Shown here: positions 1 through 64,000 of the stretch, piece by piece | How the letters are laid out: each line of letters starts with the position of its first letter | Numbering within the stretch: the stretch's first letter is position 1 | NCBI GenBank assembly: GCA_964016885.1 | Contig: OZ024743.1 | Coordinates: 200,012,001 to 200,076,000 of the forward strand | Source of the DNA: Eledone cirrhosa | Taxonomy: Eukaryota | Direction of reading: 5' to 3' | DNA length: 64,000 nucleotides | Program-made: the position numbers and the translations under genes | The notes under the pieces: model-generated | Told to the model about the DNA's origin: nothing | The model's database searches: none | What the model saw: the letters and a program-made list of their open reading frames with translations, nothing else

Positions 1-135
1 CTGCGATAGCTGGCACCTTCAAAATTTGCAAAACATTCTTGCGATTCAAGGGATGACAATTTCTTTTCTTTTACAATCTTGCCACCAGGAAGGTGGCCGG
101 TCAAAAAGATATACTCCAAATTAAGAGAAAGAGAT

Positions 136-225
<90 letters not shown>

Positions 226-226
<1 letters not shown>

Positions 227-412
227 CAAAGAGGGTGTTAAGTTAGCAGGTGGACTATAACGCACCAGAGTACTCGATACTTGGGGTAGTAGAACGGGTA
301 ATATGAATAGATTCAGGACCCCGACGGCTGAGCTCCTGCCGTTTCGACTGCTAAATCCTTTCGGATCTAGCTGTCGAAACTGCCGGAGCTCAGCCGTCAG
401 GGTCCTGAATCT

Positions 413-417
<5 letters not shown>
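226..417. repeat. Fold-back repeat family A (3' half of a hammerhead plus tail); other copies at 4381-4500, 4694-4898, 4973-5093, 5110-5164, 7934-8073, 14144-14272, 14917-15105, 31460-31566, 54244-54385
   Basis: Recurrent gtc GAA ACGGC..GCCGT C ggggtc followed by ctctactaccctaagtat..ggtgcgttatggtccac. Often a palindrome, nearly always bounded by (TA)n. Confidence 0.85.
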
Positions 418-487
<70 letters not shown>

Positions 488-747
488 TTTGTGCGTGGGT
501 GTATGTATATATGTATATATAAACATATACATACATAAATTCATTAACATCGAGACACTTACATACAAATAGTGATACATACATACATGCAAATATACAT
601 ACTTACATACATATGTACACATACATACACTAACTCTGTCACAGCATTGTCATAAACTCATAACTATTCAGCAACACAGATATTCACACGGTCACAAAAC
701 AACTAGTCAAAACCTGTGTTCCTTTAACCAACACATATACAATAGTC

Positions 748-943
748 CATCTTAAAGTCATTGAAAGTCTGAGACAAAAGGTTTCAAGTTTAAATCGACG
801 TCAATAGTTTCCGGTCCGCACAATGCCATGTGTTCTGATGAGACCCTAGTGGCGTCACCTTCATCACGACCACTTTCTATTTGGGGGTCGGAAGTATTCC
901 GCGATGACTGCTCCTTTAATTCGTTCCGCTTCGTAGCCGTCAT
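748..943 (+). mobile_element. Penelope-like 3' relic: GIY-YIG C-terminus plus hammerhead-like motif
   Basis: 748-807 translates [19 protein letters not shown], resembling the L..E.L.I....P.LN end of PLE endonucleases. It is followed by CTGATGA gaccc..ggggtc GGAA (835-893), then (TA)n. Confidence 0.5.
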
Positions 944-944
944 T

Positions 945-1064
<120 letters not shown>

Positions 1065-1331
1065 TATATAAATATATATTACTATATTACTATATTTCTC
1101 ATTTTTTGTTGTTGCTGCTGTTTTCTTCTAGCCACATGTACGTACATACGCACACATACACATACAGACATTTACATACACAGACAAATACATTCACGCA
1201 TTTACATACACACACTGATAATCAAACTCATAATTACACACAGATTCACAATCACTGATAATTTACGTATAAATACATACGCATAAGTAATGTATACATG
1301 ACTGGATATGTGTACGTGTTATGTATATACA

Positions 1332-4266
<2,935 letters not shown>

Positions 4267-4285
4267 ATATATATATATGTACGTG

Positions 4286-4323
<38 letters not shown>

Positions 4324-4331
4324 TGTGTACA

Positions 4332-4380
<49 letters not shown>

Positions 4381-4616
4381 GAAAAGAGTCAGGACCCCGA
4401 CGGTTGAGCTCCGGCCGTTTCGACAGTTAGATCTGAACCGGTTCGGATCTAGCCGTGGAAACGGCTGGAGCTCAGCCGTTGGGGTTCTGACTCTTGTCCT
4501 ATATATATATGTGTGTGTGTGTTAATGTTATGCGGTGTATTTTGTTAAATCCGTGTTTTAAGTTCTATTGTCTTTTTCTGTATGCATGTGTGTATTTATG
4601 TGTGTGTGTGTATATA

Positions 4617-4695
<79 letters not shown>

Positions 4696-5197
4696 CGAAG
4701 GAAGTGTGGTAAGGAACCAGGTGGACCATAATGCACCAGAGTACTCAATACTTAGGGTAGTAGAGTGGGTAATAGGAAAATTTTCAAAATCTCGACGGCA
4801 GAGATCAAGCCGTTTCGACGGCTATTTCTCGGAAATTTCTCAGAATAGCAGTCGAAACGGCTTGAGCTCTACCGTCGTGGGTCTTGAACATTTTCCCATA
4901 TATATATATATATAAAACACAGATTTAACAAAATACACAGCATAACATTAACACACACACACATATATATATAGGACAAGAGTCAGAACCCCAACGGCTG
5001 AGCTCCAGCCGTTTCCACGGCTAGATCCGAACCAGTTCAGATCTAACTGTCGAAACGGCCGGAGCTCAACCGTCGGGGTCCTGACTCTTTTCATTTATAT
5101 ATAATTATATAGAATTAGCCGTCGAAACGGCTTGAGCTCAGCTGTCGGGGTCTTACTGGTTCCTATATATATATATATATATATGTTTGTGTGTGTA

Positions 5198-5234
<37 letters not shown>

Positions 5235-5509
5235 ATGTGTGTGTGTGTGTGCTATTTTGCAATTTATATATAAATATATATGCCATACATATATATATAT
5301 ATATATACGGAGGACGAAATCCACCCACGACGTCCCAACAATCACACAGTCTCACTCACATTAACACTCCCTATATGTAAACACATTCACTTTGCTGCTT
5401 TCTCCTCATTGCCCTTGTCGTTTCCACACACACATCGTCACACCGCACCTTGTAGTACGTATGTGTCAATGTGACCATGTACGTGTGAATACATCTATTT
5501 TGTGTCAAT

Positions 5510-6050
<541 letters not shown>

Positions 6051-6460
6051 CGTAAAATAAGAAAATATCCAAAAAAAAAAAAAAATTTTTTTTTAAATTT
6101 TTCACTTACTTAAATTTTCACTCCAACTAATTAGTTTCTGCAGTGGGATAAAGACAGTTACGTAATCCAACTGTCGAGAATTCATTGCGTCATCAGGGAG
6201 TCTATTCTCAGTTAAGTCTCCAGGCAATGCGCGGACACTGGCGGCTCATATAAAAATAATAATAATTCGGTAGATCGAACAGCTTGCGAGGACTGGATTC
6301 TATGTACCGAAATTCTCACTGCTTCCAGTCAAATGGCCGATTCTAAAGAATCAATCACGTGACACAGAGGCTAGTTAGAAGGAATGGGATGGTAAGATAT
6401 ATATATATATATATATATATATAGTGGTAGAGCACTCAGTCCTAGGGACGAGTTAGGTAG

Positions 6461-6710
<250 letters not shown>

Positions 6711-6760
6711 CTTACCACTTTCCTGTAAACATGTGCTATTATGTCTCATATCATGTTACT

Positions 6761-6830
6761 TTATTTTATCTGATGAGAACACAATTTGTGTCCGAAGATG
6801 ATTTTGTATTCGAAATGCGCATAAAAAAAT
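6761..6830 (+). ncRNA. Type I hammerhead ribozyme (PLE pLTR relic)
   Basis: ttattttat CTGATGA gaacacaa..ttgtattc GAA ATGCGCAT A aaaaaat. Complete core, palindromic stem III, AT-rich stem I. Confidence 0.75.
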
Positions 6831-7828
6831 ATATGGAACTCTTTTAACCATCTTTTAATTTCTTCCTTATGCCCTTAAAGCGATGAAATGCCTGGGACGG
6901 TTGGAGGGTCACTGATGAAGGACTCACTTTTTCATATGCACCACCATTTGCAACGGGCAGCCATCATTATTATCATATATATATATATATATATATGCTT
7001 ATGTGTGTGTGTGTTTCTGTATTTGTGTGTGTGTTTGAGTATTAATGTGTGCGACTATGAATAATGTTTTTCTTTATTTTCTTCTTTACTGCTTTTGTGT
7101 ATGTTTGTGTATATACGTGTATATGAGTGAGAAAGCGTGTAGCTTGCAGTAGAGGTTGTTTGGTTTATAAATCGTAAGGTAAGGTGTTGAGTCCAGGTGG
7201 TGTATAGTGTCTTTGAATTAGAAACTTTATTTCATGCCGTTCCACTTTACTCAGGTGGAAAAAAAATGAGTTGTATCATTTCACACACTGTAATAGGCTG
7301 AATCATCCTGAGAACTGTCTGAAAGGTACACGTGTCTGTGAAATGCCGACTGTGCTGTTGTTTAAGCAACTGGAACACTCGTTGTCGTAGCCGGCTGGTA
7401 CCCAAATCTTTCTCTCTCTCTATCTCTCTCTCTCTTTCTCTCTCGCACATACATAAACACACACACACACGCGCGCAAACTCTCATGAGCGTGAATGTGT
7501 GTGTGTACGCCCGCACACGCGAAAAGTCGCGGTTTATTTGGGCCATTTGGACCTGTGATTTTCCACCGCCCCCTCTACCAGCTCGCCAATGGACTCTGTC
7601 AATGGTGACGATGGGTGTGATATCTAGCTGTTATTAAACCAGACACAGGATGTAGACAAGAACATATAGCTGGACATGGTGTCTGCACAGATACATAATA
7701 TATCATACACACACCATCTATGCACACACACTCACATATACATACATTTTTACACGCATATATACACACAGATTTTGAAATTGAAACTTAATATATGTAT
7801 GTATATATGCACATACATTCATATATAT

Positions 7829-7891
<63 letters not shown>

Positions 7892-8071
7892 TGTGAGTGT
7901 GTGAGTGTTGCATATATATATATATATATATATAACGAAGGAAATGTGGTAAGGAACCATATGGACCATAACGCACCAAAGTACTCAATACTTAGGATAG
8001 TAGAGAGGGTACTTTGAGTCCAGAATTAGCCGTCGAAACGGCGTGGCTCAGCCGTCGGGGTCCTGCTTGTT

Positions 8072-8138
<67 letters not shown>

Positions 8139-8156
8139 GTGTGTCTGTGTGAGTGT

Positions 8157-8231
<75 letters not shown>

Positions 8232-9329
8232 ACATATATATATATAAGGGTTAATATTTTTATGAAAACTTTAAACTTAAATAGTACATTTAAGCTAAAT
8301 AAGATTGAAAAAATGTAACGGTGCCGTCGGCGGGAATTGAGCCAGAGCCTAATGTGTACCGAACTATCGCAGAGAATCACTATGCTAAGACGGCCCAACA
8401 TGCTTTAATATAAACGTATGACTGTACTAATCTGCGTTATTGATGTTATAAGGTACCGAATGCTTTGCGGTATCTGTTTCGGATCTCTGTTCTCTGAGTT
8501 CAAATCCCGCCGATGTCCGCTTTGTCATTTATTCTTTCGAGGTCGATAAAAAAAGTTCCAGTCTCGTACTGGCTTTAATTCTTTCTCTGTATATCTTCCT
8601 CCTTTCCTCTCTCTCTCTCTCTCTTTCTCTGTCTCACTCTCTCCCTATCTAGCCCTCTCTGGAAGAAATCTGCTGTATTCAGACCTGGAGAGGGATGGGC
8701 TCTGCCAGGGTTTAAAAAATGGTTTAGAAACGTCATATGTCAATATGGCGCCCATAAGACTCCATCGGGAGTTACGGGACCATATATGCATTGATCTCAT
8801 TGCCATATCACATCACGACTGACAGAACGCGAGCTATCACTTAACTACAAACCGATGACTGTTCCCAATGCTAACAACACAGAAGAGTCTCTCACTTTGA
8901 ATTTCCATCTCGAATTAAATGTAAAATAATATAACGATTAAGATTGTTTATGATTACCTATATAACGCCTCTTTTTTTCCAAATGGCAATGAAAGGATTA
9001 ATAATGGTTTCTGCTTTAGGCACAAGGCTAACAATTCTGTGCGTTATTGGTACTTTAATTTATTGACATTGTAAGGATGAAAGGCAATGCTAACCTCAAT
9101 TAAATTTGAACTCTGAATGTAAAGGGCCGTAACTATATGCTGCAAAGCATGTTGTAGGCGCTTTACTGAATAATAATAATAATAATAATGTTTTCTGATT
9201 TGAGCACAAAGCCAACCATTTTGTGGGAAGGGAAAGTCGATTAAATCGAACATTCCACAAACACTTGAATCTTTTACACACTTCTGAGAGAGTTGCAGAG
9301 TAAAACTATATCTGACAAGGGTGAGCCTT

Positions 9330-9500
9330 TGGATTACAGGCGCATTTATCCGACGGGCTTCCACACAGTTTCTGTCTACCAAATTTCACTCACTCGGGAT
9401 GGGTTGATCCAAGGCTATGGTAAATTACACTTGACAAAGATACCACCCAATAGGATCGAACCCACGTCCTTAATGATTGCGAAGCGAACTTTTTTAACTA
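9330..9500 (-). mobile_element. Diverged tRNA-derived SINE, third family
   Basis: Minus-strand B box gggttcgatcc, followed by ttggtagacagaaactgtgtggaagcccgtc. Diverged. Confidence 0.55.
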
Positions 9501-9903
9501 TGCTATTTCCACTATACTATATTACACCATCTGACTATACTCCAAAAGTCACCATGCCATACTACTGCAGATCACTCTACGCCACTTTCATGCAACACTT
9601 CCTGAAATAAATCGAGAACAATTTATCTCTGCTATCACAGTTATAAATCTCCAAACTAACAAATCTGTCTTCCAAGCCATGTCAACTTAACCTGCACAAC
9701 CCACCCTCCCTACTTTTTATATTCAACTACTGACTGTCTCCTCTCTTAATTAATCACTGACGTTTATTTTTAATCCCGGGACAACCATTCATTTTATGAA
9801 ACTGACAGATACTTATAATTGTGAGACATATGCAAACACAAATACACATATAATCACACGCATACAACACACACACACACACACATACATATACATGCAT
9901 ACA

Positions 9904-9940
<37 letters not shown>

Positions 9941-11449
9941 GTATATGTATGTATGTATATATATATATATGTGTGTGTGTGTATGTGTGAGTGTGTGAGT
10001 GTGTGTGTATTTCTGTGTGCCTGTATGTGTTTATTGTATATATAAGTATAGTATATATTTATATATGTGTTCACATAAACGCTTGTTACTCTTAAACGCT
10101 GTCTTTGTGCTGCTGCCAATTAATTATAAACAGACAAGTTCACACTATATGCAAAAAAGGCATTTCCAGCCGATGTTTTCTATATCCCATATGCAAATGA
10201 ACATCCCCAGCATATCTTCATCACACAAAATGCTATATAGCTCTTTCAACCGTACTGGCAACTCTGATATATACACGTAGGAAAACAGAAATGTTTTATA
10301 TATATAAACGCAACTAGATATTGAGTTCAACTGTGGTCTGATGGCGTTTGTCCTCATAGTACCAGTATAGTGAGAGGGTATTAATTTTATCTTAATTTAA
10401 TTCGGCATTTGAATTTTGTGTGGTGTGTTTCTGACAAGTTTAGGTTTGCTATCTTTTTTTGTTGGTTAGGTTTGTGTAATGAAAAATTATATATATTTCA
10501 TTCAAACTGGAGAGGTTTTGCTAAGTAAGAACAAAATCAACATCACTAACTAAGATTTTTAATAGTTAGAATTGGGGGTGAACATCGTCGTACTTTTAAT
10601 TTTAATTCAAAATATGGCTTTTCCTCTTATTAATATCTTAAATAATATAGTATTTTTGGTATCATTCACATCTCATATTATTTTGCAAAATAATTGTTTC
10701 TACTTTTGGCACAAGGCCAGCAATTACCCAGTACATTACTGGTACTTTATTTTATCGACCCTGTAAGGATGAAAGGCAAAGTTAATCCCGCCGAGGTTAA
10801 CTTTGCCTTTCATCCTTACAGGGTCGATAAAATAAAGTACCAGTAATGTACTGGGTAATTACTTGCCTTGTGCCAAAAGTAGAAACAATTATTTTGATTC
10901 TCCTTCTAAGAGTGGTGGTTAGAAGTTTATTCTTCAATGTAGTTGTTAGGAAAGGGATTTTTCTCATGTCAATACAAATAGAGCGAAGATTGAAATTATA
11001 TTAAGTATTATACATATTTTTTCTTTTACTTTTCTTCTTCTCATCATCAGAGGCAAGTTTCGATATCTCTGAGAATAATATTTATATTATTAGTGAATGA
11101 AAGCTGAAGTCATTCAAAGTTATATATAAACTGTAGATATGTCGGGAAAAGTTAATAAAATAAATGAGCGAAGAGTGATATTTTGGTTCAATAAACTGGA
11201 AACGTTTATTGGAGTAAATTGTCTATTGGAAATATCGGTCGGATATGTTACTTGGCTACACTCTAAACTATTACTGCTTCAAAACAGATGGCTTTTCCGT
11301 CTTTGTCAAGCTGATTGAATGGACGATAATATAATACAATATACAATAACAGCGTCATAGCTCTTGGATTATTGTTGTTGTTTAGCCCTACGTGAGGTAA
11401 AAGATGTTCTAATACTAAGTATCACACCATTTGGGGGTATCTAGGACTT

Positions 11450-12290
11450 CTCTTCGTCTTCTATACATCCATTACCGGTGCCATGACGAGGTTCTTCCTC
11501 CAGCTCACTGTGCCTAGCGATGCCGTCTGAATTTCACCTGCTTTCAACCTGGTGTCATCTTCAAGAACATCCGTCAGCGTGGCGGCTGGACACCCCACTC
11601 GTCTGCACACATAAGGTTTCCAGAAAAGAACTCTGCCAGCAGGTTTATTGTGACATTTTCTGAATCTTTCACAGCATTCATGTGAATGTGCTATTGATCC
11701 TGTTTGTGAATGTTTTTCTTAGTATCCATGACTCACATCCGTAGAGGAGAATGGACTCGACCGTTGCTTTGAACAGCCACATCTCCGTAGTTTTCTTGAT
11801 CGGAGACATCAACATGTTTGATTGCAAGTTAGGAGCCCTCCATGATTTGCCTCTCCTCATGTCCACATCGTGCTCTGTATTCATAAAACTGCCAAGCCAG
11901 AAGAAGTCGTCCACTTCCTCAATCTCCAAACGGTCCTGCGTATGCATTTGTTTATTTAACGCTACATTAAGCTGCAAGAATTTTGTTTTGTCAGCATTCA
12001 AGAAGAGTCCAATGGATTACGCTGCAGCCTCCACACTATTTATCACGTCCTCATCTGCTTTGAAAGTGTTTTTCAGGAGAGCTATGTCACCAGCGTAAGC
12101 CATTTCAGATAGAACCTCTCACGGATGTCGGGTACTCTGTCAATTTTTCAGCATTATTCCGTCTGATTGTGCAATGGCATTACAAAGTGCATAATTAAGG
12201 CATATTACAACAGGGAGAAAGGCCAGAGAATCTCCCTGGAGGATTCCGGCATCAATGAAGATTAGGTCTTAGTTTCCCTCGGGTGTCATC
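11450..12290 (-). mobile_element. Degenerate RTE-clade LINE fragment (RT to C-terminus), older subfamily
   Basis: Minus-strand AGILQGDSLA near 12220-12250. ORF 11678-12001 has LNADKTK, VDDFFWLGS and LFKATVESILLYGCESW. Several frame breaks; ends approximate. Confidence 0.85.
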
Positions 12291-12891
12291 TACGACTACT
12301 TTCTCCAATTTTTAAAGTTATGCGGTGTGAATGGAGAAAGATTTCGCTGCCATTTCCAGACGTTCACGACCGGAAAACTTTTGATCTACTCTCTCTCGCA
12401 CAAACAAGCACACGCATATGTCTATGTATGCATACACCTCTCTCTCCCTCTCTCTTTCTCTCTCTTTCTCTCGCTTTCTCTCTCTCCCTCTCTCTTTCTC
12501 TCTCTCTCCCTATATATATATATGAATACACATATGTATATACAACAACTACAAAAACAGAGCAGCAATAATAACGACAGTATTTTTGCAGACGACGTTC
12601 CCTCGAGATTTGGTAACGACCTGTTCAATAAAATAGTAAATGAGGAAACTTAAGGAGATTTGAACTCTTAACTTATCAGTAGACAATTTATGAACTAATG
12701 AACTAACGTAAAAATATCAGCGACAGTAATAGTTAATATATATTTAGATTTATTTTCAGATTTATAATAAAACTATGTCTCATTTATCGAAAACGCTATT
12801 ACAATCTGATATGTATATATATATATATGTGTGTGTGTGTGTACGTGAGTGCACGTACGTGCGTGTGTGTATATGTATATATATATGAATT

Positions 12892-13043
<152 letters not shown>

Positions 13044-13044
13044 T

Positions 13045-13091
<47 letters not shown>

Positions 13092-14277
13092 TATATATAT
13101 ATATACATATAGGGGGAGCGCGCGTGTGTTTGCATATGTATGTGTTTATGTGTGCCTGTAAACATTTTCAACGTACACACAAGCAGCAAGCAGCTACATA
13201 CACATACGCACATACAGATATACACACAATCACAGCTATTTAAATAATGGGCATACTCACACAGACACACAGCCATACATACACACATAAGTAATATATT
13301 CTATAATACACAACTATACACTTCCACTCCGTCAAAGTAGAGTACAGAGCTATATGTAGCAATGTCTCACTTACATCAATTTGGTATTTGATATGAGGGA
13401 AATAAGTGCAATATTCGCCCACAAGTAATTTCAACGATAGTCTAGTTTGTGGGGTTCATATATTTTTTTTCTCCAACTCCTTACTTTCTTCTATTCTGGG
13501 AGCGTTTTGATAAGTTTGGTCCCTTCCATTTCATGCGCTAATAGGCGGCCCTAAACTTAATGCTTTTCAGTGAACGCCACATTTCCTGCCCTTTCTCCTA
13601 TGATCCAAAGAAACAGCGATCATATTTTGCAAAATGTTTCAGGGGAGGTGAAGGTGTGGGATTATGCTCCATTTTGGGGGTGGTGGTAGGGGTGGGGGCT
13701 GGGGTATTCTAATGTTCTTTCTAATGGTTCCTTTCTTCGCTGTTCAAATCTTTCTGGGTGTATTTTGACTTTCAATCTACTCACAGGTCTATCGAAAAGG
13801 GACCTTTCAAGTTGTGATCGTTTTCATTGAATTTACGTCTCCCCGCATAAAAGCTATGTTGGGATTTGTGGGGTTTTTTTTGGTTTTTTTTTCTTGAAAT
13901 CATTATCACTATTACTATCGTATTAAGGCGAGGGTTTGGCAATATAAGTAGAGCGTCGGTCAAAATGCTTAGCGGCATATAGTTTTGGCTCCTTACCTTC
14001 TGAGTTCAAATCCCGCTGGGGATAGAATAAAGCATCAGTAATGTGCTGGGTCGATTTAATCGACATTCTCCTCCCCGCAAAATTGTTGGATTGGGCTTAA
14101 ATCAGAAACCATTATCACTGTTCGTATATATATATATATATATAGGACAAAGTTTAACCCCGACGGCAGAGCTCAAGCCGTTTCGACGGCTATTTCTGGA
14201 GTCTACTACCCTAAGTATTGAGTACGCTGGTGCGTTATGGTCTATCTGGTTCTTTACCACACTTCCTTCGTTATATA

Positions 14278-14355
<78 letters not shown>

Positions 14356-14446
14356 TAGAAGGGGTATTTAATTTGTTGGAAGTCCGACAAATATAAATGT
14401 TTATAACTAATTTAGAGCACTCAACAAGTTACTGGAATAAATATTC

Positions 14447-14867
14447 AATGATATTAAATAAATGGAAACTATATTTATAAAATCATATTTATTTTATTAT
14501 ATATATTTCAAGGGTACCAAGACACATTGGTACGCTTTTATCAGATAAAACACAAAGTTTGTTTTATAAATAATTGTTTCTACTATTGGCACAAGGCCAA
14601 CAATTACCCAGTACATTACTGGTACTTTATTTTATCGACCCCGTAAGGATGAAAGGCAAAGTGAACCTCAGCGGGATTTGAACTCAGACCTTAAAGGGAT
14701 GTAACTATGCTAGTGAATATCCAACCGATATGGTATGATTTTCATGGGTATGTCTCTATTTATAAAATAAACTTTGTATTTTATCCGATGAAAGCGTACC
14801 CTTGAAATATATATAATAAAATAAATATGATTTTATAAATATAGTTTCCATTTATTTAATATCATTG
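14447..14867. repeat. Inverted repeat (~115-bp arms) enclosing a SINE; same family as 30819-31141
   Basis: 14447-14572 is the reverse complement of 14756-14867, with a SINE at ~14570-14715 in the spacer. Confidence 0.85.
14777..14823 (+). ncRNA. Hammerhead ribozyme with one core substitution; mirror copy at 14490-14552 (-)
   Basis: tattttat CCGATGA aagcgtaccctt GAA ATATATAT A ataaaata, with an 8-bp stem I. The left arm has CTGATAA and a longer stem II. Confidence 0.7.
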
Positions 14868-14898
<31 letters not shown>

Positions 14899-15793
14899 GT
14901 GTGTGTATATATATATGAAGAAGTATGACCCCGACGGCAGAGCTCAAGCCGATTCGACGGGTATTTCTGAGTCCAGAAATAGCCGTCGAAACGGCTTGAG
15001 CTCTGCCGTCGGGGTCATACTTATTCCTATTCCCACTCTACTACCCTAAGTATTGAGTACTCTGGTGCGTTATGGTCCATCTGGTTCCTTACCACAATTC
15101 CTTTTTATATCTCTTCTCTTCCGACCATCTCTTCATGGAATACTCGTATGTGGAACTTGACCACCGTGGAATCTACTAACATCATAGGAGTTTACCAACA
15201 TTTCAACCACATCCTCTTACGGAATCACCTATATAACTCACCCACACACACCCAAACAAATTTTTTTCCACCACACGCCACCAACACCCACTACACGCTT
15301 AAACCCCACACACACGTGCTTTCCACCACATATTTACACCTTCAGCCTCCGGATTCCTCTCCCCTCACCCCTCTATCCACACACGCACACACACTCCGAC
15401 CTACACCCCACCCCACACACACCTCTTCCTGAACATGCAACCCCGTTCTTCCCCCAACCCTTGCTTTCACATACACACACACACATACACCTACACACAC
15501 ACACCACACCCAGCCCTCCCCGCTCGGACACCCCGTCTCCCTCTCCCCACTCCACCCGCCACCACCCATAAACACCCCACACCCTTCCACCACCTGTTTT
15601 ACCCCTTTTTAATTTCAGTTTATTTTGATCATGCTTTTATATTTATTTTCATTTCATTTCATTTTATTTTGATCATGCTTTATTTTTATTTTTATTTTTA
15701 ATTTCATTCGCACCGTTTCCTCCCACCACCTTTTCGCTATATGTCTCTCCACCACTCCCCTACACACCCTTTGAACTCTCTTCCCACACACTT

Positions 15794-15830
15794 CTCACCC
15801 GAGGAAGGGCTTATGCCCGAAACGTCGTTC
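15794..15830 (+). ncRNA. Minimal hammerhead motif of a PLE 3' relic (~15130-15917); related relic at ~47600-47828
   Basis: CCGAGGA a GGGC ttat GCCC GAA ACGT C. The downstream sequence (agcgtgaaa..taata..tgcctct) recurs after CTGATGCCCGAAACGTC near 47708. Confidence 0.6.
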
Positions 15831-15942
15831 CCCACCACCACCTCACTCTCCAGAGCGTGAAATTAATAAACATTCGTTGTACTGCCTCTCTGTTTTGTTC
15901 CTGTTCAAATTTTCCATTATATATATATATATATATATATAT

Positions 15943-16025
<83 letters not shown>

Positions 16026-16307
16026 CAGAGGGAGAGAGAGAGAGAGAGAGAGAGCGATAGATAGATATGTTTCTTTATTAGCCACAGGGGCACAAAAGAA
16101 GGGGACAAATACAAAGGGGGAAGTTTACATACAATAAAAAACGTGTAAAATGTTATCACAAATATAATTAAAAAAGTTAGTCAATTTTCCCCAATAGGGG
16201 TAGACAGTTTATATGGGTAAAACATACCCCCGAAAAAATGTGCAACCCTCGTCTCCAGGAGTACGAAGAGTTTGTACTCCTTTCCTCTCCTCCTCCTTTT
16301 CCTCAAC

Positions 16308-19300
16308 CTACAGGCTGATATAGAGAGAAGGCCCATTCACTCGGGCCATTCTCGCCACTTTCACCCACCTTTCATAAAACTTGCTGGGGTACAGCACCTC
16401 TCTCTCCATCCTGATTCTTCTTCCAAAGTGGTATTTGAAAAAAAGAATCAGTTGTTGGCCGGAGAGAAAGGTGTCTGACCTCAGCCCTTTCAACCTTGTC
16501 CACCATACAACCTCTTTCGCCATAGCTATCACACAAAGGAAAACCGCCTCTCCTTCGTTTTTGAAGGAGGGTGGCGGTTTGATAATGACAATGGACTCGG
16601 TGGTCAACCGGATTGGTCCCACCCGCGACAATAGCCGTTCTACATAGCCCCACAGGTCAGTGACGCCCGGGCAGTGTATGAATGCGTGCGCAACGGTTTC
16701 TTCGTCTCGCACGCACCTCGGATAGATCTTTTTTGCAGGGTCCCTACCCGGGCACCCATGTCTCGAACTGGTAGAGCTCCTCGGTAGGAATGCTAGGCCA
16801 GGGACTTTGGGAAGTTGTCCATCGGTCCCGGGCGGAAGGTCCTACCGAACAGACTGGCCAATTCATCTTCCTCTACGCCTAGAGTTTCACCGAGCGCGTC
16901 GTCGCACTTGCTGCGGATCAACCCTTTATAGAATGACGAAGTGGAGTCTCCATTGATCGCCGGGTCCGCCTGCCAGAGGGCTGTGAGCGCCTGAGCACAT
17001 TCGATGTGCCAGTCGCCCATTTTCCTCGGTCTTTCCTTGACCCAGGACTGCAGCTCGGTCAGCGAGACGAGTCGTGGGAAGGCTCGCCTCACGAACGGGG
17101 CCCACACCGGTTGTCCGGTGAGGAATACGTAAGGGTGCCGCAGCCTGAGCGCGTGTTTGCGCATCGTCAACCACAGCATCCCCAGCCCTCCGTTAGAAGG
17201 GTGTTGGCAGCAGATGGATCTTCTCACCAAAGGAGCCCGCCTCTTCCAAAAGAATCGGAAGAGCGCGCGTTCCATTTTGGCGAGCGTTTTGGCTGGACAA
17301 GGCACGACGGTCAAGCGGTAGTAGATGGCGGACGCTATAAAAGTGTTCGCCACCTCCGCTCGACCTTTCAAGGATAGTTTGCACTCGGCCCACTTTTGGG
17401 TGAGTGCAAACACCTTGGCCCTCACTTCGTACCAGTTCTTCTCCACCTGGAGGTCCGGACCAAACCAGACCCCGAGCAGCTTTACCGGTCCTTCCGTGCA
17501 GCGTCCGACGACGCCATCGGAAGGCATCGGTTTGCCTCTCCACGATCCGAGTTGCAAACCGATGGACTTGTTCCGGTTCAGCTTCGCTCCTGTGAAACTT
17601 TCGTATTCCTTCAGTAAGCTGACGACTTCTTCCATTTGCGAGGCGCTCGACACCATTACTGTCATGTCGTCGGCGTAGGCCGACGCCGCTTTCCGCAGTT
17701 CCGGTTCCAGAGGGATGCCCTGCAATAGCTCCAACTTCCGCAGTAGTGGCTCGAGAGTTAGTACGTACATAAGGCAGGAGAGAGGGCATCCCTGTCGAAT
17801 GGATCGCGTAATATGGAATGGCTCCGAGAGGTAGCCGTTCACCTTGACCCTTGAGCAGATGTGCTGTTGTGCATTGCAGCAATCCAGCCCCTAAACACGG
17901 GTCCGAAGCCTGCCGCCTCGAGCACCGCATCCAGGTAACGATGGTCAACACTATCGAAAGCCTTAGACTGATCCAAGTTGGTCAGGGCCCCACCGAAGCC
18001 GGGTTTACACCCTACCCTCTCTATGATGTATCGCATGAGGTGGAGGTTGTCGTGTATGGACCTGGTCGGGATTGCGCATGTCTGCGCTTCTCCCACCAGG
18101 TTCTCGACGACAAGCGCCAGCCTCTTTGCCAACACCTTGGCCAAAATCTGTAACTCTGTGTTTAGCAGAGTTATGGGCCGGAAGTTGCCTATGTCATCCC
18201 TCTTATTCTCGTCCTTCCTGATTAGTGTGACCACGCCCCCGGTTACAGAACTGGGAATTCTCCCGTTCTGTTGCCAGTTGCAGTAGACCGCTTCCAGGAG
18301 ACCGGAGAATAAGTCCGGCATTGCTACGTAAAATTCGTAGGGTAGACCATCTAGACCTGGAGATTTGCGTTTGCCGCATTGGCTCAGCGCGTCCCCTATC
18401 TCAGTGGCTGAAATCGGCTTTTCGCAGAACTTTGACTCGCTGTCCGAGAGTCGCGGTAGGCCGTCGAGGTATGGACCAAAATCCATAGCCTCCCCCCCCC
18501 CGAACAGCTGAGCAAAATGCCGCTGAAAAGCCGCATACATCTGCTTCGGCTCACGTATCACGCGTCCGTTTTGGTCCTTCAAAGACCGAATCGAGGACTT
18601 GTTGCTACTTTTTGCCTCCGTCACTCGGGCCCAGCTAACAGCTTTGGCTCCCTCGTTTCCGAGAGCACGTATTTTGCTTCTGACAACGCAACCCTCGTGC
18701 TTTGCGTCGAAGAACTGGTCCAAGGCCGTTCTCGTTGCTAGCACGCTGGCTACGTTGCCACTTCTAATTGCCTCTTCTACTTTATCTACCAGTTCCTTCT
18801 CGGTTCTATTTCTATCTAACGCTAATTCTTTACTAAAAACTATCGAGTCTAATCTAACTGCCCTCTTGAGAGAGTACCACCATCTGTTGTTGACAATGGC
18901 CCCTGTCAAGTTCTGTTTAACTAAAGTGCTAATCCGTCTACTGTAGGCTTTGCTTGTCGGTAACGACAAGTTCAGGTTCCAGTAGCCGGGTCCTTGTCTA
19001 TGGGTTCTATCAAGGTTGGCCATGCAGGTCACTAGTTTGTGATCTGAATAGGCAACCATGAACATATGTGGACAGCTTAATATGTCCCTATCCTTATTTC
19101 TAACTAGAACCCTATCTAGGTACGATCTAGATGTTCCGCTACGATTACTCCACGTCCACAGTGGCGCAGTCGGAAAATCTAGTCGATATCTATCGGCCAG
19201 GTCAAATCGGTCGATTAACTGTTTGGGGCTGTTACACCCCCCTTTATCGGGACATGCTCCCACATAGTCCCAACGTGCATCTAGGATTCCATTCCAGTCC

Positions 19301-19719
19301 CCCACTAAAAGCAAGGAGCGGGACGTTCCCAGAAAAGTCTCTAGACGCTTGAAGAAGTCTGGCCGCGGTGTCCCGGATGGGGCATATGCAGCCACCAGCC
19401 TGAAGGCTCCACCTTCACTAACGTCAACGTCTAGGACCACCAGTCGACCCTCCGGGTCCAGATGTACCGTCTGTGTTACGAGGCCCAGGTGTTTCCGCAG
19501 CAAAACGGCAACTCCGCCCCCACCCCCCGGTTGACAGAGAGATGCGTAGATCTCAAAGTCATCGAAGATGGGGGCCAGCTGTCGCTCGCTGTGGATCCTG
19601 GACTCGCAAATGGCTACCACATCCATACTGTGCGACCTGAGGTCGTTTAAGAGTTTGCCCTGTTTCCAGGGCATCCCCAGGCCGCGTACGTTCACACATC
19701 CAACTTTTATATTGGCCAT
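16308..19719 (-). pseudogene. LINE ORF2 of copy 1, broken by small deletions
   Basis: Same motifs as copy 2, with frameshifting deletions relative to copy 2 near 17860 and 16765-16795. Confidence 0.9.
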
Positions 19720-19752
19720 GTTGGTGCTGAAAAGTTAAAAGAGGAAAAGAGA

Positions 19753-21657
19753 TCACTCACCCTTCGTCTCCTGGGGACCAGGCCGCACGATTTCCATGGG
19801 GGTGTTGGAGGGGTTGTCTGGATGGGTGGTGGTTTCCGGCGGGGTGGGGATGGAGATGTTTCGTGGGGTGGGGTCTGGTGGGATGGGGGTGTCTGGGGTG
19901 GGGAGACATTTGAGAAGGACGCGATTGAGTGGTTTCACGCAGGAATTCCCCACATCCTTCTCAAACGTTTCTTTTAGGGACCTATAATTTTGTATAGGGA
20001 CCCTAATCAGTTTTAGGTTCAGTTTTTTGCTATTTTTAATAGAGTGGGCGAAAGTTTTACCTTCGGTTTTCACCGAAGGGTCGTTCGTGATGGTCTCCAT
20101 TAGTGTTTTGTTTTCAGTGTTTATGTAAGTGTAAGTGTAATTTTCTTGTGTTTGTTTTTGTCTGTAGTTCTTGTGTGTGCTTTCGTTTCGTTGTAGGTAT
20201 TTTGTTTTCAGGAGGTGGGGATTTTGTTTGTGATGTTTTTGTTGTTTGTGTTGGTGGTTGTATGTTTGTGGTAGTGTTTGCTGGTTTTTTGCTTTTGTGA
20301 TGTCTTTTCTTTCTTTTCGAGCGATGGGGTTCTCCCTCGTTTTCACTGGGTGATGGCGTGATAGCCTCATCTGTTGTATCGTCTGTGTGATTGGGGAGGG
20401 GTATGTCTTGGGGAGCTGTTGTGTCTGTATGTGATTTTGCAGTGGTTTTAGGTGGAGTGGGGTTGGGTGGGACTGTGTTTGTTGTGGTTATTTTTGTGTG
20501 TTAGTGTTGTTGTTGTTGTGGTGGTGTTGGTGGTTGTGTTGTTTTGATGGATGTCGGCAGAAGAGCCTTTTTTTGATTCATTAATTTAGGACAGGAAGCC
20601 CTCATGTGTCCCCTGCTAAAGCAATGGTAACATGAAGGCCGCCTACCCTCAACCGAAAAGTTTATGTAGGTGAGTCCGTCCAGGAGTATACGTTGTGGGA
20701 TCATAGCTATTCGCTCTGGGTTCATTTGCACCAGAACTTCAATGCTAGTCCCATTGAATACATTTCTGGGGGACTTGCCTACTGACAGTATTCTGTCTTC
20801 ATCAAAATTGATGAAGCCGCACAGTATCCACCATATTTTCACCTTTGGTGTGACACTCGTGATTCTGATCTTTTGTGTCGTTTTTCCCATGTATGTAGGG
20901 AAAAAGGTGTACAGGATGGATACAATTGGCGACACAGAGTAATTTTGGGCCGTCAATTGATCCTTCATCAGTACCGAAATACTCCCAAAAAGTTTGCTTC
21001 TTTGAATGAATGCAATATCATTCATTGAATCTTTGAAAACCAGTTCAATATCTTTCTGTGACAATTGGACTGGTTTTCGGGTAGAATTGGAAACTGTCCT
21101 AAAAACTATCGTTTTGAGAGCAGTTTCCTTGCGAATTTCTACCGGAGAATAGATGCTGAAAGCACCATTTTTTTCGAAACTGACATATCTCCTAAGGTCC
21201 TTCAAAAGTTGTTCAGCATTTGTTATGTCGAGATATATCAATTCCTCCTTCTTTTGAACTTTCTCTGCAATGGAGATTTTTGGTTTCTTTGTGGAATCCG
21301 TGTTGTTGGTGTTGTCATTATTGTTGTTATTCTTGTTGTTATTCTTGTTGTCACCGATGTTGATATTATTTTCCTTGGTGTTGTTGTTATCTTTGGTGCT
21401 GGTGTTATTGGTGTTGTCTTTATTTTTTCTTTGTTGTTGTTATCATTGTTGCTTTTATCATCATTATTGGTGTTGCTGTTATTTTTGTTGTCATTGAACT
21501 GTTTGGTGTCATTTGTGTTGTTTGGATATGAATTCGTTTTTACATTTTCATTTCGTCTTTCCATCTCTATAGTATCTAGTGAAGAAGACGTTGTTGACTG
21601 CGAGCTTTGTAGTCTTACCGCCTCTCCACCACCATTATCGTTGGACGCAGCGTTCAT
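19753..21657 (-). pseudogene. LINE ORF1 of copy 1, disrupted
   Basis: Three ORF pieces homologous to copy 2 ORF1, with a premature stop at 20501 and a frameshift near 21365. Confidence 0.85.
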
Positions 21658-21876
21658 AACGTAATCAAAATTTTACAATATTTTTTTCCAAGATTCGATG
21701 GAGAAAAATTTTTTAAATGGATATTCCGCCCCTGAAGGGGCGAAAATGAGTTGACCCACCAGCTGAAGGTCCAGACGGGGGGTCAAGTTACACAATGATA
21801 TAAAATTTAACTAAAAACTCACGTTTTTTTCTTACATAAATTAACGGAAACTTCTCCGCGAAGTTACACACGTCTG

Positions 21877-21890
21877 ATAGAGAGAGAGTG

Positions 21891-21943
<53 letters not shown>

Positions 21944-21944
21944 T

Positions 21945-21991
<47 letters not shown>

Positions 21992-21992
21992 T
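21877..21992. repeat. (GATA)n microsatellite between the two Tx1-like LINEs; also 27838-27908
   Basis: Read directly from the sequence. Confidence 0.97.
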
Positions 21993-22230
21993 ATTTCTTT
22001 ATTAGCCACAGGGGCACAAAAGAAGGGGACAAATACAAAGGGGGAAGTTTACATACAATAAAAACGTGTAAAATGTTATCACAGATGGAATTTAAAAATT
22101 AGTCGATTTTCCCCAATAGAGGGAGACAGTTTATATGGGTAACACAGACCCCCGAAAAAAATGTGCAACCCTCATCTCCAGGAGTACGAAGAGCTTGTAC
22201 TCCTTTCCTCTCCTCCTCCTTTTCCTCAAC

Positions 22231-25200
22231 CTACAGGCTGATATAGAGAGAAGGCCCATTCACTCGGGCCATTCTCGCCACTTTCACCCACCTTTCATAA
22301 AACTTGCTGGGGTACAGCACCTCTCTCTCCATCCTGATTCTTCTTCCAAAGTGGTATTTGAAAAAAAGAATCAGTTGTTGGCCGGAGAGAAAGGTGTCTG
22401 ACCTCAGCCCTTTCAACCTTGTCCACCATACAACCGCTTTCGCCATAGCTATCACACAAAGGAAAACCGCCTCTCCTTCGTTTTTGAAGGAGGGTGGCGG
22501 TTTGATCATGACAATGGACTCGGTGGTCAACTGGATTGGTCCCACCCGCGACAATAGTCGTTCTACATAGCCCCACAGGTCAGTGACGCCCGGGCAGTGT
22601 ATGAATGCGTGCGCGACGGTTTCTTCGTCTCGCACGCACCTCGGACAGATCTTTTTTGCAGGGTCCCTGCCCGGGCGCCCATGTCTGTAGAGCTTGTCTC
22701 GAACTGGTAGAGCTCCTCGGTAGCACTGCCAGGCCAGGGACTTTTGGAAGTTGTCCATCGGTCCCGGGCGGAAGGTCCTACCGAACAGACTGGCCAGTTC
22801 ATCTTCCTCCACGCCTAGAGTTTCACCGAGCGCGTCGTCGCACTTGCTGCGGACCAACCCTATATAGAATGACGAAGTGGAGTCTCCACTGATCGCCGGG
22901 TCCGCCTGCCAGAGGGCTGTGAGCGCCTGAGCACATTCGATGTGCCAGTCGCCCATTTTCCTCGGTCTCTGCTTGACCCAGGACTGCAGCTCGGTCAGCG
23001 AGACGAGTCGTGGGAAGGCTCGCCTCACGAACGGGGCCCACACCGGTTGTCCGGTGAGGAATACGTAGAGATGCCGCAGCCTGAGCGCGTGTTTGCGCAT
23101 CGTCAACCACGGCATCCCCAGCCCTCCGTTAGAAGGGTGTTGGCAGCAGATGGATCTTCTTACCAAAGGAGCCCGCCTCTTCCAAAGGAATCGAAAGAGG
23201 GCGCGCTCCATTTTGGCGAGCGTTTTGGCTGGACAAGGCACGACGGTCAAGCGGTAGTAGATGGCGGACGCTATAAAAGTGTTCGCCACCTCCGCTCGAC
23301 CTTTCAAGGATAGTTTGCACTCGGCCCACTTCTGGGTGAGTGCAAACACCTTGGCCGTCACTTCGTTCCAGTTCTTCTCCACCTGGAAGTCCGGACCAAA
23401 CCAGACCCCGAGCAGCTTTACCGGTCCTTCCGTCCAGCGTCCGACGACGCCATCGGAAGGCATCGGTCTGCCTCTCCACGATCCGAGTTGCAAACCGATG
23501 GACTTGTCCCGGTTCAGCTTCGCTCCTGTGAGACTTTCGTATTCCTTTAGTAAGGTGCCGACTTCCTCGATTTGCGAGGCGCTCGACACCATTACTGTCA
23601 CGTCGTCGGCGTAGGCCGACGCCGCTTTCCGCAGTCCCGGTTCCAGAGGGATGCCCTGCAATAGCTCCAGCTTCCGCAGTAGTGGCTCGAGAGTCAGTAC
23701 GTACAGAAGGGAGGAGAGAGGGCATCCCTGTCGAATGGATCGCGTAATATGGAACGGCTCCGAGAGGTAACCGTTCACCTTGACCCTTGAGCAGATGTTG
23801 CTGTTGTGCATTGCAGCAATCCAGCACCTGAACACGGGTCCGAAGCCTGCCGCCTCGAGCACCGCATCCAGGTAACGATGGTCAACCCTATCGAAAGCCT
23901 TAGACTGATCCAAGTTGATCAGGGCCCCACCGAAGCCGGGTTTACACCCTACCCTCTCTATGATGTATCCCATGAGGTGGAGGTTGTCGTGTATGGACCT
24001 GGTCGGGATCGCGCATGTCTGCGCTTCTCCCACCAGGTTCTCGACGACAAGCGCCAGCCTCTTTGCCAACACCTTGGCCAAAATCTGTAACTCTGTGTTT
24101 AGCAGAGTTATGGGCCGGAAGTTGCCTATGTCATCCCCCTTATTCTCGTCCTTCCTGATTAGTGTGACCACGCCCCCGGTTACAGAACTGGGAATTCTCC
24201 CGTTCTGTTGCCAGTTGCAGTAGACCGCTTCCAGGAGACCGGAGAATAAGTCCGGCATTGCTACGTACAATTCGTAGGGTAGACCGTCGAGACCTGGAGA
24301 TTTGCGTTTGCCGCATTGGCTCAGCGCGTCCCCTATCTCAGTGGCTGAAATCGGCTTTTCGCAGAACTTCGCCTCGCTGTCCGAGAGTCGCGGTAGGCCG
24401 TCGAGGTATGGACCGAAATCCATAGCCTCTCCCGGCGCGCCGCTCCCCCCGAACAGCCGAGCAAAGTGCCGCTGAAAAGCCGCACACATCTGCTTCGGCT
24501 CACGTATCACGCGTCCGTTTTGGTCCTTCAAAGACCGAATCGTGGACTTGTTGCCACTTTTTGCCTCCGTCACTCGGGCCCAGCTAACAGCTTTGGCTCC
24601 CTCGTTTCCCAGAGCACGTATTTTGCTTCTGACAACTCAGCCCTCGTGCTTTGCGTCGAAGAACTGGTCCAAGGCCGTTCTCGTTGCTAGCACGCTGGCT
24701 ACGTTGCCACTTCTAATAGCCTCTTCTACTTTATCTACCAGTTCCTTCTCGGTTCTATTTCTATCTAACGCTAATTCTTTACTAAAAACTATCGAGTCTA
24801 ATCTAACTGCCCTCTTGAGAGAGTACCACCATCTGTTGTTGACAATGGCCCCTGTCAAGTGCTGTTTAACTAAAGTGCTAATCCGTCTACTGTAGGCTTT
24901 GCTTGTCGGTAACGACAAGTTCAGCTTCCAGTAGCCGGGTCCTTGTCTATGGGTTCTATCAAGGTTGGCCATGCAGGTCACTAGTTTGTGATCTGAATAG
25001 GCAACCATGAACATTTGTGGACAGCTTAACATGTCCCTATCCTTATTTCTAACTAGAACCCTATCTAGGTACGATCTAGATGTTCCGCTACGATTACTCC
25101 ACGTCCACAGTGGCGCAGTCGGAAAATCTAGTCGATATCTATCGGCCAGGTCAAATCGGTCGATTAACTGTTTGAGGCTGTTACACCCCCCTTTATCGGG

Positions 25201-25668
25201 ACATGCTCCCACATAGTCCCAACGTGCATCTAGGATTCCATTCCAGTCCCCCACTAAAAGCAAGGAGCGGGACGTTCCCAGAAAAGTCTCTAGACGTTTG
25301 AAGAAGTCTGGCCGCGGTGTCCCGGATGGGGCATATGCGGCCACCAGCCTGAACGCTCCACCTTCACTACCGTCAACGTCTAGGACCACCAGTCGACCCT
25401 CCGGGTCCAGATGTACCGTCTGTGTTACGAGGCCCAGGTGTTTCCGCAGCAAAACGGCAACTCCGCCCCCACCCCCCGGTTGACAGAGAGATGCGTAGAT
25501 CTCAAAGTCATCGAAGATGGGGGCCAGCTGTCGCTCGCCGTGGATCCTGGACTCGCAAATGGCTACCACATCCAAACTGTGCGACCTGAGGTCGTTTAAG
25601 AGTTTGCCCTGTTTCCAGGGCATCCCCAGGCCGCGTACGTTCACACATCCAACTCTTATATTGGCCAT
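22231..25668 (-). pseudogene. LINE ORF2 (APE endonuclease, RT, C-terminal cysteine-rich zinc-binding domain) with a single in-frame stop
   Basis: ORFs 24637-25668 and 22231-24573 are in the same frame, split by one TGA (24637-24639). Motifs: CVNVRGL, VGDWN, SYLDR, SDH, KSPGLDG, FRPITLLN, DQSKAFDRV, RQGCPLS, YADD, CPRC..ETVAHAFIHCP. Confidence 0.93.
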
Positions 25669-25701
25669 GTTGGTGCTGAAAAGTTAAAAGAGTAAAAGAG
25701 A

Positions 25702-27619
25702 TCACTCACCCTTCGCCTCCCGGGGACCAGGCCGCACGATTTCCATGGGGGTGTTGGAGGGGTTGTCTGGATGGGTGGTGGTTTCCGGCGGGGTGGGGAC
25801 GCAGATGTTTGGTGGGGTGGGGTCTGGTGGAATGGGGGTGTCTGGGGTGGGGAGGCATTTGAGAAGGACGCGGTTGAGTGGTTTCACGCAGGAATTCCCC
25901 ACATCCTTCTCAAATGTTTCTTTTAGGGACCTATAAGTTTGTATAGGGACCCTAATCAGTTTTAGGTTCATTTTTTTGCTATTTTTTATAGAGTGGGCGA
26001 AAGTTTTCCCTTCGGTGAAAACCGAAGGGTCGTTCGTAATGGTCTCCATTAGTGTTTTGTTTTCAGTGTTTATGTAAGTGTAAGTGTAATTTTCTTGTGT
26101 TGTGTTTGTTTTTGTCTGTAGTTCTTGTGTGTGCTTTCGTTTTGTTGTAGGTATTTTGTTTTCAGGAGGTGGGGGTTTTGTTTGTGATATTTTTGTTGTT
26201 TGTGTTGGTGGTTGTATGTTTGTGGTAGTGTTTGCTGGTTTTTTGCTTTTGTGATGTCTTTTCTTTCTTTTCGAGCGATGGGGTTCTCCCTCGTCTTCAC
26301 TGGGTGATGGCGAGATAGCCTCATCTGTTGTATCGTCTGTGTGATTGGGGAGGGGTATGTCTTGGGGAGCTGTTGTGTCTGTATGTGATTTTGCAGTGGT
26401 TTTAGGTGGAGTGAGGTTGGGTGGGACTGTGTTTGTTGTGGTTATTTTTGTGTGTTGGTGTTGTTGTTGTAGTGGTGGTGTTGGTGGTTGTGTTGTTTTG
26501 ATGGGTGTTGGCAGAAGAGCCTTTTTTTGGTTCATTAGTTTAGGACAGGAAGCCCTCAGGTGACCCCTGCTAAAGCAATGGTAACATGAAGGCCGCCTAC
26601 CCTCAACCGAAAGGTTTATGTAGGTAAGTCCGTCCAGGAGTACACGCTGTGGGATCATAGCTATTCGCTCTGGGCTCATTTGCACCAGAACTTCAATGCT
26701 AGTCCCATTGAATACATCTCTGGGGGACTTGCCTACTGACAGTATTCTGTCTTCATCAAAATTGATGAAGCCGCACAGTATCCACCATATGTTCACCTTT
26801 GGTGTGACACTTGTGATTCTGATCTTTTGTGTCCTTTTTCCCATGTATGTAGGGAAAAAGGTGTACAGGTTGGATACAATTGGCGACACAGAGTAATTTT
26901 GGGCCGTCAATTGATCCTTCATCAGTACCGAAATACTCCCAAAAAGTTTGCTTCTTTGAATGAATGCAATATCATTCATTGAATCTTTGAAAAACCAGTT
27001 CAATATCTTTCTGTGACAATTGGACTGGTTTTCGGGTAGAATTGGAAACTGTCCTAAAAACTATCGTTTTGAGAGCAGTTTCCTTGCGAATTTCTACCGG
27101 AGAATTGATGCTGAAAGCACCATTTTTTTCGAAGGTGACATATCTCTTAGCGTCCTTTAAAAGGTGTTCAGCATTTGTTATGTCGAGATATATCAATTGT
27201 TCTTTCTTTTGAACTTTCTCCGCAAAGGAGATTTTTGGTTTCTTTGTGGAATCCGTATTGGTGGTGTTGTCATTATTGTTGTTATTCTTGTTGTTATTCT
27301 TGTTGTCACCGATGTTGGTATCATCCGTATTTTCCTTGGTGTTGTTGTTGTCTTTGATGCTGGTGTTATTGGCGTTGTCTTTATTTTTTTCTTTGTTGTT
27401 GTTATCATTGTTGCTTTTATCATCATTATTGGTTTTGCTGTTATTTTTGTTGTCATTGAGCTGTTTGGTGTCATTTGTGTTGTTTGGATGTGAATTCGTT
27501 TTTTTATTTTCATTTTGTCTTTCCATCTCTATAGTATCTAGTGAAGAAGACGTTGTTGACTGCGAGCTTTGTAGTCTTACCGCCTCTCCACCACCATTAT
27601 CGTTGGACGCAGCGTTCAT
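25702..27619 (-). pseudogene. LINE ORF1 (gag-like, CCHC zinc knuckle) of copy 2, one frameshift
   Basis: ORFs 26972-27619 and 25702-27003 are joined by a 1-nt shift in an A run near 26990. Contains CYHCFSRGHLRASC plus N-rich and T/P-rich low-complexity regions. Confidence 0.88.
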
Positions 27620-27843
27620 AACGTAATCAAAATTTTACAATATTTTTTCCAAGATTCGATGGAGAAAAATTTTTTAAATGGATATTCCGCCCCTGAAGGG
27701 GCGAAAATGAGTTGACCCACCACCTGAAGGTCCAGACGGGTGGTCAAGTTACACAATGATATAAAATTGAACTAAAAACTCACGTTTTTTCCTTACATAA
27801 ATTAACGGAAACTTCTCCGCGAAGTGACACACGACTGATAGAG

Positions 27844-27909
<66 letters not shown>

Positions 27910-28270
27910 GTCTATATTCCATATATATAAGTAGTTATGAAAATAGAGGGTAGAGGGGAGGAAGAGAAGGAGTGAGAGAAAGAGACTTGTAGCATTCAAA
28001 TGGAGTTATATAATATCACAAATTCTCCAATTATAAAGAGACTCAGTAAAGATAAGGACATATACACATGATCAAATAATTCACCATTCCTCATCATACA
28101 CACATCCTTACCAACCTCATATATCAACTGCGTACAACACCGCCATCTTAATCCCATGGATTCAAGGGAGCACAAACTCATGCACAGAACAGAGACTTAC
28201 ACACAAGCAAGCAACTACACACACGCAGGTATATGTGAGTGTCTACTTATATATACATACGTGTGTATGA

Positions 28271-28340
<70 letters not shown>

Positions 28341-28413
28341 CATATATATATTCACATATGTATATGTATATGTATATGTATATATATGTACATATATATA
28401 GCTATATCTATCT

Positions 28414-28505
<92 letters not shown>

Positions 28506-28518
28506 CTATATATATACG

Positions 28519-28552
<34 letters not shown>

Positions 28553-28572
28553 ATATACATATATATATACAC

Positions 28573-28607
<35 letters not shown>

Positions 28608-28699
28608 GCTATATATATATCTATATATATATATATGTGTGTATATATATATATATGTATATTATATAAATATATATATATATATATATACGTATATAC

Positions 28700-28796
<97 letters not shown>

Positions 28797-28815
28797 CATA
28801 TACACACACACACAG

Positions 28816-28864
<49 letters not shown>

Positions 28865-29312
28865 TTCATATGTATACACCCATTTATAGAGATATATGTA
28901 TATATATGCATAACAAATACGTGTGTGTATGAATGTGTTAGCGGATGCATATGTATGCCTGTGTGTGTGTCTGTGCATTATGTTAGCATAATCCCAATTT
29001 CCTGATCAGTATTTCCTTCTTCCCCTCAACTCCAAATTGATGGCCTTGTGCCTAAATTAGAAACCATTAATTTGATCAGCCATTTATTTATATATATAAA
29101 TGGAAAAGAATGAAACGAAAGGCGACGATGGTTGCCGAACACTGTACGGCGTAATTCGGGCTGTTTGTTTACAAACAAACCGAACATTATAATAAATGTT
29201 CGGTAAACCCATACGTACATATATAAATGTGTGTGCTTGTATGTATATATATATATACATACTACTGTCTGTACGTCTGTATACATATATGTATGGACGT
29301 ATATATACTTAC

Positions 29313-29389
<77 letters not shown>

Positions 29390-29393
<4 letters not shown>

Positions 29394-29834
29394 TAAAGTT
29401 AGTCCTTCATCAGTGATCTTCCAACCATCATTGGTATTTCATTGCTTTGAAGACCATATACCTCTGGTTGGTGCGAGCAACGGCTAAAAAAAGTCGTTGG
29501 GACACGTAAATAAAGGGGACACGAGTGTAAACAAACAAAAATGGTGAAGCAACGAAAAGTGAGGAAGAAGGAGTCAAGTCCCAAATTTCTATGAATTTAA
29601 ATTCGGTGAAATCGTGAACGAGAGAGAATAAAGACCATCAAACCTGGTTGAAATGTGAGCAAGGAAGGAATTTCGCACAGGTCTAACGAGAGGAAGAAGG
29701 GGTCTAGTCTGTGAATTCGATGAACGTAAGTTCTGTGAATCGTAGAAGAGAGAGAGAAAAATGTTTCTCTCTCTCGTCTACGATTTCACAGAACTTATGT
29801 TTACCGAATTCACAGACTAGACACCTTCTTCCTC
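29390..29834. repeat. Repeat family B with a terminal fold-back (29690-29834); inverse copy at ~58310-58685 and fragments at 6875-6935, 31260-31370, 38360-38465, 57973-58052
   Basis: Shared string ggtatatggtctttaaagcgatgaaataccaatgatggttggaagatcactgatgaaggactaactttattc. Confidence 0.85.
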
Positions 29835-29847
29835 CCATTATATATAT

Positions 29848-30074
29848 GGACCAGATTCGCTAAGGTGAAAAGAATACTAACTATAGACAATAGATGAGCA
29901 AGAATTGGTAATTCTATTCACAATTAATTTTGCGAAACAACACCAAGTTGTCTGGGTGATTGGTAGTTACCACAATTCCGGTTTGTATTGATTTTCTTGA
30001 ATTTTTCTTAACTTGAGACAGGCAAACCCTATTGTCTATAGTTAGTATTCTTTTCACCTGAGTGAATCTGGTCC
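29848..30074. repeat. Inverted repeat with ~47-bp arms
   Basis: ggaccagattcgctaaggtgaaaagaatactaactatagacaatag / ctattgtctatagttagtattcttttcacctgagtgaatctggtcc. Confidence 0.85.
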
Positions 30075-30220
30075 CTTACGATTTGAACACATATATCTAT
30101 ATATCTGTGTTCGTTTTTCTTTTATATTCAATTATAATATAGAGCTCGGAAATATCTCTTTCTTAGAGCTATTTTATTGTAAGAGACTATTTTGAGTTCC
30201 TAACTCAATATATACCTTTG

Positions 30221-30266
<46 letters not shown>

Positions 30267-30304
30267 CGAAGCCAATTCTCTAACCACTCAGCCACACACC
30301 TTCA

Positions 30305-30383
<79 letters not shown>

Positions 30384-30400
30384 GGTGCTGACGATATATA

Positions 30401-30441
30401 CGGTGTTGACGATAGCTAATAAGCTTGAAACTAGTACATCG
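30401..30441 (+). ncRNA. Minimal type I hammerhead ribozyme
   Basis: cggtg TTGACGA t agct aata agct t GAA ACTAGT A catcg. A partial duplicate just upstream (30383-30394) keeps the canonical CTGACGA. Confidence 0.72.
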
Positions 30442-30609
30442 TTCCTTTGTCAGTGTTGAACAAAAGAGCAACGATGGTTGCTAAACACTGTACGGCTTAA
30501 TTGTATATTTATATTTTAAACGAGCGATCGACTTTCGTTAAATCGGACCGAGGAAACAATGTTTCCGTTGGTCTTTCCAGTTGCTAATACTATCTATCGG
30601 TCGCAACTC

Positions 30610-30726
30610 CAGGTAGAAGGAGCAAGGTGAAATAAAGTGTCTTGCTCAAGGACATAACGCATCGCCTGGTCCAGGAATCGAACTCACAACCTCAGGATTG
30701 CGAAGCGACTTAGCCACACGCCTTCA

Positions 30727-30728
<2 letters not shown>
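30610..30728 (-). mobile_element. Second tRNA-derived SINE family (head plus CORE/V-like segment); fragments at 30263-30308 and ~7130-7260
   Basis: Minus strand: gtgtggctaagt (A box), gagttcgattcc (B box), then gtccttgagcaagacactttatttcac. Confidence 0.7.
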
Positions 30729-30811
<83 letters not shown>

Positions 30812-30818
30812 ATATATA

Positions 30819-31141
30819 AGTAGAAGTTCTATTTAAATTGTTGGGATACAACAAGCAAATATTTTTATAACTGATATAAAGCACTCAACAAATTATTGTA
30901 GTAAAAATACGATATATTAACATATTCATTATACATATTTCAAGGACACCAAGTGATGAAAGCACACCATAATTTAACTTGGTGTCCTTGAAATATGTAT
31001 AATGAAATAAATATGGTTTTATAAATATAGTTTCCATTTGTTAATATATCGTATTTTTACTCCAATAATTTGTTGAGTGCTCTATATCAGTTATAAAAAT
31101 ATTTGCTTGTTGTATCCCAACAATTTAAATAGAACTTCTAC
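30819..31141. repeat. Fold-back palindrome with a hammerhead core at the junction
   Basis: The arms are reverse-complementary. The right arm begins TGATGA aagcacacca..tggtgtcctt GAA ATATGTAT A. Confidence 0.88.
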
Positions 31142-31157
31142 ACATATATACACACAC

Positions 31158-31196
<39 letters not shown>

Positions 31197-31414
31197 CCTG
31201 AGGTTGCTTTTCCTTCTATGTTGTTTACTTGTCTCACTCGCTTTACGCGACTCACTTGTCCCAATAACTTATTTTAGTTATTGCTCGCACCAACCTGAGG
31301 TATATGATTTTTAATGCGATGAAATACCAATGATGGTTGGCAAATCACTGATGAGGGACTCATTTTATAATATGTAATCCATGTGCAACCATGCAGTATT
31401 CTTCTCCCCATGTT

Positions 31415-31462
<48 letters not shown>

Positions 31463-31759
31463 AAAAAAGTCCTGACTCTTTTCCCTGTTCCCCACTCTAC
31501 TACCCTAAGTATAGCGTAGTCTGGTGCGTTATGGTCCACCTGGTATTTTACCACACCTTCTTTGTTATATATATATATATATCCAGCAGAATTGCAACAG
31601 CAGAGGTCCGACGAGCTTTTGATTCCAGGGTCGGGCCAGATCGATACAGATTGAACCTTGAGCTCATCAATAGCGAAAAGCGCGTCACCAATCAATAAAC
31701 GTAATGAAAGCATAACTAATCGTCCTAGTATTATTATAATATATGTGCGCGCGCACGTG

Positions 31760-31784
<25 letters not shown>

Positions 31785-31791
<7 letters not shown>

Positions 31792-31870
31792 TAACAGATT
31801 AAATAAATATTTGCTCTATGTTTCTTTTATCCTTATCGAGCCCTCTTTGGAGCTTCAAACTTATTATTAT

Positions 31871-31908
<38 letters not shown>

Positions 31909-31993
31909 ATAATAATAAGTTTGAAGCTCCAAAGAGGGCTCGATAAGGATAAAAGAAACATAGAGCAAATATTTATTTAATCTGTTATTTTAA

Positions 31994-31994
<1 letters not shown>
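31785..31994. repeat. Perfect palindrome centred on a (TA)n tract
   Basis: ~88-bp arms (attaaaataacagatt..cttcaaacttattattattac and its reverse complement). Related sequence at 51606-51716. Confidence 0.92.
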
Positions 31995-32044
<50 letters not shown>

Positions 32045-32085
32045 GAGAGTAAAACAAAGAAGCCTTCAATACATAAAAAGTCTTT

Positions 32086-32131
32086 ATTAGCCGACAATGT
32101 TTCGTCCTATTAAGGACTCATCAGAGCAATT
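32086..32131 (-). ncRNA. Minimal type I hammerhead ribozyme in the inverted pLTR
   Basis: Minus strand reads attgct CTGATGA gtcct taat aggac GAA ACATTGT C ggctaat. The core is intact and stem I is gct/ggc. Confidence 0.82.
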
Positions 32132-33768
32132 AAAACAACAAGAAGTAATATCGGCAGATACAAGCCGGAAGCTCCGAAGAATATGGAGTGTACATACACT
32201 GGAGTATTACAAAAATATATAATAAAAATATATGATAAAAATTACTAAGGATGTATATAACACTAAGAACCATATTACAAATATAGTCCAAAGCAAAAAC
32301 TAGAGCTAAACAAAGGTGGTTATATAGAGCAGGAATTATATATAATACAATATAATATACTATAATATACCTTTACCAACATTAAAATTACAATAAAAAT
32401 CAAAAGATACAATATGCATATGTATATATGTGCGCACACGTACACACACACACACACACATACAACAATACACACATTCATCTTCAACTGCACAAATTAA
32501 ACCTTATTAAGAATTTGAATATAAAAATAAGCATGATAGGAATGAAAATAATAATAATAATAATACATCTACCCAATATACATGAGGTAATAATATGATA
32601 TAATTATAAGTAGTACATAGGTAATAATATGATATAATTATAAGTAGCACATATAATAATGAATAATGCAATTATATACTATATAATACAATATAATAGA
32701 ATAGATAATCTCCGGTTAATTTACACAAACAATATAGATGTCACAATAATAATATAATAATAATATTCTAAATGTACTCAAGTTAACAAGTCAATTCATA
32801 CTGGGTTACAGAGTAGGTGAGGAAAAATAAAATGTACAATACCTCAAAAAAATTATGATGATACAGAAGTACAAACATCTTACAAGATATATAAGGTTTA
32901 ACATGTAATTAACGGTAAATAATAAGGATCAATATTACAATAAAAAATACAATATAATATAATATATTATATAAAATAAAATTACTTATAATTACAAGGT
33001 TGGTAGACAGACATGTACATGGATGAGTGAGTGAGTAGTAAATATAATGCACAGTAGTATTACAAAGTATAGAATAATATAAATAAATAGAATCAACCGG
33101 AAATTAAAAAACAAAAACAAACGTATAGATTTAGGTCTCACATGCAGTTAAGTAGTTAAGTAAAAGCTAAGGAAACAACCCCTGTAAATGACTCGAAAAC
33201 CCTATTTGATAAATTAATATTAAAAATATTTAAACTATCCAATAAGGCAGTATAATATTGGCTATAGTTTAAGTCATTAAAGTTTATAAACGTTAATATT
33301 TCGTTCCAAATGTTTACAAAAAGGAATGAAATTTTTTTATTATCATATACATAACGATATCGAAAGAACTGACTTAATCAGAATTAAGGTAGTCTAATAG
33401 GGACAGAAATGAAGAAATGTATGGAGGATGCAAAGGGGCATAACATATAGTCGATATACTATATTACATAATAGAAAGGAGTGTAAAAGAAGGGGGGGTA
33501 AATAATCCTAGTCAATTTGGAGGGGTTGACATTAAGTTTATGTGCGCATGGGGGGGGGGGGGTTCCAAAGAAGAATCCGAATAAAGATAAAAATAAAAAT
33601 AAATATAAAAATAAGGATAAAATAAAATAGCGTGAAATATATAATCTTATATACATTCATAAGGTGTAACAGTGAAAATTTAATGCGTAAGAAGATATAT
33701 GTGGTGCAGTAGCCAAAAGATTATGAGATCTAGAATGAAGACTAAAAACCTATACTCCATGGATTATA

Positions 33769-35991
33769 GTGCTTACCGCGACTTTATTTATAAGGAGCTG
33801 CATAGAAACTATAAAAAAAACTACACTTGAAAATTTGAACCACATCAATAGTGATGGCCTTAGAATTGTCTCTGACCTCGGCCTCGATAAGTATACCCAG
33901 CCATATTACCCTCGAGAACCGAGATTCACTCTTAAGGATCATAAGGTTGATTTTATTAGTAACCCCTCTGTTAGACTCATCTGTCCTTCTAAGTCTGATA
34001 TAGCCATTATCAGTAAAAAAATCCTTGACCTTATTATACCAGATGTTAGGGATAAGGTTAATTTTAACCTATGGAGGAACACTAAGGAAGTTATAGATTG
34101 GTTCTCCGGGATTAATAGACTTGAATCTAATAAGTTTATCCAATTCGATATTGATGCCTACTACACATCAATTTCACCCGTCCTCCTCAATAAAGCTCTA
34201 ATGTTGGCAATGAGAGTGTCCAGCCTTACACGATCACAGGTAGATATTATACTAGCAGCCCGTAAAACTATTATTAAATTTGAGGACACATTTTGGACCC
34301 GTAAAAACACGCCCAACAATTTCGACGTTACAATGGGTTCGAGTGATTCGGCCCAGGTTACTGATCTTGTTGGGTTGTTCCTCCTTAATGAACTATATGC
34401 TACCTTCCCGCACCTTATAGGCGGACTATATCGTGATGATGCATTGTTTGTAATTAACTCTAGCACCAACAATGTACAACATAATAGGAAGAAGCTTTAT
34501 AAGTTTTTTAAAGGCTATAACCTTTCGATCACGATAGATAGAAATGATAGAGCGGTTAACTTTTTAGATGTGACTTTGGACTTGGTCACTAATAGTTTTA
34601 AACCCTTCCATAAGCCTAATGAAATACTTTCTTATGTTAGTCCCAATTCTAACCACCCCAAGTCTATGATAAGCTCTATAATTAAGGGTGTATCTAATAG
34701 GATTTCCACACTCTCTAAGGACGTAGGAACATTTAATGATCATGCGGAGTACTATAATAATGCCCTAGCAAATTCAGGTTACTCTAGTAAAATACACTAT
34801 AATAATAGTAACCTTAGAAAGTCTCCGTCTACTTTTAATAATAATAATATAATATCACATAACATGGCCATGAATGTGAGTAGCAAACATAGTAACCGTA
34901 AAAATTATATAGGTGTATCTGAACCCACCCATAAGTTAACCCACCGAACCCGCAATAGTGAATATAATACCTTTAGGAAACAAGTTGAACCCCCTGAGCG
35001 CTCACACATTGGTGATAATTTAGCTGGATCTTATTCTGATAATGTTGCTCCTACTGATCCTACTGGAGGTAGAAACTGTAATAGACTTAATGAAATTTTG
35101 GCTGATTCTATGAATGCGGCTTTAACTAATCCTTGTAGTAACCCTAGTCTCGATGGCGGCATTTTTGATAATGGTAGAGTCGGTAAGAATAAAAATAGAA
35201 GGCGATTAAACACTTATTTTAACCCGCCATATAATCAGGAAGTATCAACTAATATCCTTAGGTCTTTCTTCTCCATCTTAGAGAAAAATTTCCCCCCTTC
35301 TCATAAATACCATAGTATTTTTAATAAAAATGTTATTAAACTTTCATTCTCTACCACCCCTAATATTAGTTCTCATTTAGCTAGCACTAACAATAGGAAA
35401 ATTAGGGATGAATTCTCCTCTCTACATACTACTAGTCTGAACAGATCTGGCAATGCATTACCACCAGAACAGTCCTTATCTAATAGCAATCCTACGTGTA
35501 ATGCATCACCACTTGAGTCAACCAATAACACCCGGAAGTGCAATTGTAGAGTGAGTGCTAACTGCCCTTTAAACGGTAACTGCCTTTCTAAGAACATTGT
35601 CTATGCTTGCGAAGTTATAACTAATTCCTCTAATAGAACTTATATAGGCTCTACATCTAACACTTTTAAGACTAGGTTTAACTCTCATATCTCTAATTTC
35701 AAGCATGTTAAGTTTAAGAATTCTACTTCTTTAGCACATTATGTCTGGGATCTTAAGATAGCTAATATACCATATAGCCTTAACTGGCGTTTAGTAGCAC
35801 GCTCTAACCACCTTTCTACACATACTAAGTTTTGTAATCTCTGTATCCTCGAGACACACTCTATAATCTTCTCTAGCGCATCTTTACTTAATAGAAAGTC
35901 TGAGATATTCTCTTCTTGCCCCCATGCTATTTCTAATTCATACTTTTATTATAAACCTAAACGTTCTAGTAGTACAAATTGTACCCATTAG
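33769..35991 (+). CDS. Penelope-like RT + C-terminal GIY-YIG endonuclease (Naiad-like signature), N-terminally truncated
   Basis: Uninterrupted 740 aa. RT motifs FIQFDIDAYYTSI, FDVTMGSSDSAQVTDLVG, LYRDDAL and VNFLDVTLDL. Then CNCR..CPLNGNCL, NIVY..TYIGST..FKTRFNSH, CNLCILE and LLNRKSE..CPH. The start is not a true ATG because the 5' end is cut at the inversion junction. Confidence 0.92.
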   Translation: MLTATLFIRSCIETIKKTTLENLNHINSDGLRIVSDLGLDKYTQPYYPREPRFTLKDHKVDFISNPSVRLICPSKSDIAIISKKILDLIIPDVRDKVNFNLWRNTKEVIDWFSGINRLESNKFIQFDIDAYYTSISPVLLNKALMLAMRVSSLTRSQVDIILAARKTIIKFEDTFWTRKNTPNNFDVTMGSSDSAQVTDLVGLFLLNELYATFPHLIGGLYRDDALFVINSSTNNVQHNRKKLYKFFKGYNLSITIDRNDRAVNFLDVTLDLVTNSFKPFHKPNEILSYVSPNSNHPKSMISSIIKGVSNRISTLSKDVGTFNDHAEYYNNALANSGYSSKIHYNNSNLRKSPSTFNNNNIISHNMAMNVSSKHSNRKNYIGVSEPTHKLTHRTRNSEYNTFRKQVEPPERSHIGDNLAGSYSDNVAPTDPTGGRNCNRLNEILADSMNAALTNPCSNPSLDGGIFDNGRVGKNKNRRRLNTYFNPPYNQEVSTNILRSFFSILEKNFPPSHKYHSIFNKNVIKLSFSTTPNISSHLASTNNRKIRDEFSSLHTTSLNRSGNALPPEQSLSNSNPTCNASPLESTNNTRKCNCRVSANCPLNGNCLSKNIVYACEVITNSSNRTYIGSTSNTFKTRFNSHISNFKHVKFKNSTSLAHYVWDLKIANIPYSLNWRLVARSNHLSTHTKFCNLCILETHSIIFSSASLLNRKSEIFSSCPHAISNSYFYYKPKRSSSTNCTH

Positions 35992-37673
35992 TTGATATAT
36001 TCCATTACTTATTTTTTAGTTTAGGTCCTTTTGTTTGCCAACATTATTATTATCATCATTATTATAATTGGTTTTTGATGACTCTTCATTCTAGATCTCA
36101 TAATCTTTTGGCTACTGTACCACATCTATCTTCTTACGCATTAAATTTTCACTGTTACACCTTATGAATGTATATAAGATTATATATTTCACGCTTTTAT
36201 TTTATTTTATCCTTATTTTTATTTTTATTTTTATTTTTATCTTTATTCGGATTCTTCTTTGGACCCCCCCCCCATGCGCACATAAACTTAATGTCAACCC
36301 CTCCAAATCGACTAGGATTATTTAACCCCCCCCCTTCTTTTACACTCCTTTCTATTATGTAATATAGTATATCGACTATATTTTATGCCCCTTTGCATCC
36401 TCCATACATTTCTTCATTTCTGTCCCTATTAGCCTACCTTAATTCTGCTTAAGTCAGTTCTTTCGATATCGTTATGTATATGATAATAAAAAATTTTCAT
36501 TCCTTTTTGTAAACATTTGGAACGAAATATTAACGTTTATAAACTTTAATGACTTAAACTATAGCCAATATTATACTGCCTTATTGGATAGTTTAAATAT
36601 TTTTAATATTAATTTATCAAATAGGGTTTTCGAGTCATTTACAGGGGTTGTTTCCTTAGCTTTTACTTAACTACTTAACTGCATGTGAGACCTAAATCTA
36701 TACGTTTGTTTTTGTTTTTTAATTTCCGGTTGATTCTATTTATTTATATTATTCTATACTTTGTAATACTACTCACTCACTCATCCATGTACATGTCTGT
36801 CTACCAACCTTGTAATTATAAGTAATTTTATTTTATATAATATATTATATTATATTGTATTTTTTATTGTAATATTGATCCTTATTATTTACCGTTAATT
36901 ATATGTTAAACCTTATATATCTTGTAAGATGTTTGTACTTCTGTATCATCATAATTTTTTTGAGGTATTGTACATTTTATTTTTCCTCACCTACTCTGTA
37001 ACCCAGTATGAATTGACTTGTTAACTTGAGTACATTTAGAATATTATTATTATATTATTATTGTGACATCTATATTGTTTGTGTAAATTAACCGGAGATT
37101 ATCTATTCTATTATATTGTATTATATAGTATATAATTGCATTATTCATTATTATATGTGCTACTTATAATTATATCATATTATTACCTATGTACTACTTA
37201 TAATTATATCATATTATTACCTCATGTATATTGGGTAGATGTATTATTATTATTATTATTTTCATTCCTATCATGCTTATTTTTATATTTAAATTCTTAA
37301 TAAGGTTTAATTTGTGCAGTTGAAGATGGATGTGTGTATTATTGTATGTGTGTGTGTGTGTGTACGTGTGCGCACATATATACATATGCATATTGTATCT
37401 TTTGATTTTTATTGTAATTTTAATGTTGGTAAAGGTATATTATAGTATATTATATTGTATTATATATAATTCCTGCTCTATATAACCACCTTTGTTTAGC
37501 TCTAGTTTTTGCTTTGGACTATATTTGTAATATGGTTCTTAGTGATATATACATCCTTAGTAATTTTTATCATATATTTTTATTATATATTTTTGTAATA
37601 CTCCATTGTATGTACACTCCATATTCTTCGGAGCTACCGGCTTGTATCTGCCGATATTACTTCTTGTTGTTTT

Positions 37674-37720
37674 AATTGCTCTGATGAGTCCTTAATAGGA
37701 CGAAACATTGTCGTCTAATA
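37674..37720 (+). ncRNA. Minimal type I hammerhead ribozyme in the PLE 3' pLTR
   Basis: CTGATGA, stem II GTCCT-taat-AGGAC, GAA, then ACATTGT-C (short stem III, GUC cleavage triplet). Stem I is weakened by one substitution relative to the left-arm copy. Confidence 0.8.
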
Positions 37721-37865
37721 AAGACTTTTGATGTATTGAAGGCTTCTTTGTTTTACTCTCTTAATTTTTCGGCTCTTCTGTTTAACTACATTGAGCTATA
37801 TCTTTTACTGTCATTTCTATAATACGAAGAGTGTGTTTAACTTTAACCAACTCCAGTATTTTAAC

Positions 37866-38185
<320 letters not shown>

Positions 38186-38505
38186 ATTATTATTACTATA
38201 TATATATATATATATATATATATGTCTTCTCGTCAATGTTCGCAAGATCTTATGTTCAAATGAATCATTGACTTGATTTTCTCATTTTTTCCTCTCTTTA
38301 CGTTGCCTCACCATTCATGTTGTTTACCTGTCTCTCTTTCTCCACCCAATTCTTTTTATCCCAATAACTTATTTTAGTTATTGTTCGCGGTAGCCTGAGG
38401 TATCTGGTCTTTAATGCGAAGAAATACCTATGATGGCTAGTAGACCACTGATGATGGATAGTCCTGGTTTCTATTTCTAATTCTTCATTTTTATTTGTAT
38501 ATATA

Positions 38506-41500
38506 TAACGATAGTTATAGCTCTGATTCATCTGAATTATTGAGCCCTCTGCCGCTCATTTCGAATTTTGTTTATCGTGAACTCGTGCGCCGATTTTTCG
38601 ATACTCGATCTTTCTAATATTTTTAGCTCTGGACATAGCTATCCACCAGTTAATTTTATTGCTCATTTTTTGTCGATTCTATTGAGTGATGAATAACTTT
38701 TGTTTTATTTTAACATGTCTATTGAGCACTCTTATTCGATATGTGTATTTCCACATTCCCTCGAATTGTTTTCGCGGATATAGGGGTTATCTCCCTTGTC
38801 TAATGCCATGTGCGTTTTTCACTGGTAGTTGGCCCCTTTTCCGCTAGGAAAAAAGCTCGTTGAGAAAGTAAACTCCGTTCCGCTTACTCTAGTAGGCTTT
38901 TATATTTATATGTGAGCTGATAGAGTACAGTCTAAGGATTTACAGAAACCCATGAAGCTAGATTTAACACCTTTCTAGTGGGTCCGGGTATGATTTTACA
39001 TTCATTTAAATTATTGATGTATTGTTTTATTGATATTTTTTATCTGTTTGTCCCGAATCTTCCTTTATCGATTTTTTATCGTATGGTTGATTGTAGACTT
39101 GTTCTATATGTGACGGTATTTTAACGATAGTTATAGCTCTGATTCATCTGAATTATTGAGCCCTCTGCCGCTCATTTCGAATTTTGTTTATCGTGAACTC
39201 GTGCGCCGATTTTTCGATACTCGATCTTTCTAATATTTTTAGCTCTGGACATAGCTATCCACCAGTTAATTTTATTGCTCATTTTTTGTCGATTCTATTG
39301 AGTGATGAATAGCTTTTGTTTTATTTTAACATGTCTATTGAGCACTCTTATTCAATATGTGTATTTCCACATTCCCTCGAATTGTTTTCGCGGATATAGG
39401 GGTTATCTCCCTTGTCTAATGCCATGTGCGTTTTTCACTGGTAGTTGGCCCCTTTTCCGCTAGGAAAAAAGCTCGTTGAGAAAGTAAACTCCGTTCCGCT
39501 TACTCTAGTAGGCTTTTATATTTATATGTGAGCTGATAGAGTACAGTCTAAGGATTTACAGAAACCCATGAAGCTAGATTTAACACCTTTCTAGTGGGTC
39601 CGGGTATGATTTTACATTCATTTAAATTATTGATGTATTGTTTTATTGATATTTTTTATCTGTTTGTCCCGAATCTTCCTTTATCGATTTTTTATCGTAT
39701 GGTTGATTGTAGACTTGTTCTATATGTGACGGTATTTTAACGATAGTTATAGCTCTGATTCATCTGAATTATTGAGCCCTCTGCCGCTCATTTCGAATTT
39801 AGTTTATCGTGAACTCGTGCGCCGATTTTTCGATACTCGATCTTTCTAATATTTTTAGCTCTGGACATAGCTATCCACCAGTTAATTTTATTGCTCATTT
39901 TTTGTCGATTCTATTGAGTGATGAATAGCTTTTGTTTTATTTTAACATGTCTATTGAGCACTCTTATTCGATATGTGTATTTCCACATTCCCTCGAATTG
40001 TTTTCGCGGATATAGGGGTTATCTCCCTTGTCTAATGCCATGTGCGTTTTTCACTGGTAGTTGGCCCCTTTTCCGCTAGGAAAAAAGCTCGTTGAGAAAG
40101 TAAACTCCGTTCCGCTTACTCTAGTAGGCTTTTATATTTATATGTGAGCTGATAGAGTACAGTCTAAGGATTTACAGAAACCCATGAAGCTAGATTTAAC
40201 ACCTTTCTAGTGGGTCCGGGTATGATTTTACATTCATTTAAATTATTGATGTATTATTTTATTGATATTTTTTATCTGTTTGTCCCGAATCTTCCTTTAT
40301 CGATTTTTTATCGTATGGTTGATTGTAGACTTGTTCTATATGTGACGGTATTTTAACGATAGTTATAGCTCTGATTCATCTGAATTATTGAGCCCTCTGC
40401 CGCTCATTTCGAATTTTGTTTATCGTGAACTCGTGCGCCGATTTTTCGATACTCGATCTTTCTAATATTTTTAGCTCTGGACATAGCTATCCACCAGTTA
40501 ATTTTATTGCTCATTTTTTGTCGATTCTATTGAGTGATGAATAGCTTTTGTTTTATTTTAACATGTCTATTGAGCACTCTTATTCGATATGTGTATTTCC
40601 ACATTCCCTCGAATTGTTTTCGCGGATATAGGGGTTATCTCCCTTGTCTAATGCCATGTGCGTTTTTCACTGGTAGTTGGCCCCTTTTCCGCTAGGAAAA
40701 AAGCTCGTTGAGAAAGTAAACTCCGTTCCGCTTACTCTAGTAGGCTTTTATATTTATATGTGAGCTGATAGAGTACAGTCTAAGGATTTACAGAAACCCA
40801 TGAAGCTAGATTTAACACCTTTCTAGTGGGTCCGGGTATGATTTTACATTCATTTAAATTATTGATGTATTGTTTTATTGATATTTTTTATCTGTTTGTC
40901 CCGAATCTTCCTTTATCGATTTTTTATCGTATGGTTGATTGTAGACTTGTTCTATATGTGACGGTATTTTAACGATAGTTATAGCTCTGATTCATCTGAA
41001 TTATTGAGCCCTCTGCCGCTCATTTCGAATTTTGTTTATCGTGAACTCGTGCGCCGATTTTTCGATACTCGATCTTTCTAATATTTTTAGCTCTGGACAT
41101 AGCTATCCACCAGTTAATTTTATTGCTCATTTTTTGTCGATTCTATTGAGTGATGAATAGCTTTTGTTTTATTTTAACATGTCTATTGAGCACTCTTATT
41201 CGATATGTGTATTTCCACATTCCCTCGAATTGTTTTCGCGGATATAGGGGTTATCTCCCTTGTCTAATGCCATGTGCGTTTTTCACTGGTAGTTGGCCCC
41301 TTTTCCGCTAGGAAAAAAGCTCGTTGAGAAAGTAAACTCCGTTCCGCTTACTCTAGTAGGCTTTTATATGTATATGTGAGCTGATAGAGTACAGTCTAAG
41401 GATTTACAGAAACCCATGAAGCTAGATTTAACACCTTTCTAGTGGGTCCGGGTATGATTTTACATTCATTTAAATTATTGATGTATTGTTTTATTGATAT

Positions 41501-41700
41501 TTTTTATCTGTTTGTCCCGAATCTTCCTTTATCGATTTTTTATCGTATGGTTGATTGTAGACTTGTTCTATATGTGACGGTATTTTAACGATAGTTATAG
41601 CTCTGATTCATCTGAATTATTGAGCCCTCTGCCGCTCATTTCGAATTTTGTTTATCGTGAACTCGTGCGCCGATTTTTCGATACTCGATCTTTCTAATAT
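38506..41700. repeat. Tandem array with a 616-bp unit, 5 full copies plus ~114 bp
   Basis: AACGATAGTTATAG starts at 38507, 39123, 39739, 40355, 40971 and 41587 (period 616). Only about five substitutions were seen among units. TA repeats at both ends. Confidence 0.97.
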
Positions 41701-41926
41701 ATATATATATATATATAGTAATAATAAGTAGGGACGAAGTCTTAAATTATCATTAAGTTTATTAAGGTGTGACGCGCGTTTCACGATTGATCAGCTCAAG
41801 GTTCGCTTTATATCGACTGGGTCCAATAGATAATCATATCTATACACCCTTTGACATTTCTCAGACACACACACACACACACATACACACACACATCCAC
41901 ACAATGCACATATTTACACACACACA

Positions 41927-41929
41927 ATC

Positions 41930-41981
<52 letters not shown>

Positions 41982-42511
41982 CCACCGCCACCACCACCAA
42001 CACCACCACCACCACCATATCATCATTATCAATCATCATCATCGTTCAACATTATTATTATGAACGGTGGATTGGCTGAATCGATAGAGCGTCAGACACC
42101 ATGCTTTGTAGCACAGAGTTATGGTCCTTTACGTCCTGAGTTCAAATTTCGCTGAGGTTAACTTTGCCTTTCATCCTTACGGGGTCGATAAAATAAAGTA
42201 CCTGTAATGTACTGAAATAATTGCTGGCCTTGTGTCAAAAGTGGAAACAATTATTATTATGAATATATATATATATCTTTTAAATCAGCTTCATTGTATT
42301 TTCTTCGTTGTCCGGTCATCTTACCTTTCTTAATCCGCCTCCTGCGCTTCCACCTCCCCCTCCTCTTCATTCACCTCCGCCATCACCAACTCCTCCTTTT
42401 CTTCTCCGCCTCATTAGCCATCTTCCTCTCCTCCTCCTATTCTCATTCTCGCCTCCTCCCCTACTTCTACTACTATTACTACTACTACTACTACTGCTGC
42501 TGATGCTGATG

Positions 42512-42578
<67 letters not shown>

Positions 42579-43390
42579 CACTACTCGCCATCATCATCAT
42601 CACCATTATCATCTATTAAAGCTAGTTTACAACACAACTATATACCTATTTATTACATATTCACTATACAGTACTACTATTTATTTCTACCAAACTTTAT
42701 CTTTTAGTGCTGATTTCATAACAGCTTCCTACTTTAGCACGTGTGTGTGTATGTGTATATATGCATGTATATGTGTATATGTGCATGTGTATGTGTGTAT
42801 GTGTGTATGTGTGTGTGTTCGTATATAGGAAAGGGAGAGATAGAGAGAGAGGGGCTTTAAAATGGCGGTGCAGTGTTCTTCGTCTATTTAGATTTCTTTG
42901 GCGAAAGAAAGTTTGCAGAAGTTTTTCCGCGAGATTTACAATACTGATATTTGTGCTGTTGTTGTTGTTGTTAGTACTTTCTGTTGTTCTTATGATTATT
43001 GTTGTTGTTGTTGTTGTTGTTGTTGTTAGTATTTGCTGTTGTTCTTATGATTATCATTATTGTTGTCGAACGCAGTGGATTGGCAGTATCGATAGAGCGT
43101 CAGACACAATGCTTTGCAGCATAGCGTTATGGCCCTTTACGTTCTGAGTTCAAATCCCGCCGAGGTTAGCTTTGCCTTTCATCCTTACGGGGTCGCACTG
43201 GGATAATTGCTGGCCTTGTGCCAAAAGTAGAAACAATTATTATCGTTGTTGTTGTTGTTCTTCTTTTTTCTTCGCGGTGGTGGCGGCGGTGGTGGTGGTG
43301 GTGATGATGTTTTTGGTAGTGGTCCTTGAGCAGTTTTTGTTACTGCTATTGTTATTTTTGTTGTTGTTGTTGTTGTTGTTGTTGCTCTTA
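41927..43390. repeat. Trinucleotide microsatellite cluster: (CAT)n, (CAC)n, (CTC)n, (TAC)n, (GTT)n, (GGT)n
   Basis: Read directly; interleaved with SINEs. Confidence 0.93.
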
Positions 43391-45838
43391 TAGTAGCTTT
43401 CACTGCTGTTATTGTTTGTGTTGTACTAGTTGCCTCTGTTTCAGCTGAACAAAGAAACACTGTATGTATACACATGCACTCTGCAAGTATACACCATACA
43501 GCTCTCTCTCTGTACTATACTTCAATTTGCTTTAGGGGACCCCGCTGTTCACTCTGTAATTATACTTACTATTATTGCTGTAAAGTGTAACGTGGTACAG
43601 TGATACAACCAACAGATCACTAGACTAAATGAGTTATAAAATTGACAAATTACAAACCGTGTATGTCTTTGTTGGTGTGCTTTGAAAAGAACATGCATGT
43701 CATCATGTCTTCTATTTTTATTGTTTTTACAATTCTATTTATTCTGGTGTAAGTCATTACTACTACATCGAGTGAATTGTTGTTCTTGTTATTGTTATTG
43801 TTGTTGTTTCTCCCTATATTCGCCCTGATAAAGACGATTTGACTTTTTTACTTTTTTATCTGTTACAGCCATATGGTTGAGACCAAGCTGGGGCACCGCC
43901 CTTGTGAACAAAGACATTAAAGCTATCATGAGCAGTTTTATTTTGAGGAACAACGTATCTCAATCTGCCTTAACTCTCAATGTTCTCTAATGAAGAGGCA
44001 GAAAATATCTAAAACTAGATTGGACGATTCAATGTTTGAAGCATCTTTATTAGTGGAGAGATCGTTGTGAAAAAAATATTCATTTTTAATGTGAGGCACT
44101 CATGATGTTTTGTAATTCTCAAGAATGTTCTTGCTAATAAAATTCAATGTAATACTGGACGCTAAGAGCTAAACAATGTTTCCTACTTTAACACCAATGT
44201 GCAGTTTTAGGGAGCTTTGGCAGATTTTTTAGCATATTAAACAAAATATCGAAGTAGCTTCATTGTTTTACTATAGTGTGTATAATTTTAAGCCTACATT
44301 CTGGTGTCAAATCATTACGCTGTCCACTTTACATTATATCCCTGCGTATTTGACGAGTTACTGAAATGTATAATTTCTTGCTGCACATCTCGCAACAGAA
44401 TTACATCTTTTTCAAATGATCTCTTTAGTTCAAAGTAGGATCCTTCTTTAATGCTTAAGAAAAAAAGATGCGTCAACGTTTGCCGCTGTCTTCTCTTCGA
44501 AAAAACGTCACACACGTGGTATTTTTATTCCTTGCGACATGGTATTTCTATTTCTATTGCGACATGGTATTCTACTCCTTCTATAGGATTTTCACCATGT
44601 TCAGCTATTCATAGGACGCTAGCAAAGGATGTTGCTGTAGTTGTTCCCTTCCACTTATTTATTAGGGGCGGTGGGTTTGTCGATTAAACCATTCCCAGTA
44701 GTCAATTGGTACTTTGGGTGGGTGAAAGATGTCTTCTCTTGTGAAAATAGGTATAGCTTTCATTATGTAAAATCTCCCCATTTTGCCTAAATTCTCCACG
44801 TTTTGGGGCACTTTTTTCCATGGTACTCTCCTCTTGGGTTTTTAGAGGTTGGTAGGTCTGCCAAGATGAAAGCTGAAAGGTAAAGTCTACATCCCGCCGA
44901 GGTTAACTTTGCCTTTCATCCTTACGGGGTCGATAAAATAAAGTACCAGTTATACACTGGCATAATTGCTGGCCTTGTGCCCAAAGTAGAAACAATTATT
45001 AGATTATTAGAATTCAATCACAGAAAATAAAAGCACATAATTAATTACCGCAAAATATTTTGTCCGAATAATGATTTTCCAATGCATATGTTTTAGAATT
45101 TTGGATTAATTATTGTGAATTATTATCAACACTGATGACTAGTGTGGAATTAGATCTCAAGATGTCAACAGCCATAATTAAACACGTCAATCTAAAGATT
45201 CAACCAACGACTATCTATTTGCTATCCATCGCTTCTCTACTTCCAGACGCCTAAATATGTAACAGCTACCTCCTTTAGCTCGTTAAACTCAAAACTAATG
45301 TCTAAATCTCACCCTTGACCGCAAAGTGGAATAATCAGCAACTCCAAACCACCAAAGTTTCAATTTCTATTATTATTTCTTTTATTGTATCACTTTAGTT
45401 TACGAAATATATAAATACATAAAATAAAATGCAGACACAAATACGTAGGCATCCCCTGTTGACCTCAAACCGGAAGTATTTTTTATGAATTCTTCAGACG
45501 TGCGGAGATTTTCCTATAGTTATTGCATTTACTGGCATGAGACCAGAAAAAAACCCACACCAGTCAGGGAGGAACTACAAAAGCCATAAACAGAGCTCCT
45601 CCTCCTCCTTCTCCTCTACCTACCCAATCCTCATCCTCTACCACTGACTAATTAATAAAAAATTAACAAACAAACAAACAAAAAAAAACACAAAAACAAA
45701 AAATGGTGCTTTCATTTGTTTATTTGTTTCCTCCTGTGCTAAGCTCGTTAAATGTGATAAGAGTAAAACCAGAGGCGGATTAATCCCTAAAAAATAACAA
45801 CAAAATGAGTATATCCCATATGTGATAAACGTTGGTGA

Positions 45839-45882
<44 letters not shown>

Positions 45883-46826
45883 CGTTAATGTGATTGTCAG
45901 TAACTTTCTGCCATTTAGATATACAATCACCTCAGAGGGGAATATAGCTTTTTTCAGCAATCAAAACCCGTGATAGGGTTTCGATTCTAGGCTGCAACTG
46001 TTTTTCTTCACTTACGCTTCTAAAGTTAATAAGAGCAAACTCGCCCCATCCTAATATTTATACATACAATGGCGGTGGATTGGCAATATCGGTAGAGCGT
46101 CGGACACCATGATTTGCAGCATAGAGTTATGGTCCTTTACAGTCTGAGTTCAAATCCCGCCGAAGTTAACTTTGCCTTTCATCCATACGGGGTCGATAAA
46201 ATAAAGAACCAGTAATGCTCTGGTGTCGATTTCATCGACCCCCCCCCCCCCCAAGAAAAAATGACCTTGTGTCTATAGTAGAATGAATTGGCAGTATCGG
46301 CAGTATCGCCATGCTTTCTAGCATAGTTACGTCCCTTTACGGTCTGAGTTCAAATCCCGCCGAGGTTAACTTTGCCTTTCATCCTTACGGGGTCGATAAA
46401 ATAAAGTACCAGTAATGCACTGGTTAATTGCTGGTCTTGTGCCAAAAGTAGAAACAATTATTTATACATACACACACTCGTACACACTATATATATACAT
46501 GTATGTGTAAGTATGTATGTATGTGCGTATGTGTTTGTTTGTCTGTGCGTACGTCTGTGTGTGAGTGTGTGTGTGCGTGTGTGTACGTGTAGTTATTTTG
46601 TTGTTTTATTAATTTCATTAAGATTTCCTTAAAAACAAACTACGGCCATGCTGGAGTACCGCCTTGATTTCTTCCACCATATCGGCCCCCAGTGCTTATT
46701 TCATATGGACTTTTTTGTCGAACCACTCCACTAAGACAATAAACACAAACAGAAACGTAAGTACAAACACAGATATACTTGTACATACACACGTACACAT
46801 ACACTCATATATATATATAGTATATA

Positions 46827-46866
<40 letters not shown>

Positions 46867-47111
46867 AGGTAAATATCTCTCTGAGTACTAAGTAGCTGGT
46901 AGTTGGCAATATATTTGCAGACTGTGGGATTAGTTTCCTACTGTATGGAAATAACTATCTGATGAACTTTACTTTTCCGTTAGAAATTCTCTGAATCTCT
47001 AACCTTTTGTAAAGCGAAACCGCCGGTAATAGCATTATGAACGGGTAAATATTTAAATTATTTTTTTCATTTTTTTAAAGAATTGTTTAATGTTTGTTTG
47101 TTCTGCTCTTC

Positions 47112-47159
<48 letters not shown>

Positions 47160-47416
47160 AAAAGAAATAAGATTTCGCTTCAAGCACGGCTTTATACGAT
47201 ATGTTTAGAAGTTTCGTATTTCTAAAGAAATAAGGTTTTAGGAAGCCGTAGCTATGCAAACACCGGGGGGGGGGGGGTCAACGCCCTCTGGTGGTGTCCA
47301 GCAGAAGCAAGGGGGACAACCGTCTATGCATTTCAGGCTTGACTGGCCTTCGTCAGGACGGTCCCTCCCACCGCTAGCTATTGCTGGACTTTAGAAATAC
47401 GAAATTTATATACATA

Positions 47417-47494
<78 letters not shown>

Positions 47495-47855
47495 GGCATG
47501 TATAGATATATATATGTCTCCCTCTTCCGTCTCCCCCCCCTCCACCCACCACCACCCCTACACGCCTCACACCCTTTCACCACTTGTTTCATTTAAATTT
47601 ATTTAACCCTCTAAAATAAATTGTTTTCCTCCCTTTCCCCCCTCTTTTTAATGTCTTTCCACCACTTCCCCTCACACCCTCGGAACTCTTTTCCTGTCCA
47701 CTTTCTCCTGATGCCCGAAACGTCACCCCCCCACACACACACACTCTCAAGCGTGAAACTAATAGTAACATTTTGTATTGCCTCTTCGCTTCCACGTAGT
47801 TTTTTTGTTTTTTGTTTACTCTCTCAACTATAATATATATATACATATATATATA

Positions 47856-48034
47856 TATAATAAACAATACAATATAATTACCTCATTACCAGAGGTTTCT
47901 CGAATAAGACGAATACGAAAAACGTCCTCATTCGTTCGTCGGACAAGGCAATGAACGAATGAGGACGTTTTTCGTATTCGTCTTATTCGGGAAACCTCTG
48001 GTAATGAGGTAATTATATTGTATTGTTTATTATA
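47856..48034. repeat. Fold-back palindrome with ~82-bp arms and a hammerhead-like right arm
   Basis: The arms are near-perfect. The right arm has ATGAGGA..GAA ACCTC tggtaat GAGGT A. Confidence 0.9.
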
Positions 48035-48110
48035 CATTAAATTTTGCTCTGGTACTTACATAGAGCACTCTTCACTCCTATGACTTTTTCAATTTTCAAC
48101 GGAGACTTCA

Positions 48111-48176
<66 letters not shown>

Positions 48177-48181
48177 GCATG

Positions 48182-48328
<147 letters not shown>

Positions 48329-48365
48329 GTATATATATATGTATATGTATATATATATGTATATA

Positions 48366-48407
<42 letters not shown>

Positions 48408-49599
48408 ATTTGTTGGTGCCATTATTAATAACCAGTTTCCTGTCATGTAATCCCTTTAATAACTGATTATGACTACATACACACGTGGCCATTTACCATA
48501 CAAGAAAGGGCTTTTCCTGTAAAGTCGCTTTCAGATTACATATTACTGTCTAATAAAAGGGAGATTATATAAAACAATCTAGTTCCTGATAGTCATGGCT
48601 GGAACACATTTATCCTAGGTATATTCGACTAGAATAGGCATAAGAGCCAAGGATAGGCATGAGGCCCAAACAAGAACAGCGCCCAACATCACACAATAGA
48701 ACGAGGGAAGTATTTGTAAGTTTGCTTGATAATTATATATTATGATTTGTGATTTAGGCACAAGGCCAGAAATTCTGGGGAGGGGGAAAGTCGATTAAAT
48801 CGACCTCAGTGTGTTACTGGTGCTTTATTTTATCAACCCTATAAGGGTGAATGGCAAAGCGAGCCTCAGCGGGATTTGAACTCAGAACATAAAGGCCCGT
48901 AACTATATATTAAATTAGTATACTTGGCTGTGAGTAAAGACCTCAGTAACAATCTATAAAAGCTAGTGTTTTCAGACAAAGAAACTGACCAGTAATACTT
49001 ACCTTACACTCACAATGAGTATGCGGAACATAAAAACTATGCAAGACAATTTTACAAGTTCAACATATGACATTCGTCACAATTTTGCCAAAAATATAGG
49101 ATATTTAAGTGAAACTTTCAATGTATCGTTTTTACAGAACTTTTACAGAATTTATATGATACCGGAAAATCTAAATCATTTTTCAAGAATAAATTATCTC
49201 TCTGATCCGTCGTTGCTTTAGAATAACACATCTCGCACATAGACTAAGAAAGACCTGGAATTTGAACCAGAAAATACCTTTACTGAAGATGCTACAATGT
49301 CTTCATCTTTATATTCTCTTATTACTCCTTTGTCATCTTTATTCCATTTTACCTTTTCATCCTTTCCAATTATTATTGCCTTTCGTTTCATCTCCCTACT
49401 TCCTCCATTTCTGACAGTGGATAATAATTCTTTGACTCTTTCATGATGTCACATTATTCAAATTACCCTGGCCCTATTAGTTATAAAGCATTGTTGATGA
49501 GTGACTGTTGTGATTTTATATGTAACTTCCAATTTACGGACAACTCACCAGCTCTGTGCTCGAACCAAATCTGTTCTCTCTGTTCGCTTTGAGGCGAAG

Positions 49600-49735
49600 A
49601 ATTCGTGTACGCTCTAACAAAGAAAAGAAAATTGGAAATGTTCAAAGCCTGTTTAATTTTCGTAATTGAATCTGAAGATGAGATGCTACGAAACCATCTT
49701 GAAAATTATTTAGCTAATGGTCATCCTGAATATCT
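49600..49735 (+). pseudogene. hAT transposase relic (THAP12/ZMYM1-like, DUF4371 region)
   Basis: With one frameshift it reads GNVQSLFNFR..ESEDEMLRNHLENYLANG, resembling the GNFxALLxFR..GDxxLxxHL..NA motif. Short and degenerate. Confidence 0.45.
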
Positions 49736-51224
49736 TTTCTGCTTGAATAATTTTACCATATTGACCGCTTCGATTAAAACACAACATGTTCAATATTTAG
49801 AATCTGTTTCAGCCACCTTATTACATTTTCTCTCGTAATCTGTGCCTGTTATAATGTCAAATAATAGATCCTTTTATGTGAGCTAAACACTCTATAATAG
49901 CTGCAACGTGTGAGTAGGTAGGTGGATTACAGACTCTGGATTCATAGATAATGGGTTCGTATCTCACAATGAACAGCAATTCAGTTATATCAACCTAACC
50001 AACAATTTTTATTTGTTATTTGATAGTATTTAATGATATTTAGCTAATAAGATATATTTTGTTAATAACAAACGCTGGTGGATTGGCAGAATCGTTAATA
50101 TTTCGTAGTATTTGTTCCAGTATTAAGTTCTGAGATGAAATCCCGCCGAGGTTAGCGTTGCCTTTCAACCTTACGGGGTTGAGAAAATAAAGTACCAGTA
50201 ATGCACTGGGTCGATTTAATCGACTCCCTCACCCTCCCAAATTGCTGCCCTTGTGCCTAAATTAGAAATCATCATTATTGCTGCTGTTATTCTTGTTGCT
50301 GTTGCCTTTATGTTGTAACGTGAACAGAAGTATTTTTACAACAGCTTCAAGAAAATTCTATCATTATCAACTTTTACTAGATGATTTTTAATAAAATTAT
50401 TTCACAAATTCCTTAACGTGAATGTCAATCCAAATGCCTAGTCTTGACAAAAGCTCTGTCTTTTAAATATTTTATTTTTCCAGATTTTTCTTATGTACAC
50501 TCTATTCAATATGGTATCTACTTGAATCAAAGTAAGTGACACTATTGGGTGAATAGCACTGGATAAAACGCAAATAACGAAACAAATTCTTGAATAGATG
50601 AAAAACGAATTAAAGAAAAATACATGAAGTGATGCCAATCGAACCAAACCAGTTACAATTACAAACAATAAAAATTTGCTCGGGGATTATCGTAAGATAG
50701 AAAGTAATATGAGAATCACCGCAAGGAATAATGTAACCCGGGGATTATCGTAAGAGAGAACGTAATATGAGGGTCACTACAAGTGACAATGTAACTTGAG
50801 GATCATCATATGGCACAATATAACACAAGGCTCACCGCAAGCGACATTGGTAGCAATATTCTGACTTGCCACAACGATTCCCTTTTTGACACAGAACGGG
50901 TTGGTGGTGAGTAGGTGACATTGAATGACATGTGTTCCGGTGGAATCTGTATGAACGTACATCTTGTGGAGAACCACCTACTCACCCCAACACCACTGAA
51001 TAATCCGAGATCGATAAACTAAAGAAATAACCACGTACTGTCACCTATACAATCCACTGTTCCTTTAAAAGAAAGTTTCTGGCAATACATGGAAAAAAAC
51101 ATCATTACTGTTGTGTTGTTGATGTAGTAGCCACAGTTTAGGTCACCGAAGATTGGAGACAATATATTGTTAGCATAAGTAATGTATAATGATCTATCTC
51201 TCTCTTTCTATCACACGCTCTCTG

Positions 51225-51337
<113 letters not shown>

Positions 51338-51571
51338 AGAGATGTGAGAAAAACCACAGACCCTCCATCTCAACTCTACTTTTGAAAAGCAGAAGAACTG
51401 TGAAACCGGTAAAGGAACCAAATAAATATATATATTTTTTTTAAAAATAAGACCCCAGTTGCATTTTCGATTTCATCTCTTTTTCTTTATACTTTTACTC
51501 GTGTAGGACACCTCGGTTATTTTTCATTTTGTAAAAAATCCTCACTTTCTAATAATAATAATAATAATAAT

Positions 51572-51609
<38 letters not shown>

Positions 51610-51698
51610 ATAATAATAAATTTGAAGACTAAAATCCAAAGAGGGCTCGATAAGGATAAATATATATCAAATATATAAGAACCGTAGAGCAAATATTT

Positions 51699-53190
51699 AT
51701 TAAAATAACAGATTAAAGTTTAAGCAAAGAATCGCTGCTTTCACCCTTAACGGGATCTTCTGAAACTAACAAAGTCAATCTGTAAACGCAGAAGTGGATA
51801 TTTCAAAAAACGTTGCAACCGGAGGAAGACAGGAAGACGATACTTTGGTTCGTGGAAACGTTCGCCGGCTAAGAACGGGAAAAAACGAATATAATACGTC
51901 ATTAATAGGAGCGGTGAAAAACAATTACGCGCAAAGACAGAACCACGTTTATGGTATAATAGAGGTCGTAGACTAATGTTCTCTGAGGTGGTGCATAGAG
52001 ACTTCTCTGGCGATGAACGAAAAAAACGAAGATAATACGTCATATGTGGATCGTGGAGAACAATAGCACGCAAAGACTCAACGCCACAGACCACATCTTA
52101 AACAAAAAATCTGAGGCAATTTCGGCTTGTAAACATAAATTGCACAAAACTTTCCTGTATTACAGCCCCACGTTATACCCTAACGGATAGTACGATCTAT
52201 ACGTGGATATTTTACGTCTCGATGTGGGAGCTAAGTATATGTTTTGTTTATACCTTTACTTATTTGCATAGGTAAGTATATATTATCCGTATGTTTTGTG
52301 AAGGTACGTATACCTTCTCGTACGTATATTTGATTGTTATGGCGTATAATTTTTTTATATATTCTGGTACATATGGTTCGGCTATGTGTATACGGGAGTT
52401 TTGCGTCTGTGTGAGTATGCAGGTTCGTACGTATGTAGGGCGTGTGTATATGTGTACTTCATGTTTTGGTTGACTTACGTCTCCAAACTTTCGTGTATTT
52501 ACATGTAGGTATGTGTGTGCGCTTGTTATATACGTATTTATTTATTTATATACGTTTATATAATTATTTATTTATTTGTATACACGCTTACACACACACA
52601 CATATTTATATGTGCGTGGCTTTGTTTACCTATGGTAAGATTTTGCGTATGCTTGTGTATGTACGTTTCTGTTTGCGTGTATGTATTTATTTACTTCTAT
52701 TACTTCTGTATTGTATTTATTTACTTTGTTCTTAACTCCGTAGCGGAGATTCATTCGGTCTCCTAGTTAGAATTTAGTCTACGACTTCTGCTATACCATT
52801 TACGTGGTTTTGTCTTTGCGTGCTATTGTTCTACACGCTCCACATATGACGTATTATCTTCGTTTTTTTCGTTCATCGCCAGAGAAGTCTCTATGCACCA
52901 CCTAAGAGAACATTAGTCTACGACCTCTATTATACCATAAACGTGGTTCTGTCTTTGCGTGTAATTGTTTTTCACCGCTCCTATTAATGACGTATTATAT
53001 TCGTTTTTTCCCGTTCTTAGCCGGCGAACGTTTCCACGAACCAAAGTATCGTCTTCCTGTCTTCCTCCGGTTGCAACGTTTTTTGAAATATCCACTCCTG
53101 CATTTACAGATTGACTTTGTTAGTTACAGAAGATCCCGTTAAGGGTGAAAGCAGCGATTCTTTGCTTAAACTTTAATCTGTTATTTTAAT
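51699..53190. mobile_element. Non-coding PLE-type element with ~380-bp inverted arms and internal ~140-bp direct repeats
   Basis: 51699-52077 is the reverse complement of 52812-53190; the ORF track shows the near-identical peptides at 51794+ and 53095-. Hammerhead-like motif near each outer end, (TA)n flanks. Confidence 0.8.
53120..53173 (+). ncRNA. Hammerhead-like motif with a CAGAAGA core; mirror copy at ~51716-51769 (-)
   Basis: agtt(t/a) CAGAAGA t ccc gttaa ggg t GAA AGCA..TGCT T aaact. All three stems are present, with a U4-to-A change in both arms. Confidence 0.55.
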
Positions 53191-53249
<59 letters not shown>

Positions 53250-53254
<5 letters not shown>

Positions 53255-53770
53255 ACTAGAAATAGATTGACATATATATATATATAAAATAAACATATGG
53301 AACAATCACAGGGAATAATTTGTAAAGTGTGTAAGCGCACATAGCTAGGTAGGTAACTAATTAAAGTTTAACTAGAACTTCAAATATAGATACCTGTTAA
53401 AATGATTAATCTCCTTTGTATATATTTCTTAAAATAAAAATATATATTTCACCAATTAATCAGTAAATCACAGAGGTCAAATCCTGGATGCTGTGTAAAC
53501 GCAGATGGCTGGATCTTCTCCTTTGGTGACCATCCAGGATTTGACCTCTGTGATTTACTGATTAATTGGTGAAATATATTTTTTATTTGAAGAAATATAT
53601 ACAAAGGAGATTAATCATTTTAAAAGGTATCTATATTTGAAGTTCTAGTTAAACTTTAATTAATTACCTACCTAGCTATGTGTGCTTACACACTTTACAA
53701 ATTATTCCCTGTGATTGTTCCATATGTTTATTTCAAATATATATATATGTCAATCTATTTCTAGTTGATA
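53250..53770. repeat. Fold-back palindrome with ~240-bp arms and a 40-bp spacer
   Basis: 53250-53490 is the reverse complement of 53531-53770 with few mismatches. Confidence 0.92.
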
Positions 53771-54104
53771 TAAAATGCTCGGATCTATTCATTGGAATCT
53801 TTGAGCTTATTCTGCAGTGGATATGGCGCATGGCTCTCAGACATGACAACCTTTAATTTAATTTAATTTTGTGTGTATATATATATATATTTTTTTCTTT
53901 ATTTTTTTGAGTATATGTTGGTTGCCTTGCCTCAGAAAAAAAATTCTATAGACTTTTGACTGAGGAATGTTCTCACAACTGACCAATGGGAGGAGAATGT
54001 CCTATGATGCCGAAATTCGTTTGTTCGAATTCATATGATTCCGGGTTGAATCGGAGGTAACCATAGTAAGTAAGGTACTCAATACTTAGCAGAGTATAAA
54101 TGTT

Positions 54105-54203
54105 TTAATATAGAAGAGCTTCTACAGGACTTGAACTGTTACATTCGTGAGAAACATTTCTCACGAATGAAACAGTTCTAGTCCTGTATAAACTCTTCTA
54201 TAT

Positions 54204-54206
<3 letters not shown>
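54105..54206. repeat. Fold-back palindrome centred just upstream of GAAAC
   Basis: ttaatatagaagag..attcgtgagaaa ca tttctcacgaat GAAAC..ctcttctatattaa. Confidence 0.88.
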
Positions 54207-54244
<38 letters not shown>

Positions 54245-55450
54245 ACAAAGAAGGTGTGGTAAGATACTAGGTGGACAATAACGCACCAAAGTACTCGATA
54301 CTTAGGGTAGTAGAGTGGGTAATAGGAAAAGAGTCAGGACCCCGACGGCTGAGCTCCGGCCGTTTCGACAGCTAGATCCGAACGGATATATATATATATA
54401 TATATATATTATGTGTGTGTATATACATACATGGTGGCTGCCAACTCGTTTTCGAGTACGGCCACTACTTTATATCCATGTAGGAGAACCCCTACCGATG
54501 CGCTGAACGAGTGTGACTTTTTCGTCCAGCCAGCTACTTGAAAACTCTGGTACAAACACTACACGTGTGACAATTATTGACACATAGTGCTGGGCCCATG
54601 GCACGATGTGACGACAAGTGCAGAGAGATCTCCAGATATAAAGCAATGCCTGTGCCGTGAAGCTTTTATAGTGAGCAAAGGCACTGCACAAAGCCAGTCC
54701 CACTCTCTTAATCAAGATGATATTTACCAAAAAGAAGAACAAGTCAACATCATTGGATACCATCAGGGTTGCAGGTGTTATATCAGAGTTTTCCTTCTCC
54801 TAGAATTCTGCCTTGACAAAGGCTAAGGGGTCATCTTTCTAGGTGATTTTGGATGGCCATTGACTCTTAAGAGCTCCTTTGCCCTTTGACAGGTTTTGTT
54901 TTTAGTCCTGCAGGATGTCCAAAGTCACCCTCCTCACCAAGAAACCTTGGTGGGGTTGCCAGTTTAGTCGCCAACGACCCGACCATGAGACAGGTTGTAC
55001 TTGGATACATGTTACCAGTAGCACCAACTGGTGACCTGACACACATATACATACATACATACATACATACATACATACATACATACATACATACATACGT
55101 ATATATATATATATATGTGTGTGTGTATATATGTATTACACATAAACGGCGGATAACAGAGGCCACGTACCGTTCCTTTCAGACAAATAACTTACCCCCA
55201 CGGAAAACCTCCAGTTGATGGATGCGAAATCCGAAATATAAGGACAATAAATCTCTCCCAAGGTAACTCTATCTCGTGTTATTACTTTTATTTTACGCTC
55301 TTTCCTACATTCCTCTACACACTATACATCTCATTCTACATTTCCTCTTACATCTCTCTCTTCACCACCGGATTCTGTTACCCGGAGATTTACCCATCTG
55401 CATTGTTGAGGTTTCCAAAACGACCAAATATATATATATATATATTATGT

Positions 55451-55579
<129 letters not shown>

Positions 55580-55787
55580 TATACATATACATATACACAT
55601 ACATGCAGTGTGCCTAACCTTATTTGTTACAGGTTTTCTATAGAACCAATCCAGGAAACTAATACTGCACAATGATAGTGTCATTGTGATATATATCCTA
55701 TAGGGTTTCCTCACTCAAATTCGCCATTTTCTTTTACCGTCATTAGACTGTAGCTATGCTGGGACATTGCTTTGATATCGACTCTAG

Positions 55788-56096
55788 TAGGGCCGGATTT
55801 AATGAGGAGAAAAGGGGGAAATTGTCCACAACCCCCAGCAAAGGGATGGGGAGGAACCAACGACGGCCGTAGCAATTTATTTGTACCCTCAGCTGAGTTT
55901 TTAGGTTTAGGATTGTTAGAATTTTATGAATTTAATATCTGTATGTATAAATTTTCAATTTGAATTTTTTACGGCAAGCTAACTTTGATATGTAAAATTG
56001 GGAGGCAGGGTTTGCTATCTATTCTAAGTTTTTGTGTATGAGTTGTCATAAAACCCGAAGCACACCCTTTCCCCGCCAGGTCTAAATCCAACCGTG
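55788..56096. mobile_element. hAT-type MITE (309 bp) with an 8-bp target-site duplication
   Basis: Imperfect 14-bp TIRs TAGGGCCGGATTTA / TAAATCCAACCGTG (10/14 match), flanked by GACTCTAG (55780-55787) and GACTCCAG (56097-56104). Confidence 0.75.
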
Positions 56097-56942
56097 GACT
56101 CCAGTAATTATATATGTTTTTCTCCTGGCAACTTATTGCACTGGTTTCTTTTTTATCGTACAATAAACACACACAGACACAAACGTAAACATAGACATAT
56201 GTCACGATAACTTTCACTAAGAATTATCTTAAGTGTGCACATATCTATGGAATACTCTACTGCATGCATGTAAATTTCCCAAACAAGCTAACCCGTTGAC
56301 GAGGTATCTGGTATACTCTTCGTCGTAAACGGTGCAGGTCCAACACATGAACACACGCACACAAACACGCATACAAACAATCACACAGACCCCCTACAGA
56401 CACACTCTCTCTCTCTCGCTTTCTCTCTCGCTCTCTCGCTTTCTCTTTCTCTCTCTCTCACAAACACACACGCACACACATTAACGGTGTCAAAGGAAAA
56501 TGGACACAAAGTAACATTTTCGCGCCCTCTCTACTAAAACATTTCATGTAATATTGATTACTTCCCCCTAGCTGAAACCCTCAAATGTTAAATACTCTTT
56601 GTGGTGATGTAAAAGCATTGACAAAAACTGTCTGATAAATCAGAAACTGCAACGATTTGTCTCCAAGTGTTAAGCTTAATAATTGTTTCTACTTTAGGCA
56701 CAAGGCCAGCAAATACCCAGTGCATTACTGGTACTTTATTTTATCGTACTGGTACTTTATTTTATCGACCCCGTAAGGATGAAAGGCAAAGTCAACCTCG
56801 GCGGGATTTGAAAGTGTTAAGCTTAATAATATAAGTAAATGTATATTATTATACTGCCATCATATAGCATTACGTTCGCACGTTTACACACGCTCAAACA
56901 CAGACTAATTTTATTTGTGCGCATATACTGTTAATATTGTTA

Positions 56943-57010
<68 letters not shown>

Positions 57011-57937
57011 GTATGTGGTGTATGTATCTATGTAGATTTATTTATCTACAGTCTACGATATAAAGATATATGAGTATATATCTATGTACAGTCTACATTA
57101 TAAATATACATATACATGTATTTATATATTATACATATATGCATATATACATGTGTATGTATCTATGTCTCTGTATTTGTATGAATGTATATATATATAT
57201 ATATACACACACACAAACACTTATATATATATGTGTGTGTGTGTGCGTGTGTATGTGTGTGTGTGTGTGCGTGTGTGTATGTGTGTGTGTGTCTGTCTGT
57301 TTGTCTTTACATTAGAATATATGATACTATAAAAGACGGGTATAAATTTTTAAAAAATGACGTCTTTTATCTTATGGAGCTATATGATACTATAACGATA
57401 AATGCTACTAAAAGGTTCGCACGTTATGTGTATGGGAATATTTATAGTAGTTAGTTTATAGTTGTGTGTATTTGTGATATCATATTTAATAGCGAGCAAG
57501 TATGTATTCAGGAGATCGCAGATATGTCGGCAAATGATAGTGCAATTGCAATGTTGTATTCACCAGCATACTCATTCATACACTCATGTATATGTTATCA
57601 TGTACGATTATTTACGAATACTTACATACCAGCACCAGACATCTGTCTATTCACACACACACTCATAGATGTGTGTGTAGTACTATATTGATATGTATTA
57701 TATATATATATATTAATAAAAGGAATTCCAACTGTCTGATTTACTCGTTTTATTTACAATCCTTTAAAATTATAATGATATTATAATGAAAGAGTATGGT
57801 AGAATATTAAATGTTAAATGTTAATTAAACAAGTACTTTCATGCTTTCGCAATCTTCAGGTTCATATTCAGTGTTGACAGTCAAGTTTGCAATTTTATAT
57901 ATATGTGTGTGTGTGGTGGTGGGGAGTCTATACGTAA

Positions 57938-57975
<38 letters not shown>

Positions 57976-58856
57976 GGAGGTATATGGTCTTTAAAGCGAT
58001 GAAATACCAATGATGGTTGGAAGATCTCTGATGAAGGACTAACTTTATTCATATGTAACCCATTAGCAACCCCGCAGCACGTTTTTCTCATATTTACACA
58101 TATTTTTTTCCCCGCTGTTACACGTCTATTTCGTTCTTACTGTTACCTCTTTCTCTGTATCTTTACCCTCTCTAGCAGTCACTCTCTCTGTTAGCCTCTT
58201 CCTCACCCTTCACTCACTCATTCTCTGTTACTACCTCTCCTCCTCCTCCTTCTTCCCGTTTGACCTGTGCGTAATTCTTTTCTTTCGCACCCTTGGTCTG
58301 GCAGGTCGCTTTTCTTCTCTCTCTCGTCTACGATTTCACAGAACTTACGTTCACCGAAATCACAGACTAGACCCCTTCTTCCTCCCGTTAGACCTGTACG
58401 GAATTCCTTCCTTGCTTACATTCCAACCAGGTTTGATGGTCTTTATTCTCTCTCGTTCACGATTTCACCGAATTTAAATTCATAGAAATTTGGGACTTGA
58501 CTTCTTCTTCCTCACTTTTCGTTGCTTCACCATTTTTGATTGTTTACACTCGTGTTCCCTTTATTTACGTGTCCCAACGACTTTTTTTAGCCATTGCTCG
58601 CACCAACCGGAGGTATATTATCTTTAAAGCGATGAAATACCAATGATGGTTGGAAGATCACTGATGAAGGACTAACTTTATTCATATATATATATATATA
58701 TATATGAGTTTACACATAGACCAACGTACATATGCACCGAATTAAGTTCTCATATAATGTATATAGTGTCAATATGATATTCGTTGTTAACTTGGCAGTT
58801 TACTTCGGAGTTTCGCCGACATATATATTATGCATATGTCGCCATCTCCCCCCCCC

Positions 58857-58897
<41 letters not shown>

Positions 58898-59694
58898 GAT
58901 ATATATATATATACATATAAAGAAATTAGTTTCAAATATAAAGGACTGGAAAGTTGTAGGTGAAAAAGGACGATGAAACAATTGTAAATTAAATTATGGT
59001 ATAAATAATTGTTTCTAGTTTAGGCACAAGGCCAGCAAATCCCCAGTACATTACCGGTGCTTTGTTTTATCGATCCCGTAAGGATGAAAGGCAAATTTAA
59101 ACTCGGCGGGATCTGAACGCAGAATGGAAAGGGCCGTAACTTTTTGAGTCAAAGCATGGAGTTTGACCCTCTACCGATACTTCCAATCTACCACGCATGA
59201 TATAAATAATTATTTCTACTTTTGGCACAAGGCCAGCAATTACCAGTACATTACTGGTACTTTATTTTATCGACCCCGTAAGGATGAAAGGCAAAGTTAA
59301 CCCCGACGGGATTTGAACTCAGACCGTAAACGGACGTAACTAAGCTAGAAAGCATGGCGTCCAACCCTCTACCGAAACTGCCAATTCAACAGCATGAACT
59401 CCACTAATCTTAATAATGTATTGAGATTTCAAATGTGCCTCTATCCCTTTTCCTACCCACTGAGACAACTCTTATAATGTCACTATTGTCCAATAATGGC
59501 CAAATTATCTATGTGAACAGTTATAGAGAGTAATCAATCACTGATGATTGAACCTAGTCCCTCAAATAAATCCTAGGTATTGTATATAAAAGAAATGTCT
59601 TTCCATCAGTTTATGACATAGACAGTTGACTAAAGATATATGCTGTTCTTTTGTGTAAAATATACTATCCAGATTTCTTTTTGGTTACTCGTTC

Positions 59695-59750
<56 letters not shown>

Positions 59751-59837
59751 ATCAAACACATATACACACACATAAACAAACACACACACACACACACACT
59801 AAATATGTATGTGTGTGTATAAATATGGGATGACAAC

Positions 59838-60560
59838 GTTCTTTGAGATACTGGCTGGAGTGCTCCAGGGAGATACATTGGCTCCCTACCTTTTTATCAT
59901 GCAATGGACTATTGTATGCGCCTTGCGCTGGAGAAACACCAGGACTCTGGCTTTACTGTAACACCGGCTCAGAGCAGGAGAGTTAAGGCGAAAAAGGTAT
60001 CGGATGCTGAATTTGCCGACGACATAGTTTTGGTGACAAACACAGTGACGGAGGCAGAGGATTTGATGCAGGAGGTGGAGCCTGTGTCGATGAGTGTGGG
60101 GCTGAGAATGAATGAGATTAAGACGAAATATCTGGTAGAGAATATTAAGAAGCCAGAGAAGATTACTAATGTAGGCGGGAAGCCGCTAGAATGGGTTGAG
60201 AACTTCCTGTATTTGGGAGCAAAGATTGGGAATACGGAAGATGATGTGGTCGAGAGGAAGAGCAAAGCCTGGGTGGCGTGCCACAGCTTGAGATCCGTGT
60301 GGAAGTTGGACCTTCGTAAAGACCTGAAGATCCGTCTCTTCGTTGCTGTAGTGGAGTCTGTGCTGCTGTACGGGTCTGGGACTTGGACAATGACCAAGAA
60401 ACTCACTCAGATGGTGGATGGGTGCTACACGAGAATGCTGAGGGTGGCTCTGAACCTTAATCAGTATACACTGAGGATGAAGAACGCAGAGTTGTACGGG
60501 AACCTCCCAAAAGTCAGTTCAAAAGTGACACAGAAGAGACTGAGGTTAGCTGGACATGCT
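59838..60560 (+). mobile_element. RTE-clade LINE internal fragment, same family as 1439-4266
   Basis: Closely matches the reverse complement of ~1651-2372. ORF 59904-60596 has AEFADDI, FLYLGAKI, VESVLLYGS and RLRLAGHA. Truncated at both ends. Confidence 0.93.
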
Positions 60561-62805
60561 AAATCAGGGCCATTCCTGATGATTTCATACACATGAAATA
60601 GTGTAGTAGAAGCCATTTTTATATTAAATAATAATGTTTACACTCTACTAATGTATTGAAAACCTTATTTACTGTCGTTTCCTCCGATTTACCTCTGGAT
60701 CTACACACACAGACAAACACACGCGCACACACACACGCGCACATACACAAACACACACATATTTATGTGTGTTTATATACATGTTTATACACACACATAT
60801 TTATATAAATAAGTGTTTGTATGTGAGTATGTATATATATGTGTGTGAGTGTATGCAGATATGTGCATGTCTATGTATGTATACTCCAAACTACTAACTT
60901 CCTCAATGAAAAGATTAACACACTTGTTTTAATCATAAAAAACACAAACAACTGCAACACCTACACCACGAGTGCCCAACCAGTTTCACGTGGAAGAATT
61001 CTCCACCACCCACTTGTATAGTAAATTTTCAAAAGCCTACCAAAAAGTGTTTGGTAAAAGTCTGTTACTTGTTCATTATGCTCCTTCAGCAGTGAATTGG
61101 CAGCATCGGTAGAGGGTTGGACGCCATGCTTTCTAGCATAGTTACGTCCCTTTACGATCTGAGTTCAAATCCCGCCGAGGTTAACTTTGCCTTTCATCCT
61201 TACGGGGTCGATAAAATAAAGTACCAGTAATGTACTGGTTAATTGCTGGCCTTGTGCCAAAAGTAGAAACAATTATTCTCATTCAGCCTCCCGTTTATAT
61301 ATATATATATATACATACACACACGCTCTTTCCATATCTCCTTTGTATATGATTTCGGGGAACCATAATTTTAAATTCCTTCTTAATACTCAAAATCCTA
61401 TATCGTTCACCAAACTTTCCAATCGCCCAGCCAACAGTTGATATCGTTCACTAGGGTGGGATATCATTTAGGTTGGGAAATCCTGACCTGTATCACTAAA
61501 CATATAGGATGACAACAACGAAAACAGTGGCCACACACATATATGCGCGTAGTATTTCCTGTAACAGTTTTAGTGACTGTCAAAATCTATTAAAAGTTTA
61601 ACAACAGTAACATCTGCGGTAGCAACAGCAGTAACAGCAACATAAGCAGGAGCAAGAACTTGCATGTACACATATAATGTTTAAAAATGTATTATAAGCA
61701 GAGATTATCTGTTTTTAAAAACATTATATTTCCCTGTTGAGACAACAATACTTGATAGGGTGCATAGCTCAGAGATCAGAGAGTTGCTCCACGTTGAGCC
61801 GCTACTTCTGCGAATGGAGAGAGCACAGGTCCGATACTACGGGCTTACGGTAAGAATCGCTAAACAGATTTTATGAATAAAGCCATCTGACAGGAGACCA
61901 AGATGTTAACTACTAGCAAGATGGTTGGATAACATCCATGAGATCGGTTGGTCTCGATTGGAGATCCAGCCTAATCAATTAGACACGATTGCTTTGATAG
62001 GAGCACCAGGAAAGCGTGTCTAAGTACTCGCCTCATGATATTCCCGAGAAAAATGATAATAATTGTTTCTACTTTTGGCACAAGGCCAGCAATTATCCCA
62101 GTGTATTACTGGTACTTTATTTTATCGACCCCGTAAGGATGAAAAGCAAAGTTAACCTCGGCGGGATTTAATGATAATAATTGTTTCTACTTTAGGCACA
62201 AGGCCAGCAATTTTGGGGAGGAGGGGAAAGTCGATTAAATCGTCCCCAGTGCGTTACTGGTACTTTATTTTATCGACCCCGTAAGGATGAAAGGCAAAGC
62301 TATCCTCGGCGGGATTTGAACTCAGAACGTAAAGGCCGTTACTTTATGCTGAAACGAAGAAGAAGAAGAAGAAGAAGAAGAAGAAGAAGAAGAAGGTTCA
62401 CGAAATTGTCACCAGCCTACTGTGCTATAAATAGTTCAAATTGTACAGTGGTCATCAAGTGTTAAACTTGGCTTTCCCAGGAGTAAATGTTCTGATTCTC
62501 TAATTGTACATAACATTTTCAGTTATGAAAAATTATCTGGAACTGAAAAGAAAATTTGAAGTAGGCATATTTTGCTTATTAAAACATTATTTTTTTTTCT
62601 TTCTGTCCTTTTGAATCTTACAATCTGTACGAGTGTTAGTAATCGACGTCTATACATTGTCTGATAGTAATTAACCCTAGTACGACAGATGCATGGTAAT
62701 ATTCCTGCGGTTGGTTCTTCCCTCTTTTCTTTTCTGTAGCCAGAGTTATTTTAGCCAATATATTCGACTATTATTTATAGTTCATCTGCATTGTGGCGGT
62801 TTTTC

Positions 62806-62916
<111 letters not shown>

Positions 62917-64000
62917 ACATACGCACACAAACATAAAAACACACACAAACACACACACATACGCGCACAGACATACTAATATAATTCAAAAGCATACAGG
63001 TAAGTCAGTAGTAACAACTTCCCCTCTCACTCCCCATAAAATAAGTACTAATTATGTGCTTAGTTGAAGTAAGAGCTATTGAGACACCTACAAACGTGTA
63101 TCACATATCAATTGCTTTATTTAAAATAAAATTTAAAATGAAATAAAATAGAATTAAAAATAAAACAAAATTAAAAATGAATTAAAATAAAATTATAAGT
63201 ATAATGAAAATTGATGAGCCGTTAATTCTGATAATAGGATTCCAGTTGTTTGATGTGTGGAAGTATCTCCTGATTACAGAGCTCTGTGTTTAGAACAGAA
63301 GGGTTAACTGTTTGACATTTTATCAGTGTTTTAAAGATACCAATTAGTAATTCTGGAGTGTCTGGCACACTTTCAAGACAGTAAGGTACCAGAAATTCTA
63401 GACTCAGCCGAATTTTTTTTCTTTCTTTTCTTTTTTTGTTTGTTTGTTTATCTCTTCTATAATCCTGTTATTACGTTTCAATAATTCTTTTGTGCTGCTG
63501 TAATAGAGAACGTAGGCGACGAATTGGCAAAGTCGTTAAAACGTTGAGTAGAATGCGAGGCAGTATAAGTTCAGGTTCTCTATGCACTAAGTTAAATACA
63601 GTTAAGGTTAACTATACCTTTCATCCTTTCGAGGTGGATAAATATAACACTAGTTCAGTACTGGGGTAGATTCTTCCTCTATCTCTCTTTTTCTATATCT
63701 TTACCTTTCTATAGAAGAAAACCGTCGTGTTCTATCATGTAGAAGGATGGGATCCGTAAGATATCCGCAAAATACACGCCATATGTCACGACTGCGCATC
63801 TTAAAGTCTCCAACCATGGAATATAAAATATACAATCTTATTTCTCTGGATCTCTTGAAAAAGCTCCATATTCCGGTTTCTTCGTGGGCAATAATCGCAT
63901 TACTTTGAAACTGATCCTGGAGAAATTGGTTAAGGCAATCTTTATATATCTATGTAGTTTGTACGTAAATTTCAAGGCGATCTAGTTGCCTATGGCTTTT

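Follow-up and report, generated by a model that had tools for sequence, protein, structure and literature searches.

A probable retrozyme-like element with a predicted variant hammerhead, inserted as tandem 616-bp units at TA repeats of the Eledone cirrhosa genome

What process gave rise to the tandem array that lies between TA repeats in the window, the 64,000-nucleotide stretch of DNA analysed here? The initial annotation proposed a retrozyme-like multimeric cDNA mobilised by the machinery of Penelope-like elements (PLEs). The array is found on the + strand from 38506 to 41700 (3195 bp) and, with a period of 616 bp, holds 5.19 head-to-tail units, in keeping with the 5.2 first described. The units start at 38506, 39122, 39738, 40354, 40970 and 41586, and positions within the unit are given below as phases, phase 1 being 38506 + 616k. 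Five private substitutions had been named (38696, 39354, 39801, 40256 and 41370); exactly these five are present and there are no others. The unit has a GC content of 35.6% and, as stated earlier, no long open reading frame, in that no stop-to-stop frame in a unit trimer exceeds 62 codons. TA tracts are present on both sides, also as described. At the 5′ junction a short tract (38498–38507) overlaps the unit by 2 nt, and at the other end the unit runs at phase 111–115 into (TA)n (41696–41717, + strand). The monomer had been termed unusually long, but 616 nt is inside the range of retrozyme consensus lengths, which in the accessible text of the source spans 51–972 bp and averages 650 in ray-finned fish (10.64898/2026.07.22.740005).

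The 3.0-Gb assembly holding the window was searched for the unit, a check proposed initially with dispersed short arrays as the outcome favourable to circular templates. Dispersed short arrays are what is found. There were 1464 first-look candidates, and the 40 that were scored are 40 separate arrays of 1.15–6.5 units, 97.8–99.8% identical. Pattern counts over the genome, each with a reversed control of 0, gave 742 exact 3′ junctions into (TA)n, 1036 exact copies of one unit 36-mer and 2953 matches to the block from GAAA to GUC, i.e. about 2,950 units. A young non-coding 616-base element has inserted at 740 or more scattered sites, the window array being one of these insertions; confinement to a single locus, which the annotation had set against its own proposal, does not hold. 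Judged from dispersal and ends, the family is dispersed, multi-locus and without an LTR.

The ends of the copies are informative as to the mode of insertion. Two further samples consist of 75 loci in the first 280 Mb of contig C1 (63 picked by junction and 12 by the 36-mer alone) and of 44 loci from an older subfamily, about 82–88% identical, taken from the first 100 hits listed per pattern search. The 65 junction-chosen C1 loci have a median length of 1.27 units, with 25 shorter than one unit and 11 of at least five; many family copies are about 240 bp long, and one old array has about 65 units. The 3′ end falls at phase 111–120 in 40/40, 75/75 and 43/44 loci of the three samples, that is, in 95 of 96 loci picked independently of their ends (40/40, 12/12 and 43/44) as well as in 63/63 selected by that end. 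(TA)3 or more follows it in 38/40, 75/75 and 41/44 loci. The 5′ ends are variable and have a TA-like flank at 86 of 148 junctions. Inverted 5′ arms occur at two of 159 loci (L044 and L052), and in one case the arm stops about 104 nt before the main end. The variable phase predicted for copies of a circular template is seen at the 5′ end; the fixed 3′ end departs from it. Fixed 3′ end and variable 5′ end together are a target-primed, Penelope-like pattern and not one of random phase.

The fixed end is 251 nt behind the predicted hammerhead cut discussed below, and therefore does not correspond to the end that the ribozyme would make. Immediately before it is the best-conserved part of the unit, 111 nt with 5% mismatch to 31 old copies compared with 8–17% elsewhere. 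Just before the end, these nucleotides contain a predicted hairpin (phase ~60–105; 41645–41690, + strand), a candidate recognition element for a reverse transcriptase (RT), and reverse transcription would start at the 41696–41717 junction. Traits described for PLEs include RT initiation inside the RNA, truncated 5′ ends, inversions and insertion at TA (PMC11167929; PMC8557442), and a PLE enzyme presumably does the copying. The Poseidon PAc element of Anolis also has a fixed RT start inside the RNA near a stem-loop, and AT-rich targets; it has two start sites, while the 616-bp family has essentially one end (PMC11167929).

Does the PLE beside the array provide this enzyme? The neighbour (32039–37869, + strand) is a separate insertion of Hydra type with (TA)n at both ends. 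Its assignment to the Hydra clade is based on sequence marks, namely a CxCX5C linker, a C-terminal GIY-YIG, TA ends and a hammerhead, with DKT present only in longer relatives; the hammerhead is a minimal one of 27.1 bits (37675–37719, + strand). The neighbour had been described as intact. Its RT-GIY-YIG frame of 750 codons (33739–35991, + strand) is open, but is 5′-truncated: 230 amino acids precede YRDD, compared with 377–434 in five of five longer relatives from the genome, and about 150–200 N-terminal residues present in these, together with their DKT motif, are missing. The frame is cut at the junction of an inverted arm (32039–33753 matching 36067–37766). The suggested link between the two elements is also not seen at the sequence level. 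The unit has no significant similarity to this PLE, nor to 30 loci of its family, whose flanks stop before the 3′ end. The two elements, 0.6 kb apart, are most readily explained as independent insertions into TA tracts. There are 40,881 PLE candidates genome-wide, among which the partner comparison covered the neighbour's family only; of 123 stretches retrieved, 13 have PLE-protein matches in their flanks, and the position of these varies. The neighbour's family is abundant and has many open frames, and is therefore a candidate helper.

A second question is whether the unit encodes a ribozyme. Fold and conservation predict a variant type I hammerhead in all five units, at 38855–38989, 39471–39605, 40087–40221, 40703–40837 and 41319–41453 (+ strand). 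In phase coordinates, stem I pairs 350–354 with 480–484. The core UUGA-G-AA is at 355–361 and is followed by one extra A. Stem II pairs 363–367 with 434–438 and encloses a 66-nt structured insert; one extra A and GAAA come next, and the predicted cut is after phase 479. In unit 1, the predicted fold has stem I at 38855–38859 with 38985–38989, the core from U3 to A9 at 38860–38866 with the extra A at 38867, stem II at 38868–38872 with 38939–38943 and its extra A at 38944, GAAA at 38945–38948 followed by stem III, and GUC at 38982–38984 with the cut predicted after 38984.

This structure differs in part from the one first described. Stem III and the GUC site are as noted earlier, and likewise GAAA (38945–38984). 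The fold-supported core is 57 nt upstream of the core then chosen, CTGATAGA (38917–38924), which instead forms a helix strand in the 66-nt stem II extension (38873–38938). This extension shows compensatory changes and also contains the CUGAUAGA of the initial annotation. With CTGATAGA forced as catalytic core, the fold has −29.4 kcal/mol as opposed to −43.4 unconstrained, a cost of 14 kcal/mol; 34 of 72 aligned copies do not form the stem II pair 421–437, and no pair shows two-sided change. Stem I, found unconvincing earlier, has 1 bp with that core and 5 bp with the fold-supported one. The fragment proposed for a self-cleavage assay (38890–39010) omits the core at 38860–38866 and one strand of stem I. 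A relaxed descriptor for the earlier structure matched in only 7 of 3000 shuffles, yet the structure was rejected on energy and older copies. Its canonical-core version gave 11 matches, with 4 in the control, and 0 of 10 fetched match the unit. K-turn or box C/D readings were rejected as well, no proper bulge being evident by eye. Non-circularly permuted hammerheads have their blocks in SGC, CSG or GCS order (PMC10085705); an any-order search of the unit yielded the C-G-S arrangement only and none of these three.

The unconstrained minimum free energy fold of phases 330–501 is a three-way junction, and RNAalifold of 72 copies gives the identical junction. These copies were picked from 89 distinct segments, near-duplicates and three 5′-truncated ones being dropped and the partly truncated L119 kept. 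U3, G5, A6 and A9 are invariant in 72/72 copies, down to about 83% identity, and U4 is found in 71/72. Position 7 displays all four bases (G32/A19/U15/C6) and position 8 only A or G (A26/G46). The core pattern is UUGA-N-A/G-A, with U3-A8 in the window and U3.G8 in older copies. Genome-wide, there are 1653 units with A8, 1051 with G8 and 5 with C or U8 (control 28); the U3.G8 wobble is present in about 39% of units, and C3 in one family copy only. Within phases 351–367, only 359, 360 and 362 vary at the subfamily level, and the unit has three four-base sites (335, 359 and 391). Columns of GAAA, GUC and CTGATAGA were used to pick the copies, and therefore their invariance is no test. On a ladder-like tree of 119 copies, G8 is basal and A8 appears once for the main young lineage, with two further changes elsewhere; the direction from G8 to A8 follows from the midpoint root and the longer end branches of older copies. 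Position 8 has thus changed about three times, and its restriction to A or G is therefore modest evidence.

The block match, with descriptors set after the sequence was seen, is reached by chance in 5 of 1500 shuffles. In the fold-supported structure 95.4% of cells are paired, and four pairs, all in the extension, are changed on both sides, a number reached by 78 of 500 shuffles and counted among related copies. Stems I–III show no two-sided covariation because they are nearly invariant. The circular unit folds with z = −3.2 (40 shuffles) and the local region with only −1.7, the stem I pair probability is 0.01 in the whole-circle ensemble, and an unpaired A is present on both sides of the stem II base. 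Rfam returned nothing in the unit (36500–39800 and 39400–39700); over the whole window it gave 183 weak matches, of which, among the 150 listed, nearly all are on microsatellites. The canonical Hammerhead_1 pattern (CUGANGA, C3-G8 and a short helix II) is absent, with U3 in 72/72 copies and no match to the descriptor. The C3U change impairs cleavage. Neither a natural U3.G8 core nor a test of its activity was found reported in the literature searched, which mostly excluded subscription papers and supplements.

Hammerheads of PLEs are among the nearest known comparisons. Both the U3-A8 core, present in a Cercyon PLE and reported active, and an extra unpaired base between 9 and 10.1 are PLE-hammerhead traits, and the G10.1-C11.1 pair is shared as well (PMC4209133; PMC3088659). 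Helix II is 7–8 bp in these variants, whereas in the 616-bp family it extends over about 76 nt. Also setting the family apart from the variants in the accessible text of these sources are a second unpaired A before G12, the U3.G8 state in about 1,050 units, basal on the tree, and a full stem III; with stem III full, no dimer is therefore needed. The prediction for the unit is a self-cleaving hammerhead of variant form, which the model would have cut after phase 479.

Has such cleavage left a trace in the genome? There are 156 callable 5′ ends, not counting two arrays that continue into a gap or past the retrieved sequence, split-locus duplicates and one complex locus. Of these ends, 29 are at phase 480–507; of the adjoining 28-nt intervals, the preceding one holds 11 and the following one 3 (p = 1e-10 versus uniform); the TA/AT dinucleotides are comparable between 480–507 and the next 28 nt (8 vs 9). 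The excess is found in all three samples (9/40, 12/73 and 8/43), and when the first 114 ends were scanned without guidance, the densest window was at 480. The peak itself is at 491–504, 11–25 nt behind the predicted cut, and only two ends (L128 and L248) are at 480; trimming to TA-like microhomology must therefore be assumed. Perhaps the pile-up is a footprint of cleavage. Poseidon PAc differs in that no read ends at its hammerhead site, and insertion in vitro can proceed without a PLE hammerhead (PMC11167929). The sequence TCATTT at phase 497–502 is initiator-like.

The units within one array are highly uniform. In 85 multi-unit stretches, 3991 of 3997 site-by-array observations at 70 subfamily-diagnostic columns agree within arrays. 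Locus-private alleles occur in all covering units in 21 cases (8 of these in 3–6 units), in one unit in 112 and in some units in 11; the last show post-insertion rearrangement. The youngest clade has arrays of 10–22 or more units, with identical units in 15/15 and 17/17 in two long arrays and 20/22 in another, and private modal alleles in L091, L096 and L110. Arrays with 424T are longer (median 9.9 units, n = 15) than 33 others (1.05–3.6; p = 7e-5). The suggestion that the phase-424 change weakens the ribozyme and thereby lengthens arrays was rejected: the clade is also the youngest, 424A sister arrays are long, and 424 is in the extension. The homogeneity is most simply accounted for by a monomer bottleneck at each insertion, and of templates of this kind a circle is the simplest; copying from linear masters, repeated jumping, growth of arrays after insertion and smoothing during assembly may be other sources.

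The reading that is favoured here, as fairly probable, is a young insertion of a non-coding retrozyme-like element with a predicted variant hammerhead, of which a likely circular monomer RNA was copied by a Penelope-type RT into TA repeats. Arrays would be transcribed on the + strand, and the hammerhead would cut after phase 479 and release 616-nt monomers. By analogy with known retrozymes (PMC7229834), a host ligase may close these into circles. A TA-targeting PLE protein would nick (TA)n, and cDNA synthesis would begin inside the RNA at phase 111–115, by the conserved hairpin. The cDNA would then run to the cut 5′ end 251 nt away or, on a circle, round up to at least 22 times, and may be joined at TA-like microhomology, as the TA-like 5′ flanks suggest.

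Rather unlikely, but the best of the alternatives, is a non-autonomous PLE passenger copied from linear read-through of master arrays, with a weak or vestigial hammerhead and a 5′ peak that marks a transcription start at about 490–500 or an RT stall. The non-autonomous Chlamys MRC1, together with Hydra-clade PLEs, provides the precedent: the (TA)n target, head-to-tail multicopy organization and an occasional inverted 5′ arm are shared, and multicopy non-autonomous PLEs without canonical hammerheads are known, although the 616-bp unit has no open reading frame and no 3′ similarity to the one autonomous family compared (PMC8557442). A linear passenger would account equally well for a 3′ end that is fixed, a 5′ end that varies and the TA target, and would agree with the offset of the 5′ peak from the cut and with the non-standard core; in addition, only one of nine tested Xenopus retrozyme dimers is described as cleaving in vitro. 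Mosaics would be expected of it, however, and only 6 of 3997 observations are discordant, while private alleles fill arrays of 10–22 units. The core pattern is also kept across about 17% divergence, several 5′ ends are upstream of TCATTT and two are at 480, and no peak accompanies local folds of equal stability in other parts of the unit.

The hammerhead might also cut and the linear monomer be reused by an RT jumping from the 5′ end to the 3′ end, with no covalent circle. This accounts for the 5′ peak behind the cut and for the many copies of about 240 bp. Jumps between molecules should produce mosaics at 479/480 and junction indels, but 331 unit rows contain no subfamily mosaic breaking at this site and, near the cut, one deletion (481) and one insertion (489). 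Such jumping is considered distinctly improbable.

That the element is mobilised by a LINE-type RT, or along a Helitron-like route of DNA rolling-circle copying, in place of a PLE appears very improbable. Frames for LINE-type RT/endonuclease are present in the window, inversions are rare (2/159), and the search for a PLE partner within the neighbour's family found none; but copies have their 3′ end at a site within the unit and always in (TA)n, with neither a tail nor poly(A). An RNA template agrees with the predicted ribozyme, with the RNA fold of the + strand and with ends fixed on one side only. It is scarcely credible that the array is a local tandem duplication of the ordinary kind, satellite DNA or a misassembly, and as the origin of the family these are refuted by dispersal: some arrays did grow or rearrange after insertion (the ~65-unit old array and the 11 partly shared alleles), but hundreds of dispersed short copies have one common end, and the five private changes tell the units of the window apart.

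The proposal of a retrozyme-like, PLE-mobilised multimeric cDNA is thus supported in its general form by dispersal, TA target, homogeneous arrays and a predicted hammerhead per unit, but not in its core assignment, predicted phase, link to the neighbouring PLE, intactness of that PLE or monomer length. The kind of system is known, and the 616-bp element is best regarded as a family new to the animal non-LTR retrozymes and structurally a variant of them; no report of it or of a cephalopod retrozyme was found in the literature searched, here again mostly without subscription papers and supplements. A count of 235 Hammerhead_1 matches is given for a squid genome (PMC6962438). Metazoan non-LTR retrozymes are alike in having non-coding low-GC tandem units with one type I hammerhead each, arrays from dimers to tens of units, a unit within the same length range and co-occurrence with PLEs (PMC7229834; 10.64898/2026.07.22.740005). 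They differ, in the accessible parts of these two papers, in two respects. The hammerhead here escapes Rfam and departs from the canonical form by U3-A8 or U3.G8, by a 66-nt extension of stem II and by a long stem III; and for this family there are measurements of a 3′ end fixed in (TA)n, of 5′ ends piling up behind the predicted cut and of homogeneity of the single-template kind. Expression and cleavage were demonstrated in those papers; for the 616-bp family both are predictions. Eight sequencing runs were compared with the unit; seven of them consist of contigs, and the eighth, from Hi-C, gave six partial reads, all unrelated.

A more far-reaching interpretation is offered tentatively. An active hammerhead, with core halves about 76 nt apart by way of a structured stem II insert, might drive a circular-RNA retroelement, so that the genome would record cleavage in vivo, a change from U3.G8 to U3-A8 during jumping, and single RT runs round one circle that write up to 14 kb of identical units. 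Retrozyme movement by an RT on circular RNA with PLE machinery has so far been only proposed, to judge from the accessible text (PMC7229834; 10.64898/2026.07.22.740005). The family gives three genomic footprints of it, a fixed start, a stop behind the predicted cut and single-template arrays, and these name the exact RNA, start site and target for reconstitution. The predicted hammerhead would widen the natural structural range of this ribozyme by a long stem II insert and by U3.G8 and U3-A8 cores, and standard descriptors would undercount such ribozymes. If the interpretation is true, they escape the Rfam model and short-helix descriptors, and many animal satellites and PLEs regarded as ribozyme-less may carry them.

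The unit of the 616 bp retrozyme-like tandem element displays a lesser cluster of 5′ ends at unit phase 605–17 (window 38506–38522), where 17 of the 156 callable ends are found, five of them at phase 11. The 5′ end of the window array itself belongs to this cluster. Either microhomology or a second resolution site may account for it.

A ∼65-unit array at G000:C1:81.71–81.75 Mb (entries L207, L258 and L259) is formed by an old subfamily with a unit of 608–609 bp and keeps the standard family 3′ end; it is a retrozyme insertion with the look of a satellite. At locus L041, private alleles recur with a three-unit periodicity (units 1 and 4; units 3 and 6), which could stem from a later duplication of a triple unit or from a trimeric template. 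In the youngest clade, position 8 of the predicted hammerhead core has reverted from A8 to G8 at L091 and L094, and the reverted base fills a 22-unit array. One may speculate that RNA editing was the source of this A-to-G change.

Public runs labelled as five other organisms (X4, X6, X7, X9 and X10) contain low-depth contigs with young-clade family alleles, and in X4 and X9 the match is to the 424T clade, which has T at phase 424. Contamination, relatives or transfer are the alternative explanations.

Between the neighbouring Penelope-like element (PLE) and the array lies a short interspersed repeat (window 38000–38190) with ∼20 relatives in the window at 77–95% identity, presumably akin to a tRNA-derived SINE. 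Two LINE-type endonuclease/reverse transcriptase elements on the minus strand (16796–19734 and 22234–27060), each with a broken or split frame, are alike and arranged in tandem; a further reverse transcriptase fragment is at 2231–3793.

Both PLE arms carry a minimal hammerhead (32075–32140, minus strand; 37675–37719, plus strand), and a single stem I base sets the two copies apart. The arms are offset by ∼103 nt (37766–37869). At L044 (G000:C540), the sole inverted arm of the family with a deviating end (n = 1), the arm ends at phase ∼7, ∼104 nt before the main end, and the same 10-base motif precedes both the L044 and the PLE ends. The L044 arm end and the PLE arm offset, a single case in which chance is possible, hint at a second start site of the Hydra type.
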